In this document: positions 1-64,000 of the stretch, piece after piece
Layout: the number at the start of each line of letters is the position of its first letter
How positions within the stretch are numbered: the stretch's first letter is position 1
Origin: Lytechinus pictus
Lineage: Eukaryota
NCBI RefSeq assembly: GCF_037042905.1
Contig: NC_087250.1
Coordinates: 15,936,001 to 16,000,000 of the forward strand
Reading direction: 5' to 3'
DNA length: 64,000 nucleotides
Translations under genes and position numbers: made by a program
Notes under the pieces: generated by a model
What the model saw: the letters and a program-made list of their open reading frames with translations, nothing else
Database searches by the model: none
Told to the model about the DNA's origin: nothing

Positions 1-534
1 AGAGAAATTCCAGTAGTTGCAGTAAACATTGATTTCATGAGAAAGTCTGTAAAACCAGGCTTAATTGTCAGTATATCATCGAGGATCTAGATCTGGTACA
101 GTTACATAAACTGAACTTCGTGAAATCTTGAAATCTACGCTGAAAATTGTTCACACTGAAGATCACCAACACAGATAGGCACACGTGGGAGAGTGTATTA
201 TTATTGCTGGAATAAAGACCCGACGGAAGTGACCGAATCCGCGCTTATTTTGCTTATTTCTCAGCAATTACACAATTTCTTCCAGAATCCTTTGGCACAT
301 ATTTTTTATTCATACAAGTAGACACTTGGGTGGTCATTATATTAGATTCTGTAAAAAGTCATTTTGAGATCGTTACCAAAACTGGAATTTATCTTTAAAC
401 CTTGTTTGCTCCATATATTTTAAAAGCATAGGAAGTGACTTTTCAAGCTCACGGTCGACTTATTGTTTTTTTTAATGGTGGCAGGTCACATATGCCATTT
501 GATTTATTAATTCTTGTTGATCTTTGATTATTAG

Positions 535-585
535 GTATTGGCTGTGAAGAAGAGGCTAACCGGAGAAGAAGGTCTATTGTTCCCG
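535..585 (+). CDS. C3: C3-like exon 1: IGCEEEANRRRRSIVP (beta/alpha furin site at 561-572)
   Basis: ttag|GT acceptor, G|gtagg donor, 51 nt, phase 1-1. Confidence 0.85.
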
Positions 586-3500
586 GTAGGACTATCATTC
601 TTTAAATATGAATGTAATTGTGTTTTGTATTTGTTATGATATAAGTTACGTCAACAAATAACAAGTTAGATTAATTTCAAATTTGATCTTTCTTTTATTA
701 CTACAAAGGTAAACATAGTAATAAATTATCTTGCATATCCATCATTGGGTTGAAGACATGTCAGTTGTGTAATATTCTGATTACACTTTATATCCAAACT
801 TCTCAAAAACTGGTAAAAACTATTTAAAGGACAAGTCCACTCCAACAAAAAGTTGACTTGAATAAAAAGAAGAACATTCAACAAGCATAACACTGAAACT
901 TTCATCAAAATCAGATGTAATATAAGAAATTTATAGCACCTTATTAAAGTTTTGCTTTAATTTCACAAACATTTATATGCACATCCTGGTCGGTATGTAA
1001 ATGAGGGGACTGCTGACATCACCCACTCATATTTCTTTGGTATTTCATTATATGAAATATAAAATATTTTAGTTTTCTCCTCACCTTTATGTGAAATAAA
1101 GTTTTATTCCTCCCTGAACATGTGGGATTATCATTGTTGTAACTTGTTGTGGTTTAGGCAAGGTGATACTTATCATAAAATCTGTAAAATTGAAAAAAAG
1201 AAGAAGAAATAATGAGTGATTAACATCACTGACTCTCTCATCTGCATACAACTGAGTTGTACATTTAAATGATTTGTAAAAAGGGAACTTTTTAAATGCC
1301 ATAATGCCATTATGTTCAATTCTTGTTTATTGAATGAAATCAGCATTTTTCTGAGGTGGAATTGACATCTAAGTTAACCCTAAAAGGACTAGGCTATTTG
1401 AGATGTATTTAGGATGGGGGGGGGGGGTATGATGGCCCCCCTTCTGATCTCGGCGGCCGTTCGCGTGATCACGCCGAAATTTGGCACATTATTAAGCAGA
1501 CCAAATACAATGGAAAATAATCACTCTTTTATGAATTTCATCTCGCAAAGACTTTGTACACAAAGTATAAAAGTGAGCCACTTTCGGCATGACATTGTCT
1601 TGCAATAAGTCATGTGGCGTCGTGATGCTATACCCGTATGCTGTAAATTTGGTCTCAAAAGTTGCGTGAGAAATAGTCATAAAATTTTGTAGCGCTATCT
1701 TTTTGTGTTTTAGAATTATTGCGCAAAGCTATCATGGCCCCCCACAGTCCTTTTCGGGTTAAAGTCCACAATGCTGGCGATGATGAGATGTTGAGACGCG
1801 ACGGATAATTAGAGTCACTGTAACGCACTGAAATGTCTGTGAAGACGAAATCGATGATGATAAACAGTCGATTTCAGCAACCCATGGGTTGAAAAGTGTT
1901 CCCTAGAACAGTTTGATGAGATCTGAGAATTCCTCTCTTAAAATAGTTGCAAACAATTCATTGATAACATGAAATAATTTCACAGAAGTTAAAGCAGTAT
2001 TCCACATTGAGATAAACTATGCACGGACATAAAGTCTAGCTGGGCTATAATTTCAGAGTTCTGATCTCGTCGAAGGATTTCCAAGTCTTTTATATCAATT
2101 GCCAATCTTCCAGAAAGTTCCAAATGAATCTATAATGATGAGAACATTTTGCTTTTTCCTTGAACATGTTCTGGAAGAGTCGTGAATAGCCCCAGTGAAA
2201 TTAACAATGTCAACAACCAGGGGCGGATCCAGGATTCTCTGAAAGGGGGGGGGGGCGCATTTTTCTGAGAAAAGAAAAAGGTTTTCAACCCCAAATTAAG
2301 GATATTTTGTCCCAGAAAAAATTTGACAAGCAAAAAAAAAGGAAAAAAAAGGTGTTCACTTTCAAAGGGGGGGGGGGGGAACTTCCCTTTTTCAACAGCA
2401 TTTTTGCATTACAAATTTGTGCCCCCCTGGATCCGCCACTGTCAACAACATACCTAAATTTATTGTTCCTTTTCCTTCCCACCAATCCTTATAGTCTTCT
2501 GGGATTACTAGTTCTTTGTTGTAAATTTCAGCTTACTGAGCATTCCACTGCCTTGTTGAATATGCCATACCATTGAATGAAATGTTGTAACATAACTTAA
2601 TTGAGACATTCTAGAATATTATAGTCTATTTAAAACATAGCAGTTCTTTACTTGTAATTTCTTACATTAAATATTACAATTTCTCATGTGCATTCGCTAT
2701 CTAGTTATGTGAACAACCAAATGAAATAATCCTCATACAGTTCTTCTTATGTAACATATTGTAGAGATTCGCTAGTAAGATTGCATGTAGCTTGGTTATT
2801 GATTATTTATTATTATTATTATTATTACCATTTTTACTATCATTATTAATGATATTATTATTATCATCATGATGATTATTATTGTTATTATTACTATCAT
2901 TATCATTAATAATATTATTATTATCATTATCATTATTATTAATATTATTCTTATTGCTATCATTATTATTGATATTATAAGTATTTTTATTATCATGATT
3001 AAGATCATTATTATTATTATTATCATGATGAATATTATTATTGATAATATTATCATCATCATTACCATTCTCTGTCGTGCTGCACCAGCATCAGCGCCAG
3101 CTATGACAAAGTTCTAGCAAAACTTGCAGCCTAGCAAGTGAAAGGTTGCCAAAAACAGGTAAATATTTGTGATTGTGTAATAAAGAACATTTTTCTCATA
3201 TTATTATCATTGGAATTATCATTATTATTATTTTCATTATCATTTGATGATTATTATAATTATCATTATCATTATTAATATTATATATATTGTAATTGTC
3301 ATCATCATTGTTATGTTTGTTATAATTGGTATTACTATTTTATTATTATTATTGTTGTTGTTGTTACTATCATTGTTTGTTTCATTACCATTATTATGAT
3401 TATCATGGTTTATTTATGGAGCGTTGTGGCTCAGTGGATTAGTCTCCAGACTTTGAAACAGAGGGTCGTGGGTTCAAATCCCAGCCATGGCGTAGTTTCC

Positions 3501-6500
3501 TTCAGCAAGAAATTTATCCACATTGTGCTGCACTCAACCCAGGTGAGGTGAATGGGTACCTGGCAGGAATTTATTTCTTGAAATGCCGAGCGCTTGAAGG
3601 CTGCTTGAGCTACAGCCAGGGTAATAATATCCAAGTCCTTTGGAAGTGCATAGAGACGTTTTTCATAATGTGTTATGCGCTATACAAGAACTGACTATTA
3701 TTATTATTATCTTCCTCAGGTGAGATATGCTACTCAGTCTACGAATCATCTTGTTTAGCCACCAGAATACGTTTGAAACGTATGCTTTCTAGTACTGATT
3801 ATGCAACCTATCCATGTTCTCGTCGTGCTAGAATTTTAGCATCTCAATGTGGACTAACTCCTGAACAAAAAACGGTATTTTATTTTTCTTCTTTCAAGGT
3901 CATATGAGCTAAGACATTCCTTCTGCCCTAATTTGACCATAGATCTATGCATATAATGTCATAATGTCATAGCGCCCTCCCTCAGAGGATATAGGAATAT
4001 GCATGAACAGAGTTGTCAGAGGTACGCCAATTGTAGATCACCACTGCATGCAAGGCAATGGCTTCAGCCTCTAAGATGGTGGGCCGATGACGTCAATGCA
4101 TAAGGTCTTACAAGAGAGTTGTAAACTACCATGAGAGTAAAAAAAAAAACTTCACACCTCACAAATCCCCAATTTAAGGAAAAAAAAAATTTCATGAACA
4201 CATAACTATTATATATGACCTGAAAGAGTATGTTCTCCCACATAATTTGATACCCTATTTATGTGGTATGTGTTAACGCTTGGATAATCAGTAGGTAGGC
4301 CCTATTCTTTGCAGTGATGTAAATTTTAATTTGCACCAAAGTAAGGCATGACTGCAATGAATGAATCCAGATGTCAATGATGTCGTAATCCTACAAGGGT
4401 TGCTCTAACCATGGACCTACTACAACTGGACATTCAATGAGATTTATTTGGCAGAACATACTCTTTCAGGCCATATATAATAATTATGTTCACAGCATAA
4501 TATTTCCTTAAATTGGGGTTTGTGAGATGTAATTTTTTTTTTTTACTCAGCGGTATATAGAGGACATGCAGGATGTACTATGAAGGCCTATTCTTATAGG
4601 GAGAGTTCACCTTGAAGAAAAGTTTGTTGTAAGAAATACCATACAAATAATGAAAATACTGGTGAAGGTTAAAAGAGTAAGAAAGTTATATGAACAGCTG
4701 TCCCATGTATTACATAATAAAAGACTTAAATTCAAATTTTAAAATGGTTCATGATGCCTTAAAACAATGTCTTTTAGGAGTGGATTGAATTAATTTGTGT
4801 GTTGATATACCGATGGTACTCTAAAAATTATTTTCATTTTCTTTTTAAAATGACATTGATTTTTTATATGACGTCATAAATCACTGTTTAAAAATAAAAA
4901 TTTGTAAATTTGATAAAATTCCTCTTCTATCATTGATTTTGACTCATGTTAGAGTATAACTATATCATACATTTTTTTCAAACAATGAATAAGAATAGGA
5001 AATAAGTATTTGTTGTCCATTTGAAGAGAAGAAGGAGATTATTGAGCTCAGTCTAAAACACCGCATTTTTATCATTTGAATTGTTTTCAGAGATTTGAAG
5101 TGTGCTGCGAAAATCCTCCCATTCCCAGGGTAACATCTGAAACATCAAGATCAGGTGGTAATAACAACCAGATCGACGGTGTCAAAGTACGTGACGATTT
5201 TAGAGAGACTTGGCTCTTTGATGTTTTTCCTATGCCGTAAGTAGTTTTGAAATAAATATTTCTGAAGTGTTTTTTTGTCTGTGCTGAATAAAAATTGTGC
5301 ATTTCAAAATATACTTTTTTGGAATAATTTTTCAATGTTCAATTAAATTGTGTGTTTCAGAATACTTGCAAAATGTCTCCGCCCTTATAATATTATGTTA
5401 TATATTATCACACTACGATTATGATGTAACAAGTTCCTGAGACCCCCTTTTTTTATATAATCAGTTCCAGAGTATGGCATTTTTAGCAATCGTTGATCCA
5501 AGAGCCGTTCTGGAGACCCCCATTTTTAGACCAAGATTTAGTTTAATACAGACCCCCTCTATTTTTTACTTTCACATAGGTATCATGTTATAATTCGAGT
5601 ACCCCCCTTGGTACAAGTGTTTGTTTGACACAAATTTCTGCATTTAATCCAGTACTTGTAAGGGTTCTTGTTGATAAATTTTGACAAGCTATTCATGTAT
5701 ATCAATTTATAGCTCAGTATATTTTCTTAATTCAAGCTAAAAGAAAAGAAAATCCCAAAATTCTTTTTTGGCTGCTTATTGTTTGTTTTGGGGACGGCTG
5801 CTCATACATGTACACGGGCAGAGTAATGCTTTAACCCTAAATAGACTGTGCTTTTTCGACGCCTAAGAAGACTGGGGGGGGGGCTGATTCAGCCCCCTCT
5901 TATCATCTCGACCGTCAATGGCGCGATAGGATGAAAATTGGCACGTGCGTTACCTATGGCATAATGTACAAAACTATATAATAAAATTCTGCGAAAATTA
6001 TTGCTGAATAATTATGCTGTATGCGTAAAATAAAAAGAAATTGCTCTAATTAACAAAATCATGCCCTGAAAATGCAATTTTTGTCTCACCTGCATAGCAG
6101 AGCAAGACTATAGGCGCCGCTTTTCCGACGGCGGCGGCGTCAACATCAAATCTTAACCTAAGGTTAAGTTTTTTAAATGACATCATAACTTAGAAAGTAT
6201 ATGGACCTAGTTCATGAAACTTGGACATAAGGTTAATCAAGTATTACTAAACATCCTGCCTGAGTGTCAGGTCACATGATCAAGGTCAAAGGTCATTTAA
6301 GGTCAATGAACTTAGACCATGTTGGGAGAATTATTTTCAAAATCTAAACCCGAAGGTTAAGTTTTTGAAATGACATCATAACTTAGAAAGTATATAGACC
6401 TAGTTCATGAAACTTAGGCAGAAGGTTGAGCAAGTATTACTGAACATCCTGCTTGAGTTTCAGGTCACATGATCAAGGTCAAAGGTCATTTAGGGTCAAT

Positions 6501-8302
6501 GAACTTTGGCCAAGTTGGGGGTATTTGTTGAATTACCATCATAACTTTGAAAATTTATGGATCTAGTTCATGAAACTTGGACATTAGGTTAATCAAGTAC
6601 CACTCAATATCCTGTGTGAGTTTCAGGTCACATGACCGTGGTCAATGGTCATTTAAGGTCAATGAACTTTGGCCATGTTGGGGGTATTTGTTAAATTACC
6701 ATCCTAACTCTGAAAGTTTATGGATCTAGTTCATAAAACTTGGAATATAAGAGTAATCAAGTATCACTGAACATCCCCTGTGAGTTTCAGGTCACAAAAC
6801 CAAGGTCAAAGGTCAGTTAAGGTCAATAAACTTTGGCCATGTTGGGGTAATTGTTGAATTGCCATCATAACTTGAAAGTTTATGGATAGAGTGAATGAAA
6901 TGTGGACATGGGTGTAGTTGACAAGTCTTAAGTCGCCGTTCAAATGTCATTTATGGTCAATGAAAGTGGTATTATGTCATTATATGAATGGTGTTTTTGT
7001 GAATGATTATTTTATAGTAGTTTTCAAAGTTCACACTGCTGCTATATTAAATCGCGTAATGCAGGGGAGACTGCCAGAGGGGTTCAACTTGTTTTGTTTT
7101 CACACTCTTTACAAGCATTTGATCAAATGTACATTAAAAAATTTTAACATCACATTTATTTTCTTACGTATTCTATTTTTTCAAAATTTCTTAATGTATT
7201 TCTATGTTTTTTTACATTTTTTTTTAATTGTTTTTTCAATGGAAATTGTCAGGGACTTTATTTTGACCATAAACAAGATGAAATTAATTGATTTCAATCA
7301 TTAAAAGGAAAAATAATGATAGATTTATGAATTTCGGCTTAAACACTATTTGCATTGAATTTGTACATGAATTCATGTTTTCGAGCAATTTTGGGCCTGC
7401 ATGCACTTACAAAATGTTGCGTAATTTCAGAAACACGTCAGTGGGGGTGACAGTTTTGATTTCACAAGTTGTGCGAAAAAGTCAGCGAGCGATGTAAACA
7501 AAATTTGTGCGGTGGATTTATCACGAAAACTGTCGAGGGGTGCTGAATCAGCCCCCCCCCCCGTCTTCTTAGGGTCAACTTTCAGAATTATTTTGTTATC
7601 ATTGAAGCCAGAACGTGAAACTGTATATACAGTGTCCAAACCTACTCCCATTTACCGTTATTCAATTTAATTTCCAGTACAAACGGTGATAAGATGTTAC
7701 ACCCGTTGACCACGCCGAGTAGTATCACGGAATGGCACTTGACGGCAGTCAGTTTATCCCAAACACAAGGAATGTGTATTGAAGATGATACCACTGTGAT
7801 GGTTTACCAGAAATTCTTTATTCAGCTTCATCTCCCGTACTCTGTCGTCAGGCTTGAACAGACACAGATCCTCGTCACCATCTTCAACTATGGTATTTCA
7901 CTTGCAGAGGTGGGTATAAATTCGGTTTGAAAAATAATAATAATAATTAAATAATAACGGTATATTTACCCAGGGTAGCCACTTCAGTTCTGAAAACTGT
8001 TCTCCCAGCGGGCCCTGCTGTTATTACCGGCTAAGCTAGGCTACTGATTCAGGCTTTCTGAGGAATCATTTCCTGCCGGTATCCATTTACCTCACCTGGG
8101 TTGAGTGCAGCACACTGGAGAAATTTCTTGCTGAAGGAAAACACGCCACGGCCAGGATTCGAACCCACGACCCTCTGTTTGAAAGGCAAGAGTCAGAACC
8201 ACTAGACCACAACACGCCCACTAAATAAATCATCAGCAATTTATTGCCAGCAGGGAAGTCATCATCATTCATCATCATCTTCATTATCATCATCATTATC
8301 AT

Positions 8303-8335
<33 letters not shown>

Positions 8336-11300
8336 TATCATCATCATCACCATCATCATTATCATCACCATCATCGTCATCATTATCATCATCATCATCA
8401 TCATCACTATCATCATCATCATCATCATCATTATCATCATCATCACCATTGTTGAACTCGTCAACTTGTTCAACTATGGTCTCCCTCGTTGAAGGTTTGT
8501 ACAATAGAACTTAGACCTGTTGCCCCCAAAACAACAAGGTGCCCGGGATTAAAGTTTTAGTGAGCTTGAAAGAGCACATTCCAAACTTTTGAAATGATGG
8601 ATAACTTGTCAAAATTGATCAACAATAACCAACAATAGGTTCATGAATGAATTCAGTGAGAGCATCATTACCACCACCGCTATCATAATGATCCTCATCA
8701 CCACCACCACTGTCATCATCACCACCATCATCATCACCACCATCATCACCACCATCATCATCACCACCATCATCATCACCATCTTCATCATCATTATCAT
8801 CATCACCACCACCATCATCATCACTCACCATCTTCATCATCATCAATACCATCACCACCACCACTATCATAATCATTATCATCATGATCATTAGTATCAC
8901 AGTGATGACATACCAGGAATTGTTTGTTGGGCTTGAACTCGTCACCTTGTTCAACTATGGTCCTCCTTATTGAAGGTTTGTACAATAGAACTTAGACCTG
9001 CTGCCTCCAAAACAACAAGGTGCCCGGGATTAAAGTTTTAGTGAGCTTGAAAGAGCACATTCCAAACTTTTGAAATGATGTATAACTTGTCAAAATTGAT
9101 CAACGATAACGAACAGAGGTTTACATGTATGAATGAATTCAGTGAGAGTTTCAAAGAATAGAGAAAAAAAGAAGATTGAAAGCTCGCTTGCCACGCAAGC
9201 ATGAGATGTGCACACTGTGAAATCTTGGTTAAACTTAAAGCTGTCCATCAAACATGGTGCTGAAGAAACTTGTGTATCTTGTTTTATATTCAACTTTACG
9301 ACTTGAAATTTTGACATTAGAATTATTACATTTTCATATAAGCTAATTTTCTATTTCGGGGCATTTTGAAGACCCGGGGCCGTATTCTGAACATTGTCTT
9401 TTCTCCATATTTTACCTTTCTCAGAGATATGACAAAATCGGTATTCTTGGGGATGTCATAAGTTTTGTCACAAAAATTGTCATAATTTCGTCTCTTCTCT
9501 TTAGCGCGCACCAAAAATATGCGGCTTTAAATGTGCGTAATCCTTTTATACAAGCAAGAGATATGACAAAAGTTATGACAGGGGGGTAGGGGGTAGCAGT
9601 CATAAATTTTGTCATATCTTTTAGTACCAAATATCCCGATACCCTGCCGACTGAATGTCAAGCATATAATATATGACATATATGAATTGTTTAGATTAGA
9701 TTGTGGTATTAGTTTCACTCATCATCCATGACAATTTTCAAAATTATTATTTCATGCTACAATTAGTTAGGCCCTACATATTAATTCCTCCTTTTTTTCT
9801 GTTTTCCTTCTTTTTCTACTTCTCTAAAATCCTTCACAGCTCCCTGTCTCTCTTTGTAATTAAGCGCATCAATATTTGCGTAGTTGCGCGTTGCCAACAA
9901 CTGTATTGGGGATACGCCCTACCTGTCACGGGGCCTTCCTATTGGCTAGAAGGGCTCCCACTGGGAACTAACGATGATTTTGATTGGTTTGCTTCCGAAA
10001 AAGATGGGCGTGAACTTTGAGAGATATGACAGGGAAACAACAATGTTAAGAATACCGATTTGTGACAATCATAGCGGTGTCTTATCTTGGAGAGAAATGA
10101 CAAAATTTATAACAAAAGTTATGAGTGTTCCAGAATACCACCCCAGATTACTATTTAGGGAGAATATGTTGTGAGAAGCCTTTCATGATGAAGCAGAGTT
10201 GGTTGAAAATCAGTGATTCAAAACGTCTGGAAAAAAGTACTTATTTGCAATTTTTCATCAGCTCCAAATCTTAGGATGATCTGCCATTCCTGTTCACCAT
10301 ATTTTGACAAAGGCCTCCTAGCAGTTGTCATTTGACGGGCATTTCATTGTTGGTTTGGGGGTATCAGGGGGGCGTTTCATGAAAGGACTTGTCGGACGTT
10401 TTATCCGACAAGTCCCATTTTATCCGACAGTTACCATAGTAACAGTACCTCTCAGCCAATCAACATCAGAGAAAGATGTCAGATCTGACAACTTGTCGGA
10501 TGAAAATGTTGATGAAACACTCCCCTGGTCCCATATATAGATAATCACATTTTACATGAATAGATTTGAATTCAACCACTTTTTTTTCTTCAATATTTTT
10601 AATTTGTACCAATAAATTACAGGTTTTTCATTTTGGCTGTATAAAAAAAAGATCGTTTGGGACTTAGTGTTGGTTTTGTGGTTGGTGAATTTGAAAATGG
10701 CCAATGTCTTGTTTGATTTTATTCATTTATGCCTTATCCATTTCAAGGGCCTATAACACAAAGCTTAGAAATTATTGTATACCAGTTTTTTAATATTTTT
10801 TTTTACGATCGATTGCTTTGACTACTATGTACATGTACAATTAATGGTGAAAATCAAGTCATGATTAATCCCTTACCTCTCTGTTACAATACAGGTTACA
10901 GTATGGTTTTCTGTTGAAGAGGGTCTGTGCACTGCTGAAAATCCAGCCATGCGTATGGTTTCGGTCGAGTCCAAGAATGCCGCCTCCGTTGCATTCATTG
11001 TAAGGCCGGTGGATGTAGGTACATTTGATATCAGAGTGAATGCCTCAGCAAACGGCAAGCAAGATAACGGCAAGCAAGATAGCGTCAAGAAATCACTTCT
11101 GGTCGTGGTAAGAATCAGTTATTATTTTTTTTTTTACATGTATAATGTGAAAGCTAAAAGAATGTACATGTAATTGCACCATGACCAAACAGGGGTTTTA
11201 TGAATGAAATGTACATAGATAAGTCTTTAGAATTAGAGTTAATTGCTACTATTTCGTTGGCATTCATCCGAACCATTGTATATTAAAGTCAACTTTCGTT

Positions 11301-14300
11301 GAAGTATCAATATTGACATTTTTTTGCACAAAATAAAAGCACAAGTTCTACTCTATATGTAGATCAATTCCTAGGCAGCAGTTTATTTTATTTTGGGAGA
11401 TATGTGGGGATTTTCATGGCGATGCTCTACAAATGTTGTGATAACATGCTATTTAAAATCTCATTGGAAAGATAAAAAAAAAATATAGAAGCTTCTTGCA
11501 CTAATATGCTCATACTCTGTCAGCTAACCATCATATCTCAGGGTTCCCAGCCCATCAGGGAATTCAGGGAAAATTGTTATTACTTTTTTCCAGTCGGGGA
11601 AAATCAGGGAATTTGATTTTTTTTAAATACCTGAAATCAGGGGAAAATGCCTCAAATGAGGGAAAAATCAGGGAATTTTGATCGGCCCAAAAGTTGAAAG
11701 CACGGAAGTCAGTCAGTGTTATCTTTTGTTGAATATCAGAGCAACATTTTATTGAATGACTGGTTATTGTGGTACTAATTAGTTTTACATTGTTTTTATG
11801 CTGAAAATACATTTAATTCACTGCAACAACTTAGAAAACATGCGAAACTGGGAATGAGTTTAAATAATTATAAGGGAATTTTCTAACTTCATCAGGGAAA
11901 AATCAGGGAATTTTGTTTTCTTGAAAAGCTGGGAACCCTGACATATGCATGTATTGCCTTTGCAAATTGATATAATGGTTTGCTGATAATAATAATAAAG
12001 ATTGATTTATTAAGCACATAATAGAAAGCTCTCTCAATACGCTTTACAAGGTGTAAGACATAAATATTAATATAATACAAAACAAAGTCATTGTAAGAAT
12101 GCAAACTAGCTAAAAGATATATATTACTGATACAGCATGAAAACAAAACCAAGCATATTTAAATCAAAGTTAACATAAGACATTTGTCAAATAGCATGTA
12201 AATTTTAATTTATTATTGTAAAATTGGAATAAACTAAATAAAATGTATTCATTATTGTAAAATTAGAATAAACTAGCATTATATGGAATTATTTCAACAA
12301 ATGATATAAAAGATACTAAGATTTAGGAAAGAAACTGGTAAGTTTTAAGTAGAGATTTAAAGGACTGTCGCAAGGAAGCCTGGCGGATGTACAGAGCGAG
12401 TGAATTCCAGAGTGTTGGGACTGATTACACATATACAGGGATGCCACTTTTCCGTATTTATACGTAATTCCAGCTTTTTTCCTGCTATCTGTCTTATTTC
12501 TGTATTTCCGACTTTTCCCGTTTTGTGTATTAAAAAAATCGGAAAGTCCTCCTTTTTTCTCCCTATCTCTCCCGATTGCGATGCATGTCGATCGACCGAG
12601 ATATTTGCTTTTATTCAGTACATAATTTATAAACGCGCGCACTGCCTACTACGTTCATTGAGTTATGCTTTTATCAAGGCTTTCTGATTAGAATTCTCGA
12701 TATCCTGGCCAATCAATGCGAGCGACAAGTTCCGAATGCACGCACATAGACAAGCGCAAAGCAGCGGCACGAATCGCGGTATATTAGCGACTGATAAATA
12801 CGTCTGTAAAGATGATGACGTCATCCAAGATGGCAACTTACGATGACCAACGAAGGAATCGAGGATGACTAAGTTTTTATCATCATTTGAAAGGAATTAG
12901 CGGTAACTGCGGTCTAAGATACGATGTTTCTGAATTTTATATATTTTCTTGTAAGTTTGGATGTAATTTTTTTTTTATAATGTGACATTTTATGTACCAA
13001 AAACGATCCGAAAATCGGGTTTCCGCCGAATGTTAGATCTAACGTTACTGCTGCATGCTGATACGGAACCCAGGGAGCTCCGGCCCGGAAAGCGGGCCGG
13101 AGCTCCCTGGGTTAGCTGATACGTTGTCTTTATGTACGCGCCAACAACTCTTCAGTCTATGTATTGGTGAGTGGAGCCAATGCGGTTCAGCTGAACAACC
13201 AAAATACAGAGACTAAAGCTTTTGGTCTAGCGTTCTATGAGAAACACACAACAACTAACTACCGTCAGTTTTTCAAACCTAATTGACTTCAAAGTCATCG
13301 ATCACAACAAGGTAAGAAGCCACTTGGTCCTCGCCCCCTCCCCTAAATTTGAGGTGGGGGCGGACCCCCCCCCCCTCCTAATTTTTTTTTTTTTTTTTTG
13401 CTTGTCCAATTTTTTATCAGTGTCCATCCCAAAATTTAAAGGTGGACCCCCCTAAATTGTTTTTTTCTTTTTACACATTCCCGGCCCGCGATAAGTTTCA
13501 GTATTTTTGGAGGACACCTAGTGGCATCCCTGCATATAAGCCTGTTTTTATGAGTTTTTTTATCAATAAAAAAGAGGAGCACTCAGTTCATCAATTTATT
13601 TAAGATGAAGAAAATAAATCAGCCCCAAATGTATTTGTATGTTGGGGGAAGTATTGGTGTGTGTATGGGTGTACATGTATTAGAGTAGAATAGTTTTTCC
13701 AATCCTGGGTACTTGTGATTTCTCAATGTTTAAATATAAGAATGCAAAAAATGTAACTAATCCCACCGGGTACCCCATTCACCTCGCCTGGGTCGAGTGC
13801 AGCACAATGTGGGTACATTTCTTGCTGAAGGAAAACACACCATGGCTGGGAATCGAACCCACTTCCCTCAGATTGAAAGACGAGAGTCATAACCAGTAAC
13901 CACTAGACCACGACGCCCCCAAAATTGTGCCTTGGAATAGATTATTATGGCTTTTGGGACAAAAATTTGCAATTAGAGTGAACGTGGGTACCCGACTGGT
14001 TTAATTCATTGGATGCAGGGTACTAGAGACGTCAGTTCAAGCTCAAGTAGAAGTAATATGCTAGTGTGCCTTGGAATAGATTATTTGTCAATAGGTGGCG
14101 CTATATAAATATTACTTTTATATTTACAGCCTACAGGAGTTTTAACGAGGAAAAGTAGATCTGTTACTCTCAACCCTGGTGGGGTCATGTTCACTGATGA
14201 TGTCACAACGCCAGCCCCGAACAACAGCCTGGGACAAGGTACTGTATAAGAGAAAGTCAAAAGATTTACTTATAGAATATCAAAAGATTGAATTATAATC

Positions 14301-17300
14301 ATTTTTCATTATTATAAAATGGGTTCAAGGATAAAGATAATGATGAGTGCATTCATTCTATGTAAGCCTTTGCTGTGCATTTCTTTGGGCAGCGCTGTCT
14401 ATTTTTGGTGCTTCAATTTCCCCATAGGGGGCAAAAACTGTTGCCATATTAAATATGCATTATTCAATGGAAATTTTATGGCAATGATTTCGGTGCACAT
14501 AGTAGGTACGCCTGTGGTGTCATACTGAAAGCAGATGTGGCCTATTTGTCTGTGCAATCCCAGAAAATTTTGAGGTTTTCGAACTAACTTTGCACTACAT
14601 ATTCTTCTGAACTGTTTAATAAAACAAATAATGCACATTTTGATTTTTTCATGTTATTGATGATGCAGGCATCTCAGATATATTTAATATTACTCGAAAG
14701 CAGTCAGTGCAAGTGCATCATGCTTGTCGCATATTTCTCTCACCCTTTAATGCACTTCATTGCCACAAAACTCTTTTTATATGCATCATTTGTGTAATAT
14801 TATTTATCGCAGTATCCGAGAATGCATGGTTTACCTCAAACACACGAAAGCAACGTACCGTTACCTCTTAACCTGTCCCTGACTAATTCACCACACTGTA
14901 TGAATTGGCTAAATTGCTCAATGAACTATTGCAACCTGCCATTTGTGAAGTACCGATTTAGCTATAAAGGATTCATTTGCTTGTGCTGAATTAATGTGTT
15001 AGATGTTCTTGTGATATTGTTAGGATTTTCACTAACATCACATTTAATGAAGCGATTGACATCTGTGCAAAGTTGTTTTTCCACAGCAACAGTGTATGAG
15101 GCGCCGTTAAATAATGATCATACAACAAATAATTGTTCTATATAATATTGGTACAAACGGCGCCTCATAACAGTGTGCCCCCCTCTATCCCTGAATCCGT
15201 CTCCATGCTGTGGGCCATGCACGGCATGGACTCTAGTTTTGTTATGAATTTAGATTGCTTTATTTTTTTCTTTCATTACAGTTGTTTCAATCCACAATAA
15301 TCAAACAAATAATCAGGTGGACCTGATACCTATATCCCTGCCCGTGGATTCTATTCCAGAAACAGAATCTTGTAGTGTCAAGCTTATTGGTCAGTATAAA
15401 TTTATTATTTCTGAGATTTGATTTATTTCCATTCTGCATAGCAATATAATATGGTAACAGACAGTGACGGATGACGTCATTCACTCACTATTTATTTTGC
15501 ATTTTATTGTATAAAATATTCTAATTTTCTCCTCATCGTCAAGTGGAACAATGATTAATTCCTCCCTAAACATGTGGAATTATCATTGTTTAATACTACA
15601 TTGTATATGGTTCAGTCAAGTTGGTCCTTATTGTCAAATCTGTAAAATATGAAATATTGTATAATTCAAACAGTAAAAAATAGTGAGTGAGGGACATCAT
15701 CAACTGTCTCATTTGCATGTCACTGAGTTGTGCATATCACTGTTTTGTGAAAAGTGAAACTTTGAAATGGTGGTAATTGGTGGTAATGTCATAAATTTCT
15801 TATTTTACACCTGATTTTCATGAAATTTTCAGCATTATACTAGTTTGATTTTTCTCTGTTTATTCATATCATTTCAAAACATTTCTTCTGGGGTAGACTT
15901 GACCTTTAAAATAATACACATCTAGGTGGGTGTTAGTAAGAATTACATGCACGACTTATCTTAAGAACAGTTTGACCTTTTGAAAGGCTGTTTTCTGCTG
16001 CCCATGCAAAATGATGTGTTTAATATTATTGAAATACATATGTAGTATGATATTATGTTTTGTAAGGCAGCGATGTGAATTACGATAATAAAAGGTAAAA
16101 TCATACTATTTACACAATGAAAACAAGAAAATCAGAAGTTACTCTAAGCAATAAATAAGATATAGAGATGTTATATACAAGAAAAATATAAAGAACAAAA
16201 AGAAGAAAAGAAAGAAGGAGAAAAGAAGAAGAACAGGAAAAAAAGGAAATGAAGAAGAAGAAGATGATGAAGAAGAAGAAGAATGAGAAATGTTAATAAT
16301 AATAATCCGCTTTTATATAGCACTTAATACACCGAAACGACCTGTCAAAGCGCTTTACAGATATATTGGGTGATTTCAAGTCCGGTGTTGTCCTTGGTGT
16401 TGGTTTTGAAATTTGGATTGTCCCCCCTAGCTCCAAAACTTATTCAGAGTTTGTAAAACTGATCCAGATCACGTAATTGACATCTCAACAACTAGTGAGT
16501 GACTTTTCGGGCCCATCTTCATTTTATATTTGGTGTTATAATTGTGTAAAAATTGACCTAACACCAACACCAAAAGGTCAACGCTGAACTTGAAATAACC
16601 CATTATTACCCCGGTCATGGGATTCAATCAGTCATTCCTGCGCACAATGTATGCACATCCTCCACTCCCTGGGGAATATTTCAGTCAGTCGCCATGTAAG
16701 GCGCACACAGTACGGGACAAGCTACAATGACTTTCTCATCCTACCGGGTACCCATATAGATATAGAGATGATACCGGTATATACAAGAAGATAAAGAAGA
16801 AAAAGAAGGAGAAATGTTGCATATTTTTGTTAACTCGTCTGTTTATGAGATTATCTAAAATAGGGAGCAAACTGATTAATATCGTGGGTATCTCATTGAC
16901 AATGTGTTATAAATGGCTAGCCGTGAAATCAACATTTTGGGACAATTTTAAATGATACAGAGGTTGAGTTAGCTTATAAATGTGTTTGTACAGATATACT
17001 AAAATGTTTTTGAGAGGAAAGGTACCTGTTTTGTTACTGGGTAAGATAATTATTGTAATACTGATATATTCAGTTATGAATTAGTGTATTTGGGTCATTC
17101 TCAAAAAAATGTTACAATTCACAAAAAACGTGTCTCGACTATCTTATGGCCGCTAGCTTCACAACCCTGAACATTTTCTACAAAAATATTATCAAGAAAA
17201 TTACAATAATAGACTAGCTCCACAAAGCATATACGACCAGTGACTAATAAAGCTCTAATTTTATTACAAAAGCCTTTTATTTTTGCTTTTTGTTAGAATC

Positions 17301-20300
17301 GACGCTGTCTCGGGTCAGTTTTAGATTTTACTATCATTCTCTTTCCTAAGTAGTCTGTATTTCTTACCTACATTAATGTCTGGTGAGGGCAGCTTGGTGT
17401 AAACGTCCGACATACTGCGCTTATCCTAGTATTTGATGATCCCTTTGTGATTAATTTCACTTTTAACTTTGTCCCAAATTCATTTTAACCTCCGTAACGA
17501 ATACTGCCACAAGTTTTTTTCCCATTCAAACTGAATGATATTATATGATAATGTGTCTACAAGTAGAGTGATATTCATTAATAAATAATTGATAGGGAAT
17601 TATCATATGTGTTTCCTGTATTACACGGAAATAAAGGACTATTCTTAAAAAATAAAATGTATGACTAAACAGCTTTAACATCCGTAACGCACCTTAAGAA
17701 AATATGCACTTTGGCAGTTCTGTTAAGGATTCAGTATCTTATATGATAAGAGACACCTTTCATAATAAATACAATTTTCAAAGGTATGACTGTTAAATAA
17801 GGACCACGTTGGACCATAAAGCATAAAGACATTAACTTCCGTAACGCATTAACTTCCGTAACATTTTTTCTTGAATATGCTACAAATTTGTGCTATACTG
17901 AATCACTCCGGATCATACAGATATAAATCATATAAGGTACCGTCCACCTACTTACCCATACAAATGATAGCTATTCATCCTTGTCAAATTATTATTACAC
18001 ACCTTATTTTTAACATCACTTTGAAAAGAGGGAAAATTGCCAGCGAAAACAATTTCCCGAGAATTATATATATTTAATGTTTTTAGAATTTTAAATAATA
18101 CATACTACAAATTTTGAATATTGGCATCTTCTTTAGAACTTAAGATTTCTAATTTCCTTTGCTATATAAAGTGCATTAACTTCCGTAACAATTACTGTTA
18201 CGGAAGTTAATACACTTCTTTGCTGTACTTTGCTAAGATTGATAGCACGATTCTAGTTCCAGAATAGGTGACATGGCTTTGTCTAATGCTGTAGTCGGCA
18301 GAAATGGTGTAGAGAAAGGGAAGAAGGAGAAACAATTAAGCTTTCATGGACAAGGAAAGAGACAGAAAAACTGTTTGCAATGACTCATGAGGAGGGTTAA
18401 TGTATCACCGATCAAAAATGTGAGCGCAAAGCGCGAGCTAAAACTTGTGAATAGTCTAACCTGAAAACTTGAAATTCTAGCATTTTTTGTAGAAATGATC
18501 AGGATGTTATCTGAATAAACTATTAATGCGAGTACAAAGTGCTAGCTGATTTGTTTTTCGTATTCTGACCGAAAGCTTGACATTCTAAACACTCTTTGTA
18601 CCAATTACAAGGATGGGTATCTTAATTGATGCGACTGTAAATTTTTTATATGTTGATCTGAAAACAATAATTTTTGGACGTTGTAATTTGAGAACAAGAT
18701 ATATATCCAATAAACAATTATTGCAAATGTAAAACGCGCGCTTTTTTAGGTTTAGTCCCCAAAACGGGACATTCTACCAACTTTTTGTAATCATAAAAAG
18801 GATGGGTGTCTTGCTAAGGAAATGATGCGCAGTGAGTGCGAAGCGCGAGCTGAAAATATGTGTCATTCCAATATGAAAACCAGACATCTTAAGCACGCTT
18901 TCAAATAAAGAGGATATAAATTGAATAAAAAATAATTTCATGCAATAGAATACAAAAAAAACAAGTGGGGATTACATGTATGTACACCATCAATCAACTC
19001 TTTTAATATTCATGAAGATATGCATAGACTATATTGTTTCACTAAAATAATGCAAATCTTTAAAATGGCATAACTTCGCTATTCCTTGTTCAATTTTGAT
19101 AATATTTGCAGTATTTTGTTTGTCTGCTTATTATCTGTTCAGATCATATTTTTCAGCCTGGATGACCCCTTTAACGTGCATGAAAAGCGCTTGAATAATC
19201 GATATAGGCCTACTTACATGAAAACATGGAAAGGGGTATTTCAAACTCTCACGGTTTGTTGGAATTTATAAATGAAATACGTATTTCGATAATCAAACAT
19301 TTTGGCTATTCATCATTTTTTTAAATCACGAATAGAATGTGTAATTGCGTATCTCGATAAAACAAACTGATGAAAAAAAATCGCGATTAGATCATATAGA
19401 TTCCATTAATAATTTATGTATTTGTGAATTTTTAGCCTCTTGTTTCATTCACCTTACTTTTTTATTATTCATTTCCCCATGTCCTTTTTTAAATGTTTTT
19501 CCCTCTTTTTCTATCTTTTTTGGCTATTGGCAGGCGGCGGGATTCCTCGTAACCCAGAGAACTCATCCTGGTAACGGGACTGCGATTGTTATATTTTGTT
19601 TATTGCCAGAAACTTTAAAGATGAACTGTAATTCTGTTGCCCGGTTATTCGGTTTTTTCATTCCAACTTTGAACAAGAACGACAATAAAATTACAGTTTC
19701 CGTTTCCTGTTTATGTTTTTTACATTTTTTTTAGGGGGCGGGGTTGGCAAATTAAGCTATGCGTTCCACATTTATCTTTATTTATTAATAAACGGTTATA
19801 CGAATACCTAAATATGGATTTTCCTAAGCTAACAAACAAATACTGAAATTTGTAACTTCATTTAACTTCCGTAACGAAGATTGACAAGGGTACATGCCAC
19901 TCGAGGATTTGATGGTAAAGTATCTTTTGATTCCCAGCATTGGTCATGCATTGCTTAGGATCTCAGGTTATGGATGAAAGTTATTTTAAGGTTGCCTCAT
20001 TCAAATTATGAACATTAAACTGAACGAAAGATGTGCAATGATTTTTATGGTTCTTTTTGTTAAATGTTATTTGGTAAAATCCTGCTTCTGAAAAAGAATA
20101 TTGAATATTTTTTCTATCTTGCAAACATTTTTGCTTCAGTAAATAAAATTGTTGATACCACACTGAAACTTAATGGTGTGCATTTCTATTTCAATCATTT
20201 CAAAGGTGATTTAATTGAGTAACATAAGTGAACAATGCTAACGATTAACCTCCGTAACGTTGATATACAGTGCTTGAGTTAATCCGGTCAGTACTTCAAA

Positions 20301-23300
20301 TTGACGCAACAGCGACATGCCCCTTTTCTGTTGCCACTTTCTCATACATGGTACTTTCACAATCTGTATTTTTCAATCCATTTTGTAGATTTTATTTTTA
20401 CGATTTTTCCTCCCATCAATTGTAGCATTTTTCTGAGAATGACCCATTTATCTAGTGGGTCTATATCACTAGGGGCATTTTCACCACAGATGGACACAGA
20501 GGCAAAAAAATCAAGTTGATATTTATGTCAAATGCTTTATGTTTTTTAATAAAACAAGACCTGAACTTTCTGAGACACAAATTTTTCCGACTCTGGCAGC
20601 CATTTTTTATTTCAAAATGGCTGCCAAAGTATGGATACAAATTAGTGTTGAAAATAGCAAATTGATACATATTTTGTTTTGACAGATTTTTAAAGAACAG
20701 GTTTGATCATGATGTTTTCACCTGTGATTTAGCTTGCTATTATAACACTTTTTTAAATCCCACAGAAAGAAACACCAGTTATTCATTCTTCTGATAAAAA
20801 AACATTGATGAAGTATGTGATATGGTATGTAATGTCAGTTACCGAAAACAAGAACTTTTTTTTCTCATTTCCTGGAAAAGAGGATATATTATATGAAACT
20901 TGGTAGATTTCCTCTCTAGGTAACACCCCTCCCTTCTACACCAAAATTAAAGATTACCAATTAACAATGAAGCCATAGGGTACCATTAAATATATGTAAT
21001 GTCAGTTACCAAGTGGAGACAAAAAACGAATTGTTCAATATTTTGACACATCTTAACCTAGTAACGGAGGTATATTTACATTTTATTCAAATTATTACTC
21101 TATCTACTCAGGGACATGAGATATTTCAATTTTAATGAACACCCTGAAATTGCATGTCCTTTTGCGTAATGTCAGTTACCGACACATTTTTGCTTGCTGA
21201 TGCGTAAAAAAATGTGGTTACATAGGAAAACATAGTATCAGAGTATACAGCAAGGTTCACTTTATTAACTCTATCAAAAGCAAACTCCTATCATTTGTTG
21301 TTTTAGAGATACAGACAATGAAAGGTGTGAAAACATTGTGCCGTGTAATGTCAGTTACCGTGAAAATGCCCCTAGACTACACTGCAACAGAATGTTGCAT
21401 ATGGGTTTATGGACCAGGTCAGATATGAGTAGTTGAGGACTTGAGATGGGGCTATTATGGCTGCTGGTCCGTATGCCTTTTATGGGGGCATTGTGGTCTC
21501 GTGGTCATGACTCTCGTCTTTCAATCTGAGGGACGTGGGTTCGATTCCCAGCCATGGTATGTTTTCCTTCAGCAAGAAATGTACCCACATTGTGCTGCAC
21601 TCAACCCAGGTGAGGTGAATGGGTATCCAGTAGTAAGAAATTCCTCGAATGCCAGAGCACTTGGAGGCAGCACGGCTATAGCCGGGGTAATAATAGCAGC
21701 GCATTAGGCAAAAAGCACATTAAAAATCTAGCTATTATAATTATTATTATTATTAACACTCTCACGCAGTTTACATTTGCATTTATATCCAGGCACTCTG
21801 CTAGGTACGATAGCTACGGATCCTATTCAAGGAGTAGAAAATCTTGTTCAACAACCTACCGGGTGTGGCGAGCAGACTATGATTCGCCTAGCTCCAACTC
21901 TTTTTGTCTATAAGTACCTCCAGGCTGTAGGAGAGGATACAGGGGACCAAGAGGAACTCCTCACAGAATACATAAAAAATGGTAATATGATTGTCAATTA
22001 TACATGACCAGTTACCCCAAAGCCAAAAATAAGTCGCCCAAAATGAATTTTGAGAGGTTTTTTTAGTCATCCTGCCTGAGCTTCAGGTCACATGACCAAG
22101 GTCAATGAACTTCGGGCATGTTGGGGGTATTTGTTGATTACCATCATGTCTTTGAAAGTTTATGGATCTGGTTCATGAAACTTGGACATACCTGTAAAAG
22201 TAATCAAGTATCACTGAACATCCTTTGTAAGTTTCAGGTCACATGACCAAGGTCAAAGGTCATTTAGGGTCAATGAACTTAGATTGTGTTGGGGGAATCA
22301 AAATGAAATCTTAACCAAGGTTAAGTTTTTAGAATGTCATAACTTTGAAAGTTAATGGATCTAATTCATGAAACTTGGACATAAGAGTAATCGAGCATCA
22401 ATGAACACCCTGTGTGAGTTGCAGGTCACATGAATGAGCCAGTGAATATGAGCCAGTGACATCGGTTTTATTTTCAGCTGGGCATACGTGAAAAATAAAA
22501 ACAACATTAAAGCAACAGCAAATATTAAACACGTGATACAGGCTTATATATTTCAAGTACATTAAGGTAAATACATGTACAGGTTTGTCTCACAAACAAA
22601 TTGACCAATCAGATTGCAGGATTCATGAAAAAATGACCAAATAAGAGATACATCTACTTTAGGGGTAGAAACATGTCCTGTCTCTCAGGGTTGTAGTCAA
22701 GGCCAGTACTTTTGAGTCACAAGGGAACTGGATGAAACCTTCTTCCCATAAACTTTGTACACATGATTCGGCCCAAGTCCAGAGGCCAAGGCCGGCAAAA
22801 CATGTGTGGCTTCGCTGCTGGCCTCGGCTACATTCCAGCTCTCTGTTTAAAGACCACATTTGTGGATCCGCTTTAATAATATGTACCGTCAATACTGCAA
22901 GATTGGTTCCCTTGAATAGGATATCCCATCAACACTTGTTATTATATTAACGTGACTACCTGGTGGGTGTTTCATAAAGCTGTTCGTAAATTAAGAGCAA
23001 CTTTAAGAATGACTGGTGAACCTTTCTTAAGCGCTAAACCAGCCCCAATGAGCATTTTGGTGTACATGTATACCATTTACCGCAAGAAGGGATCAGCAGT
23101 CATTTGTAAAGTCACACTTACCTTACCAACAGCTTTATGAAACACCCACCTTGTCATAAAACAGGTTACTCTGTAGTACTCAGTAGAACAATATATCAGG
23201 AAAATAACTGTTTTAACCCATTAGCTACTTGAACCGGGTGTTCCCATTACAAAGCCTTTGGGAATTACAGAATTTAATAGTCAACTGGCTAAGAAGCACT

Positions 23301-23406
23301 TTGATTTATCTCACCTGTACACCAAAGCAAAGTTGCTACATTATAAGGGTTAGATGGTCAATAGAAAAACATTGGGTTCTTATAATGATGATGATGATGA
23401 TGATAA

Positions 23407-23447
<41 letters not shown>

Positions 23448-26400
23448 AGGACATTTGCAATGCTCTGGTTTCCATCATACATGTAAAATGAGGTTTTTGG
23501 CACAGAAAAGGAAACAAAAATAAATATGGAAACCTAAAATAGGGTGAAGAATCGGAATTGCTTAAAAACTTGTGGGAATAATCAGGTTTTCAGAGAAGTT
23601 TTACAAGTTTTGAGTCAAGAAATATTGCCGATGTCTTTTGGAAATTTATTCCATAGAAATGGCCCAGCGTATTGATGTGATCGATCCCCCCATGGATTAT
23701 GAGATTGTAGTACAGCAAGTAAGGATAAGCTAGCGGATATTAGGTTACAAGAGGGATTGTAAGGAGTTATCTCGGTACAGATATGCAGCCAATACACATG
23801 AAGATTGGTAGCACATGCAAGGTATCTTTGGAACAATTCATACATGCCCAAGGCATAGCCGAGGGCATTACGATTGTTTCAAAGCTACATGTAACAAGTA
23901 TGTGTAATTGTTAAGGCAGCGGCAAAATTTGTGTGTATTACATGTTTCATATTGTTATATCAGTAAAGTGCTGTGAAACGATGATTTTAACCGTAGTTTT
24001 TGTAACTAAAATGTTTTGCCCTGAAAAAATTGCGTTTCCCATGATATTTTGTAAATATTGTGCTCCAACTCCTGTGAATTTCTTATGTTTCCTGGTGTTA
24101 AACAACTTGGTAGGTACCTTGGGGTGTTTTACAAAGATTGAAGTGTGACTAGAGTCGCACTTGAATTCCCAGTTGCGCACGCTATAGAAGACATCACCAC
24201 ATTGGTCAGATCATGCGCACGGGACACGCACTACCACTTAACCATCATTCATATTCTATCATGTGTGCATCTGCATCTAAGCGCGACTCTAAGTCACTTA
24301 AATCTTTGTGAAACACCCCCCCTGGTCAAAAATCATATTTTATTGTTCGAAGTTGATATGAAATGATATTCTCCGAAAATTTCCTTCGAAACTTTGCTAT
24401 GCCACATCTTCGAGCATGAGTCCTGCTTTCAAGGCATAATGCTATAATGAAGTGTGGGAATGGGTAATAGAAGGGACCCTTGCAGAATTGGGCCTAAGTC
24501 CGTTGCCGCTAATCCTTTTATAAACAGAGCGCTGGCAGCTGACGCCCATCAAGCCCATCGTAAAACAAGCCGTCACTGATGGACAGCAGAATTCAATTGT
24601 GCGCTGCTCCTACACATCGCGATGTTGTTTGTTCACTTTCAAAAGCAGTACACACAGCAGCGAACGTTAGTTAGCACTATGAAAATTATCGCAGAAACAA
24701 GAAAACAGGCGTGCATAAACATATTTTTTACGTAGTACATCATTTACAACCGCTCACAAAATTGCATTGACATCACCATGCAGATAAGAATAGCTACAGC
24801 AAAAAAGCAGTAAAAATTCGACTGAGAAATGAGCGGAAAGACATTAAAAATGCACCTTTTTAATTTGAGGACAATACTGATGTTGAAAGTCGCACTTACC
24901 TTCGGTCAGAAGTTCATTTGGGTGTATGATTCCAAAGCATTGGCGAAATTTATTAGGATTTTTTCTGATGATCAGTTGACAATTGCACAATATTGAAAGC
25001 GTGAAATAATGTATTGAAAACTGGAAATAAATTGTGCATTGCATTGTAGGTAATATAGGGACTTTCCCTATTAGCAATCGGGGCTAAAACATGACTGTCT
25101 TTGGTCGAAAGAGGGCCAGTGATCGATCGGTGACCATCATAGGCCGAAAGGAGCTTGTGTAAACATTCGCCCCGCGCGGTCGTAGTTACAACAGCGTAAA
25201 GAGAAAGTAAAGTGTATGACAGCAATTTTGACAGCTGGAAATGGGTGGTGGCCATAAAATGCTCTTGTTGAATGTCCAGTTGTAGTGCTGGAAATTGAAC
25301 CCCAGACTTTCATGGTGTAGTCAGGCTCCTCAGACCACTCGACCACGGCACTTTGCTTGGTGGATCCACAATGAAGAGCGCCACCTATTGGGTGTGGCAT
25401 ACAGGCCAAGGTCGACATCACAGCCACAGGCAGCTCACAGCAGTGCTAGTGTACTGTAACGTGACTGTGTGTTCATGCAACCATCCACTGCAATGCCTAG
25501 CATGCCTTGGCAAACGCGAAGGAAGAATTCACCGAAAACAGTCTAAATTTCACAAAGAAATATGCGGCAGGTTTCTCTCCCATCTCATGGACCCCGGTCG
25601 ACAGCATATGCAAGCCGGCCAGCGCAGCATAATTGGGAGCATGGAGTGCCAGCGTGTGCCACAGAGATTATTTCTGATAATGATGATGACTTTTTCCCAT
25701 AAGGCACTGCAAATTTTTGCCAGTCCGCTGCAACCAATAGATAGTGTACCGTATTGTGAATCCACCAAATTCTCTGACTTTACAATGTCTTATTTATAGG
25801 AGTGGCAAGGGAGATCACCTATAGACAACATAACGGTGCCTACGCAGCATGGACTAATCGAGCTGGAAGTACTTGGTAGGTAGAAGCTTATTTCATCACG
25901 ATATTGGATGAAAAATGAAAGAAAAAATAATCTGGAGACTGATCCTGCATATATGCGGGGCTAGAGTCTATGGGAAACGTGTTATAGCAACATCATTCGG
26001 TCTCCAATCAGTTACGAATTCCTCGTCAACCTTTGAACTGCTTTCTTTGTCTTCTCTTTGTAATATTTTTGTCATCCAGCAAGTGTAGGTTTGAATCCCA
26101 ATGCAGCACTTCCGTTGTATTAAGCATTGTATAAAGTGCTATTATACAGCTGTTGCATATTATTAATGGCGCGGTCACGTTTCTCCTCTGGCGGCTGTAC
26201 GGCGAGTCGAAAACAGCAGTTTTAACAATTTAAGTAACAGCTACGCATAGGTGGTGTGAATGAAAATGAATAAAATGACTGTTTTTGACTCGCTGTAGGG
26301 GAAATGTTACTGCACCATAAGCAGGGGTCAATAATAGTAAGGCCCGCTGGGAGAATAGTTTTCGCAACTGAATTGGCTTTCCTTAGTAAATAAACCATAA

Positions 26401-29400
26401 TTATCATTATTATTTTTGTTATTATTATTAGTTAGGCTCGCCCGCTCATATTCTGTATTAAATTTCCTATTTTTGTCAGGTTGACAGCATTTGTTGTGAA
26501 GATCTTCAGTCAAGCAAAGCAGTTCAATGCTCTAAATGATGAGAGCCACGTAGAAGGCAGTGTAAACTGGCTCATAGACGAAAATCAGCAAGTTGGCGGT
26601 GAATTTCATGAAAATAACCAGGTTATTCATCAGGAAATGATCGTAAGTATCTAAGAAATTGTAAATGGTGACATAAACAGTTGAAGTTTGGTCTCTTTGC
26701 TCGTTTGACTCTCAAATCATTGTCATTTCATTGATGTGCATCCCACTGCTGCCACCAAAAAGGCAATAATTAGACGCAGTCATGGTTGAGCAGAGGAGTA
26801 GTTTTGTGTTTAGGGGTGGGGGGCACAACAATAGATGTCCCCCCATGAACAAAGGATAATCCTCTACTCCACTGCCCATGGACGCAGTCATGTTATTGTG
26901 TGCTGTTTATTAACATCACAACCAAGAGGTCGAATATCCAAATATTGATATCACAAAATTTACGACACGATTAGTGAAACATCATAAGGCACTCACGCTG
27001 TCATTTATTTGTATTTTAGGGAGCTGTAAAGGGTGATACTTCCAGGACGGCATTTGTTCTCATCTCTCTTCTGGAGGGTAGGAACTTACTGGATAGCCTG
27101 AAGAATGAGGTAATGCTCTATCTGATATGCAAATACCTTTTTTGAAATGGATAAATCCATAAACGAATCAACCCCTTTGTAAATCCGACCCTCCATTTTC
27201 GTTCCTCCAATTTGCTTCATTTCATGGCAGAGATGTAGAGAGGCCAGTGCTTCTGGTTGAGGAGGTCACTTGAGAAAACCTCCCATACACTTTGTAAACA
27301 AGATTCGGGCTGGGGGGACCTGTGAAATGTTATTGCTGTACACATGCGTGGCCAAATTATTTCCAAACACCCCCTAAATAAGTTTTTTATCTGTGTGCAA
27401 AATACCCCCTAAACAAGTTTTTCGTGGGCTTTATTTACACAATTTGGCCCCTAAACAAGTTATCGCCAGAATATGACCTTGAGGAAAAAGCTTGGGAAAA
27501 AAAGCATACCCTAAATGCATTTGGCTAGTCTTTCAAAACCACCCTTTTCCTTTTTCCTTGAAAATCAGCGTTTTTGATACCCTTAATGAGTGCACACGTG
27601 GCCCGCCGTCCAAAACTGAAAAAAACACTCCTTTAAACATGTTTTTTGGTCACGCATGTGTACAGTAATATATTTGACTGCCCCCTCCCCCCCTCCGGGA
27701 TTTGGGTCTCGGCTGAGGCCGGCAAAATCTGGCCGTGGGGCCGGTCTTGACTACATCCCAGCTTCATGAACTTTAACTACTCAAACCATTATAATTTGAA
27801 AGCATTGCAATATTGTGATGGTCTTATGAAACACCAAGCATAGAAGAATCATTCCAGGAAGATACTGTATATAGTAATAATAAGTCATTGTCCCAAAGTC
27901 AAATACTTCTTTATCAATCTTCATATATTCCAAGGACAGCTCGGCTGTGGAATTCACTCCCTTCCAACACATTTAAGAATAGTGTTAATTCATATTTAGT
28001 TAGCTTGATGTAAAACCTTGTACTTTTAATTTAATTATGTTTTTTTTCGTGGCAGTCATAGGCCACTTTTTGTCATTTTATTATGGCAACATCAGGCCCA
28101 AAGAACAATCTAAAAAAAAAATAGTAATAGTAGGCAATTATACAGTGCGTATCAAAAAAAAAGTTAACACTTTGAAAAAGCCCGTGGAATTAAAAAATAT
28201 ACAACATGTGGATAATTTTTTCACATATATTCTTGGGTTTGGGTCTCATCTATCTAATGAAAGTAAAAGTTTTGACAGAATGTTACACTTGAGTGAGCAC
28301 TGTCCATTTTTTAAAGCACGCAGAAATGCTTGTTTTCACGCTGTGTTGAGGGGAAAGGGCGAAATCAAACTTATCCTGCAAAACATTTCTCATATATTTC
28401 CCTTGCACTTTTAGTCAATTGATATAAAACGGATACATGCAAGCATTTTGGAACAATTTTGCCACCCAAATTGAAATTTCAACACTTATTAAGCACAACC
28501 TTTACCCTTTTTGTGCCCGCTGGATCTGAGGACATAACTGAATCTGATCAAAAGTTTATATCAGACATCTCCAGCATTTTTTTTCAGCATAAGTTTTTTT
28601 TTCCAGCATAAGTTTTTATCATTTAATGTGGGTTTACATTTCATTGTTCATTTAATACTTGCTTCTCCAGACTTTTCCCAAGGTTGACAGTGATTAACAA
28701 AATGAAAACCAAGCCTAAGCCATTTCATGTAGATCACAGCTCAGTGTAAAGCAAATGCCACTACGATGGCCTTGGTGTGAGGGGGAGTGGGATGGGGCGC
28801 AATGCACTCTTCGAAGTGTTTTGGGCAATAAAATAAGTTTAAAAAGGTAAAAGATATTTTCAAATTAATTTTATTAGCTAAATTCCATGTGTTTTTCATG
28901 ATTAAGGTCTACTTTTATTCGCATAACTATTTCAAAGTTCTGCGCAAATCATTTTCCACTAATTTTTCAAAAGTAAGTGGTGCTCACTCAAGCGGAAATA
29001 TTTTTCAACAGTTATATCGTCATTTGCTTAAACGGATCTGTACCAACGTTAAAATGTGAAAAAATCTTCAAGATATTACAAATGAATAATTTTACAGGAT
29101 TTTTTCTAAGTGTAAACTTTTTTTTGATACGCACTGTATAGTGCCATCTTTCTAGAAATAATCTGTTCCGAGGTGCATTGTTATTATTGTTATTACCCCA
29201 AGCTATTTTGTGGGGTATTACATGGGGCCGAATATATATGAATTATTGAATTGCCCACTATTGAAAAAAATTGGTTTGAAAATGTTGAAATTGTGAGATT
29301 TATCCCAGGAATTCTTCATGAATTGTACTTCAGTTCAAAAAGTCATTCTACTTTACACGTATGTACATTTGTCATATCATAGCATACTTCATTCAATAAG

Positions 29401-32400
29401 ATGTATTGAACTCTATGCCAAGTAAAAGTTAGTAAAATAACCTTTAACGGTACTTTGCATATCGTGATCATTTGTGCATTAACAATTCAGTGGTTTTTAG
29501 TGAGGGAGAATGCATTTTGAGGCATTTTACATGAAATACGTAATTTTTCTTCATTTTGACATCATGGGTCTTTGCACGTTTTCTTTCTTTACAGTCGTGC
29601 ATGTGATATTGATATGTTTATAATGAAACATGCATGAAGTGCACTCCCTTACTTCCTTCTTATTGCATCTTACAGAAAATCAATAATTCCATTTCTTTGG
29701 CGATTCAATTCCTCCATAACCAACTTGAAAATGGATTACCGAGGATGTACGACAAGGCTATCGTCACATATGCCTTGGCAATGGCTAAAAGTACAAGGGC
29801 TAGAGATCTGAATAATGATCTATGGGCTCATAAAGAAGAGGATGGTAAGTAGACCAAATGAAAATTAGACCAAGTGGGTATTAGACTAAGTGTATTAGAC
29901 CAAGTGGAGCAATTAGACCAAATGAAAATTAGACTAAGTGTATTAGACCAAGTGGAGCAATTAGACCAAATGAAAATTAGACTAAGTGTATTAGACCAAG
30001 TGAGCAATTAGACCAAATGAATATTAGACTAAGTGTATTAGACCAAGTGAGCAATTAGACCAAATGAAAATTAGACTAAGTGTATTAGACCAAATGAAAA
30101 TTAGACTACATGTAAGTGTATTAGACCAATGAGCAATTAGACTAAGTGTATTAGACCAAGTGGAGCAATTAGACCAAATGAAAATTAGACTGTTATTTGA
30201 CCAAGTGCAGCAATTAGGCCAAATAGTAGACCAAATGACAATTTGACTAATGGAGTATCACATGTAGACCAAATAATAGACCAAATAGTGTTATGCTGTT
30301 CTTAAAAAAAAAACGTAGTCCAACTGCTGAAAGATCAAATGAATGTAAACCATATTGAATTGTAGCAGTGGCAGTTTCAACCCTCCAGTAATATGTGAAA
30401 TACTTTTTCTCTCCTATAATTTGCGACCAGACACCCCCAATCCAACAATAAGTTGTCCAAAATGAATGTTGAGATTTTCGTTGGGTTTTGAAAAAGCAAC
30501 TTCCTAAGCTTCAAAATGATACATCTTTTGTCACGATTGTTCTGCAACCGTAAGTATTTGATCAAATGGAGAAGAAATTCAGCGAGAGCTCCCGAAAATA
30601 AGGAGAAAACCAGGTTTGAAGATCGGGGGTCACCCAGGTATGGGATACATGTATGTGCACTGTGCAGTCTCTGTGAATGTTCCAAGCAGTCTGCAAACAC
30701 CATTTTCAAATAAAACTCATGAATCTTGTCTGTCATTCAACTTTACAACTTCAAATTTTGACAACTAGTACATGTATGAAGAAGAAGAATTATTTCTTTC
30801 AGAAAAGCTTATTTTTTTTAATTTGTACTGTTTGAAGACAAAATTATTGTTTTAGCTATCTAACGAGAACCCCCGGGGGGGCCACTTCCATTGACGAGTG
30901 GATACCATGCGCGACCACGGTGTCTCGAAAAGCACCCTAAACACATATTTTCCATGTTTTGAAAATGCACCCCTTAACAAGTATTGGTGTCTGAAACCCT
31001 ACCCTTAACAAATATTGGAAACAAAACTATACTCTTGGCAAGTATTCCCTGAAATGAACCCTAAACAAGTATACAGCGATATTTTATTGTTGTGACACGT
31101 GTCCGTCAGTCGTCGGTTTACCTAATTTACACACCATTTGGTTTATACGGCCCCACTTTCCTCACCTCGCGCAAATCGGGACTCTAAACACGTAGTGTTG
31201 GGGCAAAAAGGACATCCTTTATACAATATTTTAGTTTTGTTTCATCATCCCCGCAAATTTGACCCTAAACACGTAGCTTTCCTAGCGAAATAGATACCCT
31301 TTTATCATTATTTTTGTGTTTTTGACACCCTTTTCACGTTACGTACATAACGTGCCCTATCTTAAAAAAGACATCCTTTTTACGTGTTTTTTGGGTCGCG
31401 CATGGTATCCACTCGTCAATGTAAGTGGCCCCCCCCCCCGGGTTTAGCTATCTAAAGAGAACCTTCCTTTGTGACTTCTGTTGGTTTGGGATGGCTGGTC
31501 ACATTTATACTGTTTTGGTTGTAGACCAGTGATAGCTCTACGTATCATTGTAAGGCCATTTGACCATTATTTAAAGGGGAATCCAACCCAAATAAAAACT
31601 TGTTTTCATAAGGAAAAGAAAAATCAGACAAATTGATAGGTGAAAGTTTGAACAATATTGGACAAACAACAAGAAAATTATGAATTTTTAAAAGTTGTAA
31701 ATATTGGTAATCACTATACCCATGGAGACTTCAAATTGGCCGCATATGGGATGTCATAGTGATGTAAGGCAAGGACCACTCTTCCATGTACTCCAATACA
31801 TATTATGGCTAAAATGTCATTTTTCGTAAAAGTTTTATTTCAGATTATATTTTTCTTTCATGAGGACATAAAACAATATACTACCTGAGTTATATTTAGA
31901 TTACTGCCCCAGGGGAATGGGTACTTAGGAGAAAACCACAAATCCCTGATAATAAAGTACATGGCCTATGGGAAAGTTGTCCTTACCCCTTGTCATAATT
32001 TACTTACCCAGTTGCCAATTTGAAATCTACATAGTATTAGTGATCTCAATTTTAAAGCAGCTATAACTTTCTTATTGCTTGTCCGATTTCTTTCAAACTT
32101 TCACCATTCTGTTTAATTTATTTTTCTCCTTCCCAACACAACATTTTATGGCCAAGGCTGGATTCCCCTTTAACCAAAAACTGCTTATCTAATAGAAGAG
32201 AGCCAATGGAGTAAATTAGAGAGTTAAAAGGGGCCTTAGCTTTCGATCATAGCAGAATCTTCGTCGGAGGCAAAATGCCAAACATATATAGTGGAACTAC
32301 CATAATATAGACCATAGACATGCAACAGCAACACTAGAAACAAGGAGACAAAAAGGGCATTAGAGAGTTGTGATGTCCAATCAGGTTAGAGAAGGGGATG

Positions 32401-35400
32401 AAAGCAAAGGAGTAAGCAAACACAAAGGGAAGTTAGTGTAAGGCCAGTAAAAGACCTTAAACTGTGAGGGATTAAGATAATTGGGCAGGCAACATCAAAC
32501 AGGATCTGGAACATAAGAGTGATAGGGGGTATGAGGAAGAGATGAATATTAGTGAGAGGTGGGTCAAACTAATATTCATCTCTTCCTCATACCCCCTATC
32601 ACTCTTATGTTCCAGATCCTGTTTGATGTTGCCTGCCCAATTATCTTAATCCCTCACAAAGGCATAATATTTAAGCTACAGAATCGTATGATACAATATA
32701 TTTAAAAGCAATGTAATCTACTTCTGTGTTGTGGGATTCACGGTACACTACGTAATAATAATAATAGGCATTTATATAGCGCCATCTATCTAGAAATATT
32801 CTATTCCAAGGCGCGTTGTTATTATTATTACCCCGGCTTTAGCTCGAGCTGCCTCTCAGCGCTCATGCATTCAAGGAATTAGTCCTGCCGGGTACCCATT
32901 CACCTCACCTGGGTCGAGTGCAGCACAATGTGGATAAATTTCTTGCTGAAGGAAATTACTCCATGGCTGGGATTCAAACCCACGACCTTCTGTTTCAAAG
33001 TCAAAAGACTTATCCACTAGGCCACAACGCTCCATGTAGTCTTTCATGGGCAATAGTTGGTCCTAAAAAGGAGAACCCAAATGCGATGTATCGACTAGTG
33101 TGTTCTAGTCTTCTTCAGGAAAACAATATTGTCTATGGTATGCTATGCTATGCGGTAACTTTGCTTATGGTATGCCATATGTATGTGGTGATTGTCATTG
33201 ATATATTTTATTGCCATGTGATTCTTTTTAAACTCGCTACATGTTAGGGGTGCTTCAGAGATAAGTGTTAGTCATCATTAATTGCAGACGCGCACTTGAT
33301 ATGCGACACATGATCCTATTGATAAATATACAGTACATGCGTCCTCTTTGCACGATTTAACCAATGCGATGCAGCCTTTTATAACACCCATAGGTAGGAA
33401 CTTAAGTGCAAGTCTAAGTCAGACTTAAATCTTCATGAAAATAACTACCTTGTCACTAGATTTTCATAATCCGTTGTTATTATTTCACTTTCAATGTTCA
33501 GATACTGGTGCGGTCTTCTTCCCCTTGGATTCATCCCGCTATGAATATATTGGCAACCGTCCAATGTGGCGGCGGATACCGACCTCCTCCATCGATGTGG
33601 AGACTGCTGGATACGCTTTGCTAGCACAGCTTGCCTTGCACCAATATCAGAACGCTGGCAGGGTAGCCCTTTGGCTCAGTAAGCAGCAGGATTACGGTGG
33701 CGGATTCGTCTCTACTCAGGTGATGTGATAACAACTATAATAATAATAATGATAATGATAATTATAGCTGGATTTATAAAGCACTTTTTGCCTGAGGATA
33801 CAACGCGCTGCTACTATTACCCCGACTTTAGCTTTGCTGCCCATGTAGGCACTCAAGCATTCTAGGAATTTCCCAGTCACATTTGTTAGGAAGTCTGTGG
33901 ATGTTATTGACCTTGTACTTATCCTTCTATTTGACCTTGGAACTTGACCTTGTATTGTTCTTGATGGCATACGGGATACAGTTGTTGCTCTTCAAGCACT
34001 AGCCAAGTATGCTTTAACATCTCTAGTTCAGTACATTTGGCCTTGTATTTGACCTTGTATTTGACTTTGTAACTGACCTTGTGATTGACCTTGTATTGTT
34101 CTTTATGGCTTGCAGGATACAGTTGTGGCTCTACAAGCACTATCCAAGTATGCAGAGCGTCCTCAGTTCAGTAACATAAACATGGACTGCACTCTATCAA
34201 CAGGAGGGGATATTCTTAAGAGACATGTGATTGAAAATCACAATGCTAAAATACAAGAAGAAGTCAAGGTAAGCAGTGGCAAGTAACACAAAGCTTACCA
34301 ATCATTGTAGAATATCTTTAGGGCTTATACTTTTTAGCAGGCAAAATTGTCAAAAGAGCTTGTGGATATACTTGAAAAGGTTTTAGAGTTTGATCAATGG
34401 ATAAAACTTGCATCGGATGGGTTTGTTAAAGCCTGTGATCGTGCCTACGTAGTTACGTGCCCCCCCCCCCCCCATGGACATCACTACCACCTCCTTTCCA
34501 TCAACCAATCACTTCATACTTGGTCGTTATACTTTTTATGTTCTCTATCCCTCAGGTCTCTCAGTCTATCGGACATGACCTACAAATCAATTCAGTTGGA
34601 GAAGGAGTTGCTCTGGCAAATGTAAGATGTTTATTTTTTTTGTTCATCAAATCCTTTTTATAGTTAGCCTATTTTTAGTTTGGTAAATCCCCTGAAAAGT
34701 ATGTGTCACTGGCATTTATAGATTATATAAATGCCTGTTCCCCCAACCGATTGTGTTATGAAGGTTATAAACTTCGAATATGTTTTTATTAGATGAATTC
34801 ATCGGTTTTCAGAATTTAATTGACCGGGCACCTGTTCAAAATAGACCATCTGTGTTTTGGAACTTTGCCTATATAAAACACTTTCTCAGGCATGGAAATG
34901 GCTGAAAATTTCAGGATATAATCTTTTTCAGTAGTGTTCCTTTTATTTTTGTGATCTCTATTTTACAATTGGAATTGATTTTTGTATGTACATGTTAACA
35001 GGACATCAATGAAAAACAGCCTTTTGGATTTGATTGTTTCATTTTTATCCTGTATAATTATGTTGAATATGAATAAATATCCAGATATTTCAAGTTTATG
35101 CTGGCCATGAATGAAAGTAAACTGAAAAGAGAATATTATGGTTGAACATTAATGCAAGACTTCTATCTTCATCGTCTTTCTCGATAAGTTCTTTACTTTC
35201 TGCTAGAGATTCCATCCCTCAGTTTACATTTACGAGATGTGAAGCTTGCTATATTGGTCAAAGCCAGATGTGATTATAATGTACATGTATGTATCAGAAT
35301 GAAGGTTATCCAAATTTAGATGGCTAATATGAAATGATAATTGACCATTGCATGTAACTTACAAACAATTTAATAAAACGCACCAGGGACGAAGTGGTAA

Positions 35401-38400
35401 GGTAATGAGTGCAGCGTTCTGTCAGCCGGGACGTAGTCTAGGCCGGTACTTCTGAGTTGCAATGCCGCTGGAGAAAAACTTATCAATGACTTTGTACACA
35501 TGACCCAGCCCCAAGGCCAAGGCCGGCAAAACGTGACCTTTTGGCCGGCCTCGACTACATCCCTGTCAGTCAGCTTATATCTCTGCTTCCTTCTAAGGTG
35601 GAACTGCGGTACAACACTGAAAAATCTGATCTGGACACCTGCCCATTCCATCTGAACATCACTGCTGCTGAATTACCTTCTCAGGCCAATAATGGACAAA
35701 ATCTAGAAGGACTTCGAATAACAGTATGTACAAGGTGGGTTGTCTGTGCTTGAAGCCAAGTTTCAACTTTGGTATATCCCAAAAAGTGAATGTTGCTCAT
35801 CCTGTTCAGCATTAGATTGTATGAGTTTGCATACCCAAGCATAGGATGTGTAAGATGTGATATAAGATTGTTTCAGTGAAACATGTAAGATAGTAACCAC
35901 CCAAAATTAACACTAAATGTGGCTTTTATAGACTTGTGGCTGCTACAGATGGTTCCTATACACGCAATCTGCATGGGTAGCAGTTTTAGTGGTTTTCAGT
36001 GAAGGGAGCACCCATATGAGTAAGCATTAATGATTGTATGATTGCACTATTGATTGCAGGTTTACCAGTGAAGGGAACACCCATATGAGTAAACATTCAT
36101 GATTGTATGATTGCACTTTTGATTGCAGGTGTACCAGTTAAGGGAACACCCATATCAGTACTCAAATCATAACTGTATGATTCACTATTGATTGCAGGTT
36201 CACCAGTGAAGGGAACACCCATATGAATATGCATTCATACATGTAATTGTATGATTGCCCTATTGCAGGTTTACCAGTGAAGGGAACACCCATATGAGTA
36301 TGCATTCATCATTGTATGATTGCACTATTGATTGCAGGTTTACCAGTGAAGGGAACACCCATATGAGTAAGCATTCATGATTGTATGATTGCCCTATTGA
36401 TAGCAGGTTTACCAGTGAAGGGAACACCCATATGAGTTAGCATTCATGATTGTATGATTGCACTATTGATTGCCGGTTTGCTGGTGAAGGGAACACCCAT
36501 ATGAATGTGCATTCATGATTATATGATTGCACCTTTGATTGCATGTTTACCAGCGAAGGGAACACCCAAATGAGTATGCATTCATAATTGTATGATTGCA
36601 CTATTGATTGCAGGTTTACCAGTGGAGGAAACGCCCAAACGAGTATGCATTCATAATTGTATGATTGCTCTATTGTTTGCAGGTTTGCTGGTAAAGAGAG
36701 TGCCCATATGAGTTAGCATTCATGATTGTATGATTGCACTATTGCTTGCCGGTTTACCAGTGAAGGGAACACCCATATGAGTAAGCATTCATGATTGTAT
36801 GATTGCCCTATTGATTGCCGGTTTGCTGGTGAAGGGAACACCCATATGAATGTGCATTCATGATTATATGATTGCACCTTTGATTGCATGTTTACCAGTG
36901 AAGGGAACACCCAAATGAGTATGCATTCATAATTGTATGATTGCACTATTGATTGCAGGTTTACCAGTGGAGGAAACACCCAAAAGAGTATGCATTCATA
37001 ATTGTATGATTGCTCTATTGTTTGCAGGTTTGCTGGTAAAGAGAGTGCCCATATGAGTTAACATTCATGATTGTATGATTGCACTATTGCTTGCCGGTTT
37101 ACCAGTGAAGGGAACACCCAAATGAGTATGCATTCATAATTGTATGATTGCACTATTATTGTTTGCAGGTGTGCTAGTGAAGAGAATGCCCATATGAGTT
37201 AGCATTCATGATTGTATGATTGCACTATTGATTGCCAGTTTACCAGTGAAGGAACACCCAAATGAGTATGCATTCATGATTGTATGATTGCACCATTGAT
37301 TGCAGGTTTGCTGGTGAAGGGAACACCCGTACATGTATGAGTTAGCATTCATCATGGTATGATTGCACTATTGACTGCAGGTTTACCAGTGAAAGGAACA
37401 CCCTATGAGTATGCATTCATTACACTATTGATTGCAGGTTTACCAGTGAAGGGAACATCCATATGAATATGCATACTTGATTGTATGAATGCACTATTGA
37501 TTGCTGGTTTGCTGGTGAAGGGAACCCCCATATGAGTATGCAATCATGATTATATGATTGCACCATTGATTGCAGGTTTACCAGTGAAGGGAACACCTAA
37601 ATGAGTATGCATTCATGATTGTATGATTGCACTATTGATTGCAGGTTTGCTGGTAAAGAGAATGCCCATATGAGTATGCATTCATGATTTTATAACTGCA
37701 CTGTTCTTTTCAGGTTTGCCAGTGAAGGGAACACCCATATGAATATTCATATCATAACTATATGATTGCACTATTGATTGCAGGTTTACTGGTGAAGGGA
37801 ACACCCATATGAGTATTCTTGATGTAGGATTATACTCTGGATTCAAGGCTGTTGAAGACACTAAATCAGGATTGACAGGACTCAAAGAGGTACCCAATAC
37901 AAACTTTTTTATACCATTATTTACCAAGTTCTGTAATTCCAATGTTCTTTGTACACGATCGGCCTGGTTTCGGGAGGCAATGGAATAATAACCTAATAGC
38001 AATGTGTATTTGTAGCAGAGAATCTCCAGGTTTCTGCAAAGTTAAAAAGCAGGGGAAAAATCACAAGTCCTGGATGATTGCAGAACTCACATAATTTCAA
38101 AGAAAACTCGTTTTTTGAGGCCCAGGGAAAATAAAATACAAGGAAAAAATGTGAAAGATCATCAAATTAAAAGCTACATGTAGATTCATTACAAGTACAT
38201 GTAAACTGTGTGTTTGGCATGTATTTGTCTCGTATTGTCTCCATGGAAACTTATGTTTCTGTATGATTTTTACTATTCACAATTGTTTTATCATGATTTA
38301 TATGTGTCACTGAAGAGCACAGAATGTTATTTAAAACTGAAGAAAATATAATTTTTTATTCTAGCAAACAAAACGTAAGGTTTCTAATGTAGCACCACAT

Positions 38401-41400
38401 CAAAGTCCCCAACTTCTTAACCCTATTTTAGGAATATTTCAGACCAGGATATACTGGATTCCCCCCCTCCCCCAGATTGCGGCCGCTGATTGCGTGATTG
38501 CCGCAAAATTTTGCACGCACGTAGAGCCAGATGTAAACTGAAAGATTGTAAAGTAAAATTTTCAAAAAATTTGTTTAGATTTTTTTATTAATTAATTATG
38601 CAAATAAGCTTATGAAATTTGCCCTAAATTTTTTTGGTGTGGATGTTTTCGCCTTTAACTCACTTTATATAGCTAGTAGAATGCTAATTTTGGTGAGAGT
38701 ATCGATTTCTACATTTCTAACACATACATATGTATAGACAAAAATTTGCCAAAAATATAATTATTTTCTATGTATTTTATTGTTCTTTTTAAAGTTCTTA
38801 TGCATTTCTTAGTTTTTTAAACCTTTGTTTTTTATTGTTTTTCTAATGAACTTTGTCGGGGACCCTTTTGCGATCATAAATATCATAAAATAAATCCATT
38901 TACACCAACAGAAGTAAAAAATAATCATACATTTATGATTTTTGGTTGAAAAACACAATTTGCATTGACTTCGTACACTGAATCACGTTTTTTTTAGCAA
39001 TTTTAGGTCTGACATGCACTTACAGAATGTTGTGTAATTTCGAAATCGCGTACCCGAGGGTTGGAAAAAATGTTCAAAAAATTTCGCGCGGCAGTGAAAC
39101 AATGAAATTTGTCGAGGGGGGGTCAAATTGACCCCCCCCCCCCATCAGATAAGGGTTGATGTGGCCTTGTTTCTGGCTCTACATGTATATGCTACTCATT
39201 ATATTCATTGCCAAGAAGCGAAACAAGTACTTCACTCCTCGAAATACAGAATATCCATTGCAGTTTTTGAGCCTACACAAAAGAATGTGTAACTTTGGAA
39301 CCCTGCGCCCGGGCCTCTCTGATTCGGTCTTAAAAGTTACAAGAAACTTGAAAGAAAAAAGGTCAAGAAATGTTGTGGTGAAATCACTTTACACTTAGGA
39401 ATTATTGGGTAAATTGTCAAAGGCAAGAGGGGGGGGGGCTTCCAACCTTAAAATATGTAGGATCTAACAAACTTTTATCTTTTAACAAAATTACTGTTTT
39501 TCTTTTTTTTTTGTAGTTGATTAATGGCAGTGACTCGATTTCTTCATATGAAGCTGGCCAACGGTCTGTCATCTTCTATTTAGATGAGGTACAGTAATAG
39601 TGATGATGATAATAAAAATAATAGTAGGTTTGGTTTAATGATGCGCCAAATTCACTCTTTGGAGTGGCCAAGGTGCAATGAAAAAAAAATGAGGAAAGTG
39701 AGTGGGAGACAGTAGATACACTGTACGATGGTAAATCAATGTTGAACGTGGATTGGAAGCATGGTGTGGACTATACTCCAGGTGATGTATAATTATGTCA
39801 ATGGAAGTGCACTTCTTCCATAACCAGGGAATGTCATTCCAGGGAACTTAGCCAGGATATGCAAAATCTCATGCTCCCATGCCTTTGTGGAACCAGATTT
39901 AGATGAATGTAGGAATCTGATAGGAATGTATTTGTCGACCAGGGGCCCGTAACACAAAGCTTTGCAAAGATTGTAAAATAGTTTTCTACGATTGATTCCA
40001 CTGACTACAATGTATAATCAATCGTGAAAATCGAGTGTACGATTAATTGCTAACTTTTGTGTTATGGGACCCAGATCAACATTGTACTGAGGAGCATGAT
40101 CATCGATTGCTTTGAGAACAGGGAGTAGTATTTTCAAAAACCTACACAGCAACCAGTGTATTGGCTCTGCTGGTAGAGCGTCCCTCTCACAACAGACAGG
40201 TTGGCAGTTCAAAGCCCGGCTGCGTCAGACAAAAAGAGATTAAAGGATGAGAGTTGCTGCTACCCTTTTTGGTGTTCAATGATTCAAGGGATAGCGCTAC
40301 CTGGATCCGACACTGCACAGTGTCTGCCAGGTTCACAATCAATTGGGCACAAACAATATTGGATGTATTTTTATTTCACATTTCATTTCGGACAATGAAA
40401 TATGGATTTTCATTTTTTTTTTCAATTTCATTTTCAATTTGTTGTTTCTTAGCGCTACAGGCTCCAGTAACAAAATGGTTAGGGGATTAATTGTAAACTT
40501 GAATTTTGCAATTAATTGTACATTGTAGTCAATGGAATCAACTGTAAAAAAATGTTCTGTGTTGATAGCTCAGGTTGTGCTACGGGCCCCAGATAGTTAT
40601 TATTATTATTATTTTAGATCTGCAGAACATCTGATACAAGTGCCATATGAGGTACATCTATACATTAAGGACGTTCCACAGTTATGTTTGTGCGCATTAT
40701 GATCTGCGCATTGTTTACACTCTGCGCGCTGACGTCACAATGAATGAACAGGTGATTAATTAGCTGCAGGTTTGAGCTGATTTTTCTCATCTTCTGCACT
40801 TTAACTGCAGATCCTATGCGTTATTTCATGAAACTAAAAAATCGAATTATTCAATGGACCATTCAAAAAAAATTCTCTACAATCTCAAAATACTTTACTC
40901 TGCAGTGCTGCCAAGAATCACGAATATTACCCCGAGTTTGAATAAATGGTAGAGTGGTTTTGATTTTTCTTCACATAGATACAAAGCATTCGCCGCATTT
41001 TTGGTGTTTTAAAAAGCACATTTGCTCTAATAAAAATGCTGATGGTTTAAAAACAAGCACATGAACCCCTATTTTTTAATGTTTGTACCTCTTAGGTATA
41101 CCTTCCTCTACAACTCTGCAAATTTTGGTGAAAATGACATGGATTTTGAATAAAGTGCAGCATATATTGTACGTTTGTAGTTTGTTACTGAAATTTCACA
41201 TTTTTTAGATTGGGATTTTGTTATCTTTTACGCCATTTTTAAGAACTGGCAGTGCTGTTAAACTTAAAATTGCAAACAAATAGCACTATAAATAGATTCT
41301 CCATTCTAATGATACAATTATTAACTCTCTTGCGAAATTTGATGACTTGTTCATGTATTTTGACTGAGTAATAGAGGTTTAAACTCATTGTAGTAATCTT

Positions 41401-44400
41401 GGGCGGTCTAAAAATGCCAAATTCGTTTGAATGCGCAATTCTTAAGAATATCAATTTTGGTGAAATTTGAAGCTCTATAGCAAAAAATCAAGCACATGGA
41501 CCTATGTTAATTTTTGCATATTTCGAATATTAAGGTTCTAAAGTATCTATGAGCAAAGTTTGGTGAAAATGACATGGATTTCACTTTAACTGTGGAACGT
41601 CCTTAAGCTGTTGGAGCTTGAGTCTGCATATATGCGGGCTAGAGTCTGTGGGACACATGTATTACAGCAAAATCATTCATTTTCAAACAGGTTGAAGACC
41701 CTGGCGTGAAGTTAGTTTATGTTGGTTCATTCATTTAAGTATAACACTAATATATGTGAGGGTGGACTAGTGTGTGTGTGTTATGTTTAATGGGCTTTAG
41801 GAGAAAAAAAGCTTTGTGTAATCCTTTAAAATCTACTCGTACTTGTACTGATGATGTACATGTATTTAAATATGTGTCCATATTCATATTATTATTACTG
41901 TTATGTTTTTTGTTTGTGTTTATTATTATAACTGTTATTCTTATTATTATTATCATTAGTATTATGAATTGTTCTTATTAGTTATCAATATTTTTGTTTA
42001 GATTATGATGATGATATTTGTTATTATCATTATAATTATTTGTTATTTGTTTTTCTGTAACCTAGATTCCAAAGACAAGTGACCTATGCTTCACATTTTA
42101 TGCTGAAACTGAAGTGGTTGTCGGGAATGTACAAGCGGCCGCTGTTCATGTGTATGACTACTACGATCCCGGTCAGTACCTTTTACATTTGACCTATCAC
42201 CCCCAAACCCTTGATAGTCGCCCAAATTGAAATTTGCAATTTAAATCGAGCGTTTTTAAAGCACAACTTAATTTTGAAAGGGATGTACATGTATAACTCT
42301 CACTGAATTTATTTTACATTCAACCAAGTACTTGCGTGGATTCTGCTTCAGTTTCTATGCACATTGTTTTTGACATGCCTCAGTATATATTTTCTGTAGT
42401 CTGACTGAATGAACAATTCGTTTGGTCTAAAATCAATAAAGAGAAGTCACTCTTAATGTTAGATTTCCCATCAAAACCTGCTTAGTGATTGCTACATTCA
42501 TCTCTGAAAAAGGGTTTCCTTTTTTTGTTTTCTGTGATGCACAAATGCATTTTTAAAGTTCAAGTTACTTGTTTAATTGGAACTTTGTTTTAAGCTTTGT
42601 TTGAAATGTTTAAAATGGATATCATTTTGTTTTGGCAGCTTAATGCTGTCCCTTCATATTTCTAGATGTTTTATTGTCTTGTTTGCAATACAGACCTGTC
42701 CTGTACTATTTTCTACAAGCCTGGCACAGGTAGTTCCCTTTTGAACACACTGTGCTCTGAAAATGAATGTATCTGCTCTGGTGGTTCACTTAGTAAGTAT
42801 CCAGTCACCTCCTATATCCCCTCTGGCTCCTTACCCCCTCCTCCACCCACCCCCCTCCCCTCCATCTTCTTCTCCCTCTCTTCCTCGCTCACTCCTTCTC
42901 TCCCTTCTCCCTCCCTCTCCCAACCCCCCTCCTCTCCATCCTCCTCTCTACCCTCCCTCACTCTCTCTCTTTCCTTCCTCTCTCCCTCACTCCCCTCCCT
43001 TCCCTCTCTCCCTCTCTGCCCCACCCCCTCCCCCATCTTCCTCTCCCTCTTTCTTCCTTCCTACCCTCCCTCCCCTCCCTCCCTCCCCCTCTCCCTCTCC
43101 TTGCCCCCTCTCTCCCCCTTCCTCTCTTCCCCTCCCCTCCATCTTCCTCTCCCTCCCCCTCCCTCCCTCTCTCTGTCCCTTCCGTCTTTTCCCCCTCCCC
43201 TCCATGCCCCTCACCACTCTTTCTCTCCGCTTGGGCTTTTTAACCATGTCTGAATAAAATCAGTCTCATCTTATTGACCGATCGGGCGATGTACATTTTA
43301 TTTGTGTAAAAAGATTAATTTGTTTCTGTTTATTCTGTTACAAAATTCTGCAACCCTACGGGATAATATGTATGGAAATCAAATGTATGGAAATCCATCT
43401 TTGTCATATTTTTTTCTGCATGAAATTTGCACACGTCCTTTGTAAACAAAGGGAAGCACACTGAATTTTCAAGAAAACAAAGAATGTATGAATAATAATA
43501 ATAATAGCGGTATATTTACCAAGGGTAGCCAATTCTGTTCCGAAAACTGTTTTCCCAGTGGGCCCTGCTATTATTACCCCTGCTTTAGCTGGGCTGCCTA
43601 GGCACTCAAGCATTCAAGGAATTAATCCTGCCGGGACCCATTCACCTCACCTTGGTCGAGTGCAGCTCAGTGTGGATAAACCTCTTGCTGAATGAATAAA
43701 CATATCTGGACAATATTTTGAACAAATTTGTATTTTAGATGTTGACTTTGCTAGCCATCCATAGTTGTGGCAGTTCGGATCAATCTTTGTAAGACGGGGC
43801 CCAGACTTTTAAAATCAAGTCAATGTTAGCCATTGTCTTTAAGATGTAAAAATGCCTGTCTTACAACAAATTATGATTAATCTGATCAACCTTAGATGTA
43901 TGAAAATCCATCAATGTCATATTTTTTCTGCATGAAATTGATTGATGCCTATTTCAATTCTGTTACAGAGTTCTGCAACCCTACTGATCGGTGCCCTCGT
44001 TTATATTCTGCTAGTGAATTGGAGGCAACTGCCTGTCAAAGCCACAGCAGTTATGGTAAATGATAATAATAATCATAATAAACAGTTCTTGTATACCACA
44101 TATCACATTATGATTACAATTGCCCGTATTCTGAAGTTTTCTGAAGAAGGCTTAACTCAGACCATGGGTAAACTCCCTGCTAAAATTATGGGAAGCCAAA
44201 AGTGTCAAAATTTTATTAAGTTGTGTATTTCTTATGTTTACTGTGCTCTTTGCTGATTCATCGATGGTGAAGAAAATAATCTTTTTATACTTCCTAGACA
44301 ATTATGAATGATTTGAGAGCCAAATGAGCTGAAATATGATATATCTACGTACCATTAGTGATTTATGTTACAATTGGCTATCCATACTTAAACCAAAACT

Positions 44401-47400
44401 TTAAACCTGAGTTTAAGTTAAACCCGACTTCAGAATACGGGCTAATGTCTATATTACTCTCTATTACTCCGGCTTTAGCTTGGCAGCTGTAATTGGTTCC
44501 ATGAAATTTGCTCCGGCGACAATTGCTCTGATGGAAAATCTACACGTTAAAGGACAAACCCACCCCAACAAAACATTGATTCAAATAAAAAGAGAAAAAT
44601 CCAGCAAGCATAACACTGAAAATTTCATCAAAATCGGATGTAAAATAAGATAGTTATGACATTTTAAAGTTGTACTTAATTTCACAAGACAGTTATATGC
44701 ACATCCTAGTCGGTATGCATATTAGGGGACTAATGATGTCATCCACTCACTATTTCTTTTGTATTTTATTTTATGAAATATGGCATATTCCAATTTTCTT
44801 ATTGTCAAGTAGTGAAACAACAATAAATTACTCCCTGAACATGTGGAATTAGCATTGTTTGATACTATATGGTTCAGTCAAGTTGGTCTTTATTGTCAAA
44901 TTTATCATTAAATGAAATATTGTATAATTAAAACAATAAAAAACAAGAGAAATAGTGAGTGAAGGACATCATCGACTGTCTCATTTGCATGTCACTGAAA
45001 TGTGCATATTATTGTTTTGTGAAAAATAAGCGAAACTTTAAAAAATATCATAACTTTCTTATTTTACATCCGATTGTGATGAAATTTTCGGCGTTATGCT
45101 GCTTTGATTATTCTCTATTTATTCAAATCAACATTTTTTCAGGGGTGGACTTGATCTTTAAGCCATAGAACCCAACCTTGAAAACTAAATAAACCCTAAT
45201 CCTGATATTTACATTCTGCTGAAGCAAAAATTCTATTGCAATCCTAACTCTAACCCTATGCCCTCCGGAGCAAAAGTCGCAGGAGCAGATGTCTTGTCAT
45301 CGCCGTTATAACAGCGCATAAGCATTTTAAGGCATTAACCCTAAAAAGACTGGGCTACATGTATTTTAGATGCATCGAGAACTGAAGGGGGCCATCATGG
45401 CCCCCCTTCTTATCTCAGCTGCCGTTCGCGCGATTGCGCCGAAATTTGGCACGCACATTCTTTACCACATATATGATGGGGTGACCATAAATTGCGCACA
45501 TTTAAAAAATTATCATGAAGTTGATTTTCAATCAAAAATTTATCAAACCTCACACAAAATTAATCAAAATCATAAATACCAAATGGAAGGCAAGATCCCA
45601 AAGTCAAATTTGCTTGACGGAATTATAAAGTAGGTCAAGGGCTTCACTGGCATTGTGATCTCAAAATTCCATGACGATCGACTAGTGCGCGCTCGGCTGA
45701 AAAAGTGTGATCTTATTTTGTGCACAATCGTTTTGCAAGGCTTTAGAAAAGATATTAAGTAGACAAAGGTAAGATAATTATATCAGATGGAGGTTAAAAT
45801 ACCATAAATTCGATTGGTGCCACATTTTACTTATTTGGAGACCTCTGCTTGCGCAGACTAGCGATTTCTTGATGCTTGTCGAGAAGATCAGATTTAATCG
45901 GAGCGGACGCCAAAGGTAACAAAATTTGCTGATGTTTTGCGAATTTTTTTACAAAATAATAGAGACCTTACCTTCAACAAAATTACCATATTGAATAATT
46001 TTAAGTCGTTCTTTCTGTTGGTAATATCAGTTTTTCAAGATATTAATTAGATATTGAGATATTCGACCATGCGCAAAATTAGGTTACATGCGAATTAAGG
46101 TCGTCACACTACCATACTGCAAGCCAGTATAAAAAATCTGTTTTATTTATTATGAATGAAATATGCAAGATTATTCGTGAAAAACATTATTTGCATATTC
46201 AACCCCCAATTTCACTTCACATTTTCTTTTTTGTCCAGATGTCATCTTTGTAATCTAATTTAAAGGTTTCCACAAAGAAAAATTGTGAAAGCCAATTTTT
46301 TTCCTCATGTATTTCTTTGTTTTTAGAATTTCTTATGTATTTCTTTGTTTTTTCATCTTTTGTTTTTCATTGTTTTTTAATGAAAATTATAACAGATCAT
46401 TAAACAACTAAATTTAACCCATTGGTATTTGTCTTCAACATTCATGCTAATCTAACATTGTGTTTTATTGTACACAGCACTCAAGATCCACATTGAGCAA
46501 GAACAAGTAATAGGCGGATTCAGGGTGTACAACTTCACCGTCAAAAAACAAATAAAAAGGGGTAAGTTTCAAATTATTTAGCCCTAGATGTACTACCACG
46601 GGGTATTGAAATAGCCCCCCCCCCCCCCATTAACATTTTTATGATGAATCTGAAATGTTTCAGGATTGCACCACTTAGTTTATGACCTTTCTTTTAAAAG
46701 TCTTGAGTTAACTTTTGAGATTTTGCGACATCCTTGTACGCTGTTACGAAAGTAAGCATCGGTATTTAGGTGCATGTCAGACCCAAAATCGCTATGAAAC
46801 TTTTTTAACTATTTATGACCAAATAATGTTCCCAACAAATTTTCTTTAAAAAAAAATCATACAGAGGAAAGGTTTAAGAATACAAACGTGCACTGTAGAA
46901 ATTCAATAAAACAACAAATAACAAGAAATAAATTCTGGTAGCAAGATTTGTCTAAAGTACAATTATTGTGAATGCTGTTACACCAATCATTAGCATTATT
47001 CTATACTTTTTTGTTACTTAAGATTTATATTTATATTTTACCTCTGACAATTGTAAGCGATGTGATACTTTTTGTGTATAGCGCATATAAATAACCGTTA
47101 TTATTATTATATGAATTAGAATAAAAAAGTATGATTACATTCAATAATTACCATAGTTTATATATATGTCGGATTTGAACATAATTTTTGCTATTTATCT
47201 TACTTTATTTACTTTGTTTATCTGTATATACTCTGTTTCTATGGTTTTACACAAATTATTACTTTATAGTTAGTGTTTCACCCAAGTTTCCATTTCCTAT
47301 AGTGCCCGTAATTATTTCCTCACTTTCATTTCAGTGGTTTTTACCAGTGAATAAATTATACGATTTGCAATTTGTATCTATATTTTTTGTTCTCGTAACA

Positions 47401-50400
47401 CTTAAGTCATTTTCATGTTATCATTTATGTAAAAATATTTGTTTATTTATGTTACTACACTTTGCCTCTATAATAACTCAGAATTTGATTTTATTTACAT
47501 GTATGATATTGATGATTTTTGTTGTAATCCTGATTCTGTTTACATCAGATCATTTATGAAAAACAGCATTTTACTGATCTTATGTACCTGACTAAATATA
47601 TTCAAATAAATGAATAAATAAATAAATATATAAACGAATAAATAAATAAATGAAAAATGAATAAATGAATAAATAAATAAATAGATATATAAATATATAA
47701 ATAAATAAATATAGAAATGAATAAATAAATAAATATAGAAATGAATAAATATATATATAAATAAAAAAAATAAAAAAATAAATGAATGAATGAATATATA
47801 AATAAATAAATATCTAAATAAAGGTTATCATATATAATAACATATATCGATTTAGCAAAATTTACCCATGCAATTGCGTAGATTTTGCTTCATTTCAGAC
47901 ATTATGAGCAGTGTATAGGCGTGTAATATAGGTCCACTTGAATGATAATACAATATCCCTTCACTACTCAGTATTTTCATACAACAATGATTCTGTTAAT
48001 ACTAAGTACCAGTAGCTGAACAGGAACAATTGAAATTATTGGGAAATATATTCTTGGTTTTGTTGATAGTTATGTAAAAGAAAAAGGTGTATATTATTAA
48101 AAAGGCCAGTGCTAAGGGGGTCAATAAACTCTGACCAGTTTATTGAGGTTCAAACTTGTTTCATCTTGAATTGTCGTAATAACTTTGAAAGTCAGGTCAC
48201 AATCAAGGTCAAAGGTCATTTGTGGTCAATAAACTGTCCATTCTGTTGATGTTCAAGCTTGTTGTTTTATTTGTTTTCATAAACGAAGGAGACGAAAACA
48301 TTCCTTTGAACGGGATGAGGCAGTTGTATGTCAATGAAGGTTGTAAGTGCCCCAAAATTGGACAACGAAGTATCCCTGGTGACTTTTTACTCGTTGGCCG
48401 GGAATCCCTCAAGTACACCACCAAAGATGGAGTTGAAAGGTATATTAAAAGTAACACACATCATGGAGGGTAATAGTAAGAATTATACACACGTTTCTAT
48501 GGTAACAAGTGTGTGTAATTACTCAAATGCCCAATCAAAATGATGTGTATTATTTGTTTTATAAGTTAGTGATGTGAATCATTTTTATTTGTTTAACTAT
48601 TCTTAGAGACATCAAATTAACCCTTATCTAACGGAGGGGGGTCAATTCGATCCCCCTTAACAAATGTTGTTTTTTTAACCGCGCCGCTCGCTGAATTTTT
48701 ACTTTCAAGTCTTGCACATCTTTTTAGAACAAATATCCGACACCCGGGTTCATGGTTCAGAAATTTCGCAATATTTTGCATGTCAGACCCAAAATTGCAC
48801 AAAAACGTGATTCTGTGTACAAAGTCAATGCAAATTTTGTTCTTTCAACCAAATATCATAAATGTATGATTATTTTTACTTTTGTTGGTTTAAATGGATT
48901 TCGTTTATGTTACTTATGATCGCCAAAGGGTCCCCAACAAATTTCATTGGAAAAAACAAATTTAAAAAAGGTTCGAAAAAACAAAGAAATACATAAGAAA
49001 AAAAATAAATACATGTACATAAGAAATTGATTATATTTTGGCAATTTTTTTGTAGATATTTATTAGAAATGAAAAAAATTGATACTCTCACAAAAATTAG
49101 CATTCTACAAGATATAAAATGAGTTAAAGGCAAAACATTCACACACAAACATTTTTTGGGCAAATTTCAAATGCTTATTTGCATAATTAATTTGATAACA
49201 AAATATGAACAATTTATTTTTTGGAAATTTTACTATTCAGTGTTGTAGTTTACTTCCGGCTTTACAGGCGTGCAAATTTTTGTGGCGATCGTGCAATCAG
49301 TGGTCGAGATCTGAAGATCCTTATACCCTGGTCTGAAATATCCCAGTGAAAATGGGGTTAAGCACTAAATAAATTTTGCATATTATTCTTATTTTTATGA
49401 TTATTTTTCTCATAATGAAACCATGACCATTCAATAATCTGTACCATAAGGTCGGGGGGCAGATTCCGCTGCCCCTCTACATTTTTCAAGATAAATCTGC
49501 CGCGCGAAATGTTTTAAATCGCGCCGCTCACTGACTTTTTCCTTTCAAATCTCGCACAACTTTTGAGACCAAATTTGCAATGCCCGGGTATGCGGTTGCG
49601 AAATTACGCAACATTATGTAAGTGCATGTCAGACCCAAAACTGCTCAAAAACTTGAATTCATATACGAATCCCATGCAAATTGTGTATTTAGCAAAAATT
49701 CCTAAATGTATCATTATTTCTACTTTTACTGATTAACCTTAATTAATTTTGTCTTGTTTATGATCAGAATTAAGTCTGCAACAAGTTCCATCGAAAAAAC
49801 AAAAAAAACAAAGAAATACATTAAGAAATTTAAAAAAACAAAATACATGAGAAAAAAATTGTGATACCAATTTTTTTAAATAGTACATTTGATCGGATTC
49901 TACAAAGAGTCTGTGAATAAAAAATTAGCAGTTTTGGGGCCGTATGATAGTTGATTAGAGCAAATGTTTCATTTCATGCATAAATTATCATAGTTAATTC
50001 ATTATATGAAAAATCTTATTATTAAAAAAAAAACTAACCATACAGCCTTGTAGATTTTATCGCACACTACCATTGTGCAAATTTTCACGGCGCTCGCGCA
50101 ATCGAAGGCGGAGATCTCAGGGGGGGGCGGTCCAAATAACCCGGCTCTTTTAGGGTTAAATAAATCATGATCTGATTAATTTCAAAGTAATCAAATTACA
50201 AACAATACAAAACAAATACAAACAGCTTTATGAAACATATGCATGTTTACCTGATTGTTATTGTGGTAATATTTTATGCAAAGAAGCTACTCGGGGGGAC
50301 CGTAACACAAAGCTTAGCAATGATTTGACAACATTTTTCTATGATTGATTGCATTGACTTCAGTGTACAATTAATTGTGATAATCAAGCGTACGATTAAT

Positions 50401-50945
50401 CACTAACCTTTGTGTTACGGGACCCTGGTCCGTAATCACACTTTAATGAGACAATTTCACTCCTTTCAGAATCAGAATTGTGTCTTTTGAGAGAACATTC
50501 AGCTTTTTCGGAGTGGAAATGTCTAAATAGATCCCCAGTTCACTCCAAAGGGGTTGGTGCCTGATTGGGTTTGAACTTCTTTTTGGAGTGGAAATGTCTA
50601 TAAATGGATTCCTAATTCACTCCTGAAGAAGTTATGATGTAATACCTGAAGATGTATAGTTCACTCCAAAGGGCTTGATCCCTGGTATCACTCTGAGAGG
50701 AGTGTCCGGAGTCTGATTTAGGACTAGGTAGGGAGTACTGTCACGTTATGGTCTCAAGATTGTCATTAGTTTTCACTTCGACAAACTTCTTTTCTTTGTC
50801 TAGATACCGGTACTTGTATGGAAAATTCTCCAAGATGGTACTTTATCCAAGGCAGAGTTTAGTCAGAAATTTGGACATACGCCAAGCATTGAGTACCTTT
50901 GAAACGAGCATGGATGAAGCGACCGCCTGCTCTGGTGAGAGTTAA
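535..50945 (+). CDS. C3: Complement C3-like thioester-containing protein, 5'-partial multi-exon gene (24 exons in window)
   Basis: 24 exons with AG/GT boundaries and matching phases join into one ORF ending at TAA 50943-50945. It contains RRRR, an ANATO-like Cys domain, VRDDFRETWLF, LHLPYSVVRLEQ, PTGCGEQTM, STWLTAFVVKIF, VIHQEMIG, GGGFVSTQDTVVALQAL, VYDYYDP and a C345C domain with terminal Cys. ANATO + C345C + catalytic His favour C3 over A2M/CD109. Confidence 0.93.
828..1372. mobile_element. Kolobok-like non-autonomous DNA transposon (family K1), right end degraded
   Basis: TTAA|AGGACAAGTCCAC start; similar along its length to copies at 44551 and 63407. Confidence 0.7.
1378..1758. mobile_element. 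piggyBac-like MITE
   Basis: TTAA at both ends; TIR CCCTAAAAGGACT / AGTCCTTTTCGGG. Confidence 0.8.
2218..2441. mobile_element. hAT-like MITE
   Basis: TIR CAGGGGCGGATCCAGG / CCTGGATCCGCCACTG; 8-bp TSD TCAACAAC. Confidence 0.85.
2798..3410. repeat. Degenerate (ATT/ATC)n microsatellite blocks
   Basis: Direct reading; explains the poly-Ile/Met ORFs. Confidence 0.9.
3418..3710 (+). mobile_element. tRNA-derived SINE (family S1), full length
   Basis: A box TGGCTCAGTGG, B box GGTTCAAATCC, core TGTGCTGCACTCAACCCAGGTGAGGTGAATGGGTACC shared with other copies, (TTA)n tail. Confidence 0.88.
3720..3874 (+). CDS. C3: C3-like exon 2: anaphylatoxin-like domain N-part (EICYSVYESSCLA...YPCSRRAR...SQCGLTPEQKT)
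   Basis: cttcctcag| acceptor, ACG|gtattt donor, open frame, C-x-R-R-A pattern. Confidence 0.85.
4127..4557. mobile_element. Fold-back MITE with ~115-bp imperfect TIRs
   Basis: ~4127-4240 is the inverted complement of ~4448-4557; TA at both ends. Confidence 0.7.
5091..5236 (+). CDS. C3: C3-like exon 3: RFEVCC...TSR/SGG...VRDDFRETWLF
   Basis: ttttcag| and |gtaagt; F-x-x-CC end of ANATO; RxxFxExW motif of the thioester family. Confidence 0.93.
5835..7574. mobile_element. piggyBac-like non-autonomous element with a nested insertion
   Basis: TTAA|CCCTAA...TTAGGG|TCAA; body similar to copies at 38421, 48621 and 49450. Confidence 0.78.
6083..7091 (+). mobile_element. Helentron/HINE-like element with ~120-bp internal tandem repeats
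   Basis: Subterminal IR TCTCACCTGC / GCAGGGGAGA; inserted in a T run; about six repeats with the GGTCAAAGGTCA motif. Confidence 0.65.
7678..7909 (+). CDS. C3: C3-like exon 4: TPSSITEWHLTAVSLS...FFIQLHLPYSVVRLEQ...TIFNYG
   Basis: tttccag| and GAG|gtgggt; family motifs SITxW and LPYSV; overlaps ORF 7694-7930. Confidence 0.94.
7931..8219 (-). mobile_element. tRNA-derived SINE (family S1)
   Basis: Reverse-strand GGTTCGAATCC B box, shared core, (TTA)n tail. Confidence 0.85.
8261..9148. repeat. (ATC/ACC)n microsatellites alternating with a ~210-bp direct duplication
   Basis: ~8450-8660 nearly identical to ~8932-9148. Confidence 0.9.
9376..10144. mobile_element. MITE with GGGG..GTATTCTG termini and repeated ATGACAAAA motifs
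   Basis: GGGGCCGTATTCTG / CAGAATACCACCCC. Confidence 0.6.
10895..11107 (+). CDS. C3: C3-like exon 5: VTVWFSVEEGLC...DSVKKSLLVV
   Basis: acag| and |gtaaga; 213 nt, phase 0-0. Confidence 0.92.
11539..11940. mobile_element. hAT-like MITE
   Basis: Perfect 13-bp TIR CAGGGTTCCCAGC; repeated ATCAGGGAA subterminal motifs; TSD degenerate. Confidence 0.72.
12436..13532. mobile_element. TIR element with a GC-rich promoter-like interior
   Basis: TIR CAGGGATGCCAC / GTGGCATCCCTG; CATATA on both flanks. Confidence 0.68.
13745..13920 (-). mobile_element. tRNA-derived SINE (S1), 3'-truncated
   Basis: Head and core match other S1 copies. Confidence 0.8.
14130..14238 (+). CDS. C3: C3-like exon 6: PTGVLTRKSRSVTLNPGG...NNSLGQ
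   Basis: tttacag| and G|gtactg; completes VVP(T/E)G motif; TLxP motif. Confidence 0.88.
14812..15080 (+). mobile_element. Degraded Penelope-like reverse transcriptase fragment
   Basis: Frameshifted translation PRMHGLPQTHESNVPL...YELAKLLNELLQP...IKDSF...DIVRIFTNI...EAIDIC resembles the PLE RT motifs YGLPKxHK and FDVxSLFTNVP. Confidence 0.75.
15282..15389 (+). CDS. C3: C3-like exon 7: VSIHNNQ...LPVDSIPETESCSVKLIG
   Basis: Long pyrimidine tract + cag|, G|gtcagt; PxDxIPxT motif; phase 1-1. Confidence 0.88.
15465..15908. mobile_element. Kolobok-like K1 element, 5'-truncated
   Basis: Matches the right part of 63407-63986; ends GGGGTAGACTTGACCT|TTAA. Confidence 0.72.
16295..16755 (-). mobile_element. 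SINE S1-related 3' fragment interrupted by a small TIR element (16368-16601)
   Basis: (TTA)n tail and GGGTAATAAT junction; nested TIR GGGTGATTTCAAGT / ACTTGAAATAACCC. Confidence 0.62.
17092..20445. mobile_element. 3.35-kb non-coding TIR element (Sola-like), with nested repeats
   Basis: ~28-bp TIR GGGTCATTCTCAxAAAAATGxTACAATT; 4-bp TSD ATTT; no long ORF. Confidence 0.72.
20473..21371. mobile_element. 0.9-kb TIR element (Sola-like)
   Basis: TIR GGGCATTTTCAC / GTGAAAATGCCC; CTAG on both sides; four GTAATGTCAGTTACC motifs. Confidence 0.72.
21484..21754 (+). mobile_element. tRNA-derived SINE (S1), full length
   Basis: GGTTCGATTCC B box, shared core, (TTA)n tail. Confidence 0.86.
21793..21981 (+). 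CDS. C3: C3-like exon 8: thioester exon, PTGCGEQTMIRLAP (GCGEQ at 21861-21875)
   Basis: ccag| and G|gtaata; intact thioester motif. Confidence 0.97.
22065..22435 (+). repeat. Three ~120-bp units of the Helentron-like internal repeat
   Basis: Same unit as 6170-6900. Confidence 0.8.
22965..23147. mobile_element. Small MITE
   Basis: Perfect TIR GGGTGTTTCATAAAGCTGTT; related short GGG-ended elements at ~10367-10525, 24121-24322, 39941-40072, 44122-44442 and 50294-50425. Confidence 0.72.
23530..23790 (-). mobile_element. L2-like LINE 3' ORF2 fragment
   Basis: WGDRSHQYAGPFLWNKFP resembles the L2 ORF2 C-terminal GDRAFSxAAPxLWNxLP motif. Confidence 0.65.
25800..25875 (+). CDS. C3: C3-like exon 9: GVAREITYRQHNGAYAAWTNRAGSTW
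   Basis: atag| and TG|gtaggt; conserved TED motif. Confidence 0.94.
26480..26642 (+). CDS. C3: C3-like exon 10: LTAFVVKIFSQA...GEFHENNQVIHQEMI (His codon 26628-26630)
   Basis: gtcag| and |gtaagt; WLTAFV and VIHQEM motifs. Confidence 0.96.
27020..27109 (+). CDS. C3: C3-like exon 11: GAVKGDTSRTAFVLISLLEG...
   Basis: tttag| and GAG|gtaatg; TAFVLIxLxE motif. Confidence 0.94.
28143..29136. mobile_element. Tc1/mariner-like non-autonomous element
   Basis: TA|CAGTGCGTATCAAAAAAAAAGTT ... AACTTTTTTTTGATACGCACTG|TA. Confidence 0.85.
29676..29844 (+). CDS. C3: C3-like exon 12: KINNSISLAIQFL...YDKAIVTYALAMA...
   Basis: tacag| and G|gtaagt; AIxxYALA motif. Confidence 0.93.
29850..30287. repeat. Higher-order minisatellite of ATTAGAC(C/T)AA-based 14-17 bp monomers
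   Basis: Three monomer variants recur as a ~47-bp unit. Confidence 0.9.
30872..31442. mobile_element. CCCGGG-terminated TIR element
   Basis: ~45-bp TIR (GCCACTTxCATTGACGAGTGGATACCATGCGCGACC); repeated ACCCTAAAC motifs. Confidence 0.8.
31575..32169. mobile_element. Kolobok-like element
   Basis: TTAA|AGGGGAATCCA ... TGGATTCCCCT|TTAA. Confidence 0.78.
32233..32271 (-). ncRNA. Minimal type I hammerhead ribozyme relic (Penelope-type), probably inactive
   Basis: Minus strand GCCT-CCGACGA-A-GATT-CTGCTAT-GATC-GAAA-GC-TA-AGGC: stem I GCCT/AGGC, stem II, GAAA box; CUGANGA core reads CCGACGA. Confidence 0.65.
32463..32658. repeat. Perfect 91-bp inverted repeat with a 14-nt spacer
   Basis: 32463-32553 is the reverse complement of 32568-32658. 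Confidence 0.93.
32752..33033 (-). mobile_element. tRNA-derived SINE (S1), full length
   Basis: Head, core and (TTA)n tail on the minus strand. Confidence 0.86.
33502..33719 (+). CDS. C3: C3-like exon 13: ...IDVETAGYALLAQL...WLSKQQDYGGGFVSTQ
   Basis: ttcag| and CAG|gtgatg; VETxxYALL and GGGFxSTQ motifs. Confidence 0.96.
34116..34268 (+). CDS. C3: C3-like exon 14: DTVVALQALSKYAE...NAKIQEEVK
   Basis: ttgcag| and AAG|gtaagc; DTVVALQAL motif. Confidence 0.95.
34556..34621 (+). CDS. C3: C3-like exon 15: VSQSIGHDLQINSVGEGVALAN
   Basis: ccctcag| and |gtaaga; GxG motif; phase 0-0. Confidence 0.88.
35428..35562. mobile_element. MITE with GGGAxGTAGTCxAGGCCGG TIRs (relatives at ~22688-22837 and ~27229-27760)
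   Basis: Inverted termini and shared GGCCAAGGCCGGCAAAA motif. Confidence 0.62.
35598..35734 (+). CDS. C3: C3-like exon 16: VELRYNT...CPFHLNI...LRITVCTR
   Basis: ttctaag| and AG|gtgggt; CxFxL and xCTR motifs. Confidence 0.92.
35991..37815 (+). repeat. ~60-bp minisatellite (~30 units) derived from the intron16/exon17 junction
   Basis: Unit CATTCATGATTGTATGATTGCACTATTGATTGCAG|GTTTACCAGTGAAGGGAACACCCATATGAGTA; the last unit runs into exon 17. Confidence 0.95.
37784..37889 (+). CDS. C3: C3-like exon 17: FTGEGNTHMSILDVGLYSGF...LKE
   Basis: ttgcag| and GAG|gtaccc; MSILDVxxxSGF motif; its 5' end is the last unit of the 60-bp array. Confidence 0.93.
38421..39155. mobile_element. piggyBac-like non-autonomous element
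   Basis: TTAA|CCCTATTT ... ATAAGGG|TTGA; inverted relative at 48621-49357. Confidence 0.75.
39517..39588 (+). CDS. C3: C3-like exon 18: LINGSDSISSYEAGQRSVIFYLDE
   Basis: poly-T + tag|, GAG|gtacag; ISxYE and IFYLD motifs. Confidence 0.93.
40162..40290 (+). mobile_element. Degenerate tRNA-derived SINE of a second family
   Basis: TGGCTCTGCTGGTAGAGCG A-box-like and AGTTCAAAGCC B-box-like head. Confidence 0.5.
40669..41602. mobile_element. TTAA-inserting TIR element (Kolobok-like)
   Basis: Perfect 16-bp TIR GGACGTTCCACAGTTA with TTAA on both sides. Confidence 0.82.
42066..42171 (+). CDS. C3: C3-like exon 19: IPKTSDLCFTF...VGNVQAAAVHVYDYYDP
   Basis: cctag| and G|gtcagt; VxVYDYY motif. Confidence 0.95.
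42694..42792 (+). CDS. C3: C3-like exon 20: anchor region LSCTIFYKP...LCSENECICSGGSL
   Basis: tacag| and A|gtaagt; CxxFY and LCxxxxCxC motifs. Confidence 0.9.
42825..43230. repeat. Polypyrimidine (C/T) low-complexity tract
   Basis: Almost entirely C/T on the + strand. Confidence 0.9.
43491..43691 (-). mobile_element. SINE S1, 5'-truncated
   Basis: Core plus the same tail as the 7931-8219 copy. Confidence 0.78.
43969..44055 (+). CDS. C3: C3-like exon 21: FCNPTDRCPRLYSASELEATACQSHSSY (start of C345C)
   Basis: ttacag| and G|gtaaat; phase 1-1; AC...Y motif. Confidence 0.86.
44551..45157. mobile_element. Kolobok-like K1 element
   Basis: TTAA flanks; AGGACAAACCCACCCC / GGGGTGGACTTGATCT. Confidence 0.8.
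46478..46561 (+). CDS. C3: C3-like exon 22: LKIHIEQEQVIGGFRVYNFTVKKQIKRG
   Basis: cacag| and G|gtaagt; YxxxVxxxIKxG pattern of NTR/C345C domains. Confidence 0.88.
47606..47822. repeat. (AAAT/GAAT)n microsatellite
   Basis: Direct reading. Confidence 0.9.
48289..48439 (+). CDS. C3: C3-like exon 23: DENIPLNGMRQLYVNEGCKCPKI...FLLVG...VER
   Basis: aag| acceptor, AG|gtatat donor; CxCP and FLLxG motifs; phases fit neighbours. Confidence 0.86.
48621..49357. mobile_element. piggyBac-like non-autonomous element
   Basis: TTAA|CCCTTAT ... ATGGGG|TTAA. Confidence 0.8.
49450..50155. mobile_element. piggyBac-like element, one end degraded
   Basis: ...TTTTAGGG|TTAA; inverted relative of 5835-7574 lacking the nested insert. 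Confidence 0.72.
50804..50945 (+). CDS. C3: C3-like exon 24 (terminal coding): YRYLYGKFSKMVLYP...EATACSGES*
   Basis: pyrimidine tract + tag|; terminal Cys four residues before TAA. Confidence 0.85.
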
Positions 50946-52019
50946 CTCACTTCAGTTCGGAACCAGTTAATAGTGGGACTGTCCTCTAACGCCATCTCTC
51001 ATGACTCATGCCCAGTAACGTCACCATGCCAATAGGTATATCATGGGTTAGTATTACCCATTGATCAGTATCACCCACGTATAAGCCATTACATGTGTCT
51101 TTATTGTGATGATATCGCACAGTACACACGCTCAACTCATTTTGTTGTGAGCTTGAATTCTTATTTTTTTGCATGTGCAGCAACAGTAATGTTTGAAAAT
51201 GGGAATTTTAGAAAATCAGAACTTATCAAATCTACCCTAAATCAAAACCCAGCAAAGGCAGATAAAGGAATATTACAATTATTAGATGGTAGGTTGATTA
51301 CTACTATTTTTTTTCAAACTTTGGATATCATGACAAAGTTGAATTAACAGACTCATCATATCTGTTTAGAAACTTTCAAAATTTTGCTTCTCTTTATACA
51401 TATTTTGTTCTTTTTTTAATGTCATTGTTTATTTGAGTTGTTTCAATTCTGGATTTAGAATAAGGTTATTTACTTAATTACTTAATGGATTAATTGATTT
51501 AATGAATACATTAAGAATTGAATGAATGAGTAAATAAATGAATGAATTAATTAGTAAATTTATAAATGAGTAAAAAATATACATTAGATAGATGAATAAA
51601 TAACTAGATAATTATATTAATAAATGAATGCCCAATACGTTTAGTGTATAGTATAAACTTTGATGAAATCTGAGCTGAGTTAGTAAAACAAAAACTAACT
51701 CTAGATTCACTTGAACTAAATAATCTACAATAATAACAATAATAATTTTACATCATGATTTATTATTATAAGTGCTCACTCTGTACTTTATATACTTGCA
51801 CACAATCTGGCTAAAACTGAATTAATAAAATGTACCATATCAGGTATGATTACTTGTTAACATAACAAGACACAATTGATATTTATGATAAATTGTATAA
51901 TTGATTTGTAACCTGTATGCGAATTATGTGGCTCCTATAGAGTTGAATAATTTGTGCTTTTATTGACAAATGGGATCAGTTTAGCTTTGCAAATACATCT
52001 CATTTAAAAGCAGTTGCAA

Positions 52020-52570
52020 TTCTTGTACAGTGCAGCAAATGAAGTTTCTTTTTGAGTAGTTTCAGTACAGTTAGTGTGCTTAAATGAAAGTGTATGATTA
52101 AATAAAGCTGTATTGAGAAGCATGTGGTTTGTGTACAGTTATTATGACTTTTATGTTCTTTGTGTTTGTGTGTGTGGGTGTGGCAGTGTGTGGAGGATTT
52201 GTTTTTTATGAATTTTGTAGCCATTTTAACTGTGGTTGTATGAAAGTGTATGATCAGATAAACCAGAATTGAGAAGCATGTAGTTTGTGTATGGTTATTA
52301 GACTTCTATGTTCTTTGTGTGTGTGTGGGGTGTCAGGGTGTGTGTGTGAGAGTGAGAGATAGTGTTTTAGTACATATTTTGTATAAATTTAGTAGCCATT
52401 TAGCAGTTATTGTGGTTTTAATGAAAGTGTATGATCAAATTATCCTGTATTGATAAGCATGTAGTTTGTGTAAGATAACTATGGCTCCTGTGTTCTTTGT
52501 GTGGGTGTGGGTGTATCAGAGTGTGTGTGAGTTTTATTACATATATAAATCAGTAGCCCTTTAACAGTTT
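52020..52570. repeat. Three tandem ~160-180 bp units, each containing a (GT)n tract
   Basis: TGAAAGTGTATGAT...GCATGTxGTTTGTGTA recurs at ~52084, 52241 and 52422. Confidence 0.85.
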
Positions 52571-52590
52571 TTTTTTAAAGTTCTCGTTTA

Positions 52591-53261
52591 AATGACCTAC
52601 CATAATTGTAAAGCTTAGAGTCTCCTCTTTCATCTGAAATTACTTAATTTATTTCTCATTCACGCACGAATGAGCAAAAACAATTTGAAGACGGGATAAC
52701 GAAGTCACTTGTATCTGGGTTTCAAAAAGAAATCCACGTTTTCAAAATGTTCAATATCTGCTCTTTAATTTGATACCTCAATTACAGAGAATGGCAATAA
52801 ATAACAAGGTTCTGGTTATATGAAATAAGGCTTGAATTTCAATAATTTCGTTTAAAATGAAGAGGTTTTACAGGCTAGCGTTCACACTCACACGACACTC
52901 CGTTTTGTTGACGATCAACCATGCATTAATTCTTTTGTTAACCGTGCGATATCGTAGCTTCTGTGGGGAACCGGTGAAAAAATGTTTATTTAATAAAATT
53001 ATGGATATACAAGCATTGTTTCGAGGAAACAGAACTTTTTTACTTCTTGACCATTTTCTGTGATTAAGTTATCAAATAAAAGAGCAGATAATGAACTTTT
53101 TAGGCATGTGATTTTCTTTTTGAAATTCAGATACCCCCAGCCAAATTAGTTTTTGGTATCCTTTCTTCAAATTGTTTTTGCTCACTCATGCGTGAATGAA
53201 GAATAATCTAAGTAATTTCAGATGAAAGAGGAGACCCTAAGCTTTAATTTGGTAGGTCATT
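52591..53261. mobile_element. Fold-back element with ~220-bp imperfect inverted arms
   Basis: AATGACCTACC...CTCCTCTTTCATCTGAAATTACTTA is mirrored by TAAGTAATTTCAGATGAAAGAGGAGAC...GGTAGGTCATT. Confidence 0.78.
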
Positions 53262-54019
53262 GTCGATTGTATTTATGATTAAGTTATGATAAATCATCAC
53301 TAAATCTCAGTTTCATTTTTTGTGGGACGTAATATATTTCACGTAGGCCTGTCATGTTTTTTTTTTTAAGTTGTACAAGTAGATTTCTTAATGTGCTTTC
53401 TGTTGTCATAGTAGCCTTTTCGTAAATTTTAACTCGATGAAAAATGCATGGTTGATTAAAATCATGCGAAGGTATGGAGAATCAGACTTATATTCGCACA
53501 CAAAAGAAAATAAAATAAAAACGGCTGTTGGGAAGGGAATAATTGATCTTTTATATTGTTGGTTATTTTGTTTCTGAAGTTCAATGCACTTTTGTATGAT
53601 GTTGTGTGACTTACAAGCACAAACTCGAAATGTGACTATGTATGTTTGTTAAGTGAGATTATGTATCTTTATGATTATTTACTTAGTTTTCAATATTATT
53701 TATTTCTTTTATCACAAGACCATTTCTATAATGTTTTTATTGTTTAGAATAAGTACACTTTGGACTCATTTGTTGAGATTGCAAACGAGGCAGTACAGGT
53801 TAATTCAATCAGCATTTTTTTCAGTAACAAAACCGAGAGGGAGTTATGAACAGAAGGAAATATTGATGGGGAGTCATAACGTATAATGGGCCAGAAAAAT
53901 TAAGGACAGGCATGCACAGAATAACGGATGGAGAAGTTCTTAGTGAGTCGTGACCAAGAAAACCGAGATAGCGACAGCGATAATGTGAAAGGTCCATTTA
54001 CCAAATTATGATAAAAATG

Positions 54020-54546
54020 TCATGGGCTCCTTTCTACAATTCCCTCTAATCAATTAATCCGTATTCAACGACTACAAAATTGGGCAGCATGATTAATTTT
54101 ACAGGTTTCCCGAGATCATCCTTCCTAACCACTCTTTAATTCTTTTCACTGGCTTCCTTTTAAACAGAGAATTACGTTCAAATTACTCTTGATTGTCTAC
54201 AAAACACTGAATAAACAGGCTCCACAGTATTTAAGTAACTGCTTGAATCTGTATACACCAACTAGAGCACTTAGGTCGGCCAGTGATCACCTTCGCCTCA
54301 CGTATTCATTAACTCGTACATAAGCTGGTGACAGAACTTTTACGGTGTCGGCTTCAAAAATCCTGGAACGACCTGCCACTAATAATTAGACAGTCTCCAA
54401 CATTAGCAATTTTCAAAAAGTCGTTAAAAACTCATCTCTTTCGTACTTTGTAGTTTTTAAAATATTACATTTAATTAATTCATTGTAAGCGCTTTGGGCC
54501 TAATGGGAAAAGCGCAGGACAAATAATAAGTAATAATAATATTATT
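54020..54546 (+). mobile_element. L2-like LINE 3' end
   Basis: Degenerate HWLP...RITFKLLLIVYK...APQYL...GDRTFTVSA...WNDLP reading, followed by a short-repeat tail. Confidence 0.78.
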
Positions 54547-54984
54547 AACCCCATATTCCTTGCCTTTTATTTTCCTATAATTTTCCCTTTCCCCTTTAAC
54601 GTTCTTGATCGTGGATTTTTATTCATAAGGGGGACAGTGACCCTAACCCGTACCTATACGCCATATAAGTGGGGCGCAGGTGTTGGAAAGTATATGAAAT
54701 TAAGAATTGGTCAGATAACCATGATAGTGTAAACTTTAGAGATGAGTATAATAAGCTTAGATTAAAAGAAAGAGAGAGAAGGGGTTAGAGGGAGATAGAA
54801 AAATAAAACAGAGAGGGGGGGGGTATATTGAGAGTATCAATGAAATCACTTTCCTTCTTTTTTTCACTTGTTCAAGTGCTCTGTCATTCTCTATCACTAA
54901 ATCTTTCTCCTATCCCGAGGCTATTTAATAGAAATTAAATGTTCACTCCCTCCCCTTCCCCAACCCTTTCTCCTTCAGCCCGCC

Positions 54985-57900
54985 CCTCCTCATCAATCAC
55001 ATTCTCCCCCCCCCCCTCCTCATCAATCATATTCTCTCCCCCCGCCCCCTCCTCATCAATCACATTCTCTCTCTCCCTCTCCTCATCAATCACATTCTCT
55101 CTCCCTCTCCTCATCAATCACATTCTCTCTCCCCCCTCCTCATCAATCACATTTTCTCTCTCCTCATCAATCACATTCTCCCCTCCCCTTCTCATCAATC
55201 ACATTCTCTCTCCTCATCAATCACATTCTCTCCCCCCCCCCCTCCTCATCAATCACATTCTCTCTCCCTTCCTCATCAATCACATTCTCTCTCCCTCTCC
55301 TCATCAATCACATTCTCTCTCCTCATCAATCACATTCTCTCTCCCTCTCCTCATCAATCACATTCTCTCTCCCCCTCCTCATCAATCACATTCTCTCTCC
55401 TCATCAATCACATTCTCTCCCCCCCCCCCTCCTCATCAATCACATTCTCCCCTCCCCTCCTCATCAATCACATTCTCTCTCCCTCGATCCTCATCAATCA
55501 CATTCTCCCCCAACCCCTCCTCATCAATCACATTCTCTCCCCCCCCCCTCCTCATCAATCACATTCTCTCCCCCCCCCTCCTCATCAATCACATTCTCTC
55601 TCCCCTCCTCATCAATCACATTCTCTCTCCCCCCCCCTCATCAATCACATTCTCTCTCCCCTCCTCATCAATCACATTCTCTCTCCCCCTCCCTCATCAA
55701 TCACATTCTCTCTCCCCCTCCTCATCAATCACATTCTCTCTCCCCCTCCTCATCAATCACATTCTCTCTCCCCCCCCCCTCATCAATCACATTCTCTCCC
55801 CCCCCCCCTCCTCATCAATCACATTCTCTCTCCCCCTCCCTCATCAATCACATTCTCTCTCCCCCTCCTCATCAATCACATTCTCTCTCCCCCTCCTCAT
55901 CAATCACATTCTCTCTCCCCCTCCTCATCAATCATATTCTCTCCCCCGCCCCCCCCTCATCAATCACATTCTCTCTCCCCCTCCCTCATCAATCACATTC
56001 TCTCTCTCCCTCCCTCATCAATCACATTCTCTCTCCCCCTCCTCATCAATCATATTCTCTCCCCCGCCCCCCCCTCATCAATCACATTCTCTCTCCCCCT
56101 CCCTCATCAATCACATTCTCTCTCTCCCTCCCTCATCAATCACATTCTCTCTCCCCCTCCCTCATCAATCACATTCTCTCTCCCCCTCCTCATCAATCAC
56201 ATTCTCTCTCCCCCTCCTCATCAATCATATTCTCTCCCCCGCCCCCCCCCCTCATCAATCACATTCTCTCTCCCCCTCCCTCATCAATCACATTCTCTCT
56301 CTCCCTCCCTCATCAATCACATTCTCTCTCCCCCTCCTCATCAATCATATTCTCTCCCCCGCCCCCCCCCTCATCAATCACATTCTCTCTCCCCCTCCTC
56401 ATCAATCACATTCTCTCTCCCCCTCCTCATCAATCACATTCTCTCTCCCCCCCTCATCAATCACATTCTCTCTCCCCTCCTCATCAATCACATTCTCTCT
56501 CCCTCTCCTCATCAATCACATTCTCTCTCCCCTCCTCATCAATCACATTCTCTCTCCCCCCCTCCTCATCAGTCACATTCTCTCTCCCTCTCCTCATCAA
56601 TCACATTCTCTCTCCCTCTCCTCATCAATCACATTCTCTCTCCCCCTCCTCATCAATCACATTCTCTCTCTCCTCATCAATCACATTCTCTCTCCCCCTC
56701 CTCATCAATCACATTCTCTCTCCCCCTCCTCATCAATCACATTCTCTCTCCCCCTCCTCATCAATCACATTCTCTCTCCCCCTCCTCATCAATCACATTC
56801 TCTCCCCCCTCCTCATCAATCACATTCTCCCCCCCCCCCTCCTCATCAATCACATTCTCTCTCCCCTCCTCATCAATCACATTCTCTCTCCCCCTCCTCA
56901 TCAATCACATTCTCTCTCCCCTCCTCATCAATCACATTCTCTCTCCCCCTCCTCATCAATCACATTCTCTCTCCCCCTCCTCATCAATCACATTCTCTCT
57001 CCCCTCCTCATCAATCACATTCTCTCCCCCCTCCTCATCAATCACATTCTCCCCCCCCCCCCTCCTCATCAATCACATTCTCTCTCCCCTCCTCATCAAT
57101 CACATTCTCTCTCCCCCTCCTCATCAATCACATTCTCTCTCCCCCTCCTCATCAATCACATTCTCTCTCCCCCTCCTCATCAATCACATTCTCTCCCCCC
57201 TCCTCATCAATCACATTCTCCCCCCCCCCCCTCCTCATCAATCACATTCTCTCTCCCCTCCTCATCAATCACATTCTCTCTCCCCCTCCTCATCAATCAC
57301 ATTCTCTCTCCCCCTCCTCATCAATCACATTCTCTCTCCCCCTCCTCATCAATCACATTCTCCCCCCCCCTCATCAATCACATTCTCTCTCCCCCTCCCT
57401 CATCAATCACATTCTCTCTCCCCCCCCTCCTCATCAATCACATTCTCTCTCCCCCTCCTCATCAATCACATTCTCTCTCCCCCTCCCTCATCAATCACAT
57501 TCTCTCTCCCTCTCCTCATCAATCACATTCTCTCTCCCCTCCTCATCAATCACATTCTCTCCCCCCCCCCTCATCAATCACATTCTCTCCCCCCCCTCCT
57601 CATCAATCACATTCTCTCTCCCCTCCTCATCAATCACATTCTCTCTCCCCCCCTCCTCATCAATCACATTCTCTCTCCCCCTCCTCATCAATCACATTCT
57701 CTCTCCCCCCCTCCTCATCAATCACATTCTCTCTCCCTCTCCTCATCAATCATATTCTCTCTCCCCCTCCTCATCAATCACATTCTCTCTCTCCTCATCA
57801 ATCACATTCTCTCTCCCCCTCCTCATCAATCACATTCTCTCTCCCCCTCCTCATCAATCACATTCTCTCCCCCTCCTCATCAATCACATTCTCCCCCCCT

Positions 57901-59125
57901 CCTCATCAATCACATTCTCCCCCCCCCTCCTCATCAATCACATTCTCTCTCTCCCCCTCCTCATCAATCACATTCTCTCCCCCCCCCTCCTCATCAATCA
58001 CATTCTCTCCCCCCCCTCCTCATCAATCACATTCTCTTCCCCCCCCCCTCATCAATCACATTCTCTCCCCCCCTCCTCATCAATCACATTCTCTCTCCCC
58101 TCCTCATCAATCACATTCTCTCTCCCCCCCCCTCATCAATCACATTCTCTCTCCCCCTCCTCATCAATCACATTCTCTCCCCCCCCCCTCCTCATCAATC
58201 ACATTCTCTCTCCCCCCCCCCTCCTCATCAATCACATTCTCTCCCCCCCCCCCTCCTCATCAATCACATTCTCCCCCCCCCCCTCCTCATCAATCACATT
58301 CTCTCCCCCCCCCCTCCTCATCAATCACATTCTCTCTCCCCATCCTCATCAATCACATTCTCTCTCCCCCCCTCCTCATCAATCCTATTCTCTCTCCCCC
58401 CTCCTCATCAATCACATTCTCTCTCCCCCCCTCCTCATCAGTCACATTCTCTCCCCCCCCCCCTCCTCATCAATCACATTCTCTCTCCCCATCCTCATCA
58501 ATCACATTCTCTCTCCCCCCCTCCTCATCAATCCTATTCTCTCTCCCCCCTCCTCATCAATCACATTATCTCTCCCTCGATCCTCATCAATCACATTCTC
58601 CCCCCCCCCTCCTCATCAATCACATTCTCTCCCCCCCCTCCTCATCAATCACATTCTCTCTCCCCCTCCTCATCAATCACATTCTCTCCCCCCCCCTCCT
58701 CATCAATCACATTTTCTCCCCCCCCCCTCCTCATCAATCACATTCTCTTCCCCCCCCTCATCAATCACATTCTCTCTCCCCCCTCCTCATCAATCACATT
58801 CTCTCTCCCCCCCCCCCCCTCCTCATCAATCACATTTTCTCTCCCCCTCCCCATCCTCATCAATCACATTATCTCCCCCCCCCCTCATCAATCACATTCT
58901 CTCCCCCCCCCCCTCCTCATCAATCACATTCTCCCCCCCCCCCCTCCTCATCAATCACATTCTCTCTCCCCCCTCCTCCTCATCAATCACATTCTCTCCC
59001 CCCCCCCCCTCCTCATCAATCACACTCTCTCTCCCCCCCCCCTCATCAATCACATTCTCCCCCCCTCCTCATCAATCACATTCTCTCCCCCCCCCCCCCT
59101 CCTCATCAATCACATTCTCTCTCCC
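54985..59125. repeat. ~4.1-kb minisatellite: constant core CTCATCAATCACATTCT plus variable C/T spacer (roughly 150 units)
   Basis: Direct reading; + strand almost devoid of G. Confidence 0.97.
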
Positions 59126-59611
59126 CCTCCTCCCCACCCTCTCTCTTGCTCTCTCCCATCTCTTCCTCTAGCTGTCTCGATTAGTTTTATCTTTATTCAT
59201 TCATTGAATACATTTATCATATCTTATCGGATGCTGAGTAAATCTGCCAACAACTATATGAAAAAATATCCAACTTAGGTTATTAGAATAATAGAAAGAG
59301 CTCACGAGAAGGGGTTCAAATATTGGGCAAATATTAAAGTGTAGAGTGTAACATTCGTCCACCAAGCACTACTTGCAGATTCCATTGTCGTGAGTATTGA
59401 TTGTTTTTTAATCGTGACAATCCATATGCTTATAACAAAGGCGAAATGAGTGTGATCAAAGTCCCAAATTCATTTGGAAATTCAGTATTGTAAAGTTAAT
59501 TATCAATATTTTTGTGCATGAATCATTTACAGTAATATCATTAATGATAAATAAGGAATAAAATGATTCAGTCAGATCAACGAAACCAGCTTCCCGAACG
59601 TTGGTGACAGT

Positions 59612-61693
59612 CATGGGCGGAAATCTGTCCCGAAAGGTAGGGGGGACAACATGGGCGGATCCAGCCTTCGCCAATGGGGGGGGGTGATTTTTTTTTAGCC
59701 ATATGTTATCCCCCATCGGCCTCTCGAAGGTGATTGTTGTTTGTTTCATTGAAGGAGTAGTCCTCATGGCCACTTTTAAGCTTTATTCTTATAATTCAAC
59801 ATAAATATATAATATCATAATCCTTATCTATGTAATGCGAGCGCGAAGCGCGAGAATTTTTTTTTTTTTTTTTTGGGGGGGGGATTTTATGTATTTTTCC
59901 CTAAAATTTGAACATTCTGGGCAATGTTTGTTATCCTGAAAAAGATGTATATGCAACTAAATAATTACTTCAAATGCGAAGTGCGAGCAGATGTTAACTG
60001 ATGGAAAAGGTTAGCCATGAATACGTTACATATTTCAACAATCAAATAATGCGAGCGCGAAGCGCGAGCTTAAATTTTTTTTGAAATTTTTGCCTAAAGA
60101 ATGGAAATTCTAAGCACTTTTTGTAACTGAAACATATAATAGGTATATAACTAAACAATTGATGCGAAGCGCTAGCGGAAAATTTTGAGATTTAGACCTA
60201 AGAACGAGACACTCTATTCATGTTTTGTAAATCATGAAAATGATGAGTAATTGGGGGCCTTCCTTATACCCGGTCCTTACATTAATGCGAGTGCAAAGTG
60301 CTGCCATGAAACGTTTTTTTTTTATTTGAACTGATCGAAAAGGTACTTGTTAAGGACTGCTTGCACTTAGCCATGAAGACGTTACATATTTCAACAATCA
60401 AATAATGCTAGCGCGAATCGCGAGCTGAAAATTGTTGACATTTCTACAAAAAGAATCGAAAATTTTAATCAATTTTCGTAATCGTGAACAGGGTAGCTAT
60501 ATAACTAACCAATTGATGCAAGCGAAGCGCGAGTAGAAAAATTCGAGATTTAGACCTAAAAACGGGACACTCTATTCATATTTTGTAAATCATGAAAAGG
60601 ATGAGTAATAGGGGATCTTTCTACATTAATAATGCGAGCACAAAGCGCGAGCAGAAAATTTTTGATATTGTGATCTGAAACTGGATAACGATTTAAATAG
60701 AGAACAAGTTGAATATCTGAATAAACATGCGCGTGTTTCAGATTTAGACCTAGAATCTAGGCATTCTACACCTCTTTTATCATGAAAAATCTGAAAAAGA
60801 GTCCATTTCAGCTATATATTTCAAGCACTTTGTAGGAAAATTGTGAGGTGGATATGGATCGCACTTGAGAGCTGATATTTTTCATTGTCATTTGAGTTTT
60901 GACATAGGACCGGGACATCCTTGGGACATGTCATATGAAAATGATGACTATATCTTCCTATTCCTCTTGCTAAGCGCGAGATGAAACAAAAGGGACAATT
61001 TAATCGTTAAATTATCAATATCTTATTTATTAATGCATAATGAGGGCGAGAAATCTGATGATATTATGGCCTGAAAACTGGACATTTCAAGCAATTTTGT
61101 AATTCTGAATAGAATACATCAGTCAAAATATTTTTAATCATTAATGCGAGCGCAAATCGCGAGCCAAAATCTTTGATAAACTGTCATGAAAATCAATATT
61201 GAGACATACATAAATCGCCAATTAAAATGCGAGCGAGTAGCCAGCGCTATCTGATACGTTTTGACAATCAGACTTGATTTTTTTCAAACTAAATGGAATA
61301 CACAAAAATAATAGGTACTTAATAAATCGAAATTTGCGAGCACTCAGTGCGAGCAGATAATGTCAATATTCAGACCATGAAGCTGTCACTTTTACAGAGC
61401 ACTTTTTAAATATCAGTTTGTAAATCACACAAAATATTAAATGAAAGTTCGATTTCCGAGGTGAAATGTGTAATGTATATTGACTTCCAAACTTGATATT
61501 TAAGCTCCATATTGAAAAATCATCTGACAGGTCTTTTAGTCCAAAATACATGTATTATTTCGAATGTGAATGATGCATTTTTCTCCATCATAAAAGACCA
61601 AAAATAGTAGGGGGACATTTGATATTGTGTCTCCCATACTATTTTTGGTAGGGGGACACGTCCCCCCTGTCCCCCCTGGGATTTCCGCCCATG
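59612..61693. mobile_element. 2.1-kb hAT-like non-autonomous element with internal GCGAGCGCGAAGCGCGAGC repeats
   Basis: TIR CATGGGCGGAAATC / GATTTCCGCCCATG; perfect 8-bp TSD GTGACAGT. Confidence 0.88.
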
Positions 61694-62097
61694 GTGACAG
61701 TGACATCGTTCAAATCTTTCTGGAATCGACGATGTACACTATTATTTATATAGGATCCGTTGCGAATCGATTATCGGATAAATTGTGAGACTGGTATGAA
61801 TGTTTAAACCCATAAAATCTTGACCAAAGTTCAAAATATTGTTTTGACGACTAAAATCTAAATTTCCAGTTTTTTTTTTTAATTTAGCTTTCCTGACGGA
61901 ATAAAAGCGAATAAATTCAAAACCGTTATGATATCGTCGTCGCCTGCGAGTTGATTGGACGTCACTCCAACCACAAGGCGTACAGAAAAGCAGAATTGTT
62001 GTCTAAATTTACTCTTTGGAAATTTCATATTTAATCCAAAATACAGTTTCTTCAAATCGCAGCGTAGACGGATCGTGTAGTGTGCGGCTGGCTTTAA

Positions 62098-62883
62098 AGG
62101 GATGCTTTGTGCTGAAGATATTTATATCTAAATATTGAATAAAGCAAAAATTCACAGAGCAAAATGCATAAAATTTAATCAAAATTGGATAACAATAATG
62201 AAGTGATTGAATTTTAAAGTAAAGCAATATTTTATGAAAACAGTTATATGCGCGTCGTCATAAATATTCATTAGGTAGGCTAATGATATCATATCCACAC
62301 TTTCCTTTTTCTTCTGTTGTTACATGAAATCATAATTGTTTCATTTTTTCATACATGTTAATATGATGTGTCTCCGTTATGATGAAATAAGTTGCAGCAA
62401 TAAATAACTAATGCACTTAATCAGTTGACAATCCGATTATTTTAGTTCTTGGTAGAAAATATTTGAATTAACCTTATTTCATATAATAAAATACAAAAGA
62501 ACAAGCGGGTATATGACATCATCTGGGCGTTGTGGCGTGAGCCTGTAATCCAAGCTGTGGGGAAGTTACAAATTGATGCAGAGGTTCGATCCCTGGTCAC
62601 GTCTTTTGGTTGGGGACGTTAAATGTCGGTCCCAGACGTAAGTAATCATATCTGATTGATACACGTCTGACAAAAATCACACACACACACACACACTCAT
62701 CTGTCCAACTAATGTATACTCATGAAGACATGCCTAGAACTGTTTCACCGGAATAATGCAAATCTTTAACATTCAATAACTTCGTTGTATGTAACCCGAT
62801 TTTGATGAAATTTTCAGCATTTTGCTCTTAGAATTCTACTCTATCTATTGAGATACAAAATATCTTCATCCTGGAGCTTCCCT
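62098..62883. mobile_element. Kolobok-like element carrying a SINE insertion
   Basis: TTAA|AGGGATGCT ... AGCTTCCCT|TTAA; body related to K1. Confidence 0.75.
62525..62696 (+). mobile_element. Short SINE-like retroposon with 7SL/Alu-like head, B box and (CA)n tail
   Basis: TSD TCATCT (62519-62524, 62697-62702); head GGGCGTTGTGGCGTGAGCCTGTAATCCAAGCT; GGTTCGATCCC at 62583-62593. Confidence 0.75.
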
Positions 62884-62937
62884 TTAATGTGACAGTTATA
62901 TCATGCTACGATCATACAAGCGAAACTGAATCCAGAC

Positions 62938-63157
62938 CAGTGGCGTACCTAGGATTTTCCACAGGGGGGGGCAAAACCGTCCGCCCAAAAATTTGACAAG
63001 CAAAAAAAAAAAAAATAAATAAAAAAAAAAAAAAAGGTCTTCAAGCTCGTCAGGGGGGGGGGGGGGCAAAGATACGTTTTTGCATGGGTTGTGACTCGTC
63101 AGGGGGGGCAGAGTGCCCCCCCTGCCCCCCCCCCCCCCCCCCGTAGGTACGCTAGTG
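62938..63157. mobile_element. hAT-like MITE
   Basis: CAGTGGCGTACCTA / TAGGTACGCTAGTG; 8-bp TSD ATCCAGAC. Confidence 0.85.
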
Positions 63158-63406
63158 ATCCAGACTGACCAGCGATTGAGTTACTACCAACATGATCAAT
63201 GACATACTCGGGGACATACTATCGGTCGATTTGGAATCGCTTTCTTTTGGTGTGACTTTCCATTAGCATTACAGATCAAACAAAGAAAAGCTCATCTTAA
63301 TCATAATCTGGAAACCACTATCTAAATGTCTTTTATATATACATGTCATTCAATATGAAATATAGATTTTCTCTCTCAACAGAGTGGATACTTTTATAAT
63401 CATTAA

Positions 63407-63986
63407 AGGACAAGTCCACCCCAAAAAAATGTTGATTTGAATAAATAGAGAAAAATCAAACTAGCATAACACTGAAAATTTCATCGAAATCGGATGTAAA
63501 ATGAGAAAGTTATGGTATTTTAAAGTTTCGCTATTTTTCACAAAACAGTGATATGCACAACTCAGTGATGATGTCCATCACTCACTATTTCTTTTGTTTT
63601 TTATTGTTTGAATTATACAATATTTGATTTTTTACAAATTTGACAATAAGGACCCACTTGACTAAACCATAGAGTATTAAACAATGCTAATTCCACATGT
63701 TCAGGGAGGAATTAATCATTGTTTCACTTGACAATGAGGAGAAAATTATAATATTTCATATATCAAATAATAAAATACAAAAGGAATAGTGAGTGGATGA
63801 CGTCATCAGTCTCTCATTTGCATACTGGCCACGATGTGCATATAACTGTTTTGTGAAATTAAGTGAAACTTTAAAATGTCATAACTTTCTTATTTTACAT
63901 CCGATTTTGATGAAATTTTCAGTGTTATGCTTGTTGGATTTTTCTCTTTTTATTCAAACCAACTTTTTGTTGGGTGGACATGTCCT
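63407..63986. mobile_element. Kolobok-like K1 element, complete
   Basis: TTAA|AGGACAAGTCCACCC ... GGGTGGACATGTCCT|TTAA. Confidence 0.85.
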
Positions 63987-64000
63987 TTAAGAGTAAGGTT

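Follow-up and report, generated by a model that had tools for sequence, protein, structure and literature searches.

Mirage minisatellites, in which tandem units lie across an intron/exon boundary, are known from amphioxus, where they have been described in Adh3, the globin genes BflGb6 and BflGb9, troponin C and PGBD5 (PMC3087553, PMC3902484). In the parts of these accounts used here, mirages are reported to be unstable in length and to leave splicing undisturbed (PMC3087553, PMC3902484), and their units are given as 10–160 bp long (PMC3087553). In the model of Rogers, as far as it was consulted, an intron is gained by exonic tandem duplication using AG/GT (PMC3443670, PMC4974935). The human CBS allele 844ins68 is described in the portions drawn on as a 68-bp duplication of a 3' splice site of which the distal copy is chosen (PMC1802585, PMC2630376). 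Recursive splicing, in the section used, is placed in introns of more than 10 kb with removed segments of at least 2 kb (PMC8758631).

The locus analysed here lies in a window of 64 000 nt (the whole stretch of Lytechinus pictus DNA that was analysed), in which a tandem array directly precedes an exon of a complement C3-like gene. On balance, the array is probably a mirage-like minisatellite generated by tandem duplication of nt 1–64 of this exon; splicing is predicted to remove it entirely, so that the C3 mRNA stays essentially normal.

The array and its host gene

A single-exon search returned one match among 82 candidates, the L. pictus protein P0004, labelled complement C3-like. Twenty-four exons in the window rebuilt residues 688–1725 of P0004 exactly, with a single exact splice solution that joins 35734 to 37784 (donor at 35734/5, model acceptor at 37783/4), and the assignment of the host gene to C3 in the original prediction is thereby borne out. 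The intron so defined is 2049 nt long, mid-range for the gene (12th of 23 by length). The exon behind the array had been called exon 17; it is the 17th in the window and not the 17th of the gene, residues 1–686 being encoded upstream. Exon numbers below refer to the window. Pfam placed A2M_recep (MG8) at residues 1450–1547 of P0004 and NTR/C345C at residues 1592–1689. Eight residues of the 37784 exon were invariant across seven echinoderm C3s (an alignment of 7 out of 31 homologues). Since no unit of the array encodes the second half of this conserved peptide in frame, only the AG at 37783 yields it, as had been proposed for the last unit alone. The use of 37784 as acceptor is thus a prediction from the annotated protein P0004 and from the conservation of the peptide.

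The array was located at 35991–37783, directly 5' of the exon start. Tandem Repeats Finder reported a 69-bp array at 35997–37816 with 26.4 copies and a score of 2304, far above chance, so that its presence in front of a C3 exon is confirmed. Cut at each match to the exon start, the array falls into 26 upstream units, followed by the real exon start at 37784; ~30 copies had been estimated. The unit, put at ~60 bp in the original prediction, measured 69 nt in 20 of the 26 and 57–75 nt in the remainder. The unit start was preceded by AG in 17/26 upstream units and by CG (four units), AT (two), CA, TG or GT in the other nine, in agreement with the expectation that most units keep the AG and some have mutated. 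GT formed the first bases of 25 units; of the claim that every unit is an AG/GT motif, the GT part therefore nearly stands, and the complete motif is carried by 17 of 26. When joined to exon 16, all 26 units reached a stop codon, whole-unit read-through being found in unit 5 only. Given the Pfam positions, decoy use would truncate both MG8 and C345C, as predicted. In-frame expansion of the protein by the array was ruled out, all decoys running into stops.

The units diverged from one another by ~15%, with a nested structure. Best-match identity was 0.97–1.0 for central units and 0.84–0.91 for units 1, 3, 25 and 26, and was likewise low for the inner units 20 and 22. Units 8–12 and 13–17 differed by 7 mismatches in 325 nt and represent a recent 345-bp duplication of five units; identity in the unit comparison was 0.887 at lag 5 versus 0.83–0.86 at other lags. 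Coordinates are collected in table 1.

Table 1. Features of the C3-like intron, its repeat array and the adjoining exons, in window coordinates.
Feature	Position	Strand	Remarks
Upstream exon (16th in window), C3-like	35598..35734	+	ends AAG, donor AAG/GTGGGT, phase 2, donor score 8.3
Unique 256-nt 5' part of intron	35735..35990	+	no significant likeness to the 'intron' half of the unit
T-rich stretch ending TTTTCAG, candidate abandoned ancestral acceptor	35980..35999	+	matrix score 5.2, inside the range of real acceptors
Unit 1, degenerate 5' edge	35991..36059	+	array start near exon start, not 'intron' half; organism B aligns to 36022
Units 2–26 of the 69-bp minisatellite, 17 decoy AGs across the array	36060..37783	+	last AG, 37782–37783, is the acceptor of the model
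Five-unit (345-bp) higher-order duplication, units 8–12 and 13–17	36476..37165	+	
TAAC branch-point-like motif	37755..37758	+	A at −27 of the used acceptor; putative role
Authentic exon, 106 nt, start of A2M_recep/MG8	37784..37889	+	donor GAG/GTACCC; peptide conserved in echinoderm C3s
Exon nt 1–64, ending TTC AAG/G, likely template of the whole unit	37784..37847	+	54/64 collinear with consensus

Further repeats were noted in and near the gene. The intron-13/exon-14 boundary was copied once (33902–34030 against 34043–34170, ~83% identity), 142 nt upstream of the original, with the AG changed and a stop in the exon part, giving a classical two-copy mirage. The 3' end of exon 4 (7871–7909) recurs in two partial copies downstream in intron 4, at 8457–8505 and 8938–8961, among CAT/TCA microsatellites, and short matches to the end of intron 20 and the start of exon 21 (28 nt at 93%; 45 nt of intron) were found at 43332–43427, 510–625 nt upstream of the originals. 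Taken together, these copies at exons 4, 14 and 21 show that local duplication recurs in the C3 gene. A 47-bp minisatellite at 29850–30190, beginning 5 nt past the exon-12 donor, was by eye not exon-like. Intron 12 also contains a near-perfect inverted repeat of ~170 nt (32476–32646) with nearly the same translation on both strands, and a 28-bp CT-rich minisatellite of 144 copies and extreme strand skew lies at 54983–59132, ~4 kb past the C3 stop codon.

For authentication of the array, contigs of four of the 18 runs listed were aligned to 35565–36059 (exon 16, intron flank and first unit). Runs X2 and X10 of organism B come from different studies, their run type being taken as DNA by guess, and differ from the window at 7–8 of 137 exon-16 bases. 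Each yielded a single contig that links exon 16 across the intron flank to 36022 and is aligned over the unique part of the intron except for a replaced stretch at 35780–35841. In X10 the contig adds 33 unit-type letters before entering a second unit; the X2 contig has unit-type letters past 36022 and then departs. Within the first unit the two thus part, one into the next unit and the other into unrelated sequence, which suggests an insertion or a structural allele. One organism B unit reads CCG where window units read CCA and the exon CTG; by CpG decay, CCG would be the expected parent of both. Contig depth in organism B was higher on the unit than on the flank, which is not a measure of copy number. 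The array and its degenerate first unit are shared with organism B, so both predate the split.

Run X1 of organism A, of unrecorded library type, accounted for 17 records, which all fall on the unit and include unit joints that match private variants of units 19 and 20. Run X3, taken as RNA by guess, contributed 0 aligned records. Since some contigs are removed by a filter, neither this blank nor the empty exon 16 and unique intron part in X1 counts as evidence. X1 is possibly the source sample, and its pattern may reflect low-level genomic or pre-mRNA material of which only multi-copy words survived assembly. In seven organism A runs, of which one was among those aligned, the share of words was 0.10, near that expected for the exon only (186/1919 = 0.097); these small shares were not counted as evidence. 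That the array is an artefact of assembly is extremely improbable. The copy number of 26 comes from the window assembly alone, and no record among the aligned contigs spans the array; against an artefact stand the ~15% divergence and nesting of the units, the link between flank and unit 1 in organism B contigs from two studies, at least two units lying behind the same intron flank, and the X1 contigs with private unit variants. The check for an artefact that accompanied the original prediction was thereby largely answered, as to its presence, in favour of a genuine array.

Probable template of the repeat unit

The original prediction took each unit to consist of the last ~30 nt of the intron and the start of the exon. 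The first of these halves is intronic today, and it aligns with exon nt 34–64: the unit consensus matched exon nt 1–64 at 54 of 64 positions, collinearly and end to end with five inserted bases, and the alignment ends on the exon's own TTC AAG/G. For the 'intron' half against the exon, 3 of 20 000 and 9 of 20 000 dinucleotide shuffles scored as high, and the score was equalled at 10 of 8860 window positions (p ~0.001 per position). The flank upstream of the array gave end-anchored scores of 9 and 16 against the same half, compared with a control median of 9 and a 90th percentile of 16. When the actual last unit was used in place of the consensus, the anchored score was 21, tied by exon 12 (one of 22 control exons), and the best score anywhere was 27, exceeded by exon 4 with 29. 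Both halves of the unit are AT-rich with GATT repeats. The statistical support for an exon origin is moderate.

Conservation of the exon peptide sets the direction of copying from exon to unit. The collinearity with exon nt 1–64, together with an array that starts near an exon start where the classical model expects a copied intron end, makes it likely that the 'intron' half is former coding sequence. As judged from these alignments, the unit probably originated from exon nt 1–64, and the acceptor was likely relocated 1.8 kb downstream onto a former Phe–Lys codon pair. On this reading the duplication extended an intron that was already there and created a new acceptor only, since the donor (35735) sits 256 nt 5' of the array.

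The two halves have diverged unequally from the exon (2/33 versus 8/31, Fisher p 0.04), which suggests a second step or selection. Within the last 25 nt, seven changes take the acceptor from a score of 2.1 to one of 7.3, a level that 3.6% of random seven-change sets attain; they include removal of an AG at about −21 and the change of AAG to CAG. Splicing at the candidate abandoned acceptor, which ends at 35999, would run into a stop, and this reading presupposes that the first 9 nt of the exon were lost between two CAG.

Choice of acceptor

Splice sites were scored with matrices trained on the other 22 acceptors and donors of the gene. By this crude measure, under which true acceptors rank 1–29 within their own introns, the used acceptor was 14th of 126 AGs and 12 decoys scored higher. 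Its rank implies that the last site is not picked by acceptor strength, and the 12 stronger decoys make some leak possible. The exon donor GAG/GTACCC (37889–37895) scored lowest among the 23 donors of the window, so that exon skipping is plausible as a minor isoform; units 11, 16 and 25 each have a stronger donor-like site (score 7.1) 8 nt from their start. What sets the last AG apart is a complete exon, the nearest donor and the TAAC motif at −27, which is shared by 3 of the 26 other sites. A clean selection of the last AG is not obvious from these scores. Exon context is known to decide between duplicated acceptors. The decoy AG varied no more than the rest of the unit, as much variation being present in 13 of 68 pairs of adjacent columns; selection against decoy AGs was rejected, AG loss not being above background turnover.

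The original prediction further proposed that the exon-16 donor could step from AG/GT to AG/GT along the array by recursive splicing. Seventeen of the 26 units carry the motif, and the donor formed anew at unit 18 would score 5.3. The common regenerated donor AAG/GTTTAC, rightly called weak, scored −0.9, below every real donor of the gene (2.1–11.1 for 23), and the value of the weakest real donor was reached by only two of the 17 AG-bearing decoys. The intron of 2049 nt compares with more than 10 kb in the available description of recursive introns (PMC8758631), and GT is merely the first two bases of the exon: the authentic junction forms the same AAG/GTTTAC, which must persist in mature mRNA. 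A ratchet of this kind is not supported and very improbable. Donor-like sites were also said to define 29-nt microexons in many units. GTATGC was indeed found in register in nine units, and GTAAGC in three only (1, 6 and 12); the TGA/GT donors scored 1.4 or less, and AG was combined with GTAAGC in unit 6 only.

Under the favoured reading, exon nt 1–64 would have been duplicated between short AG/G matches, one at the intron end and one at the exon's Phe–Lys codons, and the junction of the duplication would have supplied a new AG restoring the exact mRNA, so that the allele was viable. The ex-coding half would then have drifted or been selected towards acceptor form, with loss of the upstream AG and AAG becoming CAG, and unequal exchange would have amplified the unit, the five-unit block being the latest step. 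The spliceosome is expected to take the last AG because it alone has the complete exon, the nearest donor and the TAAC motif together, rare decoy products being cleared by nonsense-mediated decay (NMD). The array is probably harmless or neutral.

The alternative given most weight, itself unlikely, is that the decoys leak: some transcripts would use upstream AGs or skip the exon and go to NMD, and array length would shift productive C3 output. The 12 decoys that outscore the used acceptor, the weakest donor among 23 and the stops after every decoy fit such leakage, most plausibly at 37714 or 37645, which share the downstream donor. In the human ABCA7 VNTR, as far as that account was used, length tracks exon skipping, and use of the repeated sites is ~2% and independent of length (PMC5954066). 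There was no sign of selection keeping or losing the AGs, and splicing is given as regular in the mirage accounts consulted (PMC3087553, PMC3902484). Among the rows listed, three X1 contigs with a 5' loose end at the unit carry letters of the preceding unit and not of exon 16, a weak observation given the unrecorded library type. By analogy, CBS 844ins68 would argue against tuning by length, as would the known mirages. Next comes the classical origin, also unlikely, with a unit made of true intron end plus exon start, an acceptor that never moved, a chance likeness to nt 34–64 and a neutral array. It has a described mechanism (PMC3087553, in the part used), a boundary copy of this type at exon 14 of the same gene, and the anchored score of the last unit tied by one control exon; it needs a chance collinear match (p ~0.001 per position) that ends on AG/G, and the loss of an intron half before unit 1, an edge common to organism B. 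Also unlikely is a combination in which the acceptor is exon-derived, the old one 1.8 kb upstream is abandoned, and the 17 stop-bearing decoys act as a rheostat of polymorphic length, sending a share of the C3 transcript to decay.

Comparison with known systems

In the literature searched, of which coverage was partial, no description was found of an exon-derived acceptor array or of mirages in sea urchins, nor, in a literature listing of likewise partial coverage, of a publication on this C3 locus. The following comparisons refer to those parts of the cited accounts that were used. CBS 844ins68 shares with the C3 array a duplicated 3' splice site at an intron/exon junction, the distal copy being used in CBS; it has two copies only, and selection there was attributed to G runs between the sites. 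In the intron-18 VNTR of human ABCA7 the unit likewise repeats a splice site beside an exon (PMC5954066), but the repeated site is a donor and length has a measured effect on exon skipping. Recursive splice sites, or ratchet points, have the AG/GT motif in common with the array (PMC8758631) and differ from it in its short intron, weak regenerated donor and 69-nt spacing. The Rogers model has in common with the locus a duplicated exonic segment, an AG/G that becomes a splice site and an unchanged coding sequence; unlike that model, the C3 array supplies no new donor and no new intron, only the acceptor being new.

The closest likeness is to the amphioxus mirages, and the kind of array is known from them. 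Both have tandem units across an intron/exon boundary with the authentic copy at the exon (PMC3087553, PMC3902484), many but not all units keeping the splice signals (17/26 AG here), and concerted evolution with diverged edges; the 69-bp unit falls inside the mirage range of 10–160 bp (PMC3087553). The likely exon origin suggests that other mirages should be re-tested for exon-derived 'intron' halves, and the locus provides a natural experiment on how the spliceosome picks one of 18 near-identical acceptors. The C3 array differs from the amphioxus mirages in lying in a sea urchin gene, in its 26 copies against 3–6 in the globins, and in an 'intron' half that is likely exon-derived, with an acceptor that was likely moved and not copied; in this likely exon origin and relocated acceptor lies its modest novelty.

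Follow-up and report, generated by a model that had tools for sequence, protein, structure and literature searches.

The window, i.e., the whole 64-kb stretch of Lytechinus pictus DNA analysed here, contains a 172-bp SINE inserted into a MITE-like repeat. The insert runs on the plus strand from a head with close similarity to the 5' end of 7SL RNA, through a Deu-domain-like core, to a tail of CA repeats. In window coordinates, the features of the locus are the following:

62098-62883, no strand assigned: host MITE-like repeat hit by the SINE, with TTAA at 62094-62097 and 62884-62887 and long inverted ends
62519-62524, no strand assigned: left copy of the target-site duplication, TCATCT, read directly; single in 11 of 11 empty-site paralogues
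62525-62696, plus strand: SINE insert of 172 bp, read directly from the sequence
62525-62568, plus strand: 7SL-derived head (consensus nt 4-47), which agrees with host 7SL genes at 27/28 positions and comprises helices 3 and 4, the UGUAAU turn, and the 3' strand of helix 2
62533-62543, plus strand: A-box-like stretch inherited from 7SL; TGGCGTGAGCC in the window copy, TGCGCC in the consensus
62569-62595, plus strand: linker and imperfect hairpin, with the B box GGTTCGATCCC (62583-62593) in the loop; homologous to the pre-core segment of L117 and L154 (see below)
62596-62639, plus strand: Deu-domain-like core GTCACGTCTTT.GG.TGG.GACGTTAAA.GTCGGTCCCAGACGT, common to L152-L154 and to contigs of the sequencing runs X15 and X16 (see below)
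62633-62669, plus strand: 3' stem-loop of CAGACGT, a 23-nt loop with an inner stem, and ACGTCTG; kept in relatives
62670-62696, plus strand: A-rich stretch and (CA)9 tail, read directly; the length of the CA run differs among copies
62697-62702, no strand assigned: right copy of the target-site duplication, TCATCT, from direct reading and the empty-site comparison

Without the SINE, the host repeat measures about 615 bp (62098-62883 minus the insert). For the repeat that makes up the left flank of the insert, there are 1,855 first-look candidates genome-wide, 40 of which were scored. All 11 host-repeat paralogues that we fetched run uninterrupted through ...GACATCATCAGCCCACC..., without the insert and with the hexamer present once. 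The eleven empty paralogous sites and the duplicated hexamer together indicate a clean insertion with a 6-bp target-site duplication, as the original prediction had read it. No second copy of the SINE was found within the 64-kb window. A Pfam Bindin match of 236.7 bits in the genome identifies the host as an echinoderm of the sea urchin type. The prediction had also noted a (CA)n end, a Pol III B box, and the TGTA motif for SRP9/14 binding, all of which we recovered in the window copy, the last as TGTAAT at 62544-62549. The GGGAC/GTCCC hairpin that it described is likewise present in the window copy but is not a trait of the family, whose consensus has GTGAC.

MITE-like repeats lie at 62098-62883 and 63400-63990, with TTAA flanks, inverted ends of about 190-240 bp, and more than 1,800 first-look candidates; they are possibly of the piggyBac or Kolobok type. 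Matches to miRNA models at 63049-63146 were sub-threshold, fell on both strands, and were rejected as a low-complexity artefact of a hairpin between a G-run and a C-run.

The family to which the window copy belongs starts 3 nt further 5', with ACT before GGGCG in 20 of 27 other copies, so the window copy is 5'-truncated by 3 nt. The intact family unit comprises about 166 nt plus the tail. Compared with the majority consensus of 43 sampled copies, the window copy shows seven differences over 147 positions (nt 4-150) and three more in the A-rich stretch preceding the tail, corresponding to a divergence of about 5%. A C>T change creates a TTTT run at 62604-62607, which would presumably stop Pol III in this copy. 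The head is mutated too, with ACT missing and a C>A change in helix 3, and a cmscan of the window copy itself with the Metazoa_SRP model (RF00017) gave no match at E<=10.

A DNA search of the species' own genome with the insert returned 1,486 first-look candidates; 49 were scored, most of them 94-95% identical over nt 1-155. Pattern searches of the genome yielded 708 matches for an exact head 31-mer that includes an A absent from the 7SL genes, 829 for an exact tail 29-mer, 1,387 for a tail 22-mer with up to 2 mismatches, and 1,639 for a core 27-mer with up to 3 mismatches, against 0 for the reversed-pattern control of each head, tail, and core pattern. The copies are dispersed over all large contigs, and 27 sampled copies have unrelated flanks, target-site duplications of about 4-12 bp, and CA runs of differing length. 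The insert is thus a member of a multi-copy family, and the hallmarks of retroposition are all seen: variable target-site duplications, a variable simple-repeat tail, 5' truncations, and an empty site. In the terms of SINEBase, as defined in the consulted part of PMC3531059, the family is a short (<1 kb) interspersed, non-tandem repeat with a few tandem arrays besides, and its 708-1,639 pattern matches place it among SINEs by copy number.

Nineteen of the 43 sampled copies equal the majority consensus exactly, in a sample chosen by the exact head and hence biased to young copies. The youngest and commonest sampled subfamily, accounting for 39 of 104 full-length copies, has lost two bases (AC) of the helix-4 loop. 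Old copies, 67-90% identical to the consensus, retain the 7SL head and carry the tail variant GTCTGTAAAAAC(T/C)C. The coexistence of such diverged, headed copies with identical ones indicates a lineage that is old as well as recently active.

The 5' truncations are concentrated around the 5' edge of the Deu-like core, within nt 65-82 of the consensus (62586-62603 in the window). Among all 48 exact-tail matches on contig C1, six of the eight truncated copies have their 5' break there, where about one would be expected under even breaks; stalling of the reverse transcriptase at the hairpin or cleavage of the RNA are possible causes. Some of the spread occurred at the DNA level, as observed in head-to-tail arrays of six units (L006:810-1823) and four units (L004:950-1655), in a SINE dimer with identical flanks at four loci (L039, L041, L042, and L043), and in the loci L117/L118 and L132-L134, the flanks of which are common on both sides.

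To place the head, we compared it with the 7SL genes of the same genome. A genome search with RF00017 identified seven full-length host 7SL genes at 272-283 bits and, in addition, 18 sub-threshold matches at 32-35 bits; all ten of the latter that were fetched are SINE copies. The head of the window copy agrees with six host 7SL genes at 27 of 28 positions. Intact copies begin at 7SL +1 (ACT), are identical over nt 1-30 (30/30) to the 7SL gene at locus L037, and agree with it overall in 42 of 46-47 columns; against the commoner host 7SL gene type, the family head agrees in 38 of 41 columns. ACT (nt 1-3) and AGT (nt 43-45) are common to the SINE and the L037 gene, so that helix 2 stays paired, whereas the other six 7SL genes have ACC and GGT at these places. 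By cmscan, RF00017 scored three consensus-like copies at 31.1-32.7 bits (E 8e-6 to 2e-5) and the variant at L117 at 29.9 bits (E 5e-6 to 2e-5 overall), with a fit that covers helices 2, 3, and 4 and the UGUAAU turn. A profile of the family, searched by nhmmer, in turn matches every one of the seven 7SL genes, with alignments that run from profile position 1 to between 36 and 44 (E 4e-6 to 2e-5). The agreement of the window copy, the closer agreement of the intact copies, and the RF00017 scores of about 30-33 bits support a derivation of the head from the host's own 7SL, as the original prediction proposed; in the comparison that it suggested with the species' own SRP RNA, host 7SL fits and a tRNA does not.

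Past nt 47, we found no similarity to 7SL: the local scores of SINE nt 48 to the end against 7SL nt 46 to the end are 13-15, compared with 15.2 +/- 2.1 for shuffled sequences, 282-464 of 500 of which equal or exceed the score. The pairing by which RF00017 lays the B-box hairpin onto helix 5 contains many non-standard pairs. In the Repbase sense, as given in the consulted sections of PMC7245038, a 7SL-derived head is what characterises SINE1, and the element has one. The trait of retaining both 7SL ends after a central deletion of about 183 nt, which yields a complete fold of the Alu domain and is described for SINE1 in the consulted part of PMC13023118, is absent. Where SINEBase asks for at least 60% identity to tRNA, 5S, or 7SL over at least 60 nt, or else for experimental proof of Pol III transcription (PMC3531059, in the part consulted), the element shares only 45-47 nt with 7SL, at about 90% identity, and is too short in this respect.

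A tRNA contribution was not recognised either. ARAGORN called 0 tRNA genes in the window and five family loci, and the Rfam tRNA models gave no match at E<=1 or E<=10 in the window and the family copies. Instead of the tRNA-recognisable head with A and B boxes that defines SINE2, the element has the B-box consensus only. Of the 7SL/tRNA hybrid originally envisaged, the composite structure stands, since the part after nt 45 is common to SINEs with heads other than 7SL, but the B-box segment is not recognised as tRNA.

The 7SL genes have peculiarities of their own. Six of the seven (L031-L036) contain a B-box-like GGTTCGAGTC followed by GGTGTCTC, about 15-35 nt past the terminator T-run (e.g., L031:1805-1845), and the variant gene at L037 is without this downstream motif. 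We take it that GGTTCGAGTC may be a TFIIIC site, as in yeast U6. Each of three clustered 7SL genes on contig C10 has an old SINE copy about 34 bp upstream of +1 (L031:1293-1466, L035:1297-1467, and L036:1318-1467). These copies split an upstream region that is left intact at L033 and L034.

Within the head, the A-box-like stretch is homologous in position to the A box of 7SL and Alu, as described in the consulted sections of PMC7245038, and we infer that it would act in the promoter. In the family consensus, nt 48-74 form the imperfect hairpin with the B box in its loop, nt 75-118 the core, GTCACGTCTTTCGGATGGTGACGTTAAAGGTCGGTCCCAGACGT, and nt 112-148 the two-step stem-loop. When the core, GTCACG..TCTTTCGGATG..GAC.TTAAA..GGTCCC, is aligned by eye with the Deu part of BivaMD-SINE1, a single printed sequence in the consulted supplement of PMC4824008, about 30 of 44 columns agree. 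ViennaRNA folds consensus nt 62-166 at -27.1 kcal/mol, with z = -1.9 against mononucleotide shuffles; the head folded by itself has an ordinary energy (z = +0.7). At loci L074 and L082, two different MITE-like elements occupy the same SINE position, directly after CCCTGG (nt 74).

The origin of this body can be approached through relatives with other heads. A metagenome scan with a 32-nt core word found three contigs (L152-L154); the first pattern tried had given no match. Aligned with the SINE and L117, L154 shares the segment from TACAAA(C/T)TGA through the core, stem-loop, and tail, and L152 and L153 share the segment from the B box through the same parts. Upstream of the shared segment, the SINE follows 7SL, whereas L152-L154 carry unrelated heads with A-box-like and B-box-like motifs, for which neither ARAGORN nor Rfam calls a tRNA. 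The heads of L153 and L154 had no match in this genome, by a search whose empty answer proves nothing, so that the parent family was not observed alongside the 7SL-headed one. Over about 270 kb of fetched DNA, the profile of the family found only family copies and 7SL genes and no parent SINE.

Further relatives came from sequencing runs. Contigs of X15 (labelled sea urchin, 19 contigs) and X16 (echinoderm metagenome, 12 contigs) match the SINE body at roughly 86-95% and depart from its sequence 5' of SINE nt 62 and nt 75. These contigs, whose RNA label is partly a guess and whose depth is no measure of expression, leave SINE nt 38-61 uncovered and are silent on the presence or absence of 7SL-headed copies. 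The runs X17-X20 contain fewer than 5 sampled words.

One variant, present at L117:186-365 (minus strand) and at L118, occupies a duplicated locus and has no other genome copy within 3 mismatches. It combines a 7SL-exact helix 4 (CCAGCTA) with a B-box hairpin (GATTCAG...CTGAATC) that is 10 nt longer in the alignment, CCCC in the core, and the tail variant of the relatives. Judged by its sequence, this variant is a bridge between the SINE and its relatives without a 7SL head. The breakpoint lies directly after GGAAGT, i.e., 7SL nt 45, the end of the 5' domain. The occurrence of the same body behind non-7SL heads in L152-L154 and in the echinoderm-labelled contigs suggests, as the most likely origin, that an older SINE acquired the 7SL module by a graft directly past 7SL nt 45.

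We also searched for a partner LINE through the shared tail, with exact and near-exact tail patterns, patterns excluding the sequence upstream of the core (206 matches) or upstream of the stem-loop (40), and the older tail variant (56). Such patterns find only near-identical tails. Among the 109 loci fetched (20+14+15+20+20+20), no LINE sharing the SINE tail was found; all are SINE copies or fragments, including truncated copies, MITE-interrupted copies, and copies inside larger duplicated units. L132-L134 were considered as a LINE 3' end and ruled out, since they have common flanks to the left and right and an RT frame is missing within 1.2 kb.

From the head, the body, and the copy numbers, we conclude that the insert is very probably a 5'-truncated, about 5% diverged copy of a dispersed SINE with some 1,400-1,600 copies. 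The head of this SINE (nt 1-45/47) comes from the 5' Alu domain of host 7SL, and the rest is common to SINEs with other heads. Its RNA is a predicted Pol III transcript that is likely bound by SRP9/14 through the head and would be copied into new sites by a LINE.

Other explanations would do without a self-propagating SINE or without retroposition as its main route. Template switching might have joined 7SL RNA to SINE or LINE RNA many times over, each event yielding an independent chimeric retrocopy. An exact start at 7SL +1, as the element has it, is typical of chimeric retrocopies, and template switching is also part of the birth model that we favour. However, the junction of GGAAGT with TACAAA and the extra A in CCAAGCT are constant over hundreds of copies (708 exact head 31-mers and all sampled copies), and this single fixed breakpoint, together with diagnostic changes common within subfamilies, makes repeated independent formation very improbable. 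We attach similarly little weight to a spread chiefly by DNA amplification, in which the family would have multiplied as a satellite or been carried along inside larger repeats. The tandem arrays of 4-6 units (L004 and L006), the dimer with identical flanks at L039 and L041-L043, and the flanks shared on both sides at L117/L118 and L132-L134 speak for it, yet the 27 sampled copies and almost all of the 109 further loci have unrelated flanks. The variable target-site duplications and CA runs, the 5' truncations, and the precise empty site of the window copy argue in the same direction.

The nature of the head and the role of the copies could also be read differently. That the 7SL likeness is due to chance, or that the head is a decayed tRNA of an ordinary tRNA-derived SINE, is hardly credible: despite the perfect B-box consensus and the heads of L152-L154 with their A-box-like and B-box-like motifs, the head matches a host 7SL gene at 30 of 30 positions from +1, the SRP model reports E values around 1e-5, and ARAGORN and Rfam make zero tRNA calls. 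That the copies are or include domesticated small RNA genes with a cellular role, comparable to BC200, for which mobility would be secondary, might be suspected from the old copy about 34 bp upstream of three 7SL genes and from the presence of the element in contigs of runs that may be RNA. Such domestication is highly unlikely in view of more than 1,000 copies that are dispersed, decaying, and without conserved flanks, and of a window copy with an internal TTTT run and head mutations.

For the origin of the SINE with a grafted 7SL head, we propose that a LINE reverse transcriptase, while copying the RNA of an older Deu-type SINE, would have switched template onto 7SL RNA at nt 45 and then run to the 7SL 5' end, which would explain the start at +1. 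The product would possess a hybrid promoter composed of the 7SL A box and, about 40 nt downstream, the B box of the older SINE. If GGTTCGAGTC is the B box of the 7SL genes, a plain 7SL retrocopy would be left without a promoter, and the borrowed B box would make the chimera viable. With such boxes, the element would presumably be transcribed by Pol III. Its head, in which UGUAAU, helix 3, and helix 4 are conserved, would likely bind SRP9/14 and might dock the RNA at ribosomes making the LINE protein, to the advantage of the SINE. The 3' stem-loop and the (CA)n tail would serve as the recognition site for the reverse transcriptase. One of the two helix-4 loop bases lost in the commonest subfamily presumably makes a loop-loop tertiary pair in the human Alu domain, and their loss suggests that tight SRP9/14 binding may not be needed. 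According to the consulted part of Moldovan, Yin and Moran (2025; PMC12199147), assays in HeLa cells show SRP9/14 binding by a 46-nt 5' Alu domain, which Alu requires for its retrotransposition and which can also promote that process. Our best guess, by analogy, is that the sea urchin head would confer the same benefit.

A wider reading, which we put forward tentatively and hold to fall slightly short of probable, is that echinoids have an Alu-like trick of their own. A bare 45-nt 7SL 5' domain would have been grafted by template switching onto a Deu-type SINE, displaced its original head, and driven amplification from copies now >25% diverged to identical ones, the partner being a non-L1 LINE that recognises the stem-loop. 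If true, the 5' Alu domain would be a portable retroposition enhancer for any LINE, perhaps via ribosome docking.

7SL-derived SINEs are rare. The hagfish family is described in the consulted sections of Kojima (2020; PMC7245038) as the first clear case of a SINE1 from beyond Euarchontoglires. In the part consulted, Kosushkin et al. (2026; PMC13023118) state that until their shrew mole family only supraprimates and hagfish were reported to have 7SL-derived SINEs, that every known one retains the two ends of 7SL, and that independent lineages are extremely rare. In their consulted sections, papers on sea urchin and mollusc SINEs name only tRNA-type families (PMC3531059, PMC4758252, PMC4824008, and PMC5804259). 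Petersen et al. (2019; PMC6327564, in the part consulted) reported matches to the "Alu superfamily" in 48 arthropod genomes, using RepeatMasker and an AluJo HMM, without family-level characterisation. These matches are absent from the later specialist lists, as far as the consulted parts of those go, and are a caveat to any claim of a first in an invertebrate. Apart from them, our search, made in full-text literature as distinct from the catalogues Repbase, Dfam, and SINEBase, yielded no 7SL SINE from an invertebrate. A lineage in an invertebrate would add another independent origin of 7SL-derived SINEs and would be the first with the 5' domain only. In a system whose partner would be neither L1 nor dependent on poly(A), it would become testable whether the SRP9/14-binding module aids retroposition generally or is a peculiarity of L1 and Alu, and sea urchin embryos are a tractable system for this question.

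Among known systems, as described in the consulted parts of the papers cited, the closest in design is SINE1-1_EBu (Ebu1-1) of the hagfish Eptatretus burgeri, a 7SL head independent of Alu in a chimera with an older SINE (Kojima, 2020; PMC7245038). It likewise has a non-L1 partner, a LINE-type tail with a short repeat and not poly(A), and a few thousand copies (PMC7245038). Ebu1-1 differs in keeping both 7SL ends with a central deletion and in its RTE-derived parts (PMC7245038), whereas the sea urchin SINE has only nt 1-45/47 of 7SL, a Deu-like body, and an invertebrate host. Alu, B1, FLAM/PB1, and Urop of the shrew mole share the same 7SL 5' domain, with the A-box region, helix 3, the UGUAAU turn, and helix 4, but consist of 7SL sequence only, with the central deletion of about 183 nt, poly(A), and L1 mobilisation (PMC13023118). 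Unlike these Alu-type elements, the sea urchin SINE is without the 7SL 3' part, has acquired its B box from another source, and carries a 3' stem-loop followed by (CA)n. The Tu type II and III SINEs of tree shrews, compared by description only, are said to unite 7SL and tRNA-SINE sequence similarly in one promoter-bearing unit, the left one; however, they descend from SINE1 of mammals and owe their mobility to L1 (PMC13023118, PMC7245038). For the DeuSINE superfamily, to which SINE2-3_SP of the sea urchin belongs, the comparison was made by eye with the Deu part of BivaMD-SINE1, which the core of the element resembles; DeuSINEs possess tRNA or 5S heads (PMC4824008). The engineered human 46-nt 5' Alu domain corresponds to the 45-47-nt sea urchin module in length and position (Moldovan, Yin and Moran, 2025; PMC12199147). 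The human construct is driven by L1 ORF2p and carries a poly(A) tract (PMC12199147). With its head of the 5' domain only, the sea urchin SINE would match, in a natural element, the minimal Alu domain that was delimited in human cells (PMC12199147).
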